Source of the DNA: a virus | Taxonomy: Duplodnaviria > Heunggongvirae > Uroviricota > Caudoviricetes | Length of the DNA: 46,799 nucleotides | Strand: one strand, 5' to 3' | IMG/VR virus record: IMGVR_UViG_2597490154_000003 | The notes under the pieces: generated by a model | What the model saw: the letters and a program-made list of their open reading frames with translations, nothing else | What the model was told of the DNA's origin: nothing | The model's database searches: none | Part shown: piece by piece, positions 1-46,799 of the stretch | Numbering within the stretch: the stretch's first letter is position 1 | How the letters are laid out: each line of letters starts with the position of its first letter | Program-made: the position numbers and the translations under genes

Positions 1-91
1 CACAACATCCGAGGACAGCAACACCCGATACTTTTTCCTGGCTTCCAGCAACGGGGTTTCTTCCTCCGTTGCATATACAGCTCACCTTTTT

Positions 92-385
92 TCACCCACG
101 ATTAACCAACAGCCAGACCAGCAGACACGCCACCACCGGCACAGCAAAATCCATCAGGCTTGCCACATCCCAAGCTCGCGGATCAAAACCGCCCCACCAC
201 GGCATATTCATTCGCTTGCCATGCCCGAACATTTCAATCCAGCGATATTCTGCCTGGGTATGTTCACGCGCAATGAAGAACGTACAACCGGCTATCGCTC
301 CGTAAGCCCAGTTTCCGGTAAAAAGACCAACCAGTATCTGCGCAGCCACAGCACAAAGCGCATGAAGTAAGGGGCTTATATCCAT
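92..385 (-). CDS. hypothetical small membrane protein
   Basis: 97-aa ORF; ATG at 385 preceded by AGGAGGA-like RBS on minus strand; two hydrophobic stretches (AVAAQILVGLF, VPVVACLLVWLLV); no family recognised. Confidence 0.45.
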   Translation of the reverse strand: MDISPLLHALCAVAAQILVGLFTGNWAYGAIAGCTFFIAREHTQAEYRWIEMFGHGKRMNMPWWGGFDPRAWDVASLMDFAVPVVACLLVWLLVNRG

Positions 386-397
386 TATTTCCTCCTT

Positions 398-676
398 TCA
401 GCTCCATTCCCGAAGCGGTGTTTCCAGCTCCACGACATAATCAGAGAATACAGAAACATCAAACAAGTCATCAAGAATGCGAATGTTGACAAAATAACCG
501 TCATTCCGGACACAGACAGGTTCTCCCTCTTCTGTTACCCCTGTTTCTGTGTAGGTGAAACCAATTTCATCGACTAACAGTTTATTCTGGAGGTCTTCAT
601 CCTCCTCCCAGTCAAGAGATGACAGGAAGGCCTTAAACTGCAGTTTGTCATGAAACTTCAAAGTTAAATCTTTCAT
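398..676 (-). CDS. hypothetical acidic protein downstream of tail fibre
   Basis: 92-aa ORF; ATG at 676 overlaps the stop of the upstream tail fibre gene (ATGA overlap), suggesting translational coupling; acidic composition; no family recognised. Confidence 0.45.
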   Translation of the reverse strand: MKDLTLKFHDKLQFKAFLSSLDWEEDEDLQNKLLVDEIGFTYTETGVTEEGEPVCVRNDGYFVNIRILDDLFDVSVFSDYVVELETPLREWS

Positions 677-2739
677 ACGACCTCTTTTAATTGCCTGTCA
701 TTTAATTCTTTATGCCATATGCGGAAATTGCGAATATGGCCAAACAGATGTCGTTCTCCAGTATTCGTCTGCCCTCCAAATCGGATATTTTTATCAGCGG
801 TCACACCATTATATTCACAATAAACTTCATTAACCGCTTTACCATTTGTCACCACATGAAAGTGACCATCAGCTTTTGCAATACATCCAAATGTGGTTTT
901 CTCTGCAAATACATCTGTCGCTGCGCTATTAACATACAAGCCTGAAGGGTTTGACAGACTCATATATAACTTACCACTACCTCTGTTGATTGCTGCAATT
1001 GCTGATTGCCCGGTATTGGCTGCTGCTATATCCCACACGCGGGGTGCGGCGTTTGGTGCAATATCCCAGTTTTTATGAATCTCAAGTAAAAAAGTAAATG
1101 GTAACTTATAAAGATTATTTCTGGTGGGGATACTAACCAAATCACTGGCTCTTGTCGTTGCGCTGCCTCCTGAAATAATAAATGATGATACACACGGCCC
1201 ATTCTCTACTTGTGGGGTGGCAAGATAAATATAGTCACCAGATACTGTTGCCCCACCCCGCTCAGGAGAATACTGTATCTGAGAGCCTATTTTTAACTCA
1301 CCATCAATTGCCTGAATCGTTGCCTCTGCAAAAATCCAGCCTGTGGTCTTATCCTTCCTGACTCGTGCCGTAATTCTGCCGGCAGCCCCACCTGTCATAT
1401 TAATTTCAAGCGTTTGCGTATCAATGTACGCATCGCCAAGAAAAGTTGTTGCACTACCATCATACTTATCAAACCGTATACGTAACCTTACCTGTCGTTC
1501 TGTTTTAAAACGGCATGAGGTTGTCACGTACTTGTTATCGCCTGAGACATCAACTGACTTTGTTGCAGCAATTGATGCCATATTAATAGCCGAAGTTTGC
1601 CCAACCAGAGAATCGTTGCAGACAAACTTTCCATAAGTAAAACCAAAACTATCTGTCCCGGTTTCGGGCACATCCATGTTTGATGACTTCCCCCAGCTGG
1701 CTGGACTTTCCGAATTGAGCATGTAGTTCGTTCTTTGTCCCTCAATAAGCAGGCCATCACACTCAAATCGCGGCTCATTAATTTCCGCCGTTTTCAGTTC
1801 GCCAGATTTGTTGATATATGTTGCCGTTGATGCGCGACTGAAATTAACCTGTTTATCACTGGCGACCTGAACCACATCGTCACCAATAGCTATTTTTTTA
1901 TAGCCCGGAGAAAAACCCGCAATCATATCCAGTGAATCGTTAAACGGTATCCACACATCAGGCAGCGGCGGCACTATATTCGCATAGGGCTCTGCAGTCA
2001 CTTCCGCTGCGACTTCTGCGCGGTCTGCCGCCTTTTCAGCCCGTGTCGCTGCCGACAGAGCCTCATCCTTTTTCTGCCCGGCCTTTGTTGCGTCTGCTGC
2101 GGCCTCCCGCGCTTTTGTGGTGGCGACTCCGGCATTTTCAGCGGCTGACTCTGCATTACGGCGGGAAGCCTCTTCACTGTCTGCGGAGGCTTCTTCTGAC
2201 GCACGGGCATTTGTCTCTGAACGTTCTGCCGCTGTTGCTGCGTTTTGTGCGGCTGTTTTTGAAGAAGCTGCCGCTTTCGCGCTGTTACCTGCATTCGTCT
2301 CTGATGTTTTCGCCGCATTCCTGGACGATGCCGCTGCTGTTTCTGATTTCTTTGCTGCCGCTGCGCTCTGAGAGGCGGCTTCAGCGTTGCGTGCCACCTC
2401 TTCCACCATCTTTTCAAAACGATACAGTGCCTCCGGACGAACATCATCTTCTGTTGCAGCGCCCAGAAAATCATTCAATGTCCCCGGCTTAGAATCCTCA
2501 TACACGGTGATGGCCCCGGCATGTGAAGGCGGAAAACCTTCAACCAGCAGGATAACGCTGTACTGGCCATACTCGACATCCATGCTGTAACGTCCGGCTT
2601 CATCCGGATTTTCTGAGGCCACCGTGTTCACCACAACCGTGGTGCTGTTACGTTTTGCTTTGAGCTGAATGGTGCAGTTCTGTATCGGTTTTCCTGCACC
2701 GTCTTTCAGCACGCCTGAAATCTGTACTGCCATATTCAC
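673..2739 (-). CDS. stf: side tail fibre protein (Stf-like)
   Basis: 688-aa ORF; N-terminus (AVQISGVLKDGAGKPIQNCTIQLKAKRNSTTVVVNT...) matches remembered lambda Stf; Ala/Ser/Thr-rich low-complexity stalk; divergent C-terminal region. Confidence 0.8.
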   Translation of the reverse strand: MNMAVQISGVLKDGAGKPIQNCTIQLKAKRNSTTVVVNTVASENPDEAGRYSMDVEYGQYSVILLVEGFPPSHAGAITVYEDSKPGTLNDFLGAATEDDVRPEALYRFEKMVEEVARNAEAASQSAAAAKKSETAAASSRNAAKTSETNAGNSAKAAASSKTAAQNAATAAERSETNARASEEASADSEEASRRNAESAAENAGVATTKAREAAADATKAGQKKDEALSAATRAEKAADRAEVAAEVTAEPYANIVPPLPDVWIPFNDSLDMIAGFSPGYKKIAIGDDVVQVASDKQVNFSRASTATYINKSGELKTAEINEPRFECDGLLIEGQRTNYMLNSESPASWGKSSNMDVPETGTDSFGFTYGKFVCNDSLVGQTSAINMASIAATKSVDVSGDNKYVTTSCRFKTERQVRLRIRFDKYDGSATTFLGDAYIDTQTLEINMTGGAAGRITARVRKDKTTGWIFAEATIQAIDGELKIGSQIQYSPERGGATVSGDYIYLATPQVENGPCVSSFIISGGSATTRASDLVSIPTRNNLYKLPFTFLLEIHKNWDIAPNAAPRVWDIAAANTGQSAIAAINRGSGKLYMSLSNPSGLYVNSAATDVFAEKTTFGCIAKADGHFHVVTNGKAVNEVYCEYNGVTADKNIRFGGQTNTGERHLFGHIRNFRIWHKELNDRQLKEVV

Positions 2740-2791
2740 TCCACAAATAAAAAAGGCGCCATTTCTGGCGCCCGTATCTGGGTTATAAAAT

Positions 2792-5700
2792 TCAACTGAT
2801 ACCGGCTGTAGATTTCTTCATCACAACAACAAGAAGGTCGCTGATACTGGTCGTTGGCGTCCAGTTATTAGCACCATATGAAGAAACATTGAAAGTCAGG
2901 GTGACATGGCCGTGTCCGGCAGGCATATCAATGACTGATGAAAATACCCTGCTGACATCCGTCGCGGGTTGCTGAAAGATTTCCTGTCCGTTCTTCAGTA
3001 CCTGCAGCTTACAGGTTGAATACCAGTATGACTGTTGGTTGTTGCTGTTGAAGTTTTCATGCTTACCCCCACGAAACAGAACGGGGGGGACTACTATCTG
3101 ACGGTCAAAAGCCTGGTCATCGTACACAGTGACCGTTATTGTACCGCTGGCATAACTGCCATTTCTCGGAAAGGCTTTTCCCACCGTTTTGACAATATCA
3201 CCTTCAATCTGGTTAGCTGACAGTTTTCCCAGAATCCGACAGTTCTGATTAATCGTGACGTTGTTGAGCGTCCCGGAGTTCGCGTTCACGTTACCGCTGA
3301 TATCCGCATTTTTCGCAGAAAGTCGACCATCAGGTGTCAGTGAAAACGTTGGGGGATTGCCACCGCTGGTAATGGTGGGAGCCGTCAGATATTTCAGGAA
3401 CACTTCGTTCATGAATATCTGATCGCCCTGCCCAACAAACATCGGCTTTGTGTTGCCATTCGCAGGATTAATCATCGCAATCCTGTCCGCCGCCAGCAGC
3501 ACCTGACTCTGCATACCGTCAGGAGTATTCTCAACACCGGCACCAATACCCGCGATATAAAGGCGTCCGTCCTGCATCTGCTGCAGCTTCACAGCCCACA
3601 TGCTGTTCAGGTTATTATTTGTATCAACCTGAACCTTCTGTATCTGCTGGATCGCTGCACTCTGGTCTTCCAGTTTCTTATTGACGGTCTGCGTGATTTC
3701 ATTGCTGACACCCGTAATGGACGTCCTGATTTCAGCCAGGTCAGGCGCAAGCTGACCGTTATCAATCTGCGTCCACAACTCCTGAGCCAGATGGGTTTTC
3801 CCTATCTCTCCTTTGAAAAAATTCAGATAGCCGGATGCATCATCACTCGGCTGGCCAACAGCCTCCACAAATGCCGATTTGCCAACGGTGTTCACACTGC
3901 GGATGTAAAAATAATAATCATGGCCCGGTTTGATATTGATACTGGCGGCTATCCAGTACAGCGCCGTGCCAAGATAGCGTGCTGTGGTTTCAACCTGCCT
4001 GATATCCGCAATCCGCTTTTCCGAGAACCAGAACTCAAACTGTACCGTCGGATCATAAACCGCAAGATGCGGCGTGGCGGTTATCTGAAAATACCCCGGT
4101 GTCAGCTCAATCTGCGACGGCGCTGCCGGTGCGGCAATCCGGAACGATACCGATGCCGGATCGCCCTGCTGCCCCCACGCATTTACCGCCCGGACTGTCA
4201 GCCTGTAGTTCCCCAGCGCCAGTTGCCTGAAGCGGTATGTGGTTTCCGTCGTCCGGGCCGTGCTGACCAGCCGCTCACTGCCGTCATCCGCTGCCACGGT
4301 CAGGCGAAGCATAAAGCTCACCCCCTTCACCACCTTCGGCGTGTCCCAGCGCGCCAGCACCTGATATTCCCCGCTGTCTGCGGTGACTTCGGCAGTCAGG
4401 TGCTGCACCGCTGGCGGCGTGACACCATTCACCGTGCCGCTCTGGTCGCCGTCAAAGTGCGCCCCGTTATCCACGATGGCCTCTTTTTCCGGTACATGCT
4501 GCACGGCAGTGATGGCATACGTGCCGTCATCGTTCTCACGGATACTCACACAGCGGAACAGGCGCTGGCGCAACGTTGGCAACTTCAGCCCCCACACGCT
4601 GTATTCTGCAACGCCGTCAGGAACACGGCTCACTTTTACCTTCACGCCGTCGGTGACGGACTGGACCTCCACGCTGACCGGATTCCCCTGTCCGTCAGCC
4701 AGGCTTATCAGCGTGGTGCCGGAGGATGGCAGCGTGATTTCACGGTCGAGCGTCAGTGTCCGCGTCTGGTTGTTCACCGCCAGCACGCGCCCGCCGATGC
4801 TGATCCCCGCATAGTCATCATCACAGATTTCAATGACATCGCCCGGTACATGGCGAAGCCCTTCTGCACCCACGCTGAAGTCCACGGTCTGCGTTTCCAG
4901 CAGCTCCGTTTTAATCAGCCACAGCCCGGCGCGGTGTGCCTGCCCCCGGCTGGTACAGCCAAAGGCATCCATCTTCGTGACGTTACGACCGTAACGGGCA
5001 ATGGCCTGCGTGTCCTCCACAAGCTCTGTCGCCGTCTCCCAGCCGTTATCCGGGTCAATCCAGTTCACCTCAACGGCATTATGGCGGTCTTTCAGGGCGC
5101 TGAAGCTGTAGCGGAACGGCGCGCCATCATCCGGCATCACCACATTACTGCGGTTATAGGTCCACACCTTATCCGACGGTCGGTCCTGCACGAATGTCAG
5201 CGTCTGCCCGTTCCATACCGGCATACAGCGCATCGCCGAGCAAAAATCACTGAGCACATCCCACGCCTTGCGCTGTGTGGTCAGGTACGCATTACAGGTG
5301 ATGCGCGGCTCCGTGCCGCCAAAGCCGTCCGGCACTGACTGGTCGCAATTCTGGCCGATGACATACAGCGCCCATTTATCCACATCTGCCGCACCAAGAC
5401 GTTTCCCCATGCCGTAGCGCGGATGGGTCAGCATATCCCACAGACACCAGGCCATGTTGTTGCTGTATGCTGGCTTAAACGTTCCGTCCCAGATACCGCT
5501 GTATTGCCGCGTCTGCGGGTTATAGTTCGACGGCACCTGCAGAATGCGCCCGCGAAGATGATAATTACGGCTCACCTGCTGGCTGCCGAACTGCTCCGAG
5601 TCCACCTGTACGCCGACCAGTGCCGTGTTCGGGTAGCACTGTTTCACATCGATGATTTCGGTGTATGACGACCAGAGCGTTTTGTTCTGCAACTGGTCTG

Positions 5701-6268
5701 TGGTGCTGTCCGGCGTCATCCTGCGCATCCGGATATTAAACGGGCGCGGCGGCAGGTTATCCACCACCACCGAGGCCAGATACTGCGACGTGGTTTTGCC
5801 CTTAATGGTGATGTCTTTTTCCGTCACCCAGCCACCGTTACGTTGAATCTGAACCAGCAGGCGGACTTCCGATGGATTCCTGTCCCCCTTTGAGGTGGTT
5901 TCCACCAGTGCCTGCACGCCGAAAGTAAAACGCAGACGGTCAATGTTTGCCGACGTGATGGTCCGGGTGATCGGCGTGTCATATTTCACTTCTGTACCGA
6001 GCACCGTCTCGGAGCCGGAGGATTCAAATCCCTCCGGCGGTGTCTGCTCCTGCTCACCGGCCCGGAACACCACCGTGACGCCGAATATATTGGTATTCCC
6101 CTCACTGTCCAGCACCGGCGTACTGTTCAGCAGCACGCTTTTTAATCCATCCACCGGACCTTCAACCGGCCCTTCGCTGATGGCGTCTATCACGCTCAGC
6201 ATCTGGGATGATTTCAGGTTGTCCTTCGCTTCGCGCGGGGTATGCCCCTTACTGCTGCCTTTACCCAT
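2792..6268 (-). CDS. J: tail tip host-specificity protein J
   Basis: 1158-aa ORF immediately upstream of stf, size and position as lambda J (about 1130 aa); follows I/K/L/M in lambda order. Confidence 0.9.
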
Positions 6269-6328
6269 TCCTCATGCTCCATAAACGATAAAACCGCCCG
6301 GAGGCGGTTTCACATAAAACATTTTGCA

Positions 6329-7000
6329 TCAGCGACCAATCACCACAACCTGACCACCATCCCCTTCGTCTGCCGTGCTGATCTCCTGAGAAACCACGCG
6401 TGACCCCACGCGCATTTCACCGTACAGAACCGGCAGAACATTGCCCTGGGCAACCATGTTATCCAGTGAGGAGAAATAGGTGTTCTGTTTGCCGTTATCC
6501 GTTGTCTGTGTACGGGGAGTTCTGGCTTTCGGTGCCAGCATCTGCGCCACACCACCGAGCACCATACTGGCACCGAGAGAAAACAGGATGCCGGTCATAC
6601 CACCGGCCCCAATGGCTGCCCCCCATGCTGCAAGGGTGGCTCCGGCGGTAAAGAATGATCCGGCAATGGCGGCAGCCCCCAGGACAATCTGGAATACGCC
6701 ACCTGACTTGGCCCCGGCGACTCTGGGAACAATATGAATCACAGCGCCATCAGGCAGAGTCTCATGTAACTGCGCCGTTAACCCGGACGTGCTGACGTCC
6801 CGCCCGGCAATCCGTACCTGATACCAGCCGTCGCTCAGTTTCTGACGAAACACCGGGAGCTGTGTGGCCAGTGCGCGGATGGCTTCAGCCCCCGTTTTCA
6901 CACGAAGGTCGATGCGGCGGCCAAATCGTTGTAAATCCCCGTAAAGGCAGATGCGCGCCATGCCCGGTGACGCCAGAGGGAGTGTGTGCGTCGCTGCCAT
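6329..7000 (-). CDS. I: tail assembly protein I
   Basis: 223 aa, begins MAATHTLPLASPGMARICLYGDLQRFGRR as lambda I; Gly/Ala-rich hydrophobic C-terminal half. Confidence 0.9.
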   Translation of the reverse strand: MAATHTLPLASPGMARICLYGDLQRFGRRIDLRVKTGAEAIRALATQLPVFRQKLSDGWYQVRIAGRDVSTSGLTAQLHETLPDGAVIHIVPRVAGAKSGGVFQIVLGAAAIAGSFFTAGATLAAWGAAIGAGGMTGILFSLGASMVLGGVAQMLAPKARTPRTQTTDNGKQNTYFSSLDNMVAQGNVLPVLYGEMRVGSRVVSQEISTADEGDGGQVVVIGR

Positions 7001-7641
7001 TTGTCGGTATACCTCTCTCGTTTACTCAGTTGTTCAGGAATATGGTGCAGCAGCTCGCCGTCACCACAGTAAATAGCGGCATGATTCGGCACCGATGAAC
7101 CAAAGCAGCACAGCAGCACATCGCCCGGCTGCGCCGCTGACAACGGCACCTGATACAGCCCTGTGGCCTCCAGATTATCAAGATAGAGATTCTGGCCGTT
7201 ACGCCACCAGTCATCCTCACGATGAAAGTCCGGCATCTCAATCCCCGCCAGATGGTAAGCGTCCCGGAACAGCGTGTAACAGTCCGTCACCCCGTGCTCA
7301 AAGCGCCGCCCGGTGAGATGCGGCACACAGCGGAACTTATGAATCGCCCCCCGGCAGACCAGCCACCACGGCAAATCACTCTGCACCTGCAGCCGCCGGT
7401 CGGCCTCACTCAGCCAGGGCAGACCACCGGGATGACTGTGGACCAGCGCCACAATCTCACCCTGCATCTCTGCCTGCAGCCAGTCCTCCGGAGCCATCCG
7501 GAAATACGCCTCCGGCTCACCGGAGATATTCACGCAGGGAAAATATCTTTCCCCCTCCGGCGCTCTCACCACGAAGCCGCACGACTCCGCTGGCGCACAT
7601 CGCCGGGCATGCGCCAGAATCGCTGATTCTGTCTCTGTCAT
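6898..7641 (-). CDS. K: tail assembly protein K (JAB/MPN plus NlpC/P60-like)
   Basis: HSHPGG JAMM-like motif in N-terminal half, Cys/His-containing C-terminal half; position between L and I; 3-prime end overlaps I by about 100 nt; start uncertain. Confidence 0.8.
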   Translation of the reverse strand: MTETESAILAHARRCAPAESCGFVVRAPEGERYFPCVNISGEPEAYFRMAPEDWLQAEMQGEIVALVHSHPGGLPWLSEADRRLQVQSDLPWWLVCRGAIHKFRCVPHLTGRRFEHGVTDCYTLFRDAYHLAGIEMPDFHREDDWWRNGQNLYLDNLEATGLYQVPLSAAQPGDVLLCCFGSSVPNHAAIYCGDGELLHHIPEQLSKRERYTDKWQRRTHSLWRHRAWRASAFTGIYNDLAAASTFV

Positions 7642-7646
7642 GGGAT

Positions 7647-8345
7647 TTACTGCGAAAGTTTGTTAATGGAAAGGAAGCCGCCAAAGTTGCCGACGTTATT
7701 GCGAAACTTACAGCCGCTCAGGCATTTGCTGCATTTATCCTTCGTGATATCGGAAGTCGGCTGATCATATTCATCCGCGACCGCCGGACCGTGATAACCG
7801 CACTCATCACCGCGATAGGTCCAGGTGCAGGTATTAGCCAGCATGATGCGCCCCGGAAAAACGGCACCATCCGTTTCCGTCGGTGTGGACAGTACAAAGG
7901 AGGCACTGACCGCACTCAGTTCGCTGCACTGCTCGATGCGCCAGCGGCTGATCACCTCCTGCTCCGGATCGGCGTCGCTGTTTCCGTTGACGAAGTTCAC
8001 CGCATCCAGAAAACGGGCGTAAACCTTACGCCTGACCACCGTTCCGCCGACCAGACTCTGCAGATCTTCCACCATCCCGGTGACCATACCGTACAGGTTA
8101 GAAACCGTCAGCGTGGGGCGCGTACTGGTGCCTTTGCCATTCAGTTCAAAACTACTCCCCTGAATGGGATACGGCTGATACTGTCGCCCCTGCCAGGTGA
8201 CCGGCTCACCTTTTTCGTTCTGCTCATTACAGAAAAAATAACGTTCTCCACCGACCTCTGTCAGATCGATTTCCCAGAGCACCACGCTGGCCGACTGCTC
8301 CGCACGGGTGCATTCATTCAATGTTTCCTGCCGGATATCCTGCAT
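7647..8345 (-). CDS. L: minor tail protein L
   Basis: 232 aa, same length and position as lambda L; Cys cluster near C-terminus. Confidence 0.9.
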   Translation of the reverse strand: MQDIRQETLNECTRAEQSASVVLWEIDLTEVGGERYFFCNEQNEKGEPVTWQGRQYQPYPIQGSSFELNGKGTSTRPTLTVSNLYGMVTGMVEDLQSLVGGTVVRRKVYARFLDAVNFVNGNSDADPEQEVISRWRIEQCSELSAVSASFVLSTPTETDGAVFPGRIMLANTCTWTYRGDECGYHGPAVADEYDQPTSDITKDKCSKCLSGCKFRNNVGNFGGFLSINKLSQ

Positions 8346-8674
8346 CAGTTCACCACCTGTTCAAACTCTGCGCTGAACTCAACACGCAGCATACTGACCC
8401 GCGACGACCATTTTGCGCAGGTCACCTTTATCTGCCTGTAACCATAAGGCGGCGTCCACAGAAAGGCCTTCCAGCCCCCGTGCTCAGCCAGAAACGACTC
8501 CAGCGCCGTGGCCTCCTCACGGGAGACAGACAGCGTCACGCTGTACGTTTTCAGGTCAGCGTTCAGCCCGGCAGGCGCACGCTGGGAATAGCCATCACCA
8601 AAGCGCACCTCCCTGACGGAAGGAGCCGATGTCACATCCATCCCGGGTTTCACTTTCCAGCGGAAGGTTTTCAT
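8345..8674 (-). CDS. M: minor tail protein M
   Basis: 109 aa, same length and position as lambda M, overlapping stop/start with L and H. Confidence 0.9.
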   Translation of the reverse strand: MKTFRWKVKPGMDVTSAPSVREVRFGDGYSQRAPAGLNADLKTYSVTLSVSREEATALESFLAEHGGWKAFLWTPPYGYRQIKVTCAKWSSRVSMLRVEFSAEFEQVVN

Positions 8675-11232
8675 CGTCCACCTCCGGAGAACAGACCACC
8701 ATCGCGCATCTGTGCCTGGATTTCATCACGGGCACCCTTGCGGGCCATGTCATACACCGCCTTCATCATCTGTGGACCTGGCAGACCATTCGTACCGTCG
8801 TTCTGAATCACCACGTTGTTGTTCTGCTCAAACCTGATACCCTCTGAACGCCGCATTTGCGCCGGACTTCCGGTGCCACCGACATAACCGCCGGTGGCAT
8901 AGCCGCGCATCAGCCGGTAGAGATTTCCCACGCCAATCCGGCTGGTTGCCTCCTTCGTGAAGACAAATTCACCACGGTGAACAATCCCCGCTGGCTCATA
9001 TTTGCCGCCGGTTCCCGTAAATCCTCCGGTTGCAAAATGGAGTTTCGCCGCAGCGGCCTGAATGGCTGTACCGCCTGACGCGGATGCGCCGCCACCAACA
9101 GCCCCGCCAATAGCGCTGCCGATACTCCCGACAATCCCCACCATTGCCTGCTTAAGCAGAATTTCTGTCATCATGGACAGCACGGAACGGGTGAAGCTGC
9201 GCCAGTTCTGTTCACTGCCGGTCAGCATCGCCGCCATATTCTGCGCAATACCATCAAAGGTCTGCGTGGCAGCACTTTTAACCTGCGACATACTGTCCGT
9301 GGCACTCTCTTCCCACTCACTCCAGCCGGACTTCAGGCCTGCCATCCAGTTCCCGCGAAGCAGGTCTTCAGCCGCCCAGGTCTTTTTCTGCTCTGACATG
9401 ACGTTATTCAGCGCCAGAGGATTATCGCCATACTGTTCCTTCAGGCGCTGTTCCGTGGCTTCCCGTTCTGCCTGCCGGTCAGTCAGCCCCCGGCTTTTCG
9501 CATCAATAGCGGCCCGTTTTGCCCGTTGCTGCTGTGCGAATTTATCCGCCTGCTGCGCCAGCGCGTTCAGGCGCTCCTGATACGTAACCTTGTCGCCAAG
9601 TGCAGCCAGCTGGCGTTTGTACTCCAGCGTCTCATCTTTATGCGCCAGCAGGGATTTCTCCTGTGCAGACAGCTGGCGACGTTGCGCCGCCTCCTCCAGT
9701 ACCGCGAACTGACTCTCCGCCTTCCACAAATCCCGGCGCTGCTGGCTGATTTTCTCATTTGCTCCGGCATGCTTCTCCAGCGTCCGGAGTTCAGCCTGAA
9801 GCGTCAGCAGGGCAGCATGAGCACTGTCTTCCTGACGATCGCCCGCAGACACCTTCACGCCGGACTGTTTCGGCTTTTTCAGCGTCGCTTCATAATCCTT
9901 TTTCGCCGCCGCCATCAGCGTGTTGTAATCTGCCTGCAGGATTTTCCCGTCTTTCAGTGCCTTGTTCAGTTCTTCCTGACGGGCGGTATATTTCTCCAGC
10001 GGTGTCTGCAGCCGTTCGTAAGCCTTCTGCGCCTCTTCGGTATATTTCAGCCGTGATGCTTCGGTATCGCTCTGCTGCTGCGCATTTTTGTCCTGTTGAC
10101 TCTGCTGTTCAGCCTTCTTTCGGGCGGCTTCAAGCGCAAGACGGGCCTTTTCACGATCATCCCAGTAACGCGCCCGCGCTTCATCGTTAACAAAATAATC
10201 ATCCTTGCGCAGATTCCAGATGTCGTCCGCTTTCTTAAACGCAGCCTCTGCCTTAATCAGCATCTCCTGAGCGGTATCAGGACGACCAATATCCAGCACC
10301 GCATCCCACATGGATTTGAATGCCCGTGCTGTCCTGTCTGCCCAGGTTTCCAGCGTGCCCATGTTCTCTTTCAGGCGTCGGGTCTGGTCATCAAACCCTT
10401 TCGTTGCGGCCTCGTTCGCCGCCTGCAATGCCCCGGATTCATCGCCGGAACGCTGCAACTGAGCAACATACGCAATCTGCTCCGCCGTTACGTTATGGAA
10501 CTGGCGCGCCATCGCCGTCAGCCCCGACGTCGGGTCAGTGGTCAGCTTCCCGAAGGCTTCAGCGACCTTGTCCACCTCCACGCCGGATGCAGAGGAGAAA
10601 CGCGCCACACTCTGGCTGATGGATGCAATCTGAGCCTCACCGCTTACTCCCGCCTTAACCAGTGCGCTGAGTGACTCGCTGGTCTGGTTAAACGTCAGCC
10701 CTGCCGCCTGCCCGGCTCTGGACAGGACCAGCATACGATCTGCCGTCAGACCCGACTGATTGCCGGAAAGGACCAGCGTTTTGTTGAAATCGGACAGGGT
10801 TGAGTTACCCTGATACCAGGCATACGCCAGCGCACCGGTCGCCACCGCCAGCGAGGTGGCCCCGACCATCGGCAGGGTGATCGCACCGGCAAGCCCCCGG
10901 AACATGGGGATCATCCCGCCGAAGGAGTCCTTAACCTGACCACCCTGTTGCAGCAGGATCAGCCACGGGCTTTGCCCGCCTGCAAGCTGCGTGGCCACGT
11001 CGGTGAACTGTGCAGGCAGCATACGCATGGCGGCTTTATACTGCCCGACGGAAATCCCCGCTTTCTGTGCAGCCAGCGCCTGTCGGCTCAGCGACTGTTC
11101 AACGACTGCCGCTGTTTTTTTCGCATCACTTTCCGTACCGGAAAAATGACGCCTGACTCTGGCCATCTGCTCGTCAAATCTGGCCGCATCCAGACTTAAA
11201 TCAACGACCAGATCGCCTACCGGTTCAGCCAT
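8671..11232 (-). CDS. H: tail tape measure protein H
   Basis: 853 aa (lambda H is 853 aa); long coiled-coil Ala/Gln/Glu/Lys-rich central region typical of tape measure proteins. Confidence 0.9.
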   Translation of the reverse strand: MAEPVGDLVVDLSLDAARFDEQMARVRRHFSGTESDAKKTAAVVEQSLSRQALAAQKAGISVGQYKAAMRMLPAQFTDVATQLAGGQSPWLILLQQGGQVKDSFGGMIPMFRGLAGAITLPMVGATSLAVATGALAYAWYQGNSTLSDFNKTLVLSGNQSGLTADRMLVLSRAGQAAGLTFNQTSESLSALVKAGVSGEAQIASISQSVARFSSASGVEVDKVAEAFGKLTTDPTSGLTAMARQFHNVTAEQIAYVAQLQRSGDESGALQAANEAATKGFDDQTRRLKENMGTLETWADRTARAFKSMWDAVLDIGRPDTAQEMLIKAEAAFKKADDIWNLRKDDYFVNDEARARYWDDREKARLALEAARKKAEQQSQQDKNAQQQSDTEASRLKYTEEAQKAYERLQTPLEKYTARQEELNKALKDGKILQADYNTLMAAAKKDYEATLKKPKQSGVKVSAGDRQEDSAHAALLTLQAELRTLEKHAGANEKISQQRRDLWKAESQFAVLEEAAQRRQLSAQEKSLLAHKDETLEYKRQLAALGDKVTYQERLNALAQQADKFAQQQRAKRAAIDAKSRGLTDRQAEREATEQRLKEQYGDNPLALNNVMSEQKKTWAAEDLLRGNWMAGLKSGWSEWEESATDSMSQVKSAATQTFDGIAQNMAAMLTGSEQNWRSFTRSVLSMMTEILLKQAMVGIVGSIGSAIGGAVGGGASASGGTAIQAAAAKLHFATGGFTGTGGKYEPAGIVHRGEFVFTKEATSRIGVGNLYRLMRGYATGGYVGGTGSPAQMRRSEGIRFEQNNNVVIQNDGTNGLPGPQMMKAVYDMARKGARDEIQAQMRDGGLFSGGGR

Positions 11233-12063
11233 ACCGGACTCCTCCTGCGATCCCTTCTGATACTGTCATCAGCATTACGTCATCCTCCGTCATGCCCGCC
11301 ATATCCGGGGAAGCGGGGATAACTTCATTTCCGTCCGGGTCAAAGCGGACGCCTCCGGTAAGCCCTGCCGCTTTCTGCATCAGCACATCATCTTCAGGCT
11401 CTTCGTCATCCTCACGCCGGTTCAGCAAACTGAAATCCAGCGGATGCATATCCGGATCGCTGAAAAACAGGCTGAGCACAGTGTACGTCAGCCCGGAAAA
11501 GTGCATATCCAGCAGAACATCATGAAAATAATGGGTACTGTAAAAGCGGTGCCAGTCGGCATACTCCGTGGATGACATCCCGGCAAGCATGGCGCGCCAG
11601 TCAGGTCGCCCCATCTCTCGCGCCAGTTTCAGGGCAAAACTCAGCTCACCGTCGAACACTTTCCCGCAGAAACAGGCTCTGCAGGCCCGGAGTCCTCTGC
11701 CTGGTCAGGGGCATCATTCACCACAAACCCATACATACCGGACAGCCGGTACACCACGTTTTCAGCATGAGAAATTGCCTCCGCGGGCCAGGTGGTAAGC
11801 ACTTCCTGCTCAATCTGTTTAACGGCTTCATTCATGGAAGGCTGCTTTGTCTTCTGCGGATGGTTATGCCACAGGGACATCGCCACCACAAAAGCACCGG
11901 TTCTGATGGCGTCTTCCACAGTAACCTGCCGGTTGCTGTCTGACTCCGCCTGTTCTGCCTGCTGTTTCATCAGGGCGAGATGCTCAATACGCTGCAGGGC
12001 TGACAGTTCAGAAAGCGTGACGGTCACGCCGTTATGTTCAAATGATTCGGTTTTCAGGAACAT
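11225..12063 (-). CDS. GT: tail assembly chaperone G-T fusion produced by -1 programmed ribosomal frameshift
   Basis: slippery heptamer GGGAAAG on minus strand (plus-strand ctttccc at 11659-11665) near the 3-prime end of G; the -1 frame is open from there to 11225, immediately upstream of H. Confidence 0.75.
11641..12063 (-). CDS. G: tail assembly chaperone G
   Basis: 140 aa, begins MFLKTESFEHNGVTVTLSELSALQRIEHLALMK as lambda G. Confidence 0.9.
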   Translation of the reverse strand: MFLKTESFEHNGVTVTLSELSALQRIEHLALMKQQAEQAESDSNRQVTVEDAIRTGAFVVAMSLWHNHPQKTKQPSMNEAVKQIEQEVLTTWPAEAISHAENVVYRLSGMYGFVVNDAPDQAEDSGPAEPVSAGKCSTVS

Positions 12064-12078
12064 CGCTGACTCTCCGGA

Positions 12079-12849
12079 TTAACTGTCGGTGACAGTGATT
12101 TCTGCAACCGCAGCAAGTTCACCATTACCGGATACAACCGGAATGTTGACCTTGCCTGCAGCAACGCCGTTCACGGTGATGGTCATACCACTGACCGACA
12201 CGGTGGCTTTTGTTTTATCCGCTGACACCGCACGGAAGCTCTTGTCAGTTGCGCCCTCCGGCTGGAAGGCCACGGTCAGCGTGGTGCTCTGCCCTTTCAC
12301 CACCGAGGAGCTGGCAGGCGTCACGGTCATACCGGTTGCCGCCGTCACCGTACTGCGATCTTCTGCCATTGACGGACGGCCCACATTGGTGACCTTCACC
12401 GTACGGGTGATCACTTCCTTCGCCGTCACCGCCTTACCGATACTGCTGACCCAGCCACGGAACACATCGACCGTGCCGTTCGGGAAGCGGATTTTATAGG
12501 CACGGGTATCACCTTCATTAAACCACGCCAGCAGCGCCTGCTGCCCCTGCTCTCCGGGCATCCACGCCAGCGTGAAGCTGGTATCTCCGGCGGATTTCTG
12601 CCCCTGCCCGGTCGCGGTCCAGTCCGCATCTTCATCATCGAGATAACTGTCGTCATAGGACTCAGCGGTCAGTTCGCCGGGCGTCAGGTCTTTAATTTTT
12701 GCCAGACGCGACCAGTCATTGTCTGAAAGCGGGTTTGCATAAGGGTCGCCGCTCCCGTTATAAACCCACAGTGTGGTTCCGGCCCCTTTCACCGGTGCCA
12801 GAGGATTTGGTGTTGGCATATCGTCCTCACATTTCATAGGTAATGACAT
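12079..12849 (-). CDS. V: major tail tube protein V with C-terminal Ig-like domain
   Basis: 256 aa in lambda V position; C-terminal segment with Ig-like (Big_2-type) character. Confidence 0.9.
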
Positions 12850-13222
12850 AAGTCAGATCGGCTGAACTCCACAGGCCCGCATCATCGTCGCGCCGGTAGT
12901 CATAGCCACTGGCCACCATACTGGTGATCAAATCTGACAGTGCCGGGATATCGCTCATCGCCGGATAAATCCGGCTTTCCATCCACGAATCCAGCTCTGA
13001 ATCCGGCACCTGAGCAGGCAGGAAAACTTCAATATGCAGCTCCGCCTGCCAGGTATCGCTGTCCAGCTCTTCGCCCGTGTATTCAGCGCCGGTGAGATAA
13101 ACGGCAATTGCCGGAAAATCCGCCTCATCAAAAACAGCGGGGCGACCATCAAAAAGCGTCGCCCCGGTGTCATGTTTTTCCAGTGCATCCAGTACGGCTG
13201 CACGGAATTCAGTATGTTTCAT
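12827..13222 (-). CDS. U: tail terminator protein U
   Basis: 131 aa, same length and position as lambda U. Confidence 0.9.
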
Positions 13223-13797
13223 CGCTTTATTACCATCCTCAGTTGATGCTGCAGCGCATAGCCCAGCTCTTTCGGAAGACGCTCACGCCGTATCCGCTCA
13301 ATATTCTGTTTAAACGCCGTGGTCAGCGGCACCGCCATCGGAATTTTCACCACATCAATGGGGTAACGGTTTTTCCCGGCCACACGCTGCATGACATGCC
13401 AGCGGCCATTTTTCAGTTGCTGAATAAACGCGCCGGGAATACGACGGTTACCCACCACAAGCACGCTGCCGCCACCTTTCAGGGATGAACGCTGCCCCTT
13501 TTTACGACGCCTGCGGCGCGAAAGGACAACCCGCGCATTACCCAGCCTGATTACGGGCAAATCCCCCCGGTTAACTTTGATTCTGGCCTGCGGATTTTTG
13601 ACCGTGGCCCTTTTCAGCCTGGCCCTTTCCTTTACCAGTTTCCGGCGTACCTTTGTCTCACGGGCAACCAGTGACGCCGACTGCGATATCGCGGATGAAG
13701 CAACGCGGTTAATGGCCATTGCGGCGGCACCAGGCACTGCCGTTTTGCTGATACGGCTGAGGTTTTCAACGGCCTGCTCAAGACCTTTTATGGCCAT
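13219..13797 (-). CDS. Z: tail completion protein Z
   Basis: track ORF 13219-13863; internal ATG at 13797 gives 192 aa beginning MAIKGLEQAVENLSRIS as lambda Z. Confidence 0.8.
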   Translation of the reverse strand: MAIKGLEQAVENLSRISKTAVPGAAAMAINRVASSAISQSASLVARETKVRRKLVKERARLKRATVKNPQARIKVNRGDLPVIRLGNARVVLSRRRRRKKGQRSSLKGGGSVLVVGNRRIPGAFIQQLKNGRWHVMQRVAGKNRYPIDVVKIPMAVPLTTAFKQNIERIRRERLPKELGYALQHQLRMVIKR

Positions 13798-13808
13798 ACA
13801 TCCCCCTT

Positions 13809-14162
13809 TCAGCGGCGACGGCTGGCGGCAGGTGGTTGCCCCCGGTTGAGCCAGAGATAACAACTCCCTCCGTCATCCGGAGAAACACGGTCCACCCAGA
13901 ACATCTCGCCGTTAATGGTCAGCGTGTCACCACGCCGTACAGCACAAACCGTATCCGTAAGCACAAATAATGACGGGTTACTTCCTTCAATACGGATCCC
14001 ACTACTGGCAAAACCCAGCGACTCCGGATCGTCAAAAACGCCATGAACCTCGCCGCCACGCTGTGCACCGGAGGTGAACTGCGCACTGATGCCCATCACT
14101 TCAACAATCGTACTGTCCACCCCGGCAAGGGCGGCATCAAAGGCATTCTGAAAATCACGCAT
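13809..14162 (-). CDS. FII: head-tail connector protein FII
   Basis: track ORF 13809-14198; internal ATG at 14162 gives 117 aa; C-terminus WVDRVSPDDGGSC...RRR as lambda FII. Confidence 0.8.
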   Translation of the reverse strand: MRDFQNAFDAALAGVDSTIVEVMGISAQFTSGAQRGGEVHGVFDDPESLGFASSGIRIEGSNPSLFVLTDTVCAVRRGDTLTINGEMFWVDRVSPDDGGSCYLWLNRGQPPAASRRR

Positions 14163-14529
14163 AAACAGCCATTCCACCATCAACGTGTGTTTTTGCATCT
14201 GAGGACATAATCAGAATCACCCGACCAACATCCGCAAGCTCAACGGATTCCCCCGTTTCACCATCAACGCCACAGAGATGGAGGCAGGTCAGAACTCTGA
14301 TGCGCGTTAACGCGCCGGATGTTTCCTCACGAACATCATGAGCCGCGGTTTCCCGCTCCCGGATATCCATATTCATAACCTGTACATCATCGCCGGATGA
14401 CTGCATTTCCTCTTCCCATTCTGCCACCCGCTGCGCTATCTCTGCGGCACTCCCGGATATATCCGGCTCACGCCCCAGAATCAGGGCCAGTTCATCAAGC
14501 CGTTTCAGATTTTGCTCTTTCGTTGCCAT
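14155..14529 (-). CDS. FI: DNA packaging protein FI-like
   Basis: ORF between E and FII; ATG at 14529 preceded by GGGGG RBS; acidic protein, only loose similarity to lambda FI, assigned mainly by position. Confidence 0.6.
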   Translation of the reverse strand: MATKEQNLKRLDELALILGREPDISGSAAEIAQRVAEWEEEMQSSGDDVQVMNMDIRERETAAHDVREETSGALTRIRVLTCLHLCGVDGETGESVELADVGRVILIMSSDAKTHVDGGMAVYA

Positions 14530-14580
14530 ATCAGCCCCCTGTGAAAAAAGACACGGGGGCATTTCGCCCCCGCTCACGGA

Positions 14581-15609
14581 TTATTTCACCTGTACCACCA
14601 CAAACTCATCCGGGTCCGGCAACACCATCAGCGGCGCGGACTGCGTCATGGTAAATTCACGGGCGGGATCCCCTACCGTCAGCCAGTGTTTCGGATAACG
14701 GGAAGAGGCCACCACACCTTCGGACAACGCCTGAGCATCCTGAATGGCACCGTAACAACGGATCCCATCTGCAGCAGTATTCCCCAGAACCAGCATGCCA
14801 TCTGGAAGATAACGTTTTTCGATACCGTCTTCTGCTATATAAGACGTTTTCGCCACCACAATGGCCAGATCGCCGTAATACCCCTTGAAGGACACCACTG
14901 CGCCCAGATCTTTCACTGCCGTTTCGAGTTGAGAATTTGAACCGCGACGGGTATCCAGTTTTTCGCGGAACAGCTTAAAACCATTCAGAAGACGCCAGAC
15001 GGTACCGTCCATAATGGCAATATTCACAAGACCGCTGGCCAGGTCGCAGTAGAGGTCAATATCATGTGTAGGATCGAACGTGTCACGATCCTGTTTTGAC
15101 CACTCCTTACCACTACCCTGAGTGATGTTATTCTTCGTCGACCTGCCAAAATCGACCTCAATTTTCTCGAACTGGTCTCCTTCCATGGTGTATTTGCCAT
15201 ACAACACAGCATTTACCGCCTGCATTTCTTCCACCTGGACAATCGCGTGCTCTTCCTGTTTGAGGTTATCGGTAATGATACGCAGACGGCGGTAAGCCGG
15301 ATCATTCAGTTGAGATGGATCTTCACCAGGAAGGCGCTCAACCGCCTGCTGGTAATTAAATTCGTGTTTCGGCTTGACGTAGCCCGGACGCAACACGCGG
15401 GTTTCACCACCACGATGACGCAGCACTTTTCCTTCAACAACCGGGGAGACATAGGCCGCCACCGGCGTTTTTCCGGTAATTTTGTCCAGCATCACCTCTT
15501 CGGTATGGAAATTCACCGTACGGCGGAAAAACAGCTCCAGAAACAGCGCACGAAATTTAACTTTTTGTTCGGTATAACCGAGTAACTGGCGGGTCGTAAA
15601 CAATCCCAT
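14581..15609 (-). CDS. E: major capsid protein E
   Basis: 342 aa (lambda E 341 aa) in conserved position between D and FI. Confidence 0.9.
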   Translation of the reverse strand: MGLFTTRQLLGYTEQKVKFRALFLELFFRRTVNFHTEEVMLDKITGKTPVAAYVSPVVEGKVLRHRGGETRVLRPGYVKPKHEFNYQQAVERLPGEDPSQLNDPAYRRLRIITDNLKQEEHAIVQVEEMQAVNAVLYGKYTMEGDQFEKIEVDFGRSTKNNITQGSGKEWSKQDRDTFDPTHDIDLYCDLASGLVNIAIMDGTVWRLLNGFKLFREKLDTRRGSNSQLETAVKDLGAVVSFKGYYGDLAIVVAKTSYIAEDGIEKRYLPDGMLVLGNTAADGIRCYGAIQDAQALSEGVVASSRYPKHWLTVGDPAREFTMTQSAPLMVLPDPDEFVVVQVK

Positions 15610-15666
15610 AAATCAGTTCCTTTCATTCAGAAATCAGTCAGGCCACCGCGGTGGCCTGATAACGTG

Positions 15667-16014
15667 TTACGGCAGCGCCGCGTGACTCAGGGCACTGCCA
15701 GCAAAGGCGTTGGCCTTTTTGTGTTCATCCACACTTTCAGGCCAGTGGATTGCCTCCGTCGCAAAGGTTCCCGACTTGTAATACGTCAGCGCCGTCTCTG
15801 TGCCTTCAAGCGGCAGTACCAGTATGCCAACCGCACTACCGGCTTTCTGTCCGTCCCAGACCACCAGTTTCCCGGTGGCTTCATCCAGCATCAGGGGCGT
15901 CAGTGCCGGTGTTGGCGAGGAAATCCCGCTGCTGCCTGTGGCGGTATGAGCCGGATCATTACCGGCAAAAATACGTACTTCCGCACGCTGTTCAGTGATG
16001 GTTTTCGTCACCAT
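15667..16014 (-). CDS. D: capsid decoration protein D
   Basis: 115 aa; contains DPAHTAT motif and TPLMLD as lambda D. Confidence 0.8.
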   Translation of the reverse strand: MVTKTITEQRAEVRIFAGNDPAHTATGSSGISSPTPALTPLMLDEATGKLVVWDGQKAGSAVGILVLPLEGTETALTYYKSGTFATEAIHWPESVDEHKKANAFAGSALSHAALP

Positions 16015-16050
16015 ATTGTAAAAACCTCCTATTGATGGTCAGCACTGACT

Positions 16051-17535
16051 TCATGGCATGGCCATGAGCATTTTCACGTCCGCATCACCGTCTGCTGACG
16101 TCTGTGCCACGCCACCCTGTACCGCTGCCGGTGAATGGTTCGCCATGAAATGTTCAAACATGGCGGTTGTGGATGCAGAGACCGGTTCTGCCTTACCTGA
16201 TCCCGCAGCCAGCACAGCCCGGGCGCTCTCCACTGTCATTCCCGGGCAGGCAGCCAGCTGTTCAGCCTGCGCCTCAGCCCCTTTTGCCTCATCCAGTGCC
16301 ATGATCTGATCACGAAGTGAGGGCCCGGCATTCGCCTGCGGTGAAGCAGCCAGGATCGGGCGGGCTTTTTCCACCGTCATCTCCGGCATCGCCGCCAGCG
16401 TTGCTGCCAGTTGTTCACGACCGTTCGCTTCTTCACACGCCATAATGCGATCGGCTTCACTCTGTGCGGATGCCACCGGCTGCTGCGGTGCCGCCGCGGC
16501 CAGAATCGCCCGGGCCTGTTCAACGCTCATGCCCTGTTGCCCTGCCAGCATCGTGGCAAGCTGTTCACGTCCTTTCGCTTCCTGGCATGTCAGGATCCCC
16601 ATCACTCGCTGGTTCTCCTGCACGGCGGCTTCCGTTGCAGTTAATTGCGGCATAGTGCCTCCTCTGACATTACTGTTCAGCGCCGTGGCCATCACACTGA
16701 TGGCATCCGACGCATTGATTAATTCATCCGCCAGCCCGGCCTCAATGCCGGACTGACCTTCAAAAACGGCAGCCTCTGTTCCCGTGACGGCATCAACAGA
16801 CAGACCGGTATACATCGCCACTTTTTCGGCAAACATCCGGCGCGCCGCATCAATCCGCTGCTGCATGTCCTGGCGAACCTCTGCCGGCAACGCTTCAAAC
16901 TGATTGCCATCCACCTTGTGCGCCCCGGCATAAATCAGCGTGATATCCACACCGGCCTGCGCCAGATGACCGGCATAGCTGACATGGCTCATCATCACGC
17001 CAATGGAGCCGATACGGGATGTCTGGGTAACCAGCCGTCGGGAGCAGGCCGACGCCAGCAGCATGGCTGCAGAACAGGCCGTGTCATTACACAGTGCCCA
17101 GACCGGCTTCTGCTGCCGGAGGCGGTAAATCATGTCAGCGCAGTCAAACGCGCCGGCGGCCTGCCCGCCCGGACTGTCAATGTCCAGCAGTATGCCCCGC
17201 ACCTGGCTATCTGCCATTGCCTGCTGAAGACAGGCGACAATGCCGTCATAGCCAGTCATTCCGGAAAATGGCCGCATCCCCCCCAGCCGGTGCACCAGCG
17301 TGCCGGTCACCGGCAGTACCGCAATACCGTTCACCACCCGGTAAACACGGGCCGGTCGTTTACCTCCGGCCATGTACTCGTCCGTTTCAGCCAGCATTCC
17401 GGGTGCATCAAGCTGTACCTGCTGTTGTGGTACCGAAAGACTTGCTGCCCCCATCTCGCGCCCGAGCGCGCAAAAGAAAACCCGCGCATAGGCGGGCTCC
17501 AGAAGCAGCGGTTTCATTTGAATTGCTTGCGGCAA
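16051..17535 (-). CDS. C: capsid assembly protease C (S49/ClpP-like) with C-terminal scaffold (Nu3-like) repeat region
   Basis: 494-aa ORF in lambda C/Nu3 position; N-terminal peptidase-like region; C-terminal three tandem repeats of about 35 aa. Confidence 0.85.
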   Translation of the reverse strand: MPQAIQMKPLLLEPAYARVFFCALGREMGAASLSVPQQQVQLDAPGMLAETDEYMAGGKRPARVYRVVNGIAVLPVTGTLVHRLGGMRPFSGMTGYDGIVACLQQAMADSQVRGILLDIDSPGGQAAGAFDCADMIYRLRQQKPVWALCNDTACSAAMLLASACSRRLVTQTSRIGSIGVMMSHVSYAGHLAQAGVDITLIYAGAHKVDGNQFEALPAEVRQDMQQRIDAARRMFAEKVAMYTGLSVDAVTGTEAAVFEGQSGIEAGLADELINASDAISVMATALNSNVRGGTMPQLTATEAAVQENQRVMGILTCQEAKGREQLATMLAGQQGMSVEQARAILAAAAPQQPVASAQSEADRIMACEEANGREQLAATLAAMPEMTVEKARPILAASPQANAGPSLRDQIMALDEAKGAEAQAEQLAACPGMTVESARAVLAAGSGKAEPVSASTTAMFEHFMANHSPAAVQGGVAQTSADGDADVKMLMAMP

Positions 17536-17549
17536 TAATGTGTGAAAGA

Positions 17550-19172
17550 TTACGTCTCACGTGGTGTTGTCTCCTCTTCCGGCCTGCGACTCTCCGCTAT
17601 CTGCTGCTGATACGCCTGCGCTATCCACACCGGACGTGAGAGTCCGGCTTTTTCCCGCTCTGCAGATTCCCTGACCTGCTGGCGGAAAATGTCCTGATAA
17701 TCCTCGCCCATCAGCGCCAGCTCTTTCTCATACGTGCTCAGTCCGGCCTCAATGCGCATCACTGATTCCTGAACCTCCTTGAGCCCGTCAATGGCCATTC
17801 TTCCGGCTCCAATCCACTCAGCCCGTGACCAGGCTGATCGCGCCTGATAAAAATCAAAACGTGCCCGTGGCGGACGAATAATCCCCCGAAGAAGTGCCTC
17901 TTCCAGCCAGCAGGAAAACATCTGCGTGGCCAGCCGGGACGCAATAAATTTTCGCCGCCCCATAAAATAGCGCCACGACTCATTGGCGGAGGCGCGGGCA
18001 CTTGAGTAACTGACCTTCGAGTAATCACGGGACAACTGTTCGTAGGAAACGCCAAGACCGGCGGCGATATACCGCAGCAGCGCCTGTTCAAGCGCAGAAA
18101 ATCCATTGTCTGAATCCTGCGCTGTCTGTAGTTTCAGATCATCACCAGGGAAAAGGTGCGGAATTTTGACACCGCCCAGTGTCACGTTATTCGTGTCATA
18201 CCAGCTGGAGAACTTCTCCAGAATATTAATAAGCGGATTATCCTTCTGCTCCTGTGGCGCGCCGGCGATATATTCAAAGGCCTTTTCGGTATCAAGTTCA
18301 CTTTCAATCGTCGCTGCATACATCGCCTTCACTATGGCCGACTGAAGCTGTGTTGCCTGCAGGGAATCGAGCATCTTCAGCCGTTCCATGACGCTGTAAA
18401 ACTGATTAGCCCCACGGGTCTGCCCGTCCTCCACCGGCTCGAAAATATGCAGCATGGCCGGACGCCCGGTGGGAAGTTCACGCGGGATCCGTTCCCATCG
18501 TCCACTACCAGAGAACGGAAAATCATCCTCACAGATATGGTACGCAACGGCACGACCATATCGATCGACCTCCACACCGGCCCGCAGAAAACGGTTCCCC
18601 ATACCGTGTCCTGGCGTGTCCACCCGTTTCGGACTCACGGCTTTAAAACGCGTACGGAATAACTGCGTGGTTTCCGTATCCCAGACCGGCTGCACAAAGA
18701 TTTCGCCGTTAAACGCATGAACGCCCACACCTTCACGGATAAATTCCGTGAACGTGCGTTTTCCTTCCACGTCGATCTCGCCAAACATCCCTTCGGCGTA
18801 TTCCGACCAGGCCGCCTCCACCTCATCGACAAAGCTTTTTGCTGCGGTCTCCCGCATCCCCAGCCAGCGCCAGTTCGGACGGTAGCTGATCAGAAACATA
18901 TGCCCGACAATGTGATCCTTATGCAGAGCCACCGCATTAGCCGCTATTCCGTTATTGCGCACCAGATCATCTGCCCGGGCATTCCCCAGACGCAACGCGG
19001 GCAGCAGGGCCGCATCGGCACTCTGCGCCGGTGGCAACCACTCAGCCATTTGCCCGCCAAATCCTGCACCGCCCCCGTTGTAGCTGAGACTCTCACGAAG
19101 CGGAACGCCGTTCACATCAATCAGGACAGGCGTTCGTTTCATAACCTCACTCCCAGCGGACGACGGCGACAC
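17550..19172 (-). CDS. B: portal protein B
   Basis: 540 aa (lambda B 533 aa) between W and C. Confidence 0.9.
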   Translation of the reverse strand: MSPSSAGSEVMKRTPVLIDVNGVPLRESLSYNGGGAGFGGQMAEWLPPAQSADAALLPALRLGNARADDLVRNNGIAANAVALHKDHIVGHMFLISYRPNWRWLGMRETAAKSFVDEVEAAWSEYAEGMFGEIDVEGKRTFTEFIREGVGVHAFNGEIFVQPVWDTETTQLFRTRFKAVSPKRVDTPGHGMGNRFLRAGVEVDRYGRAVAYHICEDDFPFSGSGRWERIPRELPTGRPAMLHIFEPVEDGQTRGANQFYSVMERLKMLDSLQATQLQSAIVKAMYAATIESELDTEKAFEYIAGAPQEQKDNPLINILEKFSSWYDTNNVTLGGVKIPHLFPGDDLKLQTAQDSDNGFSALEQALLRYIAAGLGVSYEQLSRDYSKVSYSSARASANESWRYFMGRRKFIASRLATQMFSCWLEEALLRGIIRPPRARFDFYQARSAWSRAEWIGAGRMAIDGLKEVQESVMRIEAGLSTYEKELALMGEDYQDIFRQQVRESAEREKAGLSRPVWIAQAYQQQIAESRRPEEETTPRET

Positions 19173-19345
19173 CGGGTTGTCCCCAGTACCGACTCCGCAT
19201 CATTGATCGCCCGGTTAAGCTCATCCAGAGAAGCCGCCGTATATTCAATTCTGCGACCATCTTTCTGGACAGACACCACCCGTTTACCGGTTAATAAATC
19301 AAGGCGCGCCTGACGCAGCGCCTGCAGTTCAGCGACTGTAACCAT
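19139..19345 (-). CDS. W: head-tail joining protein W
   Basis: 68 aa, same size and position as lambda W. Confidence 0.85.
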   Translation of the reverse strand: MVTVAELQALRQARLDLLTGKRVVSVQKDGRRIEYTAASLDELNRAINDAESVLGTTRCRRRPLGVRL

Positions 19346-21257
19346 TCACTCCTCCGGACAGCTTCGCTGCCAGTTCTTTAAGGGTTGGCCGGGTCGTCTC
19401 TTCTTCCCGGGATTTTGCCAGTACAGCCAGATCAAGCTGCCAGCGTTGCACGGACACACGTAATGCCGCGTAGGCATACACCAGGCAGTCCAGCGCTTCG
19501 TTACGCCGCTTTTTGTTATCCCACAGCAGACGCATCTTTCCTTTTTCCCACTTCTCCACAAGCTCTTCCGCGACCAGTTGCTGCGCCTCTGTCTGCGAAA
19601 AAATCTCCGGATCATCAGGAAAACGGATGGCATACGACGTGGCTTCATCCGCAGGCGTGGGCTCGGCTTTCATACGGGCATAGAGAATTTCTTTTGCGGT
19701 GTCCGTCCCCACTTCACACAGATAAACGCCCCGCTGATTGCGGGTTTTCGGCATGGTGATCACCGGCTTGCCATAGACAGACGCGCCTTTTACCGGCAGC
19801 ACCCGGAAAACACCGTGTTTTTTTGACCTCTGATAAACGATTTCGCCATCGATCCCCCCGATGTCCCAGCAGACACGGGAAATGGTCATTTCGGTTCCGT
19901 CTGCATGGCGGTATTTTTTGTTGATCGCCGCATCCACACGTAACAGCGTCTCTTCCTCATCGGGACGCCCCATAATGATGATTTTATCCACCAGAAAGGC
20001 TTCCTCTCCCGGAGCCCATCCCCAGACATACATCTCAAAACGGTTTCGCTGCGAGTCAATGCCCGCCGTCAGATAAACCACCCGGGCAGGCACCGCCGCC
20101 GTGTAACGCACAACCTTATCCATCAGCACCTGGTGATCGAGTTTTTCGCCCACAGCCTCTTCCCAGGTCTCGCCCAGCGTGGTGTTCACAAAGGTTTTCA
20201 GGCCGTTGGGATCTTTCAGTGCATCCAGCCAGTCATAGACAATCTGTACCCAGGTGGTGAACGGACTGTACGCCGTCCAGATATGGAAAGTGATGGAGCG
20301 CGGCGGCGGAATTTCATCACCCCGGGCGCTGAAAAACATCAGGCCGTCACGGGTCCACATGCCCGTGTTTTCACAGATCCACCGCCCGTTACTCTGGTCA
20401 AGCTCAGACTGATGGATCACACAGCCATGATGCTCACAAAGGTAGAAAACACTTTCTGGCTTATTCTTCTCCCACTTAAGACCGAAAGGCGAGGCATCAT
20501 CGCCAAATTTCAGATACTGCTCCTCCCCACAGTGCGGACAGGGCACATAAAAACGCATGAAGTGTGCCGACTCGTTAGCGGCTTTTTCGATCTGGCAGGA
20601 GCCTTTGATTTTAGGCGTCGAGCCGCGAATGGATTTTGGCCATACAGAGCCCTCAATACGTTTATCCCCCAGCAGGGTTGGCGAACCCTCTTTTTCAACA
20701 TCCGGTTCGAACGAGGAAAGCTCGTCATAACAGACCACATCCACGGATTTTTCACGGTAGTTTTTTGCTGCCGCACCACCCAGACACCAGAACCCCACAC
20801 CGGAGGAAAAACGCTTCAGGGTGAGCGTATTATCGCGGTGTTTTCTTCCGAACCATGGAGCCAGCTCCAGCAATGCAGGAACATCCCTTATCGTTGGCTC
20901 AACATGAGATTTCATAAAATCTTCAGCAGCTGAGTCCGTGGGCTGAAAAAGAAGGCTGTTGCGTGATTTATGCTCAATAAAATAAGCCTCCACTCCCAGC
21001 AACATCTTTGTATAACCAACACGGGCAGATTTAATCAGGTTAACCGTGCGAATCAGATCGTTGCCCATACAGTTCATGATGCCAACCTGAAACGGCAGTG
21101 TTTCCCATCGCCCCGGGGTATAAGACGACTCTTTAGGAAGGTAATAATGTTTATTGGCCCACTGAACTGTCGTCAGTGGAACAGGAATAATGAGAGATAA
21201 AAGCCCTGTAGCTATCGCACCGGCTGCATTAGCTGCCTTCTGCGCGTCTGAAATCAT
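19329..21257 (-). CDS. A: terminase large subunit A
   Basis: track ORF to 21299; ATG at 21257 with GGTGGA RBS gives lambda-like overlap with Nu1; [15 protein letters not shown] and many conserved blocks match lambda gpA. Confidence 0.9.
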
Positions 21258-21777
21258 CGATCCACCCGCCCACGTTTTCACCGGCCTTAGCTGCAACATT
21301 GGAGGCTTTCGCGATTTCAGTTTTCACCACATCAAGGTGTGATGGTGAAATGTCCGGATATTTACGCTGTAATGTCAACGGCACACGCACAAGTATCCCC
21401 GAAATCTCCTGTGCCACACGTTGCAGAATGAAGGTAAACAGTTCAGTTTCCAGCACTACTCCGTCTTCACGGGCATTTTTCAGTTCCTGCGCATCTGCCT
21501 GCGCTTTTGTGAGCCGGTAGCGTTCATAGTCAATGGTGCCGGGTTGTAAATCTGACTCCGCTGCCGCACGCAAATCGTCCAGTTCTTTGCGGAGCTTTTC
21601 GTTTTCGATATCAGTTTCCCTCTGCGCATACCACTGAATTGCCATGGCAGTATCAAATACAGATTCAATGCCCTTACTACCTTTGGAGGCGCAAGGGAGT
21701 CCCTGAGACTGCCAGCGTTCAATCGTCCGCGGGTCCACGTTGAAAATTTCGGCAAGCCTCTTTTTATTAACCTTCAT
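21229..21777 (-). CDS. nu1: terminase small subunit Nu1
   Basis: 182 aa beginning [23 protein letters not shown], similar to lambda Nu1 (MEVNKKQLADIFG...). Confidence 0.9.
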
Positions 21778-21953
21778 GAAAACAACCCATTATCAAATAC
21801 AAGGCCCGACATGAAAACGCCAGAAAAAGGCATTTTCGGACACTTTCATGTCGGACCTTTACGGATGCAATATTAAAAAAAACAAAAAGTTATATTCGAG
21901 AAGTACCGACACGATTTTCCCTGAAAAATTTTCATAAATAGTGAAAAACCGCG

Positions 21954-21965
21954 AGGTCGCCGCCC
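21954..21965. other. cos: cosN cohesive-end site (12-nt)
   Basis: plus strand aggtcgccgccc is the reverse complement of the lambda cohesive end GGGCGGCGACCT; flanking sequence (GGGCGGCGACCTCGCGG, TTTATGAAAATTTT) matches the lambda left end; lies about 180 bp upstream of Nu1. Confidence 0.8.
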
Positions 21966-22113
21966 CGTAACCTGTTGGATCGACGGAAAGGACCCGAAAA
22001 CGAGAATAATTATCACTTACAGCAAGAATCGAATCTGATCTATTATGGTGCTTGCTATTATGTGCCGGCACAAGTGCGTCGTTTACCGTCATTTCACACA
22101 GAGGCATCATCAA

Positions 22114-22365
22114 ATGAAAATCAGAAATATTCTCGCTATCTCCCTTGCGACATCATCCTTCAGTTGCCTGGCATTTAAATCCTCGCCCAATGTGCTACCA
22201 GGACCAACGAATCAACTAACTGCGGTAGAAAGTAAAATTATCGGACATTTTTATGCCCCACACAGTACATTACCCGGAACAACCATCACAGGGACATGTG
22301 ACGCCTCCCCCGTCCCGGGATGCACCTGTCCGTTTTGTACTATGCTGCGTAGCCAAAACCGATAA
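22114..22365 (+). CDS. hypothetical small secreted Cys-containing protein
   Basis: internal ATG of track ORF 22045-22365; N-terminal signal-peptide-like segment MKIRNILAISLATSSFSCLA; several Cys in C-terminal part; weak RBS. Confidence 0.3.
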   Translation: MKIRNILAISLATSSFSCLAFKSSPNVLPGPTNQLTAVESKIIGHFYAPHSTLPGTTITGTCDASPVPGCTCPFCTMLRSQNR

Positions 22366-22426
22366 CATCCGCATTTACCTGGTATTCCATGATGAGTTCA
22401 CGCAGCGACTGATAGAGGAAGGAAAG

Positions 22427-22606
22427 ATGGTTAGTAAAAGCAAGGCGCATTGCCGCCGCATGCTGCAGGCATTGCAACAGACGAGAGCAGGTATTTTTGA
22501 CCAGTTGGAAAACTGCCAGCATACTTTGCCCGAGTATATCGCCATCTCATCGGAAACCAGTGCAACTCTTATTCATCGGGTTCCACCAGAGAAAAAGAAG
22601 AAATGA
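22427..22606 (+). CDS. hypothetical small protein
   Basis: 59-aa ORF (in frame within track ORF 22253-22606) with strong RBS GAGGAAGGAAAG upstream of ATG at 22427; followed by a hairpin around 22612-22640. Confidence 0.35.
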   Translation: MVSKSKAHCRRMLQALQQTRAGIFDQLENCQHTLPEYIAISSETSATLIHRVPPEKKKK

Positions 22607-22728
22607 ACAGTGAGGCGTTGTGTGGCATACAACGCCTTCTTCCATCATTCCTCGTCAGCCATGACAAAAATATAACCGCTGGCTCTTTCATTTTTCTCCT
22701 GCTTCCAGCCCCTCTCTACCTGGAAGCA

Positions 22729-23055
22729 TCAAGGACGTGACGGCGTAAAGATAAATTGTCTCTTCACTCCCTGACAGGGGCGATTCTTTTCAAATCGCCA
22801 TTTCGCCATGGCCTTCACCACTTCATCACGAAACAAATTATGAGGCTCTGAGCGGAGAAAAACGATCCGTGTCACAGTCCCATCAGCACCAATATCGAAC
22901 TTAACCTCAACCAGCCCCTTGATATAATTTGCTGCAGCATATTCCGGATATCGTGGATACACCGTCACTAATTGCCGGGGCTCATCAGCTTTTTGCTGCG
23001 AACATCCCACTGCCAGGACAGATAACAGAAAAAGTAGTAAAAGGCGTCTTTTCAT
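22729..23055 (-). CDS. lipoprotein with TonB C-terminal-like domain
   Basis: internal ATG of track ORF (MKRRLLLLFLLSVLAVGCSQ lipobox); C-terminal region aligns by eye to E. coli TonB C-terminal domain (YP..A.A..I.G.V.VKFD...DG.V ... F..EV..AM..WR.E). Confidence 0.6.
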   Translation of the reverse strand: MKRRLLLLFLLSVLAVGCSQQKADEPRQLVTVYPRYPEYAAANYIKGLVEVKFDIGADGTVTRIVFLRSEPHNLFRDEVVKAMAKWRFEKNRPCQGVKRQFIFTPSRP

Positions 23056-23535
23056 TTTTATTCCTACGGGTCTTATTCTGACAATATATCCTGTGTTCCA
23101 GACTGCCACATCACCACATCCTGTGCCATTATCTGACTCACATTACATACATCGCATCGGGATACAGTAGTAGCACTTTCTGTAATACAGCTTCCTGTTT
23201 CTTCCACCATCGCACCGGGATAAACCCGCGAATCATTAACGCGGTAAAAACCCGGTGTGCATCGTTTTTAATTATTCCCGCACACTCACGCAGAAGGAAT
23301 TCCCCGTCGGGCTACGGTCATGGTTAATGCGGGAATACGGCGACGATACAGCGCAGCTAAAAGGGTAATGGACGGATAGACCGGTTTATTTCATTCCACA
23401 GGATTCTGAGTGTCCCCAACTTCCTCCAATAGTCTGAGCCCACCTGTGTAGTTTTAATTTTCATCAATCCATTTAACTATCGTTTAATTGTTGTCACATA
23501 GGATTCTGCCGTTTTTAACAATGCAGGATAATAAG

Positions 23536-23829
23536 ATGAAAAAAATGTTGTTTTCTGCCGCTCTGGCAATGCTTATTACAGGATGTGCTCAACAGACGTT
23601 TACTGTTGGAAACAAACCTACAGCAGTAACACCAAAGGAAACCATCACCCATCATTTCTTCGTTTCGGGAATTGGGCAGAAGAAAACTGTCGATGCAGCA
23701 AAAATTTGTGGTGGTGCAGAAAATGTTGTTAAAACAGAAACCCAGCAAACATTCGTAAATGGATTGCTCGGTTTTATTACTTTAGGCATTTATACTCCGC
23801 TGGAAGCGCGTGTGTATTGCTCACAATAA
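23536..23829 (+). CDS. bor: Bor lipoprotein (serum resistance)
   Basis: ATG at 23536; 97 aa MKKMLFSAALAMLITGCAQQTFTV... nearly identical to remembered lambda Bor; opposite strand to lysis genes as in lambda. Confidence 0.9.
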   Translation: MKKMLFSAALAMLITGCAQQTFTVGNKPTAVTPKETITHHFFVSGIGQKKTVDAAKICGGAENVVKTETQQTFVNGLLGFITLGIYTPLEARVYCSQ

Positions 23830-23860
23830 TTGCATGAGTTGCCCATCGATATGGGCAGCT

Positions 23861-24322
23861 CTATCTGCACTGCTCATTAATATACTTCTGGGTTCCTTCC
23901 AGTTGTTTTTGCATAGTGATCAGCCTCTCTCTGAGGGTGAAATAATCCCGTTCAGCGGTGTCTGCCAGTCGGGGGGAGGCTGCATTATCCACGCCGGAGG
24001 CGGTGGTGGCTTCACGCACTGACTGACAGACTGCTTTGATGTGCAACCGACGACGACCAGCGGCAACATCATCACGCAGAGCATCATTTTCAGCTTTCGC
24101 ATCAGCTAACTCCTTCGTGTATTTTGCATCGAGCGCAGCAACATCACGCTGACGCATCTGTATGTCAGTAATTGCCGCGTTCGCCAGCGTCAGTTCTCTG
24201 GCATTTTTGTCGCGCTGGGCTTTGTAGGTAATGGCGTTATCACGGTAATGATTAACAGCCCATGACAGGCAGACGATGATGCAGATAACCAGAGCGGAGA
24301 TAATCGCGGTTACTCTGTTCAT
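23861..24322 (-). CDS. Rz: spanin inner-membrane subunit Rz
   Basis: track ORF 23861-24334; from [44 protein letters not shown] matches lambda Rz. Confidence 0.85.
23920..24102 (-). CDS. Rz1: spanin outer-membrane lipoprotein Rz1 (embedded in Rz, +1 frame)
   Basis: 60 aa with lipobox VVGC and proline-rich [15 protein letters not shown], as lambda Rz1; fully nested within Rz. Confidence 0.8.
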
Positions 24323-24816
24323 TGCTGACCCCACAAACAGATTTCACGCTCAATCTCACGACGAGTCATGAGACCTTTCCATTGCTTACCGCCAGCATAT
24401 GTCCAGCGACGTAGCTGATCACATGCGCCTTTGATATCGCCCTGGTTTATTTTGCGAAGAAGCGTCGATGTTCTGAAATTGCCAGCACCCACGTTGTAAA
24501 CGAATGAGTAAAGAGCGCCGCGCATTGTTTCCGGTATATCGACTTTGATGTACGGGTTAATTTGTCTGGCGACCGTGGCAAGGTCTTTATTCAGGAGGGC
24601 TTTGCATTCTGCTTTGGTATACGTTTTACCGAGCATGATGTCTTTTCCTGTATGCCCGTGACATACAGTCCATACACCAACAATATCTTTGTATGGTATG
24701 TAGCTGACACCTTCCAGACCATCGTTACCACTTGGGCCAGTGATTAACACTGATGCTATAGCAATTGCTCCGCCACCAATAGCAGCAGCAACGGCTTTTC
24801 GTAATGATGGAGGCAT
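24319..24816 (-). CDS. R: SAR endolysin (phage 21 R-type lysozyme)
   Basis: 165 aa; N-terminal Gly/Ala-rich weakly hydrophobic signal-anchor-release segment ([21 protein letters not shown]) followed by lysozyme-like domain; resembles remembered phage 21 R. Confidence 0.85.
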
Positions 24817-25031
24817 TATTCACCTCTCGCAGCCTTGCGCTTATCTTCTTTAATCTTGAAATAAAGGTTTGTCAGGTACGTCAGCAGGCCAAATACCAGG
24901 CTACCCAGCACACCTATTGCCGCCCACTGTGAGGGCGTGACTTTATCGAGCAACTGTAAAAACCAGTACCCGGCACTACCTGCTGAGGTACCATAGGCGA
25001 CACCCGTTGTTAACTTATCCATGGATTTCAT
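24816..25031 (-). CDS. S: pinholin (phage 21 S-type) with dual-start motif
   Basis: 71 aa [26 protein letters not shown]..., two TMDs, Met1-Lys-Ser-Met4 dual start; stop/start overlap with R. Confidence 0.85.
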
Positions 25032-25154
25032 AACCCCACCTCGCAGACAAAGCGGGTGTAAATTAAGGGGATACTACGTATCGCAATAAAGGCAGAAACG
25101 TAACAGATTCGGAGTCAGTGAATAACTCAGGTATTGGGTTATCAGCTAATATCG

Positions 25155-25193
25155 AGACTCAAAAAATGGAAAAACCCGCTCGACGGCGGGTTT
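25155..25193 (-). terminator. intrinsic terminator on minus strand upstream of S (candidate tR-prime)
   Basis: hairpin aaacccgc-tcgacg-gcgggttt (25172-25193) followed on the minus strand by TTTTTCCATTTTTT; lies between porin gene and lysis cassette. Confidence 0.4.
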
Positions 25194-25619
25194 AAGCTGT
25201 GTGACGAAGTAACCACTCTTAACAGCATAACCAATTTTTTACGTACGTAAACTACTAAATGATATTTGTGAGAATGCCACCGAGTGTTCAAAACACCACC
25301 ACAAATGCATAAGAAAACTTCAACAAATAACCAGTTAATAATTTCCGATGTTATTTTTAGTTTGTTTAAATTAAGCTAAAGAATTATAGAGCACTTATAA
25401 ATAAGTGCCATTAATATAAATTAGCTAATAGATTTATTTTTGTTCAGACAAGAGCCATGAATAGGATTAGATAGAAAAGGTTCAGATAAAAATAGAGATC
25501 TACTTCACAAATTAAATGAGAAACTAAAACTTACATCTTGAAATAATCACATTGATTAGATGAATATTTATCGCGCAGTGACATCATTTTTTAATAAAAG
25601 TTCAAAAAAAGGGCGTACA

Positions 25620-26702
25620 ATGAAAAAATTAACAGTGGCAATTTCTGCTGTAGCTGCATCAGTACTGATGGCGATGTCTGCTCAGGCAGCTGAAATTTAT
25701 AATAAAGACAGTAACAAGCTGGATCTATACGGGAAAGTTAATGCCAAGCACTACTTCTCCTCTAATGATGCAGATGATGGTGATACTACTTATGCCCGTC
25801 TTGGCTTCAAAGGTGAAACCCAAATCAACGATCAACTGACTGGTTTCGGTCAGTGGGAATATGAATTCAAAGGCAACCGTGCTGAATCTCAAGGTTCTTC
25901 CAAAGACAAAACCCGTCTTGCATTTGCAGGCCTGAAATTTGGTGATTACGGCTCAATCGATTACGGCCGTAACTACGGTGTAGCATACGACATCGGTGCG
26001 TGGACTGACGTTCTGCCAGAATTCGGTGGTGATACCTGGACCCAAACAGATGTGTTCATGACTGGTCGCACTACTGGTGTTGCAACTTATCGTAACAACG
26101 ACTTCTTTGGTCTGGTCGATGGCCTGAACTTTGCTGCTCAGTATCAGGGTAAAAATGACCGCACTGACGTAACTGAAGCCAATGGTGATGGTTTCGGTTT
26201 CTCCACTACTTATGAGTATGAAGGATTCGGCGTGGGTGCAACCTATGCTAAATCAGATCGCACTGACGGTCAGGTCGCCTATGGTAAGAGCAAATTCAAT
26301 GCCTCCGGCAAAAATGCGGAAGTATGGGCTGCAGGCCTGAAATATGATGCGAACAATATCTATCTGGCTACCACATATTCTGAAACTCAGAATATGACCG
26401 TTTTTGGTAATAACCATATTGCAAACAAAGCACAAAACTTTGAAGCAGTAGCACAATATCAGTTTGACTTCGGTCTGCGTCCATCTGTTGCTTACCTTCA
26501 GTCAAAAGGTAAAGACCTTGGTGTTCATGGTGACCGAGACTTAGTCAAGTATGTCGATGTCGGTGCTACTTACTACTTTAATAAAAACATGTCCACTTTT
26601 GTTGATTACAAAATCAACTTAATTGACGATAGTAAGTTTACCAAAACAGCTGGTATTGATACCGACGACATCGTCGCTGTAGGTCTGGTTTATCAGTTCT
26701 AA
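25620..26702 (+). CDS. nmpC: outer membrane porin, NmpC/OmpC family (intact)
   Basis: ATG at 25620 (track ORF 25560); signal peptide [40 protein letters not shown]-terminal VGLVYQF; matches remembered NmpC-type porin; opposite strand to flanking late genes. Confidence 0.85.
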
Positions 26703-26719
26703 TCTGACTTACGAAAAAG

Positions 26720-26753
26720 ATATGTTGCGGGAGGCTTTGCCTCCGCAACATAT
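26720..26753. terminator. hairpin just downstream of porin stop (candidate bidirectional terminator)
   Basis: near-perfect inverted repeat atatgttgcgggaggc / gcctccgcaacatat; T-run (CTTTTT) only on minus-strand side. Confidence 0.3.
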
Positions 26754-26839
26754 AAGTGGAGCCCTCAAGCCACTTCCTTTAGAAGCACTACCTTGCTTCT
26801 TACTATATAAACCTTCTGTTATATATTACCCTTTATTTT

Positions 26840-26864
26840 GGGGGCGTTTCCACGCCCCATTTTT
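26840..26864 (+). terminator. rho-independent terminator for porin transcript
   Basis: GC-rich hairpin ggggcg-tttcca-cgcccc followed by ATTTTT on plus strand. Confidence 0.5.
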
Positions 26865-26890
26865 AATAACTTTTAGTAAACAATTGCATA

Positions 26891-27274
26891 TCAATTAGAA
26901 TTATTAGCAACGATATCCATATCTAACCGGATATCTAATGCCATTAACATCCCTTCAATTATGCCCTCAGCCTTCTGTAACCTTTTCCCGATATAACCAT
27001 CCGAGCAGCAATGCTTACTTGCCAGTGACATGAATGTCATACCACATACATAATAATCTACTAATAAATCGTGTAAATCGCTGTTGTTCTTTTTCAGACG
27101 GGCCATGCACCCGCAAATGATCATCGCGTCATCGTCACAACATTGCGGGCGAGATTTTACTTTTGAAGGAATTAATCCCTTAAAACCGGCGGCAATGGAC
27201 GACCAGGTCACATCTTCATGATTATTAGCCGCCCACGCACCCCAACGCTCAAGAACCATCTGAATATCACGCAT
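26891..27274 (-). CDS. Q: late-gene antiterminator Q (QuuD-like)
   Basis: track ORF begins with TTG at 27289; ATG at 27274 gives 127 aa [20 protein letters not shown]... resembling remembered DLP12 QuuD; Cys-rich zinc-binding region. Confidence 0.7.
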
Positions 27275-27359
27275 CAACTTACTCCACAAAAATCAGACCA
27301 GAACGCCAATTACAAGCAAAAATCAACAAAACAGTATTAGTTGATTGTTATCTCTGACT

Positions 27360-27482
27360 TCATACTCCTGTTCCTGTCAGGGTTTTGGCGTAATTCTTCA
27401 GTATTCGGTAATCGGTCAAAACAGAACCGAGGAAACGATATAAGCGCAGACGCCCCCAGCGGTGGCGAAGAAGTTCTGCCAT
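27360..27482 (-). CDS. small ORF between rusA and Q (40 aa)
   Basis: my own translation of minus strand: MAELLRHRWGRLRLYRFLGSVLTDYRILKNYAKTLTGTGV; below the ORF-track size cutoff; position corresponds to small nin-region genes. Confidence 0.25.
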   Translation of the reverse strand: MAELLRHRWGRLRLYRFLGSVLTDYRILKNYAKTLTGTGV

Positions 27483-27496
27483 ATTAAACTCAAACA

Positions 27497-27859
27497 TCAT
27501 TCATTCCCCATTTCGGTGATGGTCAGTTCCAGCCTCCCACCTTTGGTAACAGGCATCTTCACAACGCGGTAATCAACGACCTGAGCATCATCCAGCCAGA
27601 AACCTGCTTTAGTGAGTGCGTCAAAAGCGGCTTTTTGCAGATTATCCAGGTCACGGCGACGGCGATCCGGCATGTGGCACTCAATGCGGATTTTCACAGG
27701 CATAGCCAGGCCGATATCCAGCATTGCGTTTTTAATGATTCGGGCGACGTTATCGCGGTATGCCTGCCCCTCTGCGCTGACGTGCGTGCGCCCGCGATTA
27801 TGGCGGTAATAGCGATTATTGCTCGGAGGCCAGGGTAATGTGATGCTGTAGGTATTCAC
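27497..27859 (-). CDS. rusA: Holliday junction resolvase RusA
   Basis: 120 aa; [18 protein letters not shown]... conserved RusA N-terminus and Asp-rich catalytic region. Confidence 0.9.
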
Positions 27860-27878
27860 GCCTTAATAACCCCCTCTT

Positions 27879-28073
27879 TCAGCCACATAACCTGTGTTCT
27901 CGCCATACCTTCCAGCGCGCATTCTTTTGCATATGCAGCATCGACTTGCTTGGCATGCCCTTTACCGGCAATCTTCTGTATGCGCTAAACCTAGATAGAA
28001 TCCACTCTGTGCACATTGAAGCCCGCTCTATGCTTTCTTTCAGGTATTGAAGGGATTGAGATGGGCTAAGCAT
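27879..28073 (-). CDS. hypothetical protein
   Basis: 64-aa ORF between the 28066-28413 gene and rusA; no recognisable family; could be non-coding. Confidence 0.3.
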
Positions 28074-28413
28074 TATTGGCCTCCTGCATCAGGAGAAAGA
28101 CAATCATGGCGGCGCGGAGAGGTCTGGTATCAAATATTGGGCTTACGCCTTTTGCATCCACACACCATTCAGTTAACTGGTCTAAGATAGAAATCCTGTA
28201 TTTCTCAATAATCGGCCATGAAGCGCTCGGATCATTGCAGTAGTCAGGCAAATGATTTAATGGCTCAAAAGTTGTATCAGCATTTCCGTAATACCATTTG
28301 TTGGTGTTATTCCCTGATGTTTCCGGTTTACTTGCCCAAAGGCCTTTAAAAATTATGTCTCCTACCATTCTGTTAATTTCAAAATCACTTAACTGTGAAT
28401 AATCCATTGTCAT
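28066..28413 (-). CDS. hypothetical nin-region protein
   Basis: track ORF 28066-28449; internal ATG at 28413 abuts ninE stop; Trp/Tyr-rich; no family confidently recognised. Confidence 0.45.
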
Positions 28414-28586
28414 TTCCTCGCACGATATCTTAGCCACCGGATATCCCACAGGTGGGCTGTGTAATTGAAGGTTTTTACGTCAGATTCTTTTGGGATTAGC
28501 TTGCGTTTATTTCTGGAGCGTTTCGTTGGAAGGTATTTGCAGTTTTCGCAGATTATGTCGGTGATGCTTCGTCGCTGTCGTCTCAT
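28410..28586 (-). CDS. ninE: NinE-like protein
   Basis: internal ATG of track ORF 28410-28676 gives 58 aa [29 protein letters not shown]...; overlaps methyltransferase stop (ATGA). Confidence 0.55.
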
Positions 28587-29110
28587 GCAGCCCTCCTGAC
28601 GCCCTGCCCGATCGCCATCAATGCCGCTTTGGATACGGTAGTAAACATCCGTCGAGGACTGATGAACGGTCGCCAAATCAGCAGCATGGAGCCTTTGCTG
28701 TTTCCCTTCTTCTCCAGCCCTGTCGATGGTTCGATAAAATTAATCCGTCCATCAGTGATAATACGAACTTCGTCAACACTCTCCAGAGCCTTGCTGAACC
28801 ATCCGACAGACATATCCTCTGGCACAAGCATCACTACCGTCTGTCGCTGTTGTATACACTGCTCAGCGGCTTTTTCCACCCACGGCCTGATATTGCTGTA
28901 CGGTGGGTTATTCCAGATTGCACCGTGGCTTACCCACTCAGAATTGAGCGCGTCGTCGTCCTCAGTTAGCCAGTGAGCGCACAGAGCATTTTTGTCGCTC
29001 GCTGCCGAATCCAGCCAGAATCCAAACTCAATATCCAGTGCATCAAAAAGCCAAAGCGGCGTTTGCCAGCAGTCCTTGTCGTGTGCTGGCGTATTTGATT
29101 TGATAGTCAT
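28583..29110 (-). CDS. DNA N6-adenine methyltransferase (phage orphan MTase)
   Basis: internal ATG of track ORF; [10 protein letters not shown] and NPPYS (DPPY-class catalytic motif) present; sits between ninB and ninE. Confidence 0.8.
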
Positions 29111-29547
29111 GCAGCCCGATCTCCCCATCGCGCTTTCCATTCGAGAGCCAGTCGCGCTTCGTCTGACCACTTAACGCCACGCTCTGTACCGAATGCCTGT
29201 ATAAGCTCTAATAGCTCCGCAAATTCGCTTACACGCATCCTGCTGGTTGACTGGCCTATTACCACAAAGCCATTCCCGGCAAGGTTAGGAACAACATCCT
29301 GCTGCTTTAATGCTGCGGTAAACACACACTTCCAGCTTTCTGCATCCAGCCAGCGACCATGCCATTCAACCTGACGAGAGACGTCACCTAAGCAGGCCCA
29401 TAGCTTCCTGTTTTGGTCTAAGCTGCGGTTGCGTTCCTGAATGGTTACTACGATTGGTTTGGTTGGGTCTGGAAGGATTTGCTGTACTGCGTGAATAGCG
29501 TTTTGCTGATGTGCCGGAGATCGAATTTCAAAGGTTAGTTTTTTCAT
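29107..29547 (-). CDS. ninB: recombination protein NinB (Orf)
   Basis: from MKKLTFEIRSPAHQQNAIHAVQQILPDPTKPIVVTIQERNRSLDQNRKLWACLGD nearly identical to remembered lambda NinB. Confidence 0.85.
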   Translation of the reverse strand: MKKLTFEIRSPAHQQNAIHAVQQILPDPTKPIVVTIQERNRSLDQNRKLWACLGDVSRQVEWHGRWLDAESWKCVFTAALKQQDVVPNLAGNGFVVIGQSTSRMRVSEFAELLELIQAFGTERGVKWSDEARLALEWKARWGDRAA

Positions 29548-29620
29548 GACTTCCCTCTCCCCCAAATAAAAAGGCCTGCGATTACCTGCAGGCCTGTTAT
29601 TAGCTCAGTGATGTAGATGG

Positions 29621-29911
29621 TCATCTTTTAACTCCATATACCGCCAATATCCGTTTCATCGTGGCACTCTGGCGACACTCCTTAAAAATCAGGTTCGTGC
29701 TCATCTTTCCTTCCCGTTCTTCCTTGGTAGCAAACCGGTAATACACCGTTCGCCAGACCTTACCTTCGATAACCAGAAGACCTGCCCGTGCCATTTTAGC
29801 CGCGGCCTGATTTATGCTGGTTACTGTTGCGCCTGTTAGCGCGGCAACGTCCGGCGCACAGAAGCTATTATGCGTCCCCAGGTAATGAATAATTGCCTCT
29901 TTGCCCGTCAT
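29621..29911 (-). CDS. ren: Ren (Rex exclusion escape)
   Basis: 96 aa MTGKEAIIHYLGTHNSFCAPDVAALTGATVTSINQAAAKMARAG... matches lambda Ren. Confidence 0.85.
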   Translation of the reverse strand: MTGKEAIIHYLGTHNSFCAPDVAALTGATVTSINQAAAKMARAGLLVIEGKVWRTVYYRFATKEEREGKMSTNLIFKECRQSATMKRILAVYGVKR

Positions 29912-30609
29912 ACACTTGCTCCTTTCAGTCCTAACTTAGCTTTAATTTCTGCGATCTTCGCCAGCGCCTGAACACGATTTAGAGGTCTGCCGCCCATGAC
30001 AGGAAGTTGTTTTACTGGTTCAGGTATCGTCTCACCACGGTTAATTCGCGCTGTCATACAGGTCAGTTCATCGGCAGCCTTGCGTCGTAATTCCGCGTCA
30101 GTCAGCGCATTGGCCCGCATGTTCTGGTACAGGTTGGTAACCAGCCAGTAGTGCGCGTTCGATTTCCACGGATAAGACTCTGCATCCGGATACAGGCCTC
30201 GCTTCCGGCAATACTCGTAAACCATATCAACCAGCTCGCTGACGTTTGGCAGTCCGGCGATAACGGATGCTTCTTCCCGGCACCATGCAACAAACTGCCC
30301 GGGTGATGGCAGAAATGGTCGATTCTGCCGACGGGCTACGCGCATTCCTGCGTTAACCTGTTCCATTGTGGTGATCCCGTTTTCCCGGAAAGCCAGAACC
30401 CACTGGCGGCGGATTTCGTTCAGTTCGTTCTGGTCACGGTTAGCCAGACTCGCCGGGAAAGTTGCCAGTAACTGGCTGAACACACCGTTGATGATCTGCG
30501 CTACCTGCTGTACCTGCGGCTTTTCGTCGTACTGTTCCGGCATGTTGTTGGCGATCCGACGCATCTGCTCACGGTCAAAATTAACCATCTGTGCGGCGAT
30601 GTTTTTCAT
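29908..30609 (-). CDS. P: replication protein P (DnaB helicase loader)
   Basis: 233 aa MKNIAAQMVNFDREQMRRIANNMPEQYDEKPQVQQVAQIINGVF... matches lambda P. Confidence 0.9.
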   Translation of the reverse strand: MKNIAAQMVNFDREQMRRIANNMPEQYDEKPQVQQVAQIINGVFSQLLATFPASLANRDQNELNEIRRQWVLAFRENGITTMEQVNAGMRVARRQNRPFLPSPGQFVAWCREEASVIAGLPNVSELVDMVYEYCRKRGLYPDAESYPWKSNAHYWLVTNLYQNMRANALTDAELRRKAADELTCMTARINRGETIPEPVKQLPVMGGRPLNRVQALAKIAEIKAKLGLKGASV

Positions 30610-31505
30610 AAATCCACCCCGTAAATCCAGTCAGTGTTTGTCAGGTCGAGTTTTGGTTTGCAGGCTGTCACACCTGCCTGTTGCTTGTTACGGTTGATTT
30701 CGAGCTGGGTCCACTTGTCGCGGAGTTTGGCCGGGCTCAGCACGTTACCGGACCAGAAGTTGTCCTGGCATGCCCAGCGGAACAGTACACACATGTCGCG
30801 ATGGTTACGTCCGTCACGTTCACGCATCAGGCGGATATCGTTAGCCCACCCTGCAAAATTCGGTTTTCTGGCTGATGGCGCGATGGTCTTCACCATGTCA
30901 AACATCCATTCTGCGGCGGTCAGGTCTTCTGCTGTCCCCCACTTGCTGCCGCTCTGAATTGCAGCATCCGGTTTCACCACAGAAAGGTCGTTTTCTGGCT
31001 GGTCAGAGGATTCGCCAGAATTCTCTGACGAATAATCTTTTCTTTTTTCTTTTGTAATAGTGTCTTTTGTGTCCCCCTGTTTTGAGGGATAGCAATCCCC
31101 CAATTTGAGGGATGTTTTATCCCTCGTTTTAGGGGATTTTCCCTCGTTTTGAGGGATACACCATTCTGAGATGTTTTTATTTGGTCCAAACATGCCGCCT
31201 TGCTGCTTGATAATATTCATTCTGACGAGTTCTAACTTGGCTTCATTGCACCGTTTGACGGGTAACTTTGTAATCTCGCTAAGTTGAGAATCGGTGATTC
31301 TGTCCATTGGTTTATTCCATCCATAGGTTTTACGCAGAATGGCAAGCAGCACTTTAAACTGTCGCTTGGTCAGATCTGCGCCTGAATAAGCCTCAAGCAG
31401 CATATTTGATAGTCTGGCGTAACCATCATCGAGATCTGCCACATTACGCTCCTGTTTGGCAAAGTTACCTCTGCAGAAGTTGAGTATTTTTGCTGTATTT
31501 GTCAT
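30606..31505 (-). CDS. O: replication initiator protein O
   Basis: 299 aa (lambda O 299 aa); contains ori iterons internally; C-terminus DWIYGVDL. Confidence 0.9.
   Translation of the reverse strand: MTNTAKILNFCRGNFAKQERNVADLDDGYARLSNMLLEAYSGADLTKRQFKVLLAILRKTYGWNKPMDRITDSQLSEITKLPVKRCNEAKLELVRMNIIKQQGGMFGPNKNISEWCIPQNEGKSPKTRDKTSLKLGDCYPSKQGDTKDTITKEKRKDYSSENSGESSDQPENDLSVVKPDAAIQSGSKWGTAEDLTAAEWMFDMVKTIAPSARKPNFAGWANDIRLMRERDGRNHRDMCVLFRWACQDNFWSGNVLSPAKLRDKWTQLEINRNKQQAGVTACKPKLDLTNTDWIYGVDL
31029..31160. repeat. ori: ori-lambda: four iterons plus adjacent AT-rich unwinding region, inside O
   Basis: four about 19-bp palindromic repeats (tccccctgttttgagggat, atcccccaatttgagggat, atccctcgttttaggggat, ttccctcgttttgagggata) at 31070-31159 followed by AT-rich tract 31029-31069. 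Confidence 0.8.
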
Positions 31506-31515
31506 AATGACTCCT

Positions 31516-31592
31516 GTGGATTGATCCAGTAATGACCTCAGAATTCCATCTGGATTTGTTCAGAACGCTCGGTTGCCGCCGGGCGTTTTTTA
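31516..31592 (+). ncRNA. oop: OOP antisense RNA (antisense to cII 3-prime end)
   Basis: sequence gattgatccagtaatgacctcagaa..tccatctggatttgttcagaacgctcggttgccgccgggcgttttttatt matches remembered lambda oop RNA and terminator; candidate -10 TCATAAT just upstream. Confidence 0.7.
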
Positions 31593-31834
31593 TTGGTGAG
31601 TCCATCAAGCGCATACTTAAAAGCCCTGCTAATCGGACTGATGTCTGATGCCATTCCGAAAGCACACAAGACCGAAGCAATAAATCTCCAGTCCGTTCTG
31701 CTTATCTTCGATTCATGACAGCCAATCATCTTTGCCAGACCGCGCTGGGTAATAGCTGACAGATTGATAAGTAAATCTGTTTCTGCGCGATCAACGTCAC
31801 GCTGTGATAGTTTGCTGTAACTTGTTCTTTCCAT
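31538..31834 (-). CDS. cII: transcriptional activator CII (mosaic: non-lambda N-terminal part, lambda-like C-terminus)
   Basis: 98 aa; C-terminal TNKKRPAATERSEQIQMEF identical to lambda CII; N-terminal two thirds differ; position downstream of cro. Confidence 0.8.
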   Translation of the reverse strand: MERTSYSKLSQRDVDRAETDLLINLSAITQRGLAKMIGCHESKISRTDWRFIASVLCAFGMASDISPISRAFKYALDGLTNKKRPAATERSEQIQMEF

Positions 31835-31919
31835 TTCTTAAGATTTCCAATAGTGAATAGTTAGTTGAAAGGTATGCGTGGAAACGCATATGGCCTTAGT
31901 TGGTCAGATATCTTGGAAC

Positions 31920-31966
31920 TCGCTTTTCAGCGACGTAGGACGAATGTCCGTTGTTACAAAGAGCGG
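31920..31966 (-). promoter_or_regulatory. nutR candidate (boxA plus boxB)
   Basis: minus strand just downstream of cro: boxA-like CGCTCTTTGTAACAA then, 17 nt later, boxB-like hairpin TCGC-TGAAAA-GCGA (resembles P22 boxB GCGCTGACAAAGCGC). Confidence 0.5.
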
Positions 31967-31975
31967 ATCCGCTTA

Positions 31976-32191
31976 TTAAGCGGCTTTGTGTTCCGGCGGG
32001 AACACGTCATCAAGACTGACTTTTGCGCCTAACTTGTTTAGGCACGCAACAAGAGCACGGCATGTTTTAAGGTCTGGGAAGCGACGACCAGATTCCCAAT
32101 GTCCGATAGCTCCCTGTGTGCATCCAACTGCCTTAGCAAGTGTTGTTTGAGAGATATTCAGTGACTCTCGATATTTTCGTAGGTTGCTCAT
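31976..32191 (-). CDS. cro: Cro repressor (non-lambda immunity type)
   Basis: internal ATG of track ORF gives 71 aa MSNLRKYRESLNISQTTLAKAVGCTQGAIGHWESGRRFP with HTH; GGAGGG RBS; divergent from cI. Confidence 0.8.
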   Translation of the reverse strand: MSNLRKYRESLNISQTTLAKAVGCTQGAIGHWESGRRFPDLKTCRALVACLNKLGAKVSLDDVFPPEHKAA

Positions 32192-32302
32192 ATGCCCTCC
32201 ATAGTAAACACGAATAAAAAAATACAATATGTACTTTGCGAATACAAGTAAAAATACACATTGTGCATGGATGGTTCCAGTACAGAGCGTAATAATAAGG
32301 AC
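32192..32302. promoter_or_regulatory. OR operator region with divergent PR (cro) and PRM (cI) promoters
   Basis: 111-bp AT-rich cro-cI intergenic; repeated ATACAA/TTGTAT half-site-like motifs; candidate PR on minus strand -35 TTGTAT, 17-bp spacer, -10 TATTTT. Confidence 0.55.
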
Positions 32303-32962
32303 ATGAAAATGAAATGGTATGAACTGGCTAGATCCAGAATGAAAGAGCTCGGCATAACTCAAGAGAAGTTAGCCGAAGAGCTAGGTATGACGCAGGGTGG
32401 GATTGGACACTGGTTGCGCGGATCTCGTCATCCATCTCTTAGTGATATTGGTGTGGTGTTTAAATACCTTGGTATTGATAACATATCATTCAACCACGAC
32501 GGGACATTTTCACCTGTTGGCGAATACTCATCGGCCCCAGTTAAAAAACAATATGAGTACCCTGTTTTTTCTCATGTTCAGGCTGGGATGTTCTCTCCAG
32601 AACTCAGAACCTTTACCAAAGGCGATGCGGAGAGATTGGTAAGCACAACCAAAAAAGCCAGTGACTCTGCATTCTGGCTTGAGGTTGAAGGTAACTCAAT
32701 GACCGCACCAACAGGTTCCAAACCCAGCTTTCCTGACGGGATGTTAATTCTGGTTGACCCTGAGCAAGCTGTTGAGCCCGGCGATTTCTGCATAGCCAGA
32801 CTTGGTGGTGATGAATTTACCTTCAAGAAACTGATCAGGGATAGCGGTCAGGTGTTTCTACAGCCACTAAACCCACAATACCCAATGATCCCATGCAATG
32901 AGAGTTGTTCCGTTGTGGGGAAAGTTATCGCCAGCCAATGGCCTGAAGAGACGTTTGGGTGA
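32303..32962 (+). CDS. cI: CI repressor, chimeric (novel N-terminal DNA-binding domain, lambda-like C-terminal domain)
   Basis: ATG at 32303 with TAAGGA RBS; C-terminal about 130 aa ([21 protein letters not shown] ... [16 protein letters not shown]) near-identical to lambda cI; N-terminal HTH region differs and shares TQGxIGHW motif with Cro. Confidence 0.9.
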
Positions 32963-33001
32963 TGAAACCACTTTTATCTACAATTTACAGGGCGGTAAAC
33001 A

Positions 33002-33559
33002 TTGGCAAAAATAGATGATTATCAGCCAAGCCAAGTAGAAGTTGATAAAGTACTTTATTGTAAAAAAATAGTTAACTTTTCTGGCGTTAAATGGAAACAG
33101 AAACCAAGTCGCTCTGATATGTGGCTACAAGCCCATATCATCCCCTTGGATGAGGATTGTATACCTATACAAGGGCTAAAGTTTGAACTGAAATGGAAAC
33201 CAGATCAGGATTCAGAACCTGATGACCCGATTTCTTACCCTAAAATAAATATTATTGCTTTCTATCATAACAAGAGGGTTTTCGCGGTAGATACCTATCA
33301 CTTTGACAAACACACGAATAGTTACAAGGTCGATCATCCGAAGTACCAAGATATCATTTACGGTGCTCACTACCATGTATACTATGAAGAAGCTGGATAC
33401 TATAGTGATAGAATAGCGTTTCCAATCGAAGATGACATAAACCCAGATGACCTGGTAGGGTATTGGAATTACTTCTGTAAACATCTGAACATAACTTACT
33501 CTGGGAGAATACCTTTACCGCTTGAAGATGAGTCGGGGCAAATGGGGTTTGGAATATGA
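33002..33559 (+). CDS. hypothetical protein, rex-locus gene A (unknown function)
   Basis: 185-aa ORF directly downstream of cI, same strand; track start at 33002 is TTG, first in-frame ATG at 33119; AT-rich by eye; stop overlaps start of next gene (ATGA); acidic, Tyr/His-rich. Confidence 0.55.
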   Translation: MAKIDDYQPSQVEVDKVLYCKKIVNFSGVKWKQKPSRSDMWLQAHIIPLDEDCIPIQGLKFELKWKPDQDSEPDDPISYPKINIIAFYHNKRVFAVDTYHFDKHTNSYKVDHPKYQDIIYGAHYHVYYEEAGYYSDRIAFPIEDDINPDDLVGYWNYFCKHLNITYSGRIPLPLEDESGQMGFGI

Positions 33560-34308
33560 TGTGCTCAACAGTGATCTCACAACTAGGTTTCGAATGCCAT
33601 CCAATAGGCAAGACCTTGAGAATTATCAGTCCATTCACTTACTGTGATGATGGAGAGCATGTCGGTGCCTTTATCCGTGAAGTCAATGGTAGGTATTTAG
33701 TTAGTGACAGATGCGATGCCTTAATGAATATGGAGGCAAGAGGGATCTCGCTTACCAAAAAACGACTTGATGAGATACGACAATTACTGCTTAAAGAAGG
33801 CGCAGAACTCAATGCTCGAGGAGAAATCATTGCTTGGGCAACAGAAAAGGATGTCGGTGCGATTACATCGAACATAATTAGAGCTGGTATACTCGCATCA
33901 ACTTTGTCGTTAGACTGGTATCAGCCAGTTCAAGCTGAAAAGTTTGAAAGTATGGTTATTGATTATCTATATCACACAGAGCTTAGAGACGCACTTTCTC
34001 TTCGTGAAAACGTATATGGCTTGAGTGGACATCAAATTACCGTCCCTGTAACAATAAAAACCGACATACCTAAATACGTTTTTACATCAAGCGTGAAACA
34101 CGGAGGAAGCTGGAATAGTGCTTACTCATTGCTTGGGAAACTAATTGATCTTAAAGCTTCAAGTGAGGAGTATAACAACAGATTTGTTGTTATAGACAGC
34201 GAAGCAATTGGTGATCAAATGCAACAACTCTCCTTACTCTTCCATGAATCAAGCCAAGTTCTACCATTCTCCAAAAGAGAGACTTGGGTTAAGAGACTTG
34301 CAGCATAA
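33556..34308 (+). CDS. hypothetical protein, rex-locus gene B (unknown function)
   Basis: 250-aa ORF, ATG at 33556 overlapping gene A stop; AT-rich; no TM segments or nucleotide-binding motifs seen by eye; followed by intrinsic terminator. Confidence 0.6.
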   Translation: MMCSTVISQLGFECHPIGKTLRIISPFTYCDDGEHVGAFIREVNGRYLVSDRCDALMNMEARGISLTKKRLDEIRQLLLKEGAELNARGEIIAWATEKDVGAITSNIIRAGILASTLSLDWYQPVQAEKFESMVIDYLYHTELRDALSLRENVYGLSGHQITVPVTIKTDIPKYVFTSSVKHGGSWNSAYSLLGKLIDLKASSEEYNNRFVVIDSEAIGDQMQQLSLLFHESSQVLPFSKRETWVKRLAA

Positions 34309-34313
34309 TACAA

Positions 34314-34340
34314 CCCGGCCTCAGCGCCGGGTTTTCTTTG
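34314..34340 (+). terminator. rho-independent terminator ending the cI/rex-locus operon
   Basis: hairpin cccggc-ctcagc-gccggg followed by TTTTCTTTG directly after gene B stop. Confidence 0.55.
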
Positions 34341-34517
34341 CCTCACGTTCGCCCACCTAAAAACACATAACCAATTATATTTATTGAAAAATAAATAGAT
34401 GCAACCCACTAAACCACGCAATTCTGATCTCTCCTTACATCGCCGAGGCAATACATCCACGCTAAAAAACAACACTATTAAATACAAAGCGTTATAAAAA
34501 ACCACGCCAACTTACAA

Positions 34518-34562
34518 CAAATTGTATTGATCTTGTAAAGTACATATCGTACTATTTAACCG
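34518..34562 (+). promoter_or_regulatory. PL promoter with OL operator candidate
   Basis: -35 TTGATC (34527-34532), 17-bp spacer, -10 TACTAT (34550-34555); spacer contains AAAGTACATATCGTA, an inverted near-copy of the OR motif AAAGTACATATTGTA. Confidence 0.45.
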
Positions 34563-34601
34563 TCAGCAGGACGCTGGAAGCCAAATGGAACAGACTGGCA
34601 G

Positions 34602-34646
34602 GCTCTTTAAACAACGTCGACTCTCGACTACGTGGCTGAAAAGCCA
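34602..34646 (+). promoter_or_regulatory. nutL candidate (boxA plus boxB)
   Basis: boxA-like GCTCTTTAAACAA (34602-34614) then, 18 nt later, hairpin TGGC-TGAAAA-GCCA (34633-34646); same loop and spacing as the nutR candidate. Confidence 0.5.
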
Positions 34647-34744
34647 GATCACCCAACCACATAAGCTGTGGGATGCAATGCCGAAGCAACCGTCTCAGGA
34701 GGAGCTTCGAGATTGCATCGCCAAAGTTTATTCGGGAGGAATCC

Positions 34745-35017
34745 ATGTCCAGAAAAACAGAATTTAAAGGCACCGCAGCTTCTCGCCGTAGAGCTCGTCG
34801 CGCAAATCTGCAAAGTCAGGAGGCGATCAGCTCCGACAAGCTACACAGGCCAACCCCTTCACGAGTGGTCTTGCAATGCAAGCTCAAACCAGCAATGAGA
34901 GCAGAAGTGATAACTCTGACAACGTTGACCAGAAAATATGAAGGTTCAACTTGTCTTCCGAACGTAGCTCTTTACGCGGCAGGCTACCGGAAATCAAAAC
35001 AACTGACGGCGAGATGA
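34745..35017 (+). CDS. N: antiterminator N (P22 gp24-like)
   Basis: ATG at 34745 with GGAGGA RBS; Arg-rich motif GTAASRRRARRANLQ near N-terminus; C-terminus NVALYAAGYRKSKQLTAR resembles remembered P22 gp24 end. Confidence 0.7.
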   Translation: MSRKTEFKGTAASRRRARRANLQSQEAISSDKLHRPTPSRVVLQCKLKPAMRAEVITLTTLTRKYEGSTCLPNVALYAAGYRKSKQLTAR

Positions 35018-35033
35018 TAAATTCATTTGCTAA

Positions 35034-35615
35034 TTACTTGTTTTTGCCATGCTTATCCTGAGCGATAAGTTCATCCATAAGGCTGTCTGCCTTCCCGGCA
35101 AACCTAATGTAGCACTCATGTCTATAGCTTTCAGGGATAACGAAACGGTCGGTATCAGGATATCCAACAGCAGGAGGCCTTCGAACGAGGAGTCCTTTTT
35201 TGAGCAATGAAATTGATTCATGAGCGCCCTTTTCCGTTTGTAGCTGGTTATTAGCGGCTACAGCGAATGCCAAATACGCTCTTTCTCCAAGAGTTAACGA
35301 ATCAAACAAATCTTGCACATATTTTTCTTCTTTAGATTTGCGCTTCTGAGCAGCGAATACCTCAATTCTTTCAGTCACAGCGTGATAAGCGGAATTAACA
35401 ACGCCGTTAAGCACATAGCTAACGCAAAACAACAGGATGTAATACATCCAGTAATGAGGAAGGATTTCTGGACTATGCAGGTTTATCCATTCTTTTACGC
35501 TTACCGGCATAACAATAATCAATATGATCAGGATGATTAGCATATGAATCAACTGTTTAAGTGTCATTCCTTGCAGGAAAAAATGCATTAGTTCCTGCCA
35601 CCATGAGTTGTTCAT
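35034..35615 (-). CDS. sieB: superinfection exclusion protein SieB-like
   Basis: track ORF runs into IS911; ATG at 35615 gives 193 aa MNNSWWQELMHFFLQGMTLKQLIHMLIILIILIIVMPVSVKEWINL... with N-terminal TM segment, matching remembered lambda SieB. Confidence 0.7.
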   Translation of the reverse strand: MNNSWWQELMHFFLQGMTLKQLIHMLIILIILIIVMPVSVKEWINLHSPEILPHYWMYYILLFCVSYVLNGVVNSAYHAVTERIEVFAAQKRKSKEEKYVQDLFDSLTLGERAYLAFAVAANNQLQTEKGAHESISLLKKGLLVRRPPAVGYPDTDRFVIPESYRHECYIRFAGKADSLMDELIAQDKHGKNK

Positions 35616-35721
35616 CGGCGTTTCTCTTTTGCTCTCTGTAGGGGTGAATTGAAGTGGTTTACTGAATTTGGCCACCTGAACAGAGGTGATATGCTCACCT
35701 CAGAACAACACAGGTGCCATA

Positions 35722-36872
<1,151 letters not shown>

Positions 36873-37014
36873 CTCGGTGGCCAGTTTTTGTTGACCACTT
36901 CAAATAGAGTTTATCCGATTTCTCGTTGTAGGGGTACACGAGAACCACCGAGCCTGATGTGGTTAAAAGACAGGCACAATCTTTACTACCGCAATCCACT
37001 ATTTAAGGTGATAT

Positions 37015-37101
37015 ATGGAAGAAGAATTTGAAGAGTTCGAAGAGCATCCTCAAGATGTGATGGAACAATACCAGGACTATCCGTATGACTACGACTATTG
37101 A
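37015..37101 (+). CDS. small acidic ORF (lambda orf28-like)
   Basis: my own translation: MEEEFEEFEEHPQDVMEQYQDYPYDYDY, 28 aa, RBS AAGGTG; overlaps ral start; below track size cutoff. Confidence 0.4.
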   Translation: MEEEFEEFEEHPQDVMEQYQDYPYDYDY

Positions 37102-37285
37102 TACAAATCAATGGTGTGGACAATTCAAACGATGCAATGGATGCAAGCTGCAATCGGAATGCATGGTTAAGCCTGAAGAAATGTTTCCTGTAATGGAAGA
37201 TGGGAAATATGTCGATAAATGGGCAATACGAACGACGGCAATGATTGCCAGAGAACTTGGTAAACAGAACAACAAAGCTGCCTGA
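37085..37285 (+). CDS. ral: restriction alleviation protein Ral
   Basis: 66 aa MTTTIDTNQWCGQFKRCNGCKLQSECMVKPEEMFPVMEDGKYVDKWAIRTTAMIARELGKQNNKAA matches lambda Ral. Confidence 0.9.
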   Translation: MTTTIDTNQWCGQFKRCNGCKLQSECMVKPEEMFPVMEDGKYVDKWAIRTTAMIARELGKQNNKAA

Positions 37286-37421
37286 TAGTGGCCTTTATTT
37301 TTGGCATAAATAACAGAATAAACACTGCACTGTGTATTCATTCCAACGAGTGAATACACGGAGCAATGTCGCTCGTAACTAAACAGGAGCCGACTTGTTC
37401 TGATTATTGGAAATCTTCTTT

Positions 37422-37448
37422 GCCCTCCAGTGTGAGGGCGATTTTTTA
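37422..37448 (+). terminator. intrinsic terminator within the PL operon (tL-type)
   Basis: hairpin gccctc-cagtgt-gagggc followed by GATTTTTTA between ral and ea10. Confidence 0.45.
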
Positions 37449-37467
37449 TCTATGAGGATATGAATAG

Positions 37468-37836
37468 ATGTCAAACATCAAAAAATACATCATTGATTAC
37501 GACTGGAAAGCATCAATAGAAATTGAAATTGACCATGACGTAATGACAGAGGAAAAACTTCACCAGATTAATAATTTCTGGTCAGACTCTGAATACCGAC
37601 TCAATAAACACGGCTCTGTATTAAATGCTGTATTAATCATGCTGGCGCAACATGCTCTGCTTATAGCAATTTCAAGCGACTTAAATGCATATGGTGTTGT
37701 GTGTGAGTTCGACTGGAATGATGGAAATGGTCAGGAAGGATGGCCTCCAATGGATGGTAGTGAAGGAATAAGAATTACCGATATCGATACATCAGGAATA
37801 TTTGATTCAGATGATATGACTATCAAGGCCGCCTGA
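37468..37836 (+). CDS. ea10: Ea10 (Ssb-like early protein)
   Basis: 122 aa MSNIKKYIIDYDWKASIEIEIDHDVMTEEKLHQINNFWSDSEYRLNKHG... matches lambda Ea10. Confidence 0.85.
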   Translation: MSNIKKYIIDYDWKASIEIEIDHDVMTEEKLHQINNFWSDSEYRLNKHGSVLNAVLIMLAQHALLIAISSDLNAYGVVCEFDWNDGNGQEGWPPMDGSEGIRITDIDTSGIFDSDDMTIKAA

Positions 37837-37908
37837 GCGCGGCGTTACCGCATACCAATTACGCTTCACTCGAGGCGTTTTTCGTTATGTATAAATAAGG
37901 AGCACACC

Positions 37909-38073
37909 ATGCAATATGCCATTGCAGGGTGGCCTGTTGCTGGCTGCCCTTCCGAATCTTTACTTGAACGAATCACCCGTAAATTACGTGACGGATGGAA
38001 ACGCCTTATCGACATACTTAATCAGCCAGGAGTCCCAAAAAATGGATCAAACAATTATGGCTATCCAGACTAA
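37909..38073 (+). CDS. cIII: CIII (FtsH inhibitor)
   Basis: my own translation from ATG 37909: [54 protein letters not shown], 54 aa as lambda CIII; below track size cutoff. Confidence 0.85.
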   Translation: MQYAIAGWPVAGCPSESLLERITRKLRDGWKRLIDILNQPGVPKNGSNNYGYPD

Positions 38074-38185
38074 ATTCACTATCGCCACTTTTATTGGCGA
38101 TGAAAAGATGTTTCGTGAGGCCGTCGACGCTTATAAAAAATGGATATTAATACTGAAACTGAGATCAAGCAAAAGCATTCACTAA
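38042..38185 (+). CDS. kil: Kil (host cell division inhibitor)
   Basis: ATG at 38042 in frame inside track ORF 37916-38185; 47 aa [47 protein letters not shown] as lambda Kil. Confidence 0.75.
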
Positions 38186-38260
38186 CCCCCTTTCCTGTTT
38201 TCCTAATCAGCCTGGCATTTCGCGGGCGATATTTTCACAGCCATTTTCAGGAGTTCAGCC

Positions 38261-38557
38261 ATGAACGCTTATTACATTCAGGATCGTCTTGAGGCTCAGA
38301 GCTGGGCGCGTCACTACCAGCAGATCGCCCGTGAAGAGAAAGAGGCAGAACTGGCAGACGACATGGAAAAAGGCCTGCCCCAGCACCTGTTTGAATCGCT
38401 ATGCATCGATCATTTACAACGCCACGGGGCCAGCAAAAAAGCCATTACCCGTGCGTTTGATGACGATGTTGAGTTTCAGGAGCGCATGGCAGAACACATC
38501 CGGTACATAGTTGAAACCATTGCTCACCATCAGGCTGATATTGATTCAGAGGTATAA
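38261..38557 (+). CDS. gam: Gam (RecBCD inhibitor), short GamS form
   Basis: 98 aa [60 protein letters not shown]... matches lambda Gam from its internal Met; the upstream [10 protein letters not shown] start at 38140 is in another frame here. Confidence 0.85.
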
Positions 38558-38562
38558 AACGG

Positions 38563-39348
38563 ATGAGTACAGCACTCGCAACGCTGGCAGGGAAGCTGGC
38601 TGAACGTGTCGGCATGGATTCTGTCGACCCACAGGAACTGATCACCACTCTTCGCCAGACGGCATTTAAAGGTGATGCCAGCGATGCGCAGTTCATCGCA
38701 TTGTTGATCGTCGCCAACCAGTACGGCCTTAATCCGTGGACGAAAGAAATTTACGCCTTCCCTGATAAGCAGAACGGCATTGTTCCGGTGGTGGGCGTTG
38801 ATGGCTGGTCCCGCATCATCAATGAAAACCAGCAGTTTGATGGTATGGACTTTGAGCAGGACAATGAATCATGTACATGCCGGATTTACCGCAAAGACCG
38901 CAATCATCCGATCTGCGTTACCGAGTGGATGGATGAATGCCGCCGCGAACCATTCAAAACCCGCGAAGGCAGAGAAATCACGGGGCCGTGGCAGTCGCAT
39001 CCCAAACGGATGTTACGGCATAAAGCCATGATTCAGTGTGCCCGTCTCGCCTTCGGATTTGCTGGTATCTATGACAAGGATGAAGCCGAGCGCATTGTCG
39101 AAAATACCGCATACACTGCAGAACGTCAGCCGGAACGCGACATCACTCCGGTTAACGATGAAACCATGCAGGAGATTAACACTCTGCTGATCGCCCTGGA
39201 TAAAACATGGGATGACGACTTATTGCCGCTCTGTTCCCAGATATTTCGCCGCGACATTCGCGCATCGTCAGAACTGACACAGGCCGAAGCAGTGAAAGCT
39301 CTTGGATTCCTGAAACAGAAAGCCACTGAGCAGAAGGTGGCAGCATGA
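38563..39348 (+). CDS. bet: Bet (Red-beta single-strand annealing protein)
   Basis: 261 aa [66 protein letters not shown]... matches lambda Bet. Confidence 0.95.
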
Positions 39349-40025
39349 CACCGGACATTATCCTGCAGCGTACCGGGATCGACGTGAGAGCTGTCGAACA
39401 GGGGGATGATGCATGGCACAAATTACGGCTCGGCGTCATCACCGCTTCAGAAGTTCACAACGTGATAGCAAAACCCCGCTCCGGAAAGAAATGGCCTGAC
39501 ATGAAAATGTCCTACTTCCACACCCTGCTTGCTGAGGTTTGCACCGGTGTGGCTCCGGAAGTTAACGCTAAGGCGCTGGCTTGGGGAAAACAGTACGAGA
39601 ACGACGCCAGAGCCCTGTTTGAGTTTACTTCCGGCGTGAATGTTACTGAATCCCCGATCATCTATCGCGACGAAAGTATGCGCACCGCCTGCTCTCCCGA
39701 TGGTTTATGCAGTGACGGCAACGGCCTTGAGCTGAAATGCCCGTTTACCTCCCGGGATTTCATGAAGTTCCGGCTCGGTGGTTTCGAGGCCATAAAATCG
39801 GCTTACATGGCCCAGGTGCAGTACAGCATGTGGGTGACGCGAAAAGATGCCTGGTACTTTGCCAACTATGACCCGCGTATGAAGCGTGAAGGACTGCATT
39901 ATGTCGTGGTTGAGCGGGATGAAAAGTACATGGCGAGTTTTGACGAGATGGTGCCGGAGTTCATCGAAAAAATGGACGAGGCACTGGCTGAAATTAGTTT
40001 TGTATTTGGGGAGCAATGGCGATGA
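39345..40025 (+). CDS. exo: Exo (Red-alpha 5-prime to 3-prime exonuclease)
   Basis: 226 aa [65 protein letters not shown]... matches lambda Exo. Confidence 0.95.
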
Positions 40026-40204
40026 CGCATCCTCACGATAATATCCGGGTAGGCGCGATCACTTTCGTCTACTCCGTTACAAAGCGAGGCTGGGTATTTC
40101 CCGGCCTTTCTGTTATCAGAAATCCACTGAAAGCACAGCGGCTGGCTGAGAAGATAAATAATAAACGGGAGGCGGTATGCACAAAGCATCTCCTGTTGAG
40201 TTAA
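40022..40204 (+). CDS. lambda orf60a-like protein
   Basis: track ORF 40016-40204; from [60 protein letters not shown] resembles remembered lambda orf60a. Confidence 0.55.
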
Positions 40205-40351
40205 GAACGAGTATTGAGATGGCACATAGCCTTGCTCAAATTGGAGTCAGGTTTGTGCCAATACCAGTAGAAACAGACGAAGAATTTCATACGTTAGCCA
40301 CATCCCTTTCACAAAAGCTGGAAATGATGGTGGCGAAAGCAGAAGCAGATG
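40177..40351 (+). pseudogene. lambda orf63-like gene truncated by IS911 insertion (last 7 codons displaced to 41602-41621)
   Basis: [58 protein letters not shown] then IS911 end; removing the IS and one ATG copy restores ...AEADERDQV-stop. Confidence 0.6.
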
Positions 40352-40381
40352 TGAAGTGGTCAACAAAAACTGGCCACCGAG

Positions 40382-41529
<1,148 letters not shown>

Positions 41530-41617
41530 TATGGCACCTGTGTTGTTCTGAGGTGAGCATATCACCTCTGTTCAGGTGGCCAAATTCAGTAAACCACTTC
41601 AATGAGAGAGACCAGGT

Positions 41618-41701
41618 ATGACAACCACTGAATGCATTTTTCTGGCAGCGGGCTTCATATTCTGTGTGCTTATGCTTGCCGACATGGGGCTTGTTCAGTG
41701 A
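41618..41701 (+). CDS. small hydrophobic ORF (27 aa)
   Basis: my own translation: MTTTECIFLAAGFIFCVLMLADMGLVQ; ATG overlaps the displaced orf63 stop; stop overlaps GTG start of next gene; below track cutoff. Confidence 0.25.
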   Translation: MTTTECIFLAAGFIFCVLMLADMGLVQ

Positions 41702-41913
41702 CACCTCAGCAAGAAAACGCCCTTCGCAGCATTGCCCGTCAGGCTAATTCTGAAATCAAAAAAGCCAGACAGCAGTTTCCGGATAAAAACGTCGATGACA
41801 TTTGCCGTAGCGTACTAAAGAAGCACCGCGAAACGGTAACGCTGATGGGATTCACACCGACTCATTTAAGCCTGGCGATCGGCATGTTAAACGGCGTCTT
41901 TAAGGAACGGTGA
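41698..41913 (+). CDS. hypothetical protein (lambda orf61-like position)
   Basis: GTG at 41698 in frame within track ORF 41632-41913; 71 aa VTPQQENALRSIARQANSEIKKARQQFPDKNVDDICRSVLKKHRETVTLMGF... Confidence 0.45.
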   Translation: MTPQQENALRSIARQANSEIKKARQQFPDKNVDDICRSVLKKHRETVTLMGFTPTHLSLAIGMLNGVFKER

Positions 41914-42011
41914 ACATGAAAAGCAAAATCATCAGGGAGCTACAGGCTCCTTTTTTATTATTCGCATTCACCCTCAAGCGTATTAACCAACAATTCAGGG
42001 ATTAATGAAAG

Positions 42012-42233
42012 ATGGCGGACATCATTGATTCAGCATCAGAAATTGAAGAATTACAGCGCAATACAGCAATAAAAATGCGTCGTCTGAACTACCAGACTAT
42101 ATCCGCCACTCATTGTTGTGAGTGTGGCGATCCCATAGATGAACGAAGACGCCTGGTCGTTCAGGGTTGTCGGACTTGTGCAAGTTGCCAGGAGGATCTG
42201 GAGCTTATCAGTAAACAGAGAGGTTCGAAGTGA
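42012..42233 (+). CDS. zinc-finger protein, TraR/DksA-like
   Basis: 73 aa with CCECG...C..C..C four-Cys arrangement near C-terminus. Confidence 0.55.
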   Translation: MADIIDSASEIEELQRNTAIKMRRLNYQTISATHCCECGDPIDERRRLVVQGCRTCASCQEDLELISKQRGSK

Positions 42234-42994
42234 GCGAAATTAACTATCAGGCACTGCGTGAAGCGGCAGAAAAAGCAACGTGTGGTGAGTGGTCGCTCGA
42301 ATATGGAGAGAGCCGATTTGATGGTGATTATGCGCTAATTCATCGTGAAGTTGCTGGATATATTCCCATTTGCAGAATTGAAGGAGCGCATCCAGAAAGC
42401 GGTTTCGATGAAGATTTCCAAATGGAACAGCAGGCCAATGCTGAATTCATCGCCGCAGCCAATCCGGCTACTGTGCTGGCACTGCTGGATGAACGGGAAA
42501 GAAACCAGCAATACATAAAACGCCGCGACCAGGAGAACGAGGATATTGCTCTTACTGTTGGGAAGCTGAGAGTTGAGCTTGAGGAGACAAAATCAAAACT
42601 CAACGAGCAGCGTGAGTATTACGAAGGTGTTATCTCGGATGGGGGTAAGCGTATTGCTGAACTGGAGAAAAGCGAAGAGCAACTCATTAACGAGCGTGAC
42701 CATGCTGAATCTGCTTTAGCAGATATGTACTTTGCAGCAACCGGGGATGAGCCGGAGTGGAGCAACTGGTTCGGCTTTTCAGATGCTGTCGATGCCGTGG
42801 TTGACAGAATTGCTGATTTAGAAGCTAAACAGCCATCACCAGTAGTACCGGAAGGACTGGTTAAAGCAGTGCGCTTCTATGAACAGGTTAAGCGTGAAAA
42901 TCCACCAGTCGAAACAGAGGCATGGAAAGACGCTATTGACTGGGTGCTCAAAGAGTCTTGTCAGGCTGTAAACATTGATACCAATGGAGATTGA
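42230..42994 (+). CDS. Ea22-like protein
   Basis: 254 aa; N-terminus MSEINYQALREAAEKA and central LLDERERNQQYIKRRDQENEDIALTVGKLRVELEE..KSKLNEQREYYEGVISDG resemble remembered lambda Ea22; coiled-coil. Confidence 0.6.
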   Translation: MSEINYQALREAAEKATCGEWSLEYGESRFDGDYALIHREVAGYIPICRIEGAHPESGFDEDFQMEQQANAEFIAAANPATVLALLDERERNQQYIKRRDQENEDIALTVGKLRVELEETKSKLNEQREYYEGVISDGGKRIAELEKSEEQLINERDHAESALADMYFAATGDEPEWSNWFGFSDAVDAVVDRIADLEAKQPSPVVPEGLVKAVRFYEQVKRENPPVETEAWKDAIDWVLKESCQAVNIDTNGD

Positions 42995-42995
42995 T

Positions 42996-43250
42996 ATGAG
43001 CACTTTTACCGACAAAGAACTGATTAAAGAAATCAAAGAGCGTATCAGCAGTTTGGATGTGCGAGACAATGTTGAGCGCCGGGCTTATGAAATTGCTCTG
43101 GCATCGCTGGAAGAGAATCCGGTGGCATGGCTGCATTCAGACAATGGCTTAGGTATTCCGGCAATAACGAGGAGTAAAAACATTGCTGACAGTTGGTTAT
43201 CAAAGGGTTGGTATGTTCAGCCGCTATATATGCCAAGCCAGTGCCAGTAG
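42996..43250 (+). CDS. hypothetical protein
   Basis: internal ATG of track ORF 42975-43250 with GGAG RBS; N-terminal motif ERRAYEIALASLEEN echoes N-terminus of the 44009-44749 gene. Confidence 0.4.
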   Translation: MSTFTDKELIKEIKERISSLDVRDNVERRAYEIALASLEENPVAWLHSDNGLGIPAITRSKNIADSWLSKGWYVQPLYMPSQCQ

Positions 43251-43267
43251 TACCTGAAGAAAAACCA

Positions 43268-43801
43268 ATGCCTAACCCTCTTAGCATGTACGCGGTCGAT
43301 GCTGTTGCCGCTATTGCAGAGGTGAGAGGCTGGAACGCCTGCCGCGCGGCTATGCTTCATGCCGGAAACTTTCGGGAAAACGCGAATTCGTCAACCAATA
43401 ATTTTCGGGAAATTTCGGAAACGTCAACCAACTCTCCGGTAATTCCTGGTGAGGTGTTGTCCGCAATCCTGAAATTTGCCAGAGTTCGTGCTGATTTCGA
43501 TGATTTTGACGGCGACAGGCGAGGTATCGGTGATTGTCTGGATGAGGCTGAGCAAGAGCTTATCGTTACCATTAACAAATATGCCAGTCAGTTGGCAGCA
43601 GAACCGATAGCGACTAATGACGTTCGAGAGCAGCAGACAGCCGTTCCGCCAGTTCCTGTAATACAGGCTGATGTCGCGCAAGCAATTGAAAATCTCAGGC
43701 AGAAGTTAGTGGAATGCAATCGCTATAACTACTGCGCAGATGCAGTTAAGGGCGTAGAGGATGCCTGCCACGCTGCCATGCTTCAGGGAAAAAGAGAGTG
43801 A
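43268..43801 (+). CDS. hypothetical protein
   Basis: track ORF 43193-43801, start uncertain; contains NSPVIPGE motif encoded by an 18-nt stretch identical to one in the 44009-44749 gene. Confidence 0.4.
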   Translation: MPNPLSMYAVDAVAAIAEVRGWNACRAAMLHAGNFRENANSSTNNFREISETSTNSPVIPGEVLSAILKFARVRADFDDFDGDRRGIGDCLDEAEQELIVTINKYASQLAAEPIATNDVREQQTAVPPVPVIQADVAQAIENLRQKLVECNRYNYCADAVKGVEDACHAAMLQGKRE

Positions 43802-43802
43802 T

Positions 43803-44012
43803 ATGGCTATTGCCGCAAGTTACACCATGCATCTCTATTGTGATTGTCGCCAGTGTACGGAAGGTGTATATCCAGTGCCAGACTTCGGTGAGTATATCGG
43901 TACGTCATGGTCTGGTTGTGCAAAAGAGGCCCGTAAAGACGGGTGGCGAATAAGCAAAGACAAAACACGTACTTTTGCGCCCGGGCATAAAGTTTTGAGG
44001 ATTAACACATGA
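43803..44012 (+). CDS. hypothetical Cys-rich small protein
   Basis: internal ATG of track ORF 43761-44012; 69 aa MAIAASYTMHLYCDCRQCTEG...; CDC..C cluster. Confidence 0.4.
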   Translation: MAIAASYTMHLYCDCRQCTEGVYPVPDFGEYIGTSWSGCAKEARKDGWRISKDKTRTFAPGHKVLRINT

Positions 44013-44749
44013 CCACTATTACCAAAGAACGTATTGAATTGTTCATTAAAAATCCGCTTGAAAACGGGCTTACTCGTGGCGAACAAATGGAACTAGCACG
44101 AATTGCACTGGCATCACTGGAACGCGAACAGATTCGCCACGAGCATGCCAAATGGTCTGACTCCACATTTGGCTGCGTTGGCCCCATTGGTCCACTGAAA
44201 CACCTCTCAAAAGAGGCACTGGAAGCCGCAGCCGAACCAGACGATCTTAGCGAGTGGGCTGATATGCAGTTTCTGTTGTGGGATGCACAGCGCCGTGCTG
44301 GCATCAGCGATGCTGAAATTACCGTTGCTATGGAAGATAAATTGAAGATCAACATGGAGCGCCAGTGGCCTGAGCCAAAAGATGGTGAGCCTCGCTTGCA
44401 CATTAAAGAACCCGGCAACTCTCCGGTAATTCCGGATGGTTTATCCACGGTATGCGCTGAGGCTTATCAGGTTGTAGGAGTTATGGCAGATGCGCTTGGT
44501 GTATTCGGTGATGCAGCAGTACAGAAAGTTCTGGATAACCTGTCACAGCAAAAACTTGTTCACAGAGATGTGCTGCCGTTCTCGCTTCCGGTAACTCCGG
44601 ATGGTTGGGTTATGGTTCCTAAACAGGTAACGCCGGAAATCAGCAACGCGATAAACGTTGTGGGTCAACGCTGTACATGCGGAAATTGCTCTCAGCGGTT
44701 GTGGGATTTATTACTCGACGCCACACAGCAAGGAGTTAACCGTGGCTAA
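44009..44749 (+). CDS. hypothetical protein (paralogous to 42996-43250 plus 43268-43801 module)
   Basis: 246 aa; RBS GAGGAT; N-terminal ELARIALASLEREQ and internal NSPVIPDG motifs shared with the two upstream genes. Confidence 0.5.
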   Translation: MTTITKERIELFIKNPLENGLTRGEQMELARIALASLEREQIRHEHAKWSDSTFGCVGPIGPLKHLSKEALEAAAEPDDLSEWADMQFLLWDAQRRAGISDAEITVAMEDKLKINMERQWPEPKDGEPRLHIKEPGNSPVIPDGLSTVCAEAYQVVGVMADALGVFGDAAVQKVLDNLSQQKLVHRDVLPFSLPVTPDGWVMVPKQVTPEISNAINVVGQRCTCGNCSQRLWDLLLDATQQGVNRG

Positions 44750-45026
44750 CCTGCAACTTGCCGTTAAAGGTGAATACTTCGATGCCATGATTCGCGGAGA
44801 GAAAACGGAAGAGTATCGCCTGTGTAATGACTACTGGAAAAAGCGCCTCGTTAACCGTAAGCATGACCGCCTGATTATCACAAAGGGATATCCGAAGCGC
44901 GACGATTCCAGCCGCAGAGTTGATGTTCCGTATGACGGATATGAAGTGAAGACAATCACACATCCGCACTTCGGTGATAAACCGGTAAAGGTATACGCGA
45001 TAAAGGTAAATATCGGCACTGAATAA
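44742..45026 (+). CDS. hypothetical protein
   Basis: GTG at 44742 with AAGGAG RBS, in frame within track ORF 44658-45026; overlaps previous stop by 8 nt. Confidence 0.45.
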   Translation: MANLQLAVKGEYFDAMIRGEKTEEYRLCNDYWKKRLVNRKHDRLIITKGYPKRDDSSRRVDVPYDGYEVKTITHPHFGDKPVKVYAIKVNIGTE

Positions 45027-45051
45027 CAATCCGCACAACACAAGGTCAAGA

Positions 45052-45291
45052 ATGTTCAGAGTGATTTACCCTAACACCTGGTACGTCGACCACCACGGCA
45101 CTCCCTGCAAAATCCTGCGTTCCACTCACAACAAAGTTCACTACATCCGAAAAGGCAGAACATGTATCGCCAGCATGTTCCGCTTTAATCATGACTTTGA
45201 ACCTGTGAATAAAGCTGACGCAGATCGGATAGCTGAAGAGATCGAAACAGCAGAACACATTAAGAAGTTACGTGCCATACGCAGGAAATAG
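45052..45291 (+). CDS. hypothetical protein
   Basis: 79-aa ORF upstream of xis, same strand as early-left operon. Confidence 0.4.
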   Translation: MFRVIYPNTWYVDHHGTPCKILRSTHNKVHYIRKGRTCIASMFRFNHDFEPVNKADADRIAEEIETAEHIKKLRAIRRK

Positions 45292-45430
45292 AAAAATTGA
45301 TAAATTCAATACTGCATTTCTCAGCATTAAATTTATCTCTATGACCAGTCAAGAGATGTACCTGCCATGAGCTTAATATCATGTCAGATATATCGGTCAC
45401 AAACTCCCTCAGCAGCTAAGAGGAGGACAA

Positions 45431-45667
45431 ATGTCTCGACTAATCACTTTACAGGACTGGGCTAAAGAAGAATTTGGGGACTTAGCACCAAGTGAGCGAG
45501 TTCTGAAAAAATACGCGCAAGGGAAAATGATGGCCCCACCCGCTATAAAAGTTGGTCGCTACTGGATGATTGACCGAAATTCCCGTTTTGTAGGAACGCT
45601 TGCAGAACCGCAACTCCCAATAAACGCAAACCCAAAACTCCAACGGATAATCGCTGATGGCTGCTAG
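45431..45667 (+). CDS. xis: excisionase-like protein
   Basis: 78 aa directly upstream of and overlapping int; strong RBS AAGAGGAGGA; basic protein; assignment mainly by position and size. Confidence 0.6.
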   Translation: MSRLITLQDWAKEEFGDLAPSERVLKKYAQGKMMAPPAIKVGRYWMIDRNSRFVGTLAEPQLPINANPKLQRIIADGC

Positions 45668-46799
45668 ACCCCGATCTCACAAAATCTCTATACCCAATTT
45701 ATATTGCAAATTAGATAAGCGAACCGGAAAGGTATATTGGCAATACAAACATCCACTATCCGGTCGTTTTCATAGCTTAGGAACTGATGAGAATGAAGCA
45801 AAACAAGTTGCTACTGAAGCAAATACCATTATTGCTGAACAACGTACCCGACAAATATTAAGCGTCAATGAGCGTCTAGAAAGAATGAAAGGCAGGCGCT
45901 CAGACATTACGGTGACAGAATGGCTTGATAAATATATTTCTATCCAGGAGGACAGGCTGCAACATAATGAACTAAGACCCAACTCCTATCGGCAAAAAGG
46001 CAAACCCATTCGTCTTTTCCGTGAGCATTGTGGAATGCAACACCTCAAGGATATTACCGCACTTGATATTGCCGAAATAATTGATGCTGTAAAGGCTGAA
46101 GGTCATAACAGGATGGCGCAAGTCGTGAGAATGGTGTTGATCGACGTCTTCAAAGAAGCACAACACGCAGGACATGTTCCGCCAGGATTTAACCCAGCGC
46201 AGGCAACAAAACAACCGCGAAATCGAGTAAACCGCCAAAGATTATCACTGCCCGAATGGCAGGCAATATTTGACAGCGTAAGCAGACGGCAGCCCTATTT
46301 AAAATGCGGGATGCTACTTGCTCTTGTCACTGGACAACGTTTAGGCGATATCTGCAATTTGAAATTCTCTGATATCTGGGACGACATGTTGCACATTACT
46401 CAGGAAAAAACCGGTTCAAAACTTGCTATTCCGCTTAACCTGAAATGCGATGCTCTGAATATTACCCTTCGTGAAGTTATATCTCAGTGCAGGGATGCTG
46501 TTGTTAGTAAATATCTGGTCCATTACCGTCACACTACCTCTCAAGCAAACAGAGGAGACCAGGTGTCTGCAAATACTCTTACAACGGCTTTTAAAAAGGC
46601 CAGGGAAAAATGTGGCATAAAATGGGAGCCAGGAACTGCGCCCACATTTCATGAGCAGCGATCTCTGTCAGAACGGTTATATCGGGAACAGGGTCTGGAT
46701 ACGCAAAAGTTGTTAGGTCATAAATCCAGAAAAATGACCGACCGATACAATGATGATCGTGGTAAAGACTGGATTATCGTAGATATCAAAACAGCATAG
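45657..46799 (+). CDS. int: tyrosine site-specific integrase
   Basis: 380 aa; conserved block LALVTGQRLGDI, HEQRSLSERLY and LGHKSRKMTDRYNDDRG (tyrosine recombinase R..H..R..Y region); stop at window end. Confidence 0.9.
   Translation: MAARPRSHKISIPNLYCKLDKRTGKVYWQYKHPLSGRFHSLGTDENEAKQVATEANTIIAEQRTRQILSVNERLERMKGRRSDITVTEWLDKYISIQEDRLQHNELRPNSYRQKGKPIRLFREHCGMQHLKDITALDIAEIIDAVKAEGHNRMAQVVRMVLIDVFKEAQHAGHVPPGFNPAQATKQPRNRVNRQRLSLPEWQAIFDSVSRRQPYLKCGMLLALVTGQRLGDICNLKFSDIWDDMLHITQEKTGSKLAIPLNLKCDALNITLREVISQCRDAVVSKYLVHYRHTTSQANRGDQVSANTLTTAFKKAREKCGIKWEPGTAPTFHEQRSLSERLYREQGLDTQKLLGHKSRKMTDRYNDDRGKDWIIVDIKTA

What the first reader, a model, noticed from the sequence alone, without database searches (positions are those of the whole stretch)
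92..676. Two coupled small genes of unknown function immediately downstream of the side tail fibre
Where lambda-like phages normally carry a tail fibre assembly gene (tfa), this phage has a 92-aa acidic protein translationally coupled to stf (ATGA overlap at 673-676) followed by a 97-aa two-helix membrane protein with a strong RBS. They could be a non-canonical fibre chaperone pair or a terminal moron such as a receptor-masking or exclusion function.
Basis: partly seen in the sequence, partly recalled or inferred. Interest (0 to 1): 0.45.

Follow-up and report, generated by a model that had tools for sequence, protein, structure and literature searches.

The report
Fibre partner gene plus membrane hitchhiker
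Two small unannotated genes after the side tail fibre of a phage 21-like prophage are real: the first always accompanies this sugar-binding type of fibre and probably helps build it, and the second is an unrelated, widespread small membrane protein that tends to sit behind phage receptor-binding genes.

Summary
Window 1-2800 is 100% identical to coliphage 21. The ORFs are its genes CPT_21_23 (92 aa, pI 4.1, 398-676 minus) and CPT_21_24 (97 aa, 92-385 minus), annotated as hypothetical. stf and orf92 overlap by ATGA. orf97 follows 12 nt later behind AAGGAGG. Both are under purifying selection. Neither matches Pfam, NCBIfam, PADLOC or PDB. Their PHROG families (1361, 1443) have unknown function.

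They are not one unit. orf92 is an obligate partner of the fibre's distal module, which is homologous to the RcGTA head-spike fibre Rcc01080 and ends in a LamG domain. Every orf92 homologue, down to 30% identity and in unrelated phages, abuts such a fibre gene. 77 of 79 such fibres carry it. It shares the module's low GC. It co-diverges with the module's conserved neck, not with the variable receptor-binding middle. The best reading is a new family of fibre assembly or accessory protein that replaces Tfa. This is inferred, not shown.

orf97 is a three-helix inner-membrane protein with a near-invariant motif. It occurs in alpha-, beta- and gamma-proteobacteria, behind several kinds of receptor-binding gene and also alone in chromosomes. 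Its function is unknown. Exclusion or envelope modification is a guess. Overall interest is moderate.

The parts
673..2739 (-). Side tail fibre gene stf (688 aa). It has an N-terminal anchor (PF08400), an Ala-rich coiled-coil shaft, and a distal lectin-type module.
   Evidence: ORF list. PF08400 E = 1e-68, Laminin_G_3 weak. PHROG 1419 tail protein. 100% identical to phage 21 CPT_21_22 'side tail fiber'.
676..1977 (-). Distal module of Stf (residues 255-688), called StfC here. It has a conserved neck (255-349), a hypervariable middle (about 350-649) and a conserved LamG-type C-terminal tail (650-688).
   Evidence: A profile of StfC hits PDB 6TB9 'head spike fiber Rcc01080' at E = 1.7e-20. NCBIfam GTA_spike_fiber E = 1e-14. 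Comparison with the PhiR47_2 Stf shows the variable middle between conserved flanks. GC is 43.5%, against 55% for the N-terminal part.
681..686 (-). Shine-Dalgarno AAGAGG for orf92, inside the last codons of stf.
   Evidence: Read from the sequence. A ribosome-binding site is annotated here in the phage 21 record.
673..676 (-). ATGA overlap of the stf stop codon with the orf92 start codon.
   Evidence: Relatives keep either ATGA or TAATG at this junction.
398..676 (-). orf92: an acidic 10.8 kDa alpha/beta protein (PHROG 1361) and an obligate partner of the StfC module. Proposed fibre assembly or accessory factor.
391..397 (-). Strong Shine-Dalgarno AAGGAGG for orf97, in the 12-nt spacer after the orf92 stop.
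   Evidence: sequence. A ribosome-binding site is annotated here in the phage 21 record.
92..385 (-). orf97: a small inner-membrane protein (PHROG 1443) with three predicted helices and the near-invariant motifs FIAREHTQAEYRWI and MPWWGGFD. It belongs to an independent, widely distributed family.
2754..2773 (-). Terminator-like hairpin between J and stf. No terminator-like or promoter-like site lies between stf and the end of orf97, so the three genes look like one late transcription unit.
   Evidence: A terminator is annotated at the same place in the phage 21 record.

Best explanation
The finding holds two separate things.

(1) orf92 is the dedicated partner of the lectin-type distal module of this side tail fibre. 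It is translated by coupling to stf. I infer that it acts on the conserved neck and tail of the module rather than on the variable receptor-binding surface. It would either help the distal domains fold and trimerise (the job Tfa does for lambda-type fibres) or stay bound as a small accessory subunit. It represents a new family, unrelated in sequence and predicted fold to Tfa, gp38, gp57A and the S74 intramolecular chaperone.

(2) orf97 is an independent small inner-membrane protein that has repeatedly settled at the 3' end of receptor-binding-protein operons. It is co-expressed late with the fibre. I infer that it acts on a conserved envelope or inner-membrane component, for example to exclude superinfecting phage or alter the envelope, and not on the fibre itself.

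Shown: the gene structure, conservation, linkage patterns, composition and predicted folds. Inferred: every biochemical role.
For: orf92:
- All 80 IMG/VR loci found through orf92, plus four non-lambdoid prophage loci, have a StfC homologue (35-100% identity) ending at the orf92 start.
- In the reverse test, 77 of 79 loci found through StfC carry orf92. The two exceptions are truncated fibres.
- A 30%-identical orf92 homologue follows, with overlap, a 28%-identical fibre in another prophage clade, in 80 of 80 loci.
- The same pairing holds in Comamonas, Pantoea and Chelativorans prophages.
- GC content is 42.7% for orf92 and 43.5% for StfC, against 53-56% for the neighbouring genes.
- orf92 divergence tracks Stf 255-349 (r = 0.68-0.78) and Stf 650-688 (r = 0.50). 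It does not track the middle 350-649 (r = 0.15-0.28), StfN (r = 0.34) or orf97 (r = 0.25).
- Phage 21 has no tfa gene, and the fibre has no S74 domain.
- The fold prediction is confident (pLDDT 90), and the family has 77 members in the exhaustive search.

orf97:
- 577 or more homologues exist, with 27 invariant positions across Escherichia, Aeromonas and Comamonas.
- It occurs after LamG fibres, short S74 fibres, a tailspike and a giant J-like protein. It also occurs in non-phage chromosomal settings.
- Two fibre+orf92 clades lack it.
- It is tightly coupled to the upstream gene and has no promoter-like site of its own.
Against: - No physical interaction, virion proteomics or genetics exists for either protein.
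- The co-divergence pattern could also arise from cassette exchange of the variable middle by double crossover in conserved flanks, without any selection for matched pairs.
- orf92 does not co-vary with the receptor-binding region, unlike the C-terminal half of classical Tfa proteins.
- Most relatives carry a short second fibre gene directly after orf92. This fits an adaptor role as well as a chaperone role.
- For orf97, the trio fibre-orf92-orf97 recurs with translational coupling in alpha-, beta- and gamma-proteobacterial prophages. A functional tie to the fibre module is therefore not excluded.
- Nothing points to a specific target for orf97.
Confidence: 0.5

Rival explanations
1. orf92 is a structural adaptor in the virion. 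It would sit at the shaft-head junction of Stf and provide the docking site for a second, short fibre, producing a branched fibre. In the phage 21 lineage that second fibre gene has been lost.
For: - In about 56 of 74 lambdoid loci, a 234-aa or 346-aa short fibre gene lies directly after orf92.
- The same holds in L003-L006 and in about 51 of 80 loci of the P0210 clade.
- These short fibres lack the PF08400 anchor and share a conserved N-terminal peptide, MA(T/S)xTVIPxDI.
- orf92 co-diverges with the neck of StfC.
Against: - orf92 is kept intact and under purifying selection in the many loci that have no second fibre, including this window.
- About a third of the P0210-clade loci show no recognisable second fibre.
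- No evidence exists that orf92 is in virions.
Confidence: 0.2
2. The three genes stf-orf92-orf97 form one functional system. The membrane protein orf97 and the acidic protein orf92 would act together, for example in membrane-associated maturation of the fibre. Alternatively they would shut down synthesis of the surface polysaccharide that the fibre binds, so that progeny phage are not trapped on debris.
For: - The trio recurs in Escherichia, Comamonas and Pantoea prophages with ATGA and TGATG overlaps, and in Chelativorans in the order fibre-orf97-orf92.
- 74 of 78 viral orf97 loci have StfC and orf92 upstream.
- All three genes lie in one late transcription unit.
- The fibre domain is homologous to a capsule-binding fibre (PMC7296036).
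Against: - orf97 also follows a tailspike and other fibres with no orf92 present. It also stands alone next to ligA, pirin and other housekeeping genes.
- Two fibre+orf92 clades lack orf97 entirely, as do two lambdoid loci with 2.7 kb of downstream sequence.
- orf97 has a different GC content from StfC and orf92 and does not co-diverge with either.
- The IMG/VR sample is dominated by E. coli prophages.
Confidence: 0.15
3. orf97 is a lysis-related protein (a holin, antiholin or lysis regulator), and orf92 is an unrelated acidic late protein such as a DNA mimic or anti-defence factor.
For: - orf97 is about 97 aa with three helices, like class I holins.
- In locus L307 it directly precedes an endolysin-like gene and a 'hol-like' gene. 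In Comamonas loci it heads a run of small overlapping genes.
- orf92 has a pI of 4.1.
Against: - This phage has its own complete lysis cassette 23 kb away, with Rz and lysozyme at 23861-24816. Phage 21 has the well-studied S21, R21 and Rz genes.
- orf97 lacks a charged C-terminal tail.
- orf97 is far more conserved across bacterial classes than holins are, and it occurs as a lone chromosomal gene.
- The strict fibre linkage of orf92 is unexplained by a DNA-mimic role.
- PADLOC finds nothing for either protein.
Confidence: 0.05

Closest known systems
Lambda Tfa / T4 gp38 / P2 gpG tail fibre assembly proteins (Pfam PF02413 Caudo_TAP)
   Same: The gene sits immediately 3' of the fibre gene in the late operon. 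It is a small cytoplasmic protein that travels with the distal, receptor-binding part of the fibre. This phage has no other candidate chaperone.
   Different: - No HMM match.
- 92 aa, against about 190 aa.
- It does not co-vary with the receptor-binding region. It co-varies with the conserved neck.
- The fibre it accompanies is a lectin/LamG type, not a beta-helical tip.
RcGTA head spike (GhsA/Rcc01079 base plus GhsB/Rcc01080 fibre; PDB 6TB9)
   Same: The first distal domain of Stf is homologous to Rcc01080 (E = 1.7e-20). Rcc01080 binds capsule polysaccharide and needs a small partner protein encoded next to it (PMC7296036 and PMC5026251).
   Different: - The partner there, Rcc01079, is encoded upstream. 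It is a jellyroll pentamer that anchors the fibre to the capsid.
- Rcc01080 lacks the C-terminal LamG part.
- Here the fibre is anchored by a PF08400 domain and a coiled coil.
T4 gp57A (small acidic general fibre chaperone)
   Same: A small, very acidic protein proposed to assist fibre folding.
   Different: From my own knowledge, gp57A is an all-helical coiled coil that is not linked to one fibre gene. orf92 is predicted to be mostly beta-strand and is strictly linked to one fibre type.
Small membrane or envelope proteins encoded beside tail genes that exclude other phages (HK97 gp15, phi80/N15 Cor, T5 Llp, phage D3 Iap)
   Same: orf97 is a small membrane protein placed directly behind receptor-binding genes. 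That is the position where such exclusion or conversion genes are often found (my own knowledge of these systems).
   Different: - No sequence relationship was detected (PADLOC, Pfam and NCBIfam all negative).
- orf97 has no promoter of its own.
- It does not co-vary with the receptor-binding domain.
- It is highly conserved across bacterial classes and also occurs as a chromosomal gene.

Membership tests
Tail fibre assembly protein Tfa (PF02413 Caudo_TAP; also PF16778 Phage_tail_APC) | Sequence match to the family profile | tested here: not met
   Pfam at E <= 1 gives only a sub-threshold LUD_dom hit for orf92. NCBIfam gives none. As a positive control, a Comamonas neighbour gene scored PF16778 at E = 3e-15 in the same tool.
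Tail fibre assembly protein Tfa (PF02413 Caudo_TAP; also PF16778 Phage_tail_APC) | Gene immediately downstream of, and co-inherited with, the distal part of the fibre gene | tested here: met
   Overlapping junction in the window. Pairing in 80/80, 77/79 and 80/80 loci.
Tail fibre assembly protein Tfa (PF02413 Caudo_TAP; also PF16778 Phage_tail_APC) | Required for folding, trimerisation or attachment of the fibre | not testable with these tools
   Needs genetics or biochemistry.
PHROG 1361 (unknown function) | Full-length profile match | tested here: met
   orf92 residues 1-91 match profile positions 1-91 of 92, E = 8e-42.
PHROG 1443 (unknown function) | Full-length profile match | tested here: met
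   orf97 residues 1-96 match profile positions 1-96 of 97, E = 2e-58.
Holin | Small protein with transmembrane helices | tested here: met
   Three predicted helices and two hydrophobic stretches in orf97.
Holin | Encoded in the lysis cassette next to the endolysin | tested here: not met
   The window's lysozyme and Rz genes are at 23861-24816, about 23 kb away. Phage 21 has its own pinholin S21. Only one distant locus (L307) places an orf97 homologue before an endolysin-like gene.
Holin | Charged hydrophilic C-terminal tail | tested here: not met
   orf97 ends ...LLVNRG, directly after the last helix.
Moron (independently transcribed insert in a late operon, in the sense of Hendrix and colleagues) | Own promoter and terminator | tested here: not met
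   No promoter-like or terminator-like site lies between stf and the window start. orf97 starts 12 nt after orf92. The scan uses simple consensus patterns only, so this is weak negative evidence.
Moron (independently transcribed insert in a late operon, in the sense of Hendrix and colleagues) | Composition and distribution different from the neighbouring genes | tested here: met
   orf97 GC is 53.1%, against 42.7-43.5% for orf92 and StfC. Its taxonomic and genomic distribution is independent.
Known anti-phage defence or exclusion proteins (PADLOC-DB) | Profile match | tested here: not met
   No hit for either protein at E <= 1.
GTA/phage head-spike-fibre domain proteins (NCBIfam NF048003; PDB 6TB9 Rcc01080), for the fibre itself | Profile match to the lectin-type fibre domain | tested here: met
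   NF048003 E = 1.2e-14 over Stf 331-531, above the cut-off. StfC profile against Rcc01080, E = 1.7e-20.

The most novel reading that the evidence does not exclude
Fibre, orf92 and orf97 would form a previously unrecognised three-part adsorption module that has spread across alpha-, beta- and gamma-proteobacterial prophages. orf92 would be a new class of fibre-neck chaperone or adaptor. The ultra-conserved inner-membrane protein orf97 would act on a universal envelope pathway (for example undecaprenyl-linked glycan synthesis or export). Its effect would be to keep the polysaccharide-binding fibre, or the progeny phage, from being trapped. Its chromosomal homologues would then reveal an unknown housekeeping function.
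Probability: 0.1. Interest if true: 0.7.

Novelty: new variant of a known kind. Interest (0 to 1): 0.42.

Why it matters
This fibre type, together with its two followers, is present in about a fifth to a third of complete E. coli genomes. It is also in classical phage 21, yet both small genes are still annotated as 'hypothetical'.

If orf92 is needed to make the fibre, three things follow:
- It defines a new family of fibre accessory proteins for lectin-type (Rcc01080/LamG) fibres.
- It explains how these phages manage without Tfa.
- It must be co-transferred when such fibres are grafted onto lambda-based delivery particles or used to predict host range.

orf97 marks a very conserved small membrane protein family with no annotation at all. 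It is found in phages and in the chromosomes of Aeromonas, sphingomonads and Leclercia. Its near-invariant polar motifs suggest a specific, testable molecular target.

Tried and rejected
- **Profile and sequence searches.** Pfam, NCBIfam, PADLOC and PDB-sequence searches were run on both proteins and on family profiles. Only sub-threshold chance hits appeared (LUD_dom, PhoR, telomerase p19). I rejected them.
- **Fusion proteins.** I looked for 'Rosetta stone' fusions of orf92 to larger proteins. The long hits in the exhaustive search are TPR and PKD repeat proteins, so they are spurious. The C-terminal extension of the 188-aa Comamonas orf92-like protein has no known domain.
- **Natural absence of the two genes.** Phages 1W, 3W and 4A7 looked like fibres without the small genes. 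In fact they carry an IS66-type insertion in the 3' end of stf, and both genes are still downstream.
- **Literature.** The phage 21 genome announcement, the two Phi21 coevolution papers and a lambda-STF engineering preprint say nothing about either gene.
- **Own promoter for orf97.** None was found.
- **Frameshift fusion of stf and orf92.** I judged this unnecessary, because orf92 has its own Shine-Dalgarno and ATG.

Full report
**What is there.** The genes of interest lie on the minus strand. In order they are J (2792-6268), stf (673-2739, 688 aa), a 92-aa ORF (398-676) and a 97-aa ORF (92-385).
- The stf stop and the orf92 start overlap as ATGA (676-673), preceded by AAGAGG.
- The orf92 stop is followed by AAGGAGG-AAATA-ATG of orf97.
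- Window 1-2800 is 100% identical to Escherichia phage 21 (OL657228). There the ORFs are CPT_21_23 ('hypothetical protein') and CPT_21_24 ('putative membrane protein'). The window starts right after the convergent sitABCD operon.
- The rest of the window is a phage 21/ev017/PhiR57_1-like prophage.
- The curated phage 21 record has no tfa and no lom gene. It places a terminator between J and stf, which my scan also finds. No promoter-like or terminator-like site lies between stf and the end of orf97.

**Are they genes.** Yes.
- Both match full-length PHROG families of unknown function: 1361 at E = 8e-42 and 1443 at E = 2e-58.
- Across dozens of distinct alleles, median dN/dS is 0.32 for orf92 and 0.18 for orf97.
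- The region occurs in 1903 of 5426 complete E. coli genomes, and 1127 of these hold both genes nearly complete. RefSeq calls them 'hypothetical protein'.
- AlphaFold2 gives confident models. orf92 has pLDDT 90, with strands 2-8, 33-39, 42-47, 53-57 and 61-67 and helices 11-20 and 27-32. orf97 has pLDDT 94.8, with helices 4-23, 26-53 and 74-96.
- orf92 is acidic, with pI 4.1.

**No known family.**
- Pfam, NCBIfam, PADLOC and PDB sequences give nothing above threshold for either protein or for profiles of their families.
- BFVD returns only uncharacterised phage proteins.

**The fibre.**
- Stf has the PF08400 anchor and an Ala-rich coiled coil.
- Its distal module (residues 255-688, called StfC here) includes residues ~299-542, which are homologous to the RcGTA head-spike fibre Rcc01080 (PDB 6TB9, E = 1.7e-20; NCBIfam NF048003). 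That fibre binds capsule polysaccharide (PMC7296036).
- The module ends in a LamG-type domain.
- It has no S74 intramolecular chaperone domain.
- Comparison with the PhiR47_2 fibre shows a conserved neck (255-349), a hypervariable middle (about 350-649, roughly 30% identity) and a conserved tail (650-688).

**orf92 travels with StfC.**
- The word-indexed homologue search found only 48 relatives, all in Escherichia or Shigella.
- A 57%-identical homologue lies in a completely different siphophage-like prophage, between the head and tail genes. There it overlaps (TAATG) the end of a 704-aa protein whose last 437 residues are 54% identical to StfC. No orf97 follows.
- All 80 IMG/VR loci retrieved through orf92 have a StfC homologue (35-100% identity) ending at its start.
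- In the reverse direction, 77 of 79 loci retrieved through StfC have an orf92-family gene. The two exceptions are fibres truncated near residue 385 at a contig end. This is the situation seen in phage 1W, where an IS66-type element splits stf.
- The exhaustive profile search found 77 relatives, including distant 85-110-aa proteins with the motif M+DLYL+F...GYHVNLRV.DD.D...P.TP.RVWA.
- One of these distant relatives (30% identity) follows, again with overlap, a 565-aa fibre that is 28% identical to Stf. This holds in 80 of 80 viral loci of that clade.
- Comamonas, Pantoea and Chelativorans prophages show the same pairing.
- StfC and orf92 share a low GC content (43.5% and 42.7%). StfN, J and orf97 have 53-56%.

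**Which part of the fibre orf92 tracks.** orf92 does not follow the receptor-binding middle. Alleles 91-96% identical to the window's orf92 sit behind StfC variants only 43-44% identical to the window's. I compared pairwise distances across 107 unique lambdoid stf/orf92/orf97 combinations. Spearman correlations of orf92 distance with each other segment were:

| Segment | r with orf92 |
|---|---|
| Stf 255-299 | 0.78 |
| Stf 300-349 | 0.68 (Mantel p = 0.002) |
| Stf 650-688 | 0.50 |
| Stf 350-649 | 0.15-0.28 |
| N-terminal anchor | 0.34 |
| orf97 | 0.25 |

The segment about 1 kb away tracks orf92 better than the DNA in between. That fits a partner of the conserved neck and tail. Cassette exchange of the middle by double crossover could give the same picture without selection.

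**orf97 is something else.**
- It has 577 or more homologues.
- 27 positions are invariant, including H8, Q16, the block R40-E41-x-T43-Q44-A45-E46-Y47-R48-W49-I50, and M61-P62...G65-G66-F67-D68. They hold across Escherichia, Leclercia, Salmonella, Aeromonas and Comamonas.
- One representative genome per species gave 52 loci. These are prophages of Escherichia, Comamonas, Pantoea, Acidovorax and Chelativorans. There are also clearly non-phage settings: a conserved polB-pirin neighbourhood in Aeromonas, next to ligA in sphingomonads, and beside housekeeping genes in Leclercia and Silvania.
- In phages it sits directly 3' of receptor-binding genes of several kinds: StfC+orf92, short S74-type fibres, a 948-aa tailspike (3-nt gap), a Tail_spike_N protein, a 195-aa fibre and a giant J-like protein.
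- Of 78 viral loci retrieved through orf97, 74 have StfC and orf92 upstream. Only 18 are directly adjacent as in this window. In the others a 234-aa or 346-aa short fibre gene is inserted between orf92 and orf97.
- The trio recurs with ATGA and TGATG overlaps in Comamonas, and in the order fibre-orf97-orf92 in Chelativorans. Some functional tie to the module therefore cannot be excluded.
- Against such a tie, two fibre+orf92 clades lack orf97 altogether.
- orf97 stays 100% identical while StfC changes to 43% identity.
- The phage's own lysis genes are 23 kb away.

**Interpretation.** I commit to this reading, at about 0.5 overall. orf92 is the fibre-specific accessory protein of lectin-type distal fibre modules. 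That it works with the fibre is likely (about 0.8). That it is a Tfa-like assembly chaperone rather than a retained adaptor subunit is uncertain (roughly 0.5 against 0.2-0.3). orf97 is an independent small inner-membrane protein expressed with the late tail genes. Its target is unknown. Exclusion or envelope modification is my best guess, with low confidence. Receptor-specific masking is unlikely.

**Literature.** The phage 21 genome announcement (PMC9119081), the Phi21 coevolution papers (PMC11336670 and bioRxiv 2023.04.13.536812) and a lambda STF-engineering preprint contain no information on either gene.

**Verdict.** The genes are already catalogued as hypothetical ORFs. The strict fibre-orf92 rule, the neck co-divergence and the breadth and conservation of the orf97 family appear not to have been described in the literature I could search. 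Interest is moderate, and the ideas can be tested directly in a classical phage.

Noticed in passing
window 676-1977 (Stf residues 255-688): The distal module of this lambdoid side tail fibre is homologous to the RcGTA head-spike fibre Rcc01080 (PDB 6TB9, E = 1.7e-20). It has a hypervariable middle (about residues 350-649) between conserved flanks. This suggests cassette-like exchange of a polysaccharide-binding domain.
   Followed up: partly
L003-L006 (E. coli prophages), positions 3887-6279: A 671-704-aa protein with a StfC-type distal module, plus an orf92 homologue, lies between the capsid genes and the tail tube genes of a non-lambdoid siphophage-like prophage. A Peptidase_S74 fibre gene follows. 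The fibre may be a head or neck fibre there, as in RcGTA.
   Followed up: partly
L095 4918-5958; L097 5286-5990; many of L187-L224 and L309-L379: Most lambdoid relatives carry an extra short fibre gene (234 aa, or 346 aa with an S74-like C-terminus) between orf92 and orf97. These proteins lack the PF08400 anchor and share the N-terminal peptide MA(T/S)xTVIPxDI, which may be a docking motif. The window lacks this gene.
   Followed up: partly
L009 (phage 1W, OM475428) 1499-3915; also phages 3W, 4A7 and Lambda_4C10: A three-ORF mobile element (IS66-like layout) is inserted in the 3' end of stf and removes its last ~44 codons. orf92 and orf97 remain downstream.
   Followed up: partly
window 1-91 and just upstream of position 1: The window begins immediately after the stop of sitD. 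In phage 21 and its relatives, the sitABCD manganese/iron transporter operon converges on orf97 across a 91-bp spacer with no clear terminator in my scan.
   Followed up: partly
window 25560-26702 (+): A 380-aa Gram-negative porin gene (Porin_1, E = 2e-151; annotated OmpD/NmpC/OmpC-like in related phages) lies inside the prophage near the lysis genes. It is a likely lysogenic-conversion gene.
   Followed up: partly
window 2754-2773 (-): A strong terminator-like hairpin (8-bp, GC-rich stem followed by a T run) lies between J and stf, in the middle of the late operon. It is also annotated in phage 21, where a second terminator is annotated upstream of J.
   Followed up: no
various loci (for example L184, L196, L209): Some orf97 copies are truncated to 43-73 codons, and one orf92 copy to 10 codons. 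The genes are occasionally lost, so they are not indispensable for prophage maintenance.
   Followed up: no
L114 2500-6300, L306 2478-5300 (Comamonas-type prophages): Here the fibre is split into a 250-aa N-terminal fibre protein and a separate 402-aa StfC-like protein. The orf92-like protein carries a ~95-aa C-terminal extension with no known domain. A classical Phage_tail_APC chaperone gene sits just upstream, after J.
   Followed up: partly
window 3791-5338 (+): A 515-aa ORF runs antisense inside J. I saw no evidence that it is a gene. It is most likely a by-product of the codon composition of J.
   Followed up: no

Follow-up and report, generated by a model that had tools for sequence, protein, structure and literature searches.

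The window, by which we mean the whole stretch of 46,799 nucleotides in IMG/VR record IMGVR_UViG_2597490154_000003 (Caudoviricetes), matches the phage 21-like prophage of E. coli ATCC 25922, and its J tail tip is identical to J of phage 21. The minus strand carries an open reading frame that could be read directly from the sequence, from an ATG at 23055..23053 to a stop codon at 22731..22729, and whose product is referred to here as the TonB_C lipoprotein. The original prediction had placed this gene next to bor and cos, in the slot between the lysis genes and cos, and the map of the region bears this out: bor/iss lies beyond its 5' end on the opposite strand, Rz with the embedded Rz1 comes before it, and cosN and the terminase genes come after it (Table 1). 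The Rz/Rz1 lysis cassette is complete without the TonB_C protein. A hairpin with a perfect 8-bp stem and an 11-nt loop immediately follows the stop codon, but was ruled out as a canonical terminator since no T-run comes after it. Its neighbours include accessory genes that modify the envelope, such as bor, a prophage porin and SieB.

Table 1. Features of the TonB_C lipoprotein gene and its surroundings in the window
Feature	Position	Strand	Remarks
TonB_C lipoprotein CDS, stop included	22729..23055	-	108 aa; same as phage 21 gp73 (UMO75484.1) and WP_000830178.1
Lipoprotein signal peptide, residues 1-18, MKRRLLLLFLLSVLAVGC	23002..23055	-	read from sequence
TonB C-terminal domain, residues 26-108 (E. 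coli TonB 153-235)	22732..22980	-	profiles, alignment and AlphaFold2 model
Ribosome-binding site AGGA	23062..23065	-	6 nt 5' of the ATG; sequence and phage 21 annotation
Extended -10-like element TGTCAGAAT	23083..23075	-	candidate promoter element only
GATAAT	23133..23128	-	about 75 nt before the ATG; conserved between alleles; candidate only
Cassette-specific upstream region, about 136 bp	23056..23191	-	common to the Stx-type allele; not in Stx2 phage 1717, where the gene is missing
Hairpin, GCTTCCAG, 11-nt loop, CTGGAAGC	22701..22727	-	starts 2 nt past the stop codon; read from sequence
cosN cohesive-end sequence GGGCGGCGACCT	~21954..21965	-	about 765 bp downstream of the TonB_C gene
Terminase genes	Nu1 21777..21229; A 21299..19329	-	follow cosN
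bor/iss lipoprotein gene	23536..23829	+	divergent from the TonB_C gene, 480 bp away
Rz i-spanin	23861..24334	-	embedded Rz1 o-spanin at 24102..23920

The N-terminus of the product has the layout of a lipoprotein signal, with a basic KRR n-region (MKRR), a hydrophobic core (LLLLFLLSVL) and a lipobox, L-A-V-G-C (AVGC), in which the Cys is residue 18 and Ser19 occupies the +2 position. A signal with an LAVGC lipobox had been claimed originally, and reading of the sequence supports it on all three elements (Cys18, n-region and core). The pattern [LVI][ASTVI][GAS]C that identifies substrates of SPase II, preceded by a charged n-region and a hydrophobic h-region, is present. Cys18 is predicted to be acylated and to begin the mature protein, followed by SQQKADEP, and only seven residues link Cys18 to the TonB_C domain. 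Relatives retain lipoboxes of the forms LVMGC, LLGC, LMGC and LSAC, and in the phage-borne ones, down to 41% identity, the lipobox is conserved together with a residue other than Asp at +2 (Ser, Thr or Ala). In E. coli, lipoproteins that lack Asp at +2 are sorted by the Lol system to the outer membrane. Since Ser19 stands at +2, the TonB_C lipoprotein is predicted to be sorted to the outer membrane as per this rule.

The remainder of the protein was compared with profile and sequence databases. The sole Pfam match was TonB_C (PF03544; E = 7.3e-13, 49.2 bits against a gathering cut-off of 24.6), and the TIGR01352 model (tonB_Cterm) scored 47.4 bits against a cut-off of 27.1. Comparison with PDB sequences by phmmer recovered the C-terminal-domain chains of E. 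coli TonB (1u07, 2gsk and 2grx) at E values of about 1e-14, in an ungapped alignment that pairs query residues 24-103 with TonB 151-230 (query i = TonB i+127). Residues of the fold core are kept, Y36-P37, F53, G59, F75, W86 and F103 corresponding to TonB Y163-P164, F180, G186, F202, W213 and F230, and TonB Y215 is replaced by F88. The original prediction had rested on an alignment by eye with the E. coli TonB C-terminal domain; every position it named (YP..A, VKFD..DG.V and F..EV..AM..WR.E) recurs in the phmmer alignment. It had also proposed a TonB_C profile search and structure prediction as checks, and both gave the expected answer, PF03544 being found well above its cut-off and the AlphaFold2 model superposing on TonB at about 1 Å. 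All NCBIfam equivalogs of full-length TonB (PRK10819 and others) were missed, the best score being 69 bits against a cut-off of 315, and the match to these models was limited to profile positions ~150-240. A full-length TonB energy transducer was ruled out, since the equivalog cut-offs were missed and the protein has neither a membrane anchor nor a spacer.

The AlphaFold2 model, built on 27 family sequences, had a mean pLDDT of 86.7, with 10-residue block means of 95-98 across residues 31-100. It consists of a helix (38-42), two strands (47-55 and 61-70), a second helix (76-83) and a third strand (94-103), i.e. the three-stranded sheet on two helices, with YP motif and aromatic core, that defines a TonB_C domain. 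The best PDB match was 2gsk_B, TonB bound to BtuB (target TM 0.92, rmsd 1.0 Å, 40% identity). Other close matches were free TonB (1u07), TonB bound to FhuA (2grx_C, rmsd 0.9 Å) and the C-terminal domain of FusB (7zc8, 9hi3), and all significant structural matches in the PDB were TonB C-terminal domains. A search of the BFVD viral structures with the same model returned no significant match, and the fold is therefore rare among catalogued viral proteins. The data confirmed that the TonB_C lipoprotein holds a complete, bona fide TonB C-terminal domain.

As an ORF, the gene was already known and annotated. Its product is 100% identical to phage 21 gp73 (OL657228, 'TonB C-terminal domain protein') and to proteins of phages ev017, Perceval and PhiR47_2, and in the prophage of ATCC 25922 it is recorded as WP_000830178.1, 'TonB family protein'. 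The 21-type locus was detected in 1221 of the 5426 complete E. coli genomes, at a query coverage of at least 80%, and a second allele of Stx and O103-type phages, with 72% protein identity, in 414 more; between them, the two alleles reach about 30% of complete E. coli genomes. EHEC O157, O103 and O111, Nissle 1917, the type strain and ATCC 25922 are among the carriers. At least 1000 contigs encode exactly this protein sequence, invariably with a generic name. Some records call the gene product 'partial tonB-like membrane protein' or 'TonB fragment', and a tonB carried by a phage appears under iron transport in one genome paper. A full-text literature search found no functional study of the TonB_C lipoprotein.

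Comparison of the two E. coli alleles (21-type and Stx-type) gave a dN/dS of 0.13 at a dS of 1.37, the synonymous divergence being saturated. On this ratio, the TonB_C gene is under purifying selection. The full-length ORF was intact in all 80 related viral loci, in each of which the gene lies between Rz and a small terminase or HNH gene and is co-oriented with the late genes. The bor gene accompanies it in only 46 of these 80 loci, and bor and the TonB_C gene are thus independent cassettes. When Lys8385Vzw was aligned with Stx2 phage 1717, the gene was found to reside in a 653-bp presence/absence cassette (Lys8385Vzw locus 3852-4504), made up of about 150 bp of upstream sequence, the CDS and about 175 bp of downstream sequence. 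Phage 1717 has 246 bp of unrelated sequence in its stead, between syntenic flanks, and lambda has no TonB_C gene at the equivalent place. A Klebsiella prophage carries a homologue of 41% identity, with the lipobox LLGC followed by S, between its lysis and terminase genes, and a lipobox-bearing homologue of a Rahnella prophage occupies the same lysis-terminase slot. The gene thus behaves as a mobile, moron-like presence/absence cassette.

Both candidate promoter elements listed in Table 1 fall within the cassette-specific upstream region. The extended -10-like motif is conserved between the alleles as TGT(C/T)AGAAT, with its last base about 20 nt before the ATG. Consensus scans for sigma-70 promoters and terminators found no site upstream of the gene on its strand, and a relaxed promoter scan of the same region reached 8 of 12 matches at best. 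A Fur-box scan with a threshold of 12 matching positions out of 19 detected none upstream of the window allele; in the Stx-type allele it picked up a single 13/19 match over a palindrome, which is not significant alone. Searching the 5' region against Rfam gave nothing below an E value of 0.5, and RNA folding of this region gave no significant structure (z-score -0.9). A highly conserved block at 23355..23247 was considered as a cassette-specific regulatory region and rejected, as it is a general lambdoid sequence occurring in 432 phage records; it is also found in lambda, next to bor, and in 933W, both of which lack the TonB_C gene. The 45-aa upstream ORF (phage 21 gp72, 23210..23073) is probably not a conserved protein, being 14 aa in the Stx-type cassette. 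Given that the TonB_C gene points the same way as the late operon, read-through from pR' is expected to transcribe it late. The protein may be made only late in lytic growth, and its expression in the lysogen is possible as well.

An exhaustive HMMER search revealed many proteins of 105-130 aa in which a signal peptide or lipobox precedes a single TonB_C domain. Such standalone proteins of Enterobacterales, annotated 'TonB family protein', share the architecture of the TonB_C lipoprotein at 30-45% identity, but many of them are chromosomal and lie outside phages (Erwinia and other organisms). The family has a YPxYA motif of its own, and no study of the function of any standalone member came to light. 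One member from Serratia, of about 119 aa and Sec-exported, is encoded immediately 5' of a colicin E1-type immunity gene and in the same orientation, and the two genes are convergent with the gene of a pore-forming colicin (554-575 aa). The same layout of three genes recurs in five different flanking contexts, namely the chromosome of S. ureilytica, a plasmid-like contig, S. grimesii, S. bockelmannii and a conjugative plasmid of S. marcescens, with colicins that are 73-76% identical. The Serratia members differ from the TonB_C lipoprotein in having a Sec signal instead of a lipobox, and in a conserved GNGVPFR tail. Near its N-terminus the colicin has a TonB-box-like sequence, DSMTVTG, located exactly at the place of the TolB box of colicin A, and its N-terminal domain shows homology to the part of colicin A that binds TolA. 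This makes the import route of the Serratia colicin ambiguous and weakens the view of it as a pure group B colicin. Since the TonB_C gene stands upstream of the immunity gene in the same orientation, and the two are taken to be co-transcribed, its product would most simply be another protective function, and the arrangement fits an import-blocking role of exported TonB_C domains.

We propose that the TonB_C lipoprotein acts at the outer membrane as a competitive, non-energised mimic of TonB that blocks TonB-dependent import, a reading to which we assign a probability of roughly 0.4. The original prediction had likewise suggested a periplasm-facing TonB-C decoy, giving Cor-like superinfection exclusion or a block of colicin and phage uptake; its structural half is fully borne out, and its functional half is plausible. 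We infer the outer-membrane location, the binding to TonB boxes, the timing of expression and the phenotype, and such a decoy is the most coherent reading of the function. TonB binds the TonB boxes of its partners by strand addition to beta3. The TonB_C domain would be lipid-anchored on the periplasmic face of the outer membrane, about seven residues from its anchor, and the short linker would keep it level with the TonB boxes that emerge from the transporters. It could then capture TonB-box strands by beta-strand addition to the edge of its own beta3 (residues 94-103), whether they belong to TonB-dependent transporters, to the N-terminal parts of group B colicins entering the cell, or to both, and real TonB would thereby be kept from energising import. 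The lysogen or infected cell would be predicted to resist TonB-dependent phages of the T1, phi80, HK022 and N15 types, as well as TonB-dependent colicins and microcins. The logic would be that of the Cor and Llp proteins, reached through a different fold taken from the host, and might not depend on any one receptor.

The decoy is supported by the fold with an intact beta3 and by a predicted topology from which the energy-coupling part is missing. Inhibition of FhuA and FecA transport by exported periplasmic TonB fragments, as reported by Howard et al. (2001), argues in the same direction. Further support comes from the conserved lipobox, the purifying selection, the intact ORF in 80 of 80 loci and the placement of the gene as a discrete cassette in a conserved slot. 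The fact that standalone periplasmic TonB_C genes of Serratia travel with a colicin immunity gene also favours it, though the import route of that colicin is ambiguous, as it has a colicin A-type TolA-binding domain too. Against the decoy, four positions of TonB are changed in the TonB_C lipoprotein (Q160 to Y33, R158 to T31, R166 to Y39 and R204 to D77), the TonB side chains being ones that we take to contact the receptor in the 2GSK and 2GRX complexes. Short soluble TonB fragments of about the size of the TonB_C domain are poor inhibitors, which also counts against it. Carriage of the gene by about 30% of complete E. coli genomes is a further difficulty, since a strong general block of TonB would starve the host of iron. 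Finally, no convincing sigma-70 promoter is present upstream, and the gene is always co-oriented with the late operon.

The changed side chains, taken together with the YPxYA motif of the family, also speak for a protein that has acquired a new partner. The domain would then trap the TonB box of one particular colicin, microcin or phage, or some other periplasmic ligand, and nutrient uptake would be unaffected, which would explain why about 30% of E. coli genomes tolerate the gene. The Serratia relatives, which travel with one particular pair of colicin and immunity protein, agree with this reading, and so does FusB, a TonB homologue that binds ferredoxin: its C-terminal domain (7zc8, 9hi3), a close structural match of our model, binds a substrate protein directly. 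However, the E. coli prophage has no gene for a candidate ligand close by, and strand addition by TonB_C domains is largely independent of sequence, so that some cross-binding to the TonB boxes of transporters would be expected. We consider a dedicated partner of this kind unlikely, though well short of negligible. The orientation of the gene bears on a different proposal, in which the binding is the same as in the decoy but the protein is made only from the Q-antiterminated transcript and silences the TonB-dependent receptors of the dying cell. Late superinfection would be stopped in this way, or progeny would no longer be lost on debris, much as with T5 Llp and FhuA. The gene invariably follows the lysis genes, in the same orientation, in prophages of E. 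coli, Klebsiella and Rahnella, and consensus scans found neither a strong promoter of its own nor a terminator. Protection of progeny would nevertheless be sensible only if the phage used a TonB-dependent receptor, and J is the J of phage 21; moreover, an extended -10-like motif is conserved inside the cassette-specific upstream region, and lambda lom and HK97 gp15 are expressed in lysogens in spite of their co-orientation with late genes. Restriction of the protein to late lysis is rather improbable in our estimate.

The two remaining readings follow from labels already given to the gene. A match to PHROG 1267, 'Rz-like spanin' (E = 5e-43), and the position of an outer-membrane-type lipoprotein gene just past the lysis genes would suggest a spanin-like or other accessory role in lysis. 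A complete Rz/Rz1 pair is already present at 24334..23861 and 24102..23920, however, related phages are syntenic but lack the gene, and the protein has a globular TonB_C domain in place of a short proline-rich o-spanin, with no C-terminal transmembrane helix in the model. Identity as a spanin was rejected, as the features that define spanins are missing and the PHROG 1267 label looks like an annotation transfer, and any such role in lysis is very improbable. The names 'partial tonB-like membrane protein' and 'TonB fragment', and the listing under iron transport in a genome paper, would imply either a functionless captured piece of tonB or an extra tonB that aids iron uptake. A dN/dS of 0.13 with saturated synonymous divergence, ORFs intact in 80/80 viral loci, and a signal peptide and lipobox that were acquired and then conserved all speak against a functionless fragment, and a helper could not energise transport, having no membrane anchor or ExbBD coupling; we give hardly any credence to either. 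Returning to the decoy, a broader form of it would treat standalone exported TonB_C domains as a natural and widespread class of 'import-jamming' immunity, present in prophages of E. coli, Klebsiella and Rahnella and in the colicin modules of Serratia, which would act at the outer membrane or in the periplasm and capture TonB boxes against TonB-dependent phages and bacteriocins. This generalisation is tentative and somewhat doubtful, but if it were true, colicin immunity would gain a second layer at the level of uptake, and superinfection exclusion a broad form that does not depend on the receptor.

Although it is common (about 30% of complete E. coli genomes) and is carried by the classic phage 21, the gene goes by generic or misleading labels such as 'TonB family protein', 'iron transport' and 'Rz-like spanin'. 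If it does encode a decoy, many clinical and probiotic strains would be altered in how they respond to TonB-dependent phages, colicins, microcins and siderophore-conjugated antibiotics, their sensitivity being changed, and exclusion would be aimed at the shared energy coupling and not at one receptor. Dominant-negative TonB fragments, an old laboratory observation, would gain biological relevance, and the Serratia genes would point to a part of colicin immunity, acting at uptake, that has gone unrecognised.

Among the closest known systems is E. coli TonB itself (P02929), whose C-terminal domain (~150-239) has the same Pfam domain and fold, with 38-40% identity and an rmsd of 0.9-1.5 Å to receptor-bound TonB. 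Unlike TonB, the TonB_C lipoprotein has no N-terminal transmembrane helix, no ExbB/ExbD-coupling region and no proline-rich spacer, and begins instead with a cleavable lipoprotein signal; it also ends five residues past beta3. Since it lacks the anchor, the coupling region and the spacer, it is unable to transduce energy. FusB, the TonB homologue of Pectobacterium, is structurally close in its C-terminal domain and shows that TonB_C domains can gain new partners, but it is a full-length, energised, inner-membrane TonB-like protein. The exported periplasmic TonB fragments of Howard, Herrmann, Stratilo and Braun (2001, J Bacteriol 183:5885) have no membrane anchor, like the TonB_C lipoprotein, and are reported to act as dominant-negative inhibitors of FhuA and FecA transport. 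Those constructs were, however, laboratory-made, soluble and mostly longer, with residues upstream of 150 included, whereas the TonB_C lipoprotein is natural, predicted to be lipid-anchored and restricted to the minimal domain.

The defence models of PADLOC gave no match. The nearest phage-encoded counterparts in logic are Cor of phi80, N15, HK022 and mEp167 and Llp of T5, superinfection-exclusion lipoproteins that block phage entry at the periplasmic face of a TonB-dependent transporter. A block of phage entry from the periplasmic side is also what is proposed for the TonB_C lipoprotein, but Cor and Llp share a fold of their own, to which the TonB_C fold is unrelated. Membership of the Cor/Llp family was ruled out, as the Pfam match and all significant structural matches were to TonB_C, from which the Cor/Llp fold is distinct. 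Plausibly, then, the TonB_C lipoprotein represents a new fold class of uptake-blocking prophage lipoprotein, and as a mechanism its novelty would lie in a different fold acting at the TonB box, within the known practice of blocking uptake by phage lipoproteins. Cor and Llp are specific for FhuA and act allosterically through its plug, whereas a TonB_C decoy would act at the TonB boxes and could be broader.

The sequence separating bor from the TonB_C cassette contains a block of about 109 nt that was 83-99% conserved across 432 phage records, including lambda, 933W, VT2-Sakai and many Stx phages. It was found in phage records with or without bor, and with or without the TonB_C gene. This block could mark a junction or serve in recombination, or else belong to the bor control region.

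The two alleles differ upstream of the TonB_C gene. The Stx-type cassette carries the perfect 8-bp palindrome AGAATAAG-A-CTTATTCT, which overlaps a -10-like TAGAAT and agrees with 13 of the 19 positions of the Fur-box consensus, whereas the palindrome is absent from the 21-type allele of the window because of a 13-nt deletion. In the Stx-type cassette, the ORF annotated as phage 21 gp72 is shortened to 14 aa, and is conserved only over its first ~10 codons, the start region GGTGCGATGGTGGAAGAAAC included, so that it is unlikely to be a genuine protein-coding gene. The hairpin downstream of the TonB_C gene has no T-run. The next small ORF is phage 21 gp74, whose ribosome-binding site comes just after the hairpin.

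The prophage in the window also carries further envelope/exclusion accessory genes, namely an OmpC/NmpC-like porin, a SieB homologue and bor/iss. In the early region, the RecT gene is flanked by two oppositely oriented ORFs of 272-273 aa, each encoding a transposase-type integrase-core (rve) domain. The prophage may have undergone rearrangement or be defective.

Coordinates of the features in the window and in related loci
Feature	Location	Strand	Position or remark
Conserved block, ~109 nt	window 23247..23355	minus	between bor and TonB_C cassette
Perfect 8-bp palindrome	L004:3960-3990		Stx-type cassette, just upstream of TonB_C gene
gp72 ORF, 45 aa	window 23073..23210	minus	
Hairpin, perfect 8-bp stem, 11-nt loop	window 22701..22727	minus	begins 2 nt past TonB_C stop codon
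bor/iss	window 23536..23829	+	
OmpC/NmpC-like porin	window 25560..26702	+	between Q and holin
SieB homologue	window 35034..35675	-	
rve-domain ORF	window 36051..36872	+	
rve-domain ORF	window 40382..41200	-	
Serratia colicin module	L010:6001-8510; L014:5001-7447; L096:4986-7502; L097; L111:4001-6498		
Second TonB_C gene, S. grimesii	L096:4220-4561		directly upstream of colicin-linked TonB_C gene

PHROG 1267 corresponds essentially to the prophage TonB_C lipoprotein family, yet it is labelled 'Rz-like spanin', probably an annotation error. A subset of the standalone TonB_C proteins (P0184, P0185, P0188, P0085 and P0120) shared a conserved C-terminal tail, ...NSVYGNGVPFR or ...GVPFR, and similar endings, LLPYR and LLPSRK, were seen in P0041 and P0071. 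The exhaustive search also returned proteins (P0036, P0043 and similar) that are 480-1300 aa long and contain 4-6 TonB_C stretches in tandem.

In Serratia, a three-gene module was conserved in five flanking contexts, one of them a conjugative plasmid. A gene for a Sec-exported standalone TonB_C protein is followed by a colicin E1-type immunity gene, and a pore-forming colicin gene is convergent to both. S. grimesii has a second standalone TonB_C gene, which encodes the lipobox LTAC. The N-terminus of the module colicin carries DSMTVTG, a TonB-box-like motif, at the position of the TolB box of colicin A, and a colicin A-type TolA-binding domain is also present.

Follow-up and report, generated by a model that had tools for sequence, protein, structure and literature searches.

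The lysis/lysogeny switch of a lambda-related Escherichia coli prophage is a lambdoid mosaic, very probably of an immunity type already recorded in Stx phages

The cII-cro-OR-cI region of a lambda-related prophage raised the question of whether DNA-binding parts foreign to lambda, joined to lambda-like C-terminal parts, had produced a new immunity specificity on a lambda scaffold, as an earlier note on this DNA had proposed, or whether the combination was already known. The interval examined (positions 31538-32962, 1425 bp) lies in a stretch of 46,799 nt from IMG/VR record IMGVR_UViG_2597490154_000003 (Caudoviricetes), and this whole stretch is called the window here. Judged from its genes, sites and sequence identities, the interval is very probably the lysis/lysogeny switch carried by an E. 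coli prophage related to lambda, with an immunity type that has already been recorded in Stx phages. The switch proteins belonged to PHROG families 4, 3 and 191, and their PDB matches included lambda repressor and lambda cII.

The open reading frame of cI opened at 32261 and ended at 32962 on the plus strand, and the likely start codon was the ATG at 32303, which would give a protein of 219 aa. The N-terminal DNA-binding domain (aa 1-83, 32303-32551, plus strand) matched Pfam HTH_3 (E = 2e-10), and the match spanned aa 11-58 (E = 1.9e-10) and exceeded the Pfam cut-off. This domain was 100% identical in 56 phage records, and its next relatives, at 52%, were from Salmonella phages. The claim that it was unrelated to the lambda domain held for the DNA, where no homology was found, but not for the protein, because both domains were HTH_3 domains with about 23% amino acid identity, and phmmer aligned residues 11-219 with the full-length lambda repressor 3bdn. 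The two N-terminal domains are unrelated at the DNA level only. The linker and C-terminal domain (aa 84-219, 32552-32962, plus strand) were of the lambda type, with a Pfam match to Peptidase_S24 at aa 87-209 (E = 1e-28) and PDB matches to 3bdn, 1f39, and 2ho0. As the earlier note had stated, this part was nearly identical to that of lambda (135 of 136 residues), and the sole change replaced W129 of lambda with L. At the codon level, 26 synonymous differences and 1 non-synonymous difference were found (dN 0.003, dS 0.37). The predicted cleavage site (A94-G95) and the predicted catalytic pair (S132/K175) aligned with A111-G112, S149, and K192 of lambda. With a C-terminal module 99% identical to that of lambda, the repressor would be expected to undergo RecA-stimulated autocleavage and to allow prophage induction. 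The database annotation of cI starts at the ATG at 32267 (231 aa) rather than at 32303; lying 36 nt upstream, inside OR2/OR3, the annotated start is probably misplaced.

The cro gene (31976-32191, minus strand) encoded a protein of 71 aa that matched Pfam HTH_3 (E = 4e-12). Its Pfam matches were to HTH_3, HTH_31, and HTH_19 only, which left it outside the lambda Cro family, and no meaningful alignment with lambda Cro was obtained. The PDB matches of Cro were to repressor-like HTH proteins. Over 62 aa, 35% of the residues were identical between the N-terminal domain of cI and the Cro of the same phage (E = 9e-13). The motif TQG(G/A)IGHW was present in both proteins at the predicted recognition helix, which bore out the shared motif already noticed in the sequence.

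The operator core had the form TACA-N3-YGTA, with three cores at OR and three at OL, and the only three exact matches to this pattern in the 46.8-kb window all fell within the OR and OL clusters. The alternative pattern TACA-N4-TGTA gave zero sites in OR or OL and showed no enrichment, so the spacing is N3. The OR1 core TACAATATGTA (32223-32233) was an exact match, and in AP005153, the record of a Stx1-converting phage, the core forms the center of an annotated 17-bp operator; it lay in the spacer of the putative PR on the minus strand (-35 TTGTAT, 32242-32247; -10 TATTTT, 32219-32224). The OR2 core TACACATTGTG (32255-32265) was assigned from the motif and the AP005153 annotation, and its center would lie about 43 bp upstream of the ATG at 32303, a position comparable to that of lambda OR2 with respect to PRM. 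The OR3 core TACAGAGCGTA (32281-32291) overlapped the -10 of the putative PRM (TAATAA, 32290-32295). The OL3 (34483-34493), OL2 (34516-34526), and OL1 (34541-34551) cores were located inside operators annotated in AP005153, and a putative PL (TTGATC, 34527-34532; TACTAT, 34550-34555) would read toward N, with PL annotated at its counterpart in AP005153. These operator and promoter assignments draw on the position of the motif and on the "putative" annotation of that other record. The OR cores were spaced by 32 and 26 bp, compared with 24 and 23 bp in lambda; lambda-like pairwise cooperativity at OR is assumed here, since the spacings differ from those of lambda.

The genes flanking the operators were of mixed type. 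The N gene (34745-35017) gave a Pfam match to the N peptide (E = 1.5e-32). A nutR-like region (31920-31965, minus strand), with boxA CGCTCTTTG at 31957-31965 and a boxB hairpin TCGCTGAAAAGCGA at 31920-31933, was read from the sequence, and segment 31400-31966 showed 91% identity with 933W, whose nutR is annotated. Downstream of cI, the rexA/rexB slot was occupied by two overlapping open reading frames (185 and 250 aa, 33002-34308, plus strand) with Pfam matches to DUF6978 (weak) and DUF1828, PADLOC assignments PDC-M24A/B, and PHROG families 2017 and 1960. A terminator followed them at 34312-34333, within a short segment that shared 90% identity with the DNA located immediately after rexB in lambda.

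The cII gene (31538-31834, minus strand) matched Pfam Phage_CII (PF05269) over its full length (E = 7e-34); aa 1-92 aligned to profile positions 1-91, and lambda cII (PDB 1xwr) was matched with E = 9e-10. The body of cII, which includes the HTH (codons 1-78, 31601-31834, minus strand), differed from lambda cII (43% amino acid identity), as had been proposed, but it was not novel: its identity with the cII of HK022, phage 21, 933W, and Min27 was 83-96%, and it was of the HK022/21/933W type. The tail (codons 79-98 and the stop, 31538-31600, minus strand) formed the left end of the lambda-like replication block. Its sequence LTNKKRPAATERSEQIQMEF was identical to lambda in 20 of 20 residues and 62 of 63 nt, the lone base change being synonymous, and it overlapped oop just as the earlier note had described. 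The oop antisense RNA gene (31516-31592, plus strand) covered the last ~18 cII codons, contained a terminator stem at 31562-31589, and was identical to lambda oop (complement of 38599-38675) at 74 of 77 positions. The promoter scan gave a Po-like promoter upstream (31480-31508, plus strand; TTGAGT-17-CATAAT, with TG), and the colinear 97% alignment put it at the position of lambda Po. An Rfam scan of 29000-37500 with E values up to 1 returned three chance-level matches and no oop or nut family; Rfam holds no oop model to match against. The overlap of cII and oop is conserved across lambdoid phages, including Stx1 and Stx2 II, and cII remains active without its last 17 aa, although OOP regulation depends on them (PMC3349717). 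A candidate cII box of PRE, TTGCTGTAACTTGT (31812-31825, plus strand), was located inside the 5' end of cII and directed toward cro and cI. It fits TTGC-N6-TTGY, a pattern whose count in the window was not above chance, and its candidate assignment draws on a position equivalent to that of lambda PRE. The same TTGC-N6-TTGY scan gave no convincing candidates for the PI and PaQ sites. cII is not an immunity determinant.

Alignment with lambda by blastn located the mosaic joints directly. Window positions 29107/29191-31600 corresponded to lambda 38591-41084 (~97%), and 32552-32963 corresponded to lambda 37226-37637 (93.4%), with no DNA homology to lambda detectable in 31601-32551. The joints lay inside both cI and cII, as had been predicted. 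At 32551/32552, lambda homology resumed at cI codon 84, in the inter-domain linker; at 31600/31601, it ended at cII codon 78/79, 8 nt past the oop terminator, at the 3' end of oop. Each joint sits at the start of a functionally separate part, namely the cleavage and oligomerization module of cI and the oop-overlapping tail of cII, and the arrangement is clean textbook lambdoid mosaicism. By its sequence affinities, the block between the joints is itself composite: nutR and the cII body were common to 933W, HK022, and phage 21, and the part from cro through OR to the N-terminal portion of cI was specific to the immunity type. The synonymous divergence from lambda was 0.37 for the C-terminal part of cI, compared with 0.08 for O and 0.16 for P. 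Separate exchange events are therefore indicated rather than a single lambda scaffold, and only 53% of the window DNA could be aligned to lambda.

The proposal that cI, Cro, and cII carry novel DNA-binding parts, fused onto lambda C-terminal parts to give a new immunity specificity on a lambda scaffold, now appears very improbable. The phage is mosaic relative to lambda exactly where the proposal placed the joints, and its N-terminal domain, Cro, and operators are not those of lambda. However, both cI and Cro were 100% identical to the proteins of AP005153, all six operator cores were identical, and the region was present in 631 of 5426 genomes; the cII body was of the HK022/21/933W type in a protein that does not set immunity, and the lambda-like segments, which make up the 53%, had diverged unequally at synonymous sites. 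Within cI, the absence of recombination, with an N-terminal domain that merely evolved much faster from a common lambda-like ancestor, is scarcely credible. Repressor DNA-binding domains do diverge faster, and the homologue in Salmonella phage g341c showed 54% N-terminal and 80% C-terminal identity, but in the window the DNA passed in a one-codon step from no detectable similarity to 93.4%, and the N-terminal domains shared 23% of their residues while the synonymous sites of the C-terminal part (dS 0.37) were far from saturated. The domain trees were also incongruent, with the window next to lambda, then g341c, and apart from TL-2011c in the C-terminal tree, but next to g341c in the N-terminal tree, where lambda grouped with TL-2011c. 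These observations point to recombination, not rate variation, in cI. An origin as a laboratory hybrid or assembly chimera has a practically negligible probability: the cII architecture resembles that of the laboratory hybrid lambda h434 imm21, but an identical 1.4-1.7 kb was found in the independent isolates ev207, ev017, PhiR57_1, and PhiR63_2, and many complete chromosomes, ATCC 11775 and BEN2908 among them, also contained this DNA.

The exchange in cI may also have run opposite to the direction that the earlier note implied. The lambda-type C-terminal module may be native to the lineage of the Stx1 phage and g341c, so that lambda cI would be the chimera, with a TL-2011c-like N-terminal domain, and we give this an even chance. 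The C-terminal parts of lambda and the window were 80-81% identical to that of g341c, whose N-terminal domain is of the window type (54%), and only 64-65% identical to that of TL-2011c, whose N-terminal domain is of the lambda type (59%). The phage collection contained 98 records whose C-terminal part reached at least 95% identity, a number equal to the 62 records with a window-type N-terminal domain plus the 36 with a lambda-type one. However, this comparison covered four taxa with trees that had no outgroup rooting, and rate differences or further exchanges, for example if g341c were itself recombinant, could give the same pattern. If lambda cI were chimeric, as the domain identities hint, the paradigm repressor would itself be recombinant.

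In the preferred reading, that of a recorded immunity type, the switch would work as follows. The cI protein, with its HTH_3 and self-cleaving S24 domains, would bind the six TACA-N3-YGTA operators, three in the interval that separates cI from cro and the other three upstream of N, and would thereby shut PR and PL and autoregulate PRM. Cro, with the same HTH family and recognition-helix motif, would bind the six cI operators. The cII protein would activate PRE at the TTGC-N6-TTGT box within its own 5' end, and the oop antisense RNA that overlaps the cII tail would oppose it. Given the 99% identity of the linker and C-terminal domain to their lambda counterparts, the repressor is expected to dimerize, act cooperatively, form loops, and undergo RecA-stimulated cleavage as lambda cI does. 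Heteroimmunity to lambda is to be expected, since cI, Cro, and the operators form a set unlike that of lambda. In double lysogens, the 99% identical dimerization, cooperativity, and cleavage module might allow lambda cI and this cI to form mixed dimers or oligomers that couple or destabilize both switches, which we regard as doubtful. If it were true, the mixed oligomers would lead to dominant-negative "poisoning" or co-induction, and to incompatibility between formally heteroimmune prophages.

The immunity type was common. Of 5426 complete E. coli genomes, 631 (about 1 in 9) covered the 1425-bp interval to at least 80%; the interval was 100% identical in the E. coli type strain, and the ATCC 11775 and BEN2908 chromosomes were among the carriers. 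At least 80% query coverage was also found in 56 phage records, and the region occurred in many Stx2a phages, in ev207 and ev017, and in PhiR phages. The carriers of the immunity type included the Stx1 converting phage and Stx2 II (O157:H7 Morioka V526), 1717, YYZ-2008, the PA series, and the gut coliphages ev207, ev017, and PhiR57_1. The RefSeq record of ev207 has no cro annotation. The records AP005153 (Stx1 converting phage, deposited in 2003) and AP005154 (Stx2 II) are reportedly from Sato et al. 2003. In the literature covered, to which that paper did not belong, this cI chimera was not explicitly described, and where the CI proteins of Stx phages were sorted into clades, the lambda-like C-terminal domain was not discussed (PMC8951638). 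Since cI and Cro equal the AP005153 proteins, the operators are the same, and the region is present in 631 of 5426 E. coli genomes, the switch is a known, ordinary lambdoid mosaic with no novel part. The interval has little discovery value and limited practical value; this immunity type is shared between O157:H7 Stx phages and common prophages of commensal and ExPEC strains, a link that bears on mutual superinfection immunity.

Compared with AP005153, the 219-aa cI counted from the M at 32303 and the 71-aa Cro were 100% identical proteins, and the six 11-bp operator cores were identical and located inside the annotated operators, with four differences in the OR region outside the cores. The order OL - cI - OR - cro - nutR - cII was the same. 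The DNA was 96.7% identical over 31498-32960 and 98.5-99.6% identical across cro and cI (99.6% in the N-terminal and 98.5% in the C-terminal part of cI), so the whole of cI was of one known type, and no breakpoint was found in it relative to this record. The Stx phages of the AP005153 type departed from the phage studied here in several places: their cII tail and oop were of the HK022 type, with 74.6% identity in that part; cII codons 1-27 contained a cluster of differences; O was HK022-like; and P and the genes in the rex slot were not the same. Phages ev207 and ev017 and the PhiR phages were 100% identical over 31400-33100. Lambda was similar in O and P (~97%), in the three OR and three OL sites, and in the divergent PR and PRM, but differed in the sequence and spacing of the operators and in the type of N and nut, and its rexAB are replaced in the phage studied here. 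The lambda N-terminal domain, Cro, and 17-bp operators, by which imm-lambda is recognized, were not those of this phage. The cII of phage 21, seen through lambda h434 imm21 (OM418627), had a body of the HK022 type and a tail and oop like those of lambda, with 88% amino acid identity overall; at cII/oop this hybrid carries phage 21's own sequence, in which cII differs to the left of oop (PMC3349717). The phage 21 tail had five base changes and a small insertion (KKKRPVCKTERSEQIQMEF), and its cI, Cro, and operators differed. The Salmonella P22-like phages g341c and epsilon34 had a full-length C1 homologue (54% in the N-terminal and 80% in the C-terminal part), a Cro with 45% identity, the same TACA-N3-YGTA core at annotated repressor-binding sites, and a lambda-type cII tail and oop, but their recognition helix (TKGAVSHWLNG) was unlike that of this phage, and the cII body, replication genes, and host genus were different. 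Engineered hybrid repressors with the lambda C-terminal domain and heterologous DNA-binding domains were reportedly made in the Hochschild and Ptashne laboratories. These laboratory constructs had the same linker join to the lambda oligomerization and cleavage domain, which in the present cI is natural and widespread.

The window was a lambda-related prophage in reverse prophage order, running from tail through head, lysis, replication and immunity genes to the integrase gene at the end, and lambda DNA could be aligned to about 53% of it. The final position of the window coincided with the stop codon of a 380-aa ORF (45657-46799) at the integrase gene position, and its first lay within tail-fibre genes, which suggests a prophage sequence cut at predicted boundaries. 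In the immunity region, cII (98 aa, 31538..31834) and cro (71 aa, 31976..32191) lay on the minus strand and cI, ending at 32962, on the plus strand. On the left were lambda-like genes for O (30606..31505) and P. On the right, two non-rex ORFs (33002..34308, plus strand) came first, and OL/PL and an N gene (34745..35017) lay beyond them. Pfam analysis revealed HTH_3 and Peptidase_S24 domains in cI, HTH_3 in Cro, and Phage_CII across the entire length of cII. None of the examined parts of the window showed sitABCD, which the close relative ev207 carries as cargo.

Comparison with lambda by blastn showed two homologous blocks, 29107..31600 (97%) and 32552..32963 (93.4%), with no similarity detectable between them (31601 to 32551), and the breakpoints relative to lambda fell inside both cII and cI, as the earlier note had proposed. 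The step in cI was located at codon 84 in the inter-domain linker, 10 residues before the Ala-Gly self-cleavage site. From this codon onward, the protein matched lambda at 135 of 136 residues, as expected from the near-identity first noticed, and the codon differences were 26 synonymous and one non-synonymous (dN 0.003, dS 0.37). Rate variation alone was ruled out for cI, because DNA identity rose in one step from undetectable to 93% at such a dS. The N-terminal domain, previously called unrelated to that of lambda, was in fact a distant homologue of the same Pfam family with 23% identity. The likeness of this domain to Cro was borne out by 35% identity across 62 residues (E = 9e-13), with TQG(G/A)IGHW common to both at the helix 3 position defined by HTH_3 and lambda repressor. 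Identities of the N-terminal part and of the linker plus C-terminal part were, respectively, 23% and 99% for the window and lambda, 54% and 80% for the window and Salmonella phage g341c, 20.5% and 81% for lambda and g341c, and 59% and 65% for lambda and TL-2011c. In the trees of these four taxa, lambda grouped with the window and g341c lineage by the C-terminal part and with TL-2011c by the N-terminal part. Among phage-collection records, 98 had a cI C-terminal part at least 95% identical, a number equal to the 62 records with the window-type N-terminal domain plus the 36 with the lambda type. The simplest reading of the four taxa, only suggestive, is that the C-terminal module may be native to the window/g341c lineage and lambda cI may be the chimera. 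Judged by sequence divergence, the lambda-like pieces differ in age and do not form the single lambda scaffold previously envisaged, because dS was 0.37 in the cI C-terminal part, 0.08 in O and 0.16 in P.

In cII, the step to lambda homology was found at codon 78/79. The final 20 residues were those of lambda, with DNA differing by one synonymous base, and the tail overlapped a copy of oop on the plus strand (31516..31592), which matched lambda oop at 74 of 77 positions and had a Po-like promoter and a terminator; lambda homology stopped 8 nt past the oop end. The cII body (codons 1-78) did differ from lambda but was not novel, showing 83-96% protein identity to cII of HK022, 933W, phage 21, Min27 and many others. 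A different but homologous tail, EITKKKSPAATEDFKQIDMQF, was present in cII of HK022, 933W and the Stx1-converting phage (AP005153), and the lambda-type tail in the window and phage 21. The recombination joint within cII is real, because identity to the Stx1 phage, which has the same immunity type, switched at 31600-31602, with only 74.6% in the tail and 94-99.6% elsewhere. Additionally, codons 1-27 (31753-31828) contained 12 differences from this phage in 76 bp around the candidate PRE box, the remaining body being nearly identical, which looks like an additional small mosaic patch. Lambdoid phages, among them Stx1 and Stx2 II, share a conserved cII/oop overlap, phage 21 differs in sequence left of oop, and cII retains activity without its last 17 residues, which are needed for OOP regulation (Hayes et al., PMC3349717). 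The lambda-type tail and oop also occurred in g341c beside an unrelated cII body; therefore, the cII joint is the boundary of two functional units and a recurrent exchange point.

Across the 46.8 kb, the motif TACA-N3-YGTA was matched exactly only three times, each time within one of two clusters of three sites, with cores at 32223, 32255 and 32281 (OR, between cI and cro) and at 34483, 34516 and 34541 (OL, upstream of N). In AP005153, six 17-bp sites are annotated as "putative operators", and each was centred on one of these same six cores. PR was predicted as TTGTAT-17-TATTTT with OR1 inside the spacer, and PL as TTGATC-17-TACTAT with OL1 over the -10. A TAATAA -10 was placed 7 nt ahead of ATG 32303, so the cI mRNA may be leaderless like that of lambda. 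The public records AP005153, PhiR57_1 and ev207 start cI at ATG 32267 (231 aa). We favour ATG 32303 (or 32309) as the probable start, since ATG 32267 would place OR2 and OR3 within the coding sequence; the operator/PRM layout and conservation with g341c (MKM(K/N)WY...) gave further support. A candidate cII box, TTGCTGTAACTTGT, was located at 31812..31825 in the lambda-PRE-equivalent position, its pattern not being enriched in the window. In g341c, the annotated repressor-binding sites (2421-2431, 2480-2490 and 4374-4384 of that record) had the same TACA-N3-YGTA core, although the N-terminal domains were only 54% identical, and the motif was enriched (21 matches versus 5.8 expected). It is conceivable that the two immunity types recognise each other's sites in part.

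The sequence directly showed the domain families, the residues for catalysis and cleavage, the junctions, and the motif and layout of the operators, and we infer the regulatory steps. cI would repress PR and PL via the six sites and autoregulate PRM, and Cro would compete for the same sites. Induction would proceed by RecA-stimulated cI cleavage at A94-G95, and cII, counteracted by oop, would activate PRE. Since it shares the lambda module, cI would oligomerise as lambda cI does; however, the OR spacings of 32 and 26 bp are unlike those of lambda, so cooperativity may differ in its details.

The rexA/rexB slot directly downstream of cI was occupied by two overlapping ORFs of 185 and 250 aa (33002-34308, plus strand). 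These matched two PHROGs of unknown function (2017 and 1960) and, in Pfam, DUF1828 and, weakly, DUF6978. PADLOC assigned them to a candidate defence system, with hits to PDC-M24A (E = 5e-4) and PDC-M24B (E = 5e-10). A terminator followed at 34312-34333, within a short segment that shares 90% identity with the DNA immediately after lambda rexB. The two ORFs could form a cassette for defence or exclusion that is expressed in the lysogen.

The new immunity specificity claimed earlier did not hold. AP005153 encodes a cI (219 aa) and a Cro that were 100% identical in protein to those of the window, with DNA identities of 98.6% for cro, 99.6% and 98.5% for the N- and C-terminal parts of cI, and 96.4% for the OR region, where no difference fell within an operator core. 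A stretch of 1701 bases around the interval was 100% identical in phages ev207, ev017, PhiR57_1 and PhiR63_2 and about 97% identical in the Stx1-converting phage, in Stx2 II and in an extensive series of Stx2a phages. Of 5426 complete E. coli genomes, 631 covered at least 80% of the 1425-bp interval, and identity reached 100% in APEC strain BEN2908 and in ATCC 11775, the type strain. The LF82 prophage Perceval has been described as a close ev207 relative. In the ev207 RefSeq record (NC_049949), the cro CDS is unannotated between cI and cII (37173-37606), where the DNA is identical to the window cro. The best solved relative of Cro, PDB 28tn_A (an 82-aa "lambda repressor-like protein", E = 4.5e-17, aligned residues 1-69), may show the structure of a closely related Cro or repressor. 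The sequence observations of the earlier note were confirmed and its interpretation was supported in part: there are mosaic joints when lambda is the reference, but this is an immunity type already known and very common, a textbook lambdoid mosaic, and classical phage 21 has the same cII architecture of body and lambda-type tail.

What the first reader, a model, noticed from the sequence alone, without database searches (positions are those of the whole stretch)
33002..34340. Unannotatable two-gene operon occupying the rexA/rexB position between cI and PL
Two translationally coupled genes (185 aa and 250 aa, ATGA stop/start overlap at 33556-33559) sit directly downstream of cI on the same strand and end in an intrinsic terminator (34314-34340) before PL/nutL/N. 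In lambda this slot holds the rexAB exclusion genes expressed in the lysogen. These genes are visibly more AT-rich than the flanking lambda-like DNA (about one third GC in the stretches I counted by eye) and I recognise no family, TM segment or nucleotide-binding motif in either protein. Location, coupling and composition make this the best candidate for an uncharacterised lysogen-expressed phage-exclusion or abortive-infection module.
Basis: partly seen in the sequence, partly recalled or inferred. Interest (0 to 1): 0.85.

Follow-up and report, generated by a model that had tools for sequence, protein, structure and literature searches.

The report
Untested two-gene cassette replacing lambda rexAB
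A lambda-like prophage of E. coli carries, exactly where phage lambda keeps its rexAB exclusion genes, a different pair of coupled genes (a new-fold histidine-rich protein and a nuclease-fold protein) that two computational screens have already flagged as a probable anti-phage system, though I found no published test of it.

Summary
Gene A (33002-33559, TTG start, 185 aa) and gene B (33556-34308, 250 aa) overlap in ATGA. They follow cI with no terminator between and end at a hairpin terminator (34312-34340) upstream of PL/nutL/N. Lambda homology stops 1 nt after the cI stop and resumes inside the rexB stop codon, so a 1348-bp cassette replaces rexA-rexB exactly. GC is 39.6% against 50.3% for the window, not one third.

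"Unannotatable" is wrong. B is a DUF1828 plus DUF1829-like protein: a YbjN/type-III-chaperone-like N domain and a restriction-endonuclease-fold C domain. A is a weak DUF6978 relative with a confident model, no solved-fold match and three invariant histidines. The pair is a divergent member of PADLOC candidate PDC-M24. DefensePredictor (Science 2026) lists exactly these two accessions as predicted novel defence genes, but they are not among its 94 tested units.

In 91 of 91 related loci A and B overlap, and in all but a few lineages A directly follows a prophage repressor. These belong to many unrelated families, from E. coli to Aeromonas; a Pseudomonas phage shows the same layout.

Best reading (confidence 0.55): a lysogen-expressed defence module with a nuclease-fold effector. 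The function is untested and the canonical nuclease motif is absent.

The parts
32267..32962 (+). cI-type repressor (HTH_3 plus Peptidase_S24). It is a chimera: the last 412 nt are 93% identical to lambda cI, while the DNA-binding part differs. It is the presumed source of transcription (PRM) for the operon.
   Evidence: Pfam S24 1.3e-28 and HTH_3 2e-10; RefSeq annotation in Nissle 1917; lambda alignment. Co-transcription is inferred from the 39-nt gap with no terminator.
32964..34311 (+). Exchanged cassette: 1348 bp with no detectable similarity to lambda, replacing the 1399-bp lambda interval that holds rexA and rexB.
   Evidence: blastn of window 31800-35100 against lambda: 32552-32963 matches lambda 37637-37226, and 34312-34433 matches lambda 35826-35708.
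33002..33559 (+). Gene A, 185 aa, TTG start. Distant DUF6978 / PDC-M24A relative with a confident model and no fold match among solved structures. H104, H123 and H125 are invariant, and the disordered C-terminal tail (PLEDESGQMGFGI) is conserved.
   Evidence: RefSeq WP_001062368.1.
33556..34308 (+). Gene B, 250 aa, with its ATG inside the ATGA overlap. The N-terminal DUF1828 domain (about residues 1-122) has a YbjN/type-III-secretion-chaperone-like fold. The C-terminal DUF1829-like domain (about residues 127-250) has a restriction-endonuclease fold.
   Evidence: An HHpred row in Table S5 of PMC13092281 gives DUF1829 at 98.8%, clan PDDEXK. RefSeq WP_000968518.1.
34312..34340 (+). Intrinsic terminator (8-bp stem, 6 G-C pairs, T-rich tail). 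It lies within a 122-nt stretch that is 90% identical to the lambda sequence just downstream of rexB.
34505..34560 (+). Probable OL/PL region. It shares an operator-like word with the OR region (32227-32237).
   Evidence: 11-mer ATATGTACTTT / AAAGTACATAT shared between 32227 and 34537. The promoter assignment is inferred by analogy with lambda.
34745..35017 (+). N antiterminator gene, the first gene of the PL operon.
   Evidence: Annotated as antitermination protein N in phage PhiR57_1; ORF.

Best explanation
The two genes form a prophage accessory ('moron') operon transcribed with the repressor in the lysogen. Most probably it acts as an anti-phage defence (superinfection-exclusion or abortive-infection) module against other phages. 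Shown: the cassette sits exactly in the rexAB slot with no terminator after cI. A and B always co-occur with overlapping reading frames. The pair stays behind prophage repressors of many unrelated families. B combines a chaperone-like domain with a restriction-endonuclease-fold domain. A is a conserved protein with an invariant three-histidine cluster and a conserved disordered tail. Inferred: A and B form a complex made in fixed proportion by translational coupling, with A initiated at a weak TTG/GTG codon. In the uninfected lysogen the complex is inert. A cue from an infecting phage is sensed by A or by B's DUF1828 domain. B's DUF1829 domain then cuts nucleic acid, phage or host, which stops the infection. 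A's conserved acidic tail may dock on B's chaperone-like domain, since such domains bind extended peptides. Neither the trigger nor the substrate is known.
Against: I found no experiment on this operon. It is absent from the 94 tested units of DefensePredictor, and 55% of tested predictions there gave no phenotype. The canonical PD...(D/E)xK signature is not recognisable in B. The position of the usual Asp holds a G-x-S-G-H loop, and the third core strand has no conserved Lys, so nuclease activity is not assured. The most conserved residue of the whole family (D51) lies in the N domain, whose role is unknown. A has no recognisable fold or enzyme family. Expression in the lysogen is inferred from architecture, not measured.
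Confidence: 0.55

Rival explanations
1. Toxin-antitoxin-like addiction or stabilisation module. B is a toxic nuclease-fold protein and A is its upstream, coupled neutraliser. The main role would be to keep the prophage in the cell rather than to exclude other phages. This overlaps with the defence reading, because many such pairs also abort infections.
For: Antitoxin-first gene order with overlapping frames is conserved in 91/91 loci. A is acidic (29 D+E against 20 K+R) and evolves about twice as fast as B. DefensePredictor interprets DS-6B, the DUF1829-bearing protein of the validated HipAD system, as the antitoxin-like partner of a HipA-like kinase toxin.
Against: Neither protein matches any toxin or antitoxin family. 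Strict placement behind the repressor is not typical of addiction modules, which sit anywhere on mobile elements. The operon also persists in defective prophages such as that of Nissle 1917, which neither supports nor excludes this reading.
Confidence: 0.15
2. Modulator of the prophage's own lysis-lysogeny decision or induction.
For: The pair is invariably linked to the repressor gene and co-transcribed with it. B has a DNA-enzyme fold.
Against: The same A-B family works behind repressors of many unrelated families and operator sets. That argues against a repressor- or operator-specific partner. Many lambdoid phages lack the pair and carry other cassettes in the slot.
Confidence: 0.1
3. A lysogenic-conversion function unrelated to phages, such as host physiology, stress tolerance or virulence.
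For: The operon is AT-rich, moron-like DNA expressed from a prophage. It is widespread in extraintestinal and commensal E. coli, in 239 of 5426 complete genomes, including Nissle 1917, NU14 and ATCC 25922.
Against: There is no signal peptide or membrane segment, no metabolic or virulence family match, and the domain make-up is typical of conflict systems.
Confidence: 0.1

Closest known systems
Lambda RexA/RexB exclusion system
   Same: Identical genomic slot with exact cassette boundaries. Both are two genes, on the same strand as cI, with the same downstream terminator region, and are expected to be expressed in the lysogen.
   Different: No sequence similarity (BLASTP E of 1 or more). RexB is a small polytopic membrane protein (hydropathy maximum 2.39), whereas A and B are soluble (0.45 and 1.19). 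The gene sizes run in the opposite order (185/250 aa against 279/144 aa). B has a nuclease-type fold, so the mechanism should differ from the reported membrane depolarisation.
PADLOC candidate system PDC-M24 (two genes, A about 148 aa and B about 255 aa; computational candidate only)
   Same: B matches the PDC-M24B models over their whole length (4.7e-10 and 1.5e-7). 57 of 74 members of the wider B family match them down to 1e-55. A matches a PDC-M24A model over its conserved histidine region (4.8e-4). The two-gene order is the same.
   Different: The enterobacterial pair is a divergent branch. A is longer (185 aa) and matches only over about 60 residues. I found no paper that mentions PDC-M24, so membership brings no functional knowledge.
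DefensePredictor predictions and the validated system DS-6 / HipAD (DeWeirdt, Mahoney & Laub, Science 2026, PMC13092281)
   Same: The exact accessions WP_000968518.1 and WP_001062368.1 are listed as 'Predicted novel defense gene'. DS-6B carries a DUF1829 domain, which is the only validated defence context for that domain.
   Different: The operon is not among the 94 tested units. DS-6 pairs DUF3037-DUF1829 with a HipA-like kinase, whereas this operon has no kinase, and DUF1829 is joined to DUF1828 and paired with a DUF6978-like protein.
BstA (prophage BTP1) and DS-34: defence genes downstream of the prophage repressor
   Same: Same architecture: the gene or genes lie immediately downstream of cI and presumably share its promoter, ending at a Rho-independent terminator.
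   Different: BstA is a single protein with a DNA-based self-immunity element. PADLOC found no match of A or B to it or to any other named system.
PD-(D/E)xK nucleases of the NgoMIV/Cfr10I/PspGI/EcoRII group and Can2/Card1 effector nuclease domains
   Different: There is no recognisable PD...(D/E)xK motif. The conserved residues are G155-x-S157-G158-H159, K195, D198, R209 and E/D214. There is no DNA-recognition or CARF domain; instead there is a YbjN/chaperone-like domain.

Membership tests
RexAB | Sequence homology to RexA and RexB | tested here: not met
   BLASTP of A and B against lambda RexA and RexB: best E-value 1.0, alignments of 7-41 residues. No Rex model matched in PADLOC.
RexAB | A small polytopic membrane component (RexB) | tested here: not met
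   Highest 19-residue hydropathy mean is 0.45 for A and 1.19 for B, against 2.39 for RexB.
RexAB | Location between cI and the OL/PL region, on the same strand as cI | tested here: met
   Lambda homology ends 1 nt past the cI stop and resumes inside the rexB stop codon.
PADLOC PDC-M24 (candidate) | B component matches the PDC-M24B profile | tested here: met
   E 4.7e-10 over residues 2-249 against profile positions 4-254 of 256. 57 of 74 wider-family members match, best 8.8e-55.
PADLOC PDC-M24 (candidate) | A component matches the PDC-M24A profile and lies directly upstream | tested here: inconclusive
   The match is weak and partial (E 4.8e-4, residues 104-163), and only 2 of 14 diverse A proteins match any PDC-M24A model. 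However, the upstream partners of distant B homologues are A homologues (hmmsearch 5.9e-18, 1.1e-7, 1.4e-7), and one carries a weak DUF6978 hit.
Pfam DUF1828 / DUF1829 proteins | DUF1828 domain above Pfam's gathering score | tested here: met
   33.5 bits against a cut-off of 22, residues 26-110. 63 of 74 wider-family members match.
Pfam DUF1828 / DUF1829 proteins | DUF1829 domain in the C-terminal half | tested here: inconclusive
   hmmscan gives no DUF1829 hit for the window protein and hits for only 4 of 74 relatives. An HHpred row in Table S5 of PMC13092281 gives 98.8% probability for residues 155-241 of this exact accession. The fold agrees.
PD-(D/E)xK nuclease superfamily | Restriction-endonuclease-like alpha/beta core fold | tested here: met
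PD-(D/E)xK nuclease superfamily | Catalytic Asp on the second core strand and (D/E)xK on the third | tested here: not met
   The corresponding positions hold G-x-S-G-H (155-159) and a non-conserved strand (173-178). The conserved polar residues lie elsewhere: K195 and D198 on a helix, and E/D214. A relocated active site, as in NgoMIV/Cfr10I-type enzymes, cannot be judged without the model coordinates.
Pfam DUF6978 | Match above Pfam's gathering score | tested here: not met
   22 bits against a cut-off of 29.6, covering only profile positions 81-133. This indicates a distant relationship, not membership by Pfam's rule.
Type II toxin-antitoxin systems | Toxicity of one component neutralised by direct binding of the other | not testable with these tools
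   No complex prediction or experiment was available. Only gene order and overlap are suggestive.

The most novel reading that the evidence does not exclude
A-B is a mechanistically new defence system. A, a protein with a fold absent from solved structures and a conserved three-histidine (probably metal-binding) site, would be the sensor or regulator. It would control a non-canonical nuclease-fold effector through its conserved C-terminal tail docking on B's type-III-chaperone-like DUF1828 domain. The whole family (PDC-M24) would be a defence system specialised for the repressor-downstream slot of temperate phages.
Probability: 0.25. Interest if true: 0.7.

Novelty: new variant of a known kind. 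Interest (0 to 1): 0.5.

Why it matters
The interval between cI and N is the classic home of lambda's rexAB, and it is a known hotspot where temperate phages swap lysogen-expressed genes. This cassette is common. It occurs in 239 of 5426 complete E. coli genomes, including the probiotic Nissle 1917, the reference strains ATCC 25922 and ATCC 11775, uropathogenic strains and an Stx1a phage. It therefore bears on phage therapy, on the phage resistance of probiotics and on the spread of Stx phages. If it is a defence system, it would be the first function for the DUF1828 and DUF6978-like families and for the PADLOC candidate PDC-M24. It would also add a soluble, nuclease-fold alternative to the membrane-based Rex mechanism in the same slot. 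The experiment is simple, because functional carrier phages (PhiR57_1, ev207) and a defined 2.1-kb cI-A-B fragment are available.

Tried and rejected
- Rex homology was rejected: no BLASTP similarity and no membrane segment.
- I tested whether the HK542/HK244 cassette in the same slot is related to A-B. It is not: no Pfam or PADLOC family is shared.
- Sequence searches of solved structures, with single proteins and with profiles, gave nothing meaningful. The 4e-6 hit of A to a designed Kelch-type repeat protein has no stretch that passes on its own, so I disregarded it.
- Literature searches for DUF1828, DUF6978, DUF1829, PDC-M24 and the two RefSeq accessions found no characterisation. A search for HipAD/HepS led nowhere.
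- Brenes & Laub 2025, the source of phages PhiR57_1 and PhiR63_2, is not held and could not be read. I cannot exclude that it tested this operon.
- The search for related loci with the 74-sequence alignment failed because the alignment was too diverse. The closer alignment worked.
- dN/dS ratios could not be computed for most pairs because synonymous sites are saturated.
- I did not run the costly genome contigs or metagenome scans, because the context was already consistent in 91 loci.

Full report
**What is in the sequence**

On the + strand the window reads in the direction of lambda's leftward transcription. The order is as follows:
- the cI-type repressor, 32267-32962;
- a 39-nt gap with no terminator-like site;
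- gene A, 33002-33559 (TTG start, 185 aa);
- gene B, 33556-34308 (250 aa);
- a hairpin terminator at 34312-34333 with a T-rich tail to 34340.

Downstream come a PL/OL-like region, a boxA/boxB-like nutL, N (34745-35017) and sieB on the opposite strand. The junction reads GGA ATA TGA / ATG ATG TGC, so the stop of A and the start of B share ATGA at 33556-33559. The operon is 39.6% GC, against 46.3% for cI and 50.3% for the window. It is clearly AT-richer, but not 'one third GC'. Neither protein has a membrane segment or a Walker A motif.

**The slot is exactly the rexAB slot**

I aligned window 31800-35100 to lambda and found two blocks:
- 32552-32963 matches lambda 37637-37226 at 93.4%. This block ends 1 nt after the cI stop codon.
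- 34312-34433 matches lambda 35826-35708 at 90.2%. This block begins inside the rexB stop codon.

The 1348 bp between them have no lambda counterpart. They replace the 1399 bp that carry rexA and rexB. The terminator region is therefore the lambda sequence downstream of rexB. Phage HK542 has lambda-like flanks as well, but a third, unrelated two-gene cassette with the same 4-nt overlap. The literature describes the cI-N interval as a hotspot of mosaic diversity and places the defence gene bstA there as well (PMC8585504).

**Where the element occurs**

- The 1.5-kb region is 100% identical in phages ev207, ev017, PhiR57_1 and PhiR63_2, and 99% identical in an Stx1a phage.
- It is present at 80% coverage or more in 239 of 5426 complete E. 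coli genomes. These include Nissle 1917, ATCC 11775 and NU14.
- Window 35000-46799 is 100% identical to a prophage of ATCC 25922.

**Protein B**

B passes Pfam's DUF1828 threshold. It belongs to phrog_1960 and matches the PADLOC candidate PDC-M24B over its full length (4.7e-10). The AlphaFold2 model built on 25 homologues has a mean pLDDT of 85.5 and shows two domains.

- For the C domain: restriction-endonuclease-fold proteins (Can2 10.4, BstEII 10.1, NgoMIV 9.9, PspGI 9.8, Bax1, VC1899, Cfr10I, EcoRII-C and others).

This agrees with an HHpred row for this exact accession in Table S5 of DeWeirdt et al. It gives DUF1829 for residues 155-241 at 98.8% probability, in clan PDDEXK.

An exhaustive profile search of 1.84 billion representative proteins found only 236 clusters at E of 0.001 or better. 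Nearly all full-length members are about 250 aa, so the two-domain architecture is fixed.

In a 74-sequence alignment reaching about 20% identity, the conserved residues are as follows:
- D51, which is invariant;
- D32, G33, C3, C14 and E90 in the N domain;
- F130, G155-x-S157-G158-H159, W186, K195, D198, R209 and E/D214 in the C domain.

The canonical Asp on the second core strand and the (D/E)xK on the third are not present. Nuclease activity is therefore plausible, perhaps with a relocated or histidine-based site, but it is not established.

**Protein A**

A belongs to phrog_2017. It has only sub-threshold matches to DUF6978 (22 bits against a cut-off of 29.6) and to PDC-M24A (4.8e-4), both over residues 104-164.

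The genes upstream of distant B homologues are A homologues (hmmsearch 5.9e-18, 1.1e-7 and 1.4e-7). One of them carries a weak DUF6978 hit.

In an alignment spanning E. coli to a Pseudomonas D3-like phage:
- K22, W31, H104, H123, H125, F158 and P173 are invariant.
- K81, R92, N106, W155, N163 and Q180 are nearly invariant.

The last 15 residues are predicted to be disordered (pLDDT 43-68). Yet they carry a motif (E..S-G-Q-x-G) that is kept even in the Pseudomonas phage, where the gene is not annotated. I read this as a three-histidine site, probably metal-binding, plus a short linear docking motif. Both readings are inferences.

**Linkage and context**

- All 91 related loci that encode B also encode A directly upstream, with a 4-nt overlap (13 nt in one clade).
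- A starts with TTG or GTG in nearly every lineage.
- The ORF upstream of A on the same strand falls into 14 sequence clusters. Most are confirmed S24-HTH or short-HTH repressors.
- Extra small ORFs lie between repressor and A in some lineages: a DUF3024 gene in L047-L050 and L052, and a membrane-like ORF in Thorsellia.
- The same layout, divergent from cro/cII-type genes, is seen in Aeromonas, Thorsellia, Klebsiella (Rac-type immunity region) and Photorhabdus. It is also seen in a metagenomic P22-like contig whose B is only about 21% identical, and in Pseudomonas phage phPA-G, where an annotated 216-aa gene lies between cI and A.
- Synonymous sites are saturated while dN stays at 0.11-0.40 for B and 0.21-0.64 for A. 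Both genes are therefore under purifying selection, and A evolves about twice as fast.

**What is already known**

PADLOC v2 lists the family as the candidate PDC-M24. Of the 74 wider-family B proteins, 57 match its models, down to 1e-55. I found no paper that mentions it.

DefensePredictor (Science 2026, PMC13092281) lists WP_000968518.1 (log-odds 5.6) and WP_001062368.1 (log-odds 4.9) as 'Predicted novel defense gene' in an E. coli genome from its collection. Relatives appear in its larger E. coli set. The accessions are absent from Table S6, which lists the 94 units tested, and from Tables S7 and S8.

In that study:
- 45% of tested units protected.
- DUF1829 was newly implicated through DS-6B (HipAD).
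- A cI-plus-downstream-gene unit, DS-34, was validated.

Brenes & Laub 2025 isolated two carrier phages. I could not read that paper.

**Interpretation**

The best-supported reading is a lysogen-expressed anti-phage module in the rex slot with a nuclease-fold effector (confidence 0.55). The proposed mechanism is inference:
- A and B form a coupled complex that is held inactive in the lysogen.
- An infecting phage is sensed through A or through the DUF1828 domain.
- The DUF1829 domain then acts.

The rival readings are a toxin-antitoxin-like addiction module (0.15), a modulator of the phage's own switch (0.10) and a lysogenic-conversion function unrelated to phages (0.10).

The operon is not a Rex homologue. 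It is a divergent member of an uncharacterised candidate family.

**Verdict**

'Unannotatable' and 'unrecognised' are overstated, because the module has already been flagged computationally. It remains an attractive, easily testable and apparently untested candidate. Interest: 0.5.

Noticed in passing
window 31510-31880 (cII gene at 31538-31834, minus strand): The 'phage repressor (pr)' gene EcN_1294 of Bury et al. 2018 (PMC5987069) reduced plating of lambda and stx phages about 200-fold when cloned on pUC19. Its cloning and qPCR primers map to the cII homologue of this prophage, not to cI. The published effect may therefore reflect overexpression of cII, which promotes lysogeny, rather than repressor immunity.
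   Followed up: partly
window 32267-32962: The repressor is a chimera. Its last 412 nt (the S24 and dimerisation part) are 93% identical to lambda cI, while the N-terminal DNA-binding part has no lambda similarity. A recombination junction therefore lies inside cI at about 32552.
   Followed up: partly
window 35686-36872 and beyond: An IS3-family element (ISEc52-like; orfA at 35686-36024, orfB at 36051-36872) is inserted just past sieB, between the immunity region and the recombination genes. The same insertion is present in ATCC 25922 (100% identity over 35000-46799). In Nissle 1917 the IS is followed directly by a truncated integrase and icd.
   Followed up: partly
L012 (phage HK542) 1614-2665: The same cI-to-PL slot in HK542/HK244 holds a different, uncharacterised pair (144 aa and 206 aa), also with a 4-nt overlap. 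Neither protein has a significant Pfam or PADLOC match. It is another untested candidate cassette.
   Followed up: partly
L101 (Pseudomonas phage VB_PaD_phPA-G) 2920-3504: The A homologue is not annotated in the GenBank record, probably because of a non-ATG start. An extra 216-aa gene lies between the cI-like repressor and A.
   Followed up: partly
L047-L050 and L052 (IMG/VR loci), e.g. L052 383-724: In one lineage a DUF3024 gene (2.9e-27) is inserted between the repressor and gene A.
   Followed up: no
window 33002; loci L001-L092: Gene A begins with TTG or GTG in nearly all lineages (ATG only in Thorsellia). This conserved weak initiation codon sits ahead of a translationally coupled partner, which suggests that low and fixed expression matters.
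   Followed up: partly
window 34585-34767: RefSeq annotates a 60-aa hypothetical protein here (WP_000438342.1 in Nissle 1917). It overlaps the nutL-like boxA/boxB sequence and the start of N, and is probably a spurious call.
   Followed up: no

Follow-up and report, generated by a model that had tools for sequence, protein, structure and literature searches.

Short conserved in-frame sequences as probable crossover points between unrelated modules in the ea-region genes of enteric phages

Two copies of an 18-mer in a string of modular genes

An identical sequence of 18 nucleotides, CAACTCTCCGGTAATTCC, is present twice in the window, that is, in the whole 46,799-nt stretch of DNA analysed here (IMG/VR record IMGVR_UViG_2597490154_000003, Caudoviricetes), at positions 43429–43446 and 44416–44433, which raises the question of why two neighbouring genes should share it. 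Both copies lie on the + strand and in frame, reading N-S-P-V-I-P in their ORFs, and their spacing of 987 nt (3 × 329) places them in the same absolute reading frame. The preliminary description of this DNA was accurate in reporting that the shared hexapeptide is encoded by an identical 18-mer, and in its list of three ORFs: 42996–43250 (84 aa), 43268–43801 (177 aa), and 44009–44749 (246 aa). A pattern search of the 46.8-kb window with up to three mismatches allowed returned the same two copies only. Dinucleotide-preserving shuffles gave a mean of 0.03 such matches, none of 100 shuffles reached two, and by arithmetic about 0.016 repeated 18-mer pairs are expected in 46.8 kb. A chance origin of the repeat is thus refuted by the shuffles, and its probability is practically nil.

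Judged from repeats, domain profiles, and alignments, the genes at 42230–44749 are strings of unrelated modules joined by three junctions, J1, J2, and J3, whose peptides are IALASLE(AEPVAW), QP(A/S/V)PVVPE, and GNSPV(I/T)PDGW, respectively. The composition of the 246-aa composite gene (44009–44749, + strand), based on the ORF list, Pfam, homologue alignments, and PHROGs, is as follows: a leader (44009–44100), J1, DUF550, J3, a cassette, a J3 variant, and the C-terminal module VMVPKQVTPEISNAI...QQGVNRG. J1 copy 2, AATTGCACTGGCATCACTGGAA (44101–44122, +; IALASLE; defined by repeats and alignments), stands between the leader (aa 1–31) and DUF550. The latter gives a match to PF04447 (DUF550, dATP/dGTP pyrophosphohydrolase) with E = 8.2e-42 and 141.8 bits against a cut-off of 23, at aa 42–137 (44132–44419) and profile positions 1–96 of 97; by family annotation the module is a predicted dATP/dGTP pyrophosphohydrolase. 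The Pfam envelope stops at residue 137, which is the Asn of NSPVIP. J3 copy 2, GGCAACTCTCCGGTAATTCCGGATGGTT (44414–44441, +), encoding G-NSPVIP-DG(L), was delimited by this envelope, the conservation profile, and a phage alignment; its 18-mer, 44416–44433, lies immediately 3' of the DUF550 domain. It is followed by a cassette of about 48 codons, LSTVCAEAYQ...VLPFSL (44442–44586, +), recognised from repeats and a phage alignment and enclosed by two J3 copies in direct orientation, with 165 nt (55 codons) from the start of one to that of the other. J3 copy 3, the variant TCCGGTAACTCCGGATGGTTGG (44587–44608, +; PVTPDGW), defined by a repeat search and by homologue and phage alignments, precedes the last module of the gene. 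The repeat within it, TCCGGTAACTCCGGATGGTT at 44587–44606, is 95% identical to 44422–44441 and is absent from the preliminary description.

Relatives of this gene differ from it at the same points. In Phi05_1387 B, 99.6% identical to the window up to 44441 (J3 copy 2), the cassette is missing and DUF550 is joined straight to GNSPVTPDGWISCSERMP, and in L119 the same cassette is preceded by a different upstream module. The identity of Stx1a_EH2115 to the window stops at 44608, at J3 copy 3, and protein homologues match 82% of the 246-aa query at 98–99% identity and diverge at the same junction. Past the PVTPDGW junction, DUF551 takes the place of the window's last module in most close homologues, and DUF551 envelopes begin at GW, two residues past NSPVIP; the 246-aa protein of the window gave no match to PF04448 (DUF551) in the Pfam search. 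P22-like phages match from 43995 to 44118–44122 only, i.e., up to J1 copy 2. As for the function of the protein, PHROGs returned many partial matches, all to families of unknown function, NCBIfam holds no family for the 246-aa, 69-aa, or ASCH-like proteins, and no PDB sequence matched at E ≤ 1. An AlphaFold2 model from a 28-sequence alignment, with the linkers as coil, was too poor to use, also for showing that the linker is unstructured (mean pLDDT 40.7, pTM 0.22).

The 84-aa and 177-aa ORFs, regarded in the preliminary description as two upstream genes, are halves of one upstream composite gene (42996–43801, +), a pseudogene or split gene as judged from the ORFs, relatives, and PGAP. The break is due to the loss of 1 nt within CTATATAT^GCC, between 43231 and 43232; seven relatives have one extra A at this site and a continuous ORF. 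The open frame of the 177-aa ORF reaches back to 43193, and with the deleted base restored the gene encodes a 268-aa protein. The equivalent CDS of E. coli CFT073 bears the PGAP note 'frameshifted', about 90 complete E. coli genomes carry the frameshift allele with 100% identity, as do two phage records, and one IMG/VR locus contains the unbroken version of the arrangement. Given the identity of the allele in all these genomes and records, a sequencing error was rejected as the cause of the frameshift, as was programmed ribosomal frameshifting, there being no X XXY YYZ heptamer at CTATATAT^GCC and the seven relatives being unbroken.

The module order of the upstream gene is a leader, J1, PVAWLHSDNG...VQPLY, J2, KPMPNPLSMYAVDAV...WNACRAAML, an NFRE spacer, J3, and EVLSAI...ACHAAMLQGKRE. 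J1 copy 1, AATTGCTCTGGCATCGCTGGAA (43091–43112, +; IALASLE; repeats and alignments), forms the end of the N-terminal leader, and phage alignments starting at 42996 stop near it, at 43117–43130. J3 copy 1, the exact CAACTCTCCGGTAATTCC (NSPVIP; 43429–43446, +; repeat search, pattern search, and phage alignments), is located between the spacer ...NNFREISETST and the module EVLSAILKFARV...; its likeness to copy 2 reaches 43451 (23 nt, 91%). The alignment with Stx1_1649 stops within or just after this 18-mer, with one mismatch inside it. A repeat search also revealed a module-end motif, GCCTGCCGCGCGGCTATGCTTCA (ACRAAMLH; 43337–43359, +), with a second copy, GCCTGCCACGCTGCCATGCTTCA (ACHAAMLQ), at 43763–43785; '(W)NACRAAMLQ' is the commonest ending of the modules located 5' of J3 in other phages. 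Both this AC(R/H)AAML repeat and the frameshift had been overlooked in the preliminary description.

Upstream of these genes lies an Ead/Ea22-like gene (42230–42994, +; PF13935, E = 4e-40), the only one of them with this match, the Pfam search having found PF13935 neither in the repaired upstream gene nor in the 246-aa gene. It has J2 before its C-terminal module and draws on the same pool of modules. J2 copy 1, AGCCATCACCAGTAGTACCGGAAG (42831–42854, +; QPSPVVPEG; repeat search, Pfam, and IMG/VR loci), separates the Ead/Ea22 coiled-coil part from the C-terminal module, and copy 2, AGCCAGTGCCAGTAGTACCTGAAG (43236–43259, +; KPVPVVPEE; repeats, phage alignments, and IMG/VR loci), lies 405 nt (135 codons) away, in frame with the 3' half of the broken gene. 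Phage alignments start at 43238 or 43244, or stop at 43243 or 43257, within or beside copy 2. In more than 20 loci the Ea22 part is joined straight to the EKPMPNPLSMYAVDAV module via J2, which is the product expected if the two J2 copies of the window recombined. The PVVPE repeat (42831–42854 and 43236–43259) is another feature missing from the preliminary description.

The 246-aa gene had been interpreted as a paralogous fusion of the two upstream genes; on this view it would have arisen by a recent duplication or gene conversion within the genome, of which the 18-mer would be the best-kept remnant. The exact repetition of the 18-mer, with orientation and frame unchanged over a spacing of 987 nt, would agree with this, as would the match of all three genes to the broad PHROG family phrog_60 and a second common motif, collinear in both genes: the N-terminal echo between them is real, AATTGCTCTGGCATCGCTGGAA and AATTGCACTGGCATCACTGGAA matching at 20 of 22 nt and both encoding IALASLE. 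However, BLASTP between the ORFs aligned these short motifs alone (IALASLE, E = 0.079; NSPVIP, E = 0.23) and left the module bodies unaligned, so the protein similarity that a fusion of paralogues predicts is absent outside them. Repeats found within the region by the repeat search are 12–32 nt long only, with no duplicated gene or module body, and the module bodies belong to different families, the 246-aa protein containing DUF550 and the upstream ORFs lacking it and having no Pfam match. The two leaders are marginally alike by global alignment (z = 2.1, shuffle p = 0.035), and their homology is not claimed. Moreover, in other phages the same 18-mer is found between dozens of unrelated flanks, so the two copies in the window need no local duplication. 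Of the preliminary interpretation, the idea that the identity reflects recombination in a hypervariable accessory region is retained in spirit, but a recent event private to this genome is not, the 18-mer being present in at least 120 phage contigs. The duplication or paralogy view is largely refuted by the absence of likeness beyond the junctions, and we regard it as very improbable. What the 246-aa gene has in common with the upstream gene is J1 and J3 alone; the modules of the two are not homologous. J1 and J2 behave like J3 and account for the N-terminal echo: J1 joins at least six leader types to more than 20 downstream modules, and the leader type of the 84-aa ORF is found fused to DUF550 through J1 (e.g., in P0003).

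Junction J3 in other phages

The exact 18-mer was found in at least 120 IMG/VR contigs, in the NSPVIP frame every time; as this first set was chosen by the exact 18-mer, the 18-nt conservation in it is by construction, and the degenerate scan and the flank analyses are the unbiased parts. Clustering of 150 nt on each side, with the adjacent 30 nt skipped, distinguished among 113 occurrences at least 30 upstream and at least 37 downstream nucleotide flank clusters in at least 58 combinations, counts that overstate the number of independent events, since the contigs are phylogenetically non-independent. Among the matches listed, at least eight upstream types had two or more downstream partners, and at least 12 downstream types had two or more upstream partners. 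In the IMG/VR profile, the conserved stretch reaches about 2–5 nt past the 18-mer on its upstream side and about 10 nt on its downstream side, with background levels beyond. The J3 consensus is GGC AAC TCT CCG GTA ATT CCG GAT GGT TGG, i.e., G-N-S-P-V-I-P-D-G-W. By these comparisons the 18-mer is the core of an in-frame junction of about 26–30 nt, GGCAACTCTCCGGTAATTCCGGATGGTT(GG), that joins unrelated modules across phages of enteric bacteria. The peptide GNSPVIPDGW is a Pro-rich linker, short and placed between domains, in proteins of the exo-xis ('ea') accessory genes, which are hypermosaic in temperate phages of Enterobacterales. The gene types concerned are EaA, Ea22, DUF550, and DUF551.

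The breakpoints coincide with the junctions. In alignments with GenBank phages, 28 of 31 endpoints fell within 3 nt of junction repeats or gene boundaries, which together make up 19% of the query (binomial P = 2e-17). At nucleotide resolution, in three phages identity stops just past the junction CCGGAT(G/A)GTT, in place of which J3 copy 1 of the window reads CCTGGTGAGG, and then drops to the random level. The distribution of J3 is broad: the exact 30-mer consensus is present in 420 of 5426 complete E. coli genomes, and the J3 codons were also encountered in species representatives of Enterobacter, Trabulsiella, Brenneria, Erwinia, Scandinavium, and others.

Conservation of J3 extends to synonymous positions. 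A scan degenerate at all synonymous sites recovered at least 120 stretches, of which 58 contain the 18-mer unchanged; in 39 of the remaining 62 the difference is GTA to GTG alone, and the rest mostly differ by one or two, at most three, synonymous nucleotides. Further unselected NSPVIP-type linkers were almost absent from the first 120 loci. With the codon usage of the flanks, identical independent encodings are expected with P = 2e-4, against an observed 29% identical and 88% of pairs within 2 nt (797 pairs with unrelated flanks on both sides). The linker retained 96% nucleotide identity where the adjacent homologous DUF550 sequence fell to 77%, and third-position identity was 87% in the linker versus 47% in the adjacent DUF550 coding sequence. 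By these comparisons J3 is conserved at the DNA level beyond what the encoded peptide explains; constraint at the peptide level exists too, and a part of the conservation is unrelated to recombination.

Recombination at the junctions and the alternatives

The best explanation, to which we give a probability of roughly 0.7, is that homologous recombination at short conserved in-frame junctions shuffles the modules of the ea region, J3 probably serving as a crossover point. Homologous recombination would take place inside short identical stretches of the junctions, as the comparative breakpoints suggest. The enzymes might be the RecT-like/Exo pair whose genes the phage carries just upstream, or the RecA of the host, and the partners might be two prophages residing in the same cell, a prophage and an incoming phage, or copies in one genome. 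The outcome would be an in-frame swap, insertion, or deletion of modules, and repeated crossovers would keep the junction DNA nearly identical, synonymous sites included, between unrelated flanks. A junction of 26–30 nt is, however, near or below the homology length usual for efficient RecA-dependent exchange, which counts against this explanation. Rad52-like phage recombinases favour short, diverged homologies between phages and prophages (PMC3945230), and an established model explains phage mosaicism by homologous recombination directed to short boundary sequences that are conserved (PMC3233612).

Alternatively, J3 could be conserved purely as a peptide, such as a hinge or a docking or processing motif, with the mosaics arising by illegitimate recombination and selection, the DNA identity reflecting recent ancestry, and crossovers occurring elsewhere. 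The motif is indeed always in one frame and exactly between domain envelopes, it is followed by D/E-G-W/Y, residues with which the next domain begins, and in the literature many mosaic joints of phages have no conserved boundary sequence and are attributed to illegitimate joining with subsequent selection (PMC3233612). Yet the conservation of the synonymous sites of J3 goes far beyond what constraint on the peptide or codon bias permits, and exceeds that in the adjacent conserved enzyme domain, DUF550; nor would illegitimate joining, in about 58 different combinations, confine the breakpoints of either side to a single stretch of ~28 nt. For these reasons a purely peptide-based conservation seems unlikely. 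Even less credit, at the level of a highly improbable option, can be given to a nucleic-acid cis element within the coding sequence, be it a site bound by a protein, a structured RNA, or a sequence recognised by a dedicated site-specific recombinase, as in shufflons. Conservation at the DNA level and the CCGG-N5-CCGG of the core, a potential small hairpin, would suit such an element, but no Rfam family was found at E ≤ 1 in 42000–45400, and J3 occurs in lambdoid, P22-like, and P1/P7/D6-like phages with differing sets of recombinases. Site-specific inversion of the shufflon type was rejected, since all junction copies are direct, in one reading frame, and inside ORFs, whereas shufflon repeats are inverted, and the only site-specific recombinases encoded by neighbouring ORFs are the integrase and the excisionase.

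A further step beyond module shuffling by homologous recombination would be to consider the three junctions not passive scars but a maintained 'socket' system, in which DNA identity is kept because it allows temperate phages of Enterobacterales the in-frame assembly of new multi-domain early accessory proteins. This is possible, though doubtful; if true, co-resident prophages would share a pool of dozens of modules, a natural combinatorial library for domain shuffling, possibly serving host takeover or counter-defence.

Relation to known systems

Conserved boundary or linker sequences in lambdoid modular evolution were reportedly described by Susskind and Botstein in 1978 and, for HK620, by Clark et al. 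in 2001. J3 resembles the lambdoid boundary sequences, which are short stretches of conserved DNA at mosaic borders with non-homologous flanks, proposed to be foci of recombination (PMC3233612): its conserved stretch has non-homologous flanks, the breakpoints coincide, and the conservation is at the DNA level. The classical sequences, however, lie between genes or functional modules, while J1–J3 are inside genes, in frame, at interdomain linkers, and reassort domains. J1–J3 are a well-documented new example of the known boundary-sequence idea. A similar principle is said to have been described by Tetart, Desplats, and Krisch in 1998 for the tail-fibre adhesins gp37/gp38 of T-even phages, with recombination between conserved motifs, the His-boxes and glycine islands. 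There, too, short in-frame motifs part hypervariable segments, which are swapped by recombination with the frame kept, but the adhesins form one homologous family with a host-range function, while here the modules on both sides have unrelated folds and belong to early accessory genes. In polymorphic toxins, the motifs VENN in CdiA and PxxxxDPxGL in Rhs mark the point at which C-terminal modules are exchanged with stored cassettes. The short conserved peptide with its DNA at the exchange point and homologous recombination are common to both cases; in the toxins, in contrast, the delivery region on one side is long and conserved and the toxin is paired with a cognate immunity gene, whereas both sides of J3 vary, and no toxin or immunity signature was seen.

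Published material on Ea22 itself is also close to the present case. Reports on lambda and Stx phages describe ea22 as a mosaic gene whose variants share an N-terminal coiled-coil part but differ in C-terminal domains unrelated to each other; among these, DUF551 is termed a 'portable domain' (PMC10834534, PMC7093339, PMC8614690). The Ea22 variants come from the same genomic region and the same protein pool as 42230–44749. In the passages searched, the similarity is presented as protein-level blocks in a few dozen phages, with no mention of conserved junction DNA, its codon-level conservation, or its combinatorial reach. A description of the NSPVIP motif in a phage context was not found in the literature searched.

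With regard to the competing models of mosaicism, targeting of short conserved sequences versus random illegitimate joining followed by selection (PMC3233612), the first of them has in this region an example that is unusually clear, plentiful, and open to quantification, with intragenic junctions that are located at domain boundaries, defined to about 28 nt, and present in hundreds of E. coli genomes. The junctions also account for the grouping of unrelated proteins into single profile families such as phrog_60, and likeness between neighbouring ea genes should not be taken as paralogy. The splitting or mislabelling of ea genes by annotation pipelines has the same explanation; in E. coli CFT073, PGAP splits the equivalent of the 246-aa gene at J1.

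Short repeats and a broken upstream gene

The 18-mer CAACTCTCCGGTAATTCC is present, as first described, in two exact copies at 43429-43446 and 44416-44433, located 987 nt (329 codons) apart and both reading NSPVIP in frame with their own ORF. With up to three mismatches allowed these are its only matches in the window, compared with a mean of 0.03 in shuffled sequences. The N-terminal "echo" noted earlier corresponds to a second short repeat encoding IALASLE (43091-43112 and 44101-44122, 20 of 22 nt identical), detected in a repeat search together with a third linker copy reading PVTPDGW (44587-44606, 95% identical to 44422-44441) and the PVVPE (42831-42854 and 43236-43259) and AC(R/H)AAML (43337-43359 and 43763-43785) repeats. 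Adjoining the first 18-mer is an imperfect 33-nt tandem duplication at 43367-43431 (NFRENANSSTN / NFREISETSTN, 78% identical), and the spacer GNFRENKNSSTNNFREI(A/S)ETST before NSPVIP is also found in related phages.

The preliminary description considered the 246-aa gene (44009-44749) a paralogous fusion of two upstream genes, the 84-aa (42996-43250) and 177-aa (43268-43801) ORFs, within a duplicated gene module. BLASTP between the ORFs aligned only short motifs (E = 0.079 and 0.23) and found no similarity in the module bodies, while the two leaders, i.e., the N-terminal segments preceding IALASLE, are only marginally similar (p = 0.035). With essentially no similarity past the short motifs, both the fusion and the duplicated module were rejected. 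Nor do the upstream ORFs represent two genes: seven related loci carry one uninterrupted ORF, and the 84-aa and 177-aa ORFs are two pieces of a single disrupted gene. The window has CTATATAT-GCC versus CTATATATAGCC in the seven relatives, a one-base deletion between 43231 and 43232 (site 43224-43234); their ORFs run on as ...VQPLYIAKPVPVVPD... into further modules, and putting the missing base back gives a 268-aa protein. About 90 complete E. coli genomes, among them CFT073 (where PGAP labels the equivalent "frameshifted; incomplete"), ATCC 25922 and ABU 83972, share the deleted allele at 100% identity; in one IMG/VR locus the same arrangement is intact.

Junctions between modules

An exact-match scan of IMG/VR for the 18-mer yielded at least 120 contigs, with the frame NSPVIP in all matches listed, mostly as G-NSPVIP-(D/E/G)-G-(W/Y). 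Clustering of 113 listed occurrences by their flanks (150 nt per side, leaving out the 30 nt next to the 18-mer) gave at least 30 upstream and at least 37 downstream clusters in at least 58 combinations, many flank types among these matches being joined, on both sides, to several partner types. Column conservation, informative outside the 18 nt by which the set was chosen, reaches in the matches listed approximately GG-CAACTCTCCGGTAATTCC-GGATGGTTGG and is at background level beyond. The junction falls exactly between domain envelopes, DUF550 ending at the Asn and DUF551 starting at GW, two residues past the Pro. The ORFs with the 18-mer are composites of 76-424 aa, "beads on a string", usually in the order leader, IALASLE..PVAW, module, ..LY..QPAPVVPE, module ending in ..WNACRAAMLQ, GNSPVIPDGW, and DUF551 or another module.

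At the IALASLE junction (ATTGCNCTGGCATCNCTGGAA) at least six leader types are linked to more than 20 downstream modules, and the leader type of the 84-aa ORF is also found fused to DUF550 (e.g., homologue P0003). At the QP(A/S/V)PVVPE junction (AGCCANNNCCAGTAGTACCNGAAG) the left part of Ea22 continues either into GLVKAVRFYEQ..., the arrangement seen in the window, or straight into EKPMPNPLSMYAVDAV..., a module that the window has in its next gene. Between IALASLE and PVTPDGW, homologues of the 246-aa protein hardly vary; their differences lie in the leader and above all in the final module, for which most carry one of numerous DUF551 variants. In DUF551 following PVTPDGW the two ends (WISCSERMP ... 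THWMPLPEPPQE) are conserved, and the interior (columns ~310-400 of the homologue alignment) is hypervariable, changing in length and sequence even among proteins that are 98-99% identical elsewhere, apparently a second tier of cassette-like variation inside the domain.

When 42900-44800 was compared by Megablast with 50,697 GenBank phage records, 393 matched, only three with at least 80% query coverage, and the partial matches start or stop at junction repeats or gene borders. Alignments of 43996-44441, 43994-44608 and 43342-43446 are bounded by NSPVIPDG, PVTPDGW and the end of the 18-mer, respectively; those running from 42996 to 43117-43130 and, in P22-like phages, from 43995 to 44118-44122 stop at IALASLE, and others begin at PVVPE (from 43238/43244 onward). 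Twenty-eight of 31 endpoints fall no more than 3 nt from these targets, which make up 19% of the query (P = 2e-17), and 17 of 31 are at intragenic junctions alone, 13% of the query (P = 5e-8); both P values are indicative only, the endpoints being phylogenetically non-independent. In Phi05_1387 B (99.6%), Stx1a_EH2115 (98.2%) and Stx1_1649 base-level identity spans the junction and collapses just past CCGGAT(G/A)GTT, where copy 1 in the window reads CCTGGTGAGG. Phi05_1387 B joins DUF550 straight to GNSPVTPDGW-DUF551; the LSTVCAEAY...FSL segment of the window (44442-44586) thus acts like a cassette flanked by two copies of the junction in direct orientation.

Proposed recombination within junctions

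A scan with all synonymous positions degenerate (GGNAAYTCNCCNGTNATHCCNGAYGG) returned at least 120 stretches. Among the 120 listed, 58 are the exact 18-mer and 62 are not, 39 of the latter differing by GTA to GTG alone and the remainder by one to three synonymous bases. Given the codons used by the flanking ORFs, the chance of two independent encodings being identical is 2e-4; of 797 pairs with unrelated flanks (no 11-mer in common on either side), 29% match exactly and 88% are at most 2 nt apart. In those DUF550-bearing instances whose adjacent 120 nt have diverged to 77% identity (third positions 47%), the junction is 96% identical (87%). Identical codons are found in species representatives of Enterobacter, Trabulsiella, Brenneria, Erwinia, Scandinavium and others, and the exact 30-mer consensus in 420 of 5426 complete E. 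coli genomes.

Peptide constraint combined with illegitimate recombination could still contribute to the junction, but as its sole explanation it is disfavoured by these synonymous-site data. The simplest account is homologous recombination within the junctions, the crossover step being inferred: recombination inside short identical stretches would exchange, insert or delete modules in frame, and the junction DNA would be kept uniform by recurrent crossovers. Candidate agents are the phage-encoded RecT-like annealase with the exonuclease, or host RecA. The concept of boundary sequences is old; the junctions are neither a duplicated gene module nor a new class of element, and are a new, well-documented case of that concept. 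Rad52-like phage recombinases dominate exchanges at short or diverged homology between phages and defective prophages (PMC3945230), and mosaicism of ea22 genes and portability of DUF551 have already been published (PMC10834534, PMC7093339 and PMC8614690). In the portions available of the ea22/exo-xis papers these junctions are not described, and the literature searched gave no description of the motif in a phage context.

Genomic setting

The window is a lambdoid prophage or phage, 100% identical over 42900-44800 to Escherichia phage ev017 (NC_049948, Jouyvirus) and PhiR57_1. The repeats lie in the exo-xis ("ea") region, with RecT-like/exonuclease genes on one side and xis/int on the other. 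Pfam recognizes a TraR/DksA zinc finger (42012-42233), Ead/Ea22-like (42230-42994), a DUF550 dATP/dGTP pyrophosphohydrolase domain (residues 42-137 of the 44009-44749 product), a weak ASCH match (44742-45026), DUF4222 (45052-45291) and excisionase (45431-45667); PHROG matches are all of "unknown function", and no PDB relative was found. An IS3-family element on the minus strand (40382-41565; NCBIfam transpos_IS3, orfA 41227-41565, orfB 40382-41200 with E = 3.8e-90) lies between the exo-side small genes and an orf61-like gene, overrunning into the 40177-40506 ORF. At this position the ev017 annotation has only a short DUF1382 gene and no IS, so the window is not ev017-identical over its full length.

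P1-like phage-plasmids (e.g., P7 upf89.5, D6), the RCS47 record and E. coli plasmids (598 places with matches) likewise carry modules of this region, and the module pool therefore extends past lambdoid and P22-like phages. A DUF550-GNSPVIPDGW-module segment in an assembly of Chryseobacterium sp. 18061 (Bacteroidota, CACSKA010000005.1) has flanking protein sequence near-identical to that in Scandinavium hiltneri (Enterobacteriaceae), which points to assembly contamination or very recent transfer. Mosaic junctions mislead homology-based annotation: in CFT073 (NC_004431, 1400181-1403986) the DUF550 gene is annotated by PGAP as two pieces, a "partial hypothetical protein" that spans the leader to ~12 nt beyond IALASLE and a DUF550 CDS of reduced length; the Ea22-like gene there is interrupted by the IS21-like ISEc10.

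Within the end of the 246-aa gene (44722-44749, ...QQGVNRG and stop) lies AAGGAG, ahead of the GTG at 44742 with which the ASCH-like gene starts; in other phages many modules finish with ...PQEVK(GE) or ...VNRG before the stop. Such conserved tails probably also supply the following gene with its ribosome-binding site, which may account for the hitherto unexplained C-terminal "+GE" motif that PMC7093339 reports in Ea22 proteins.
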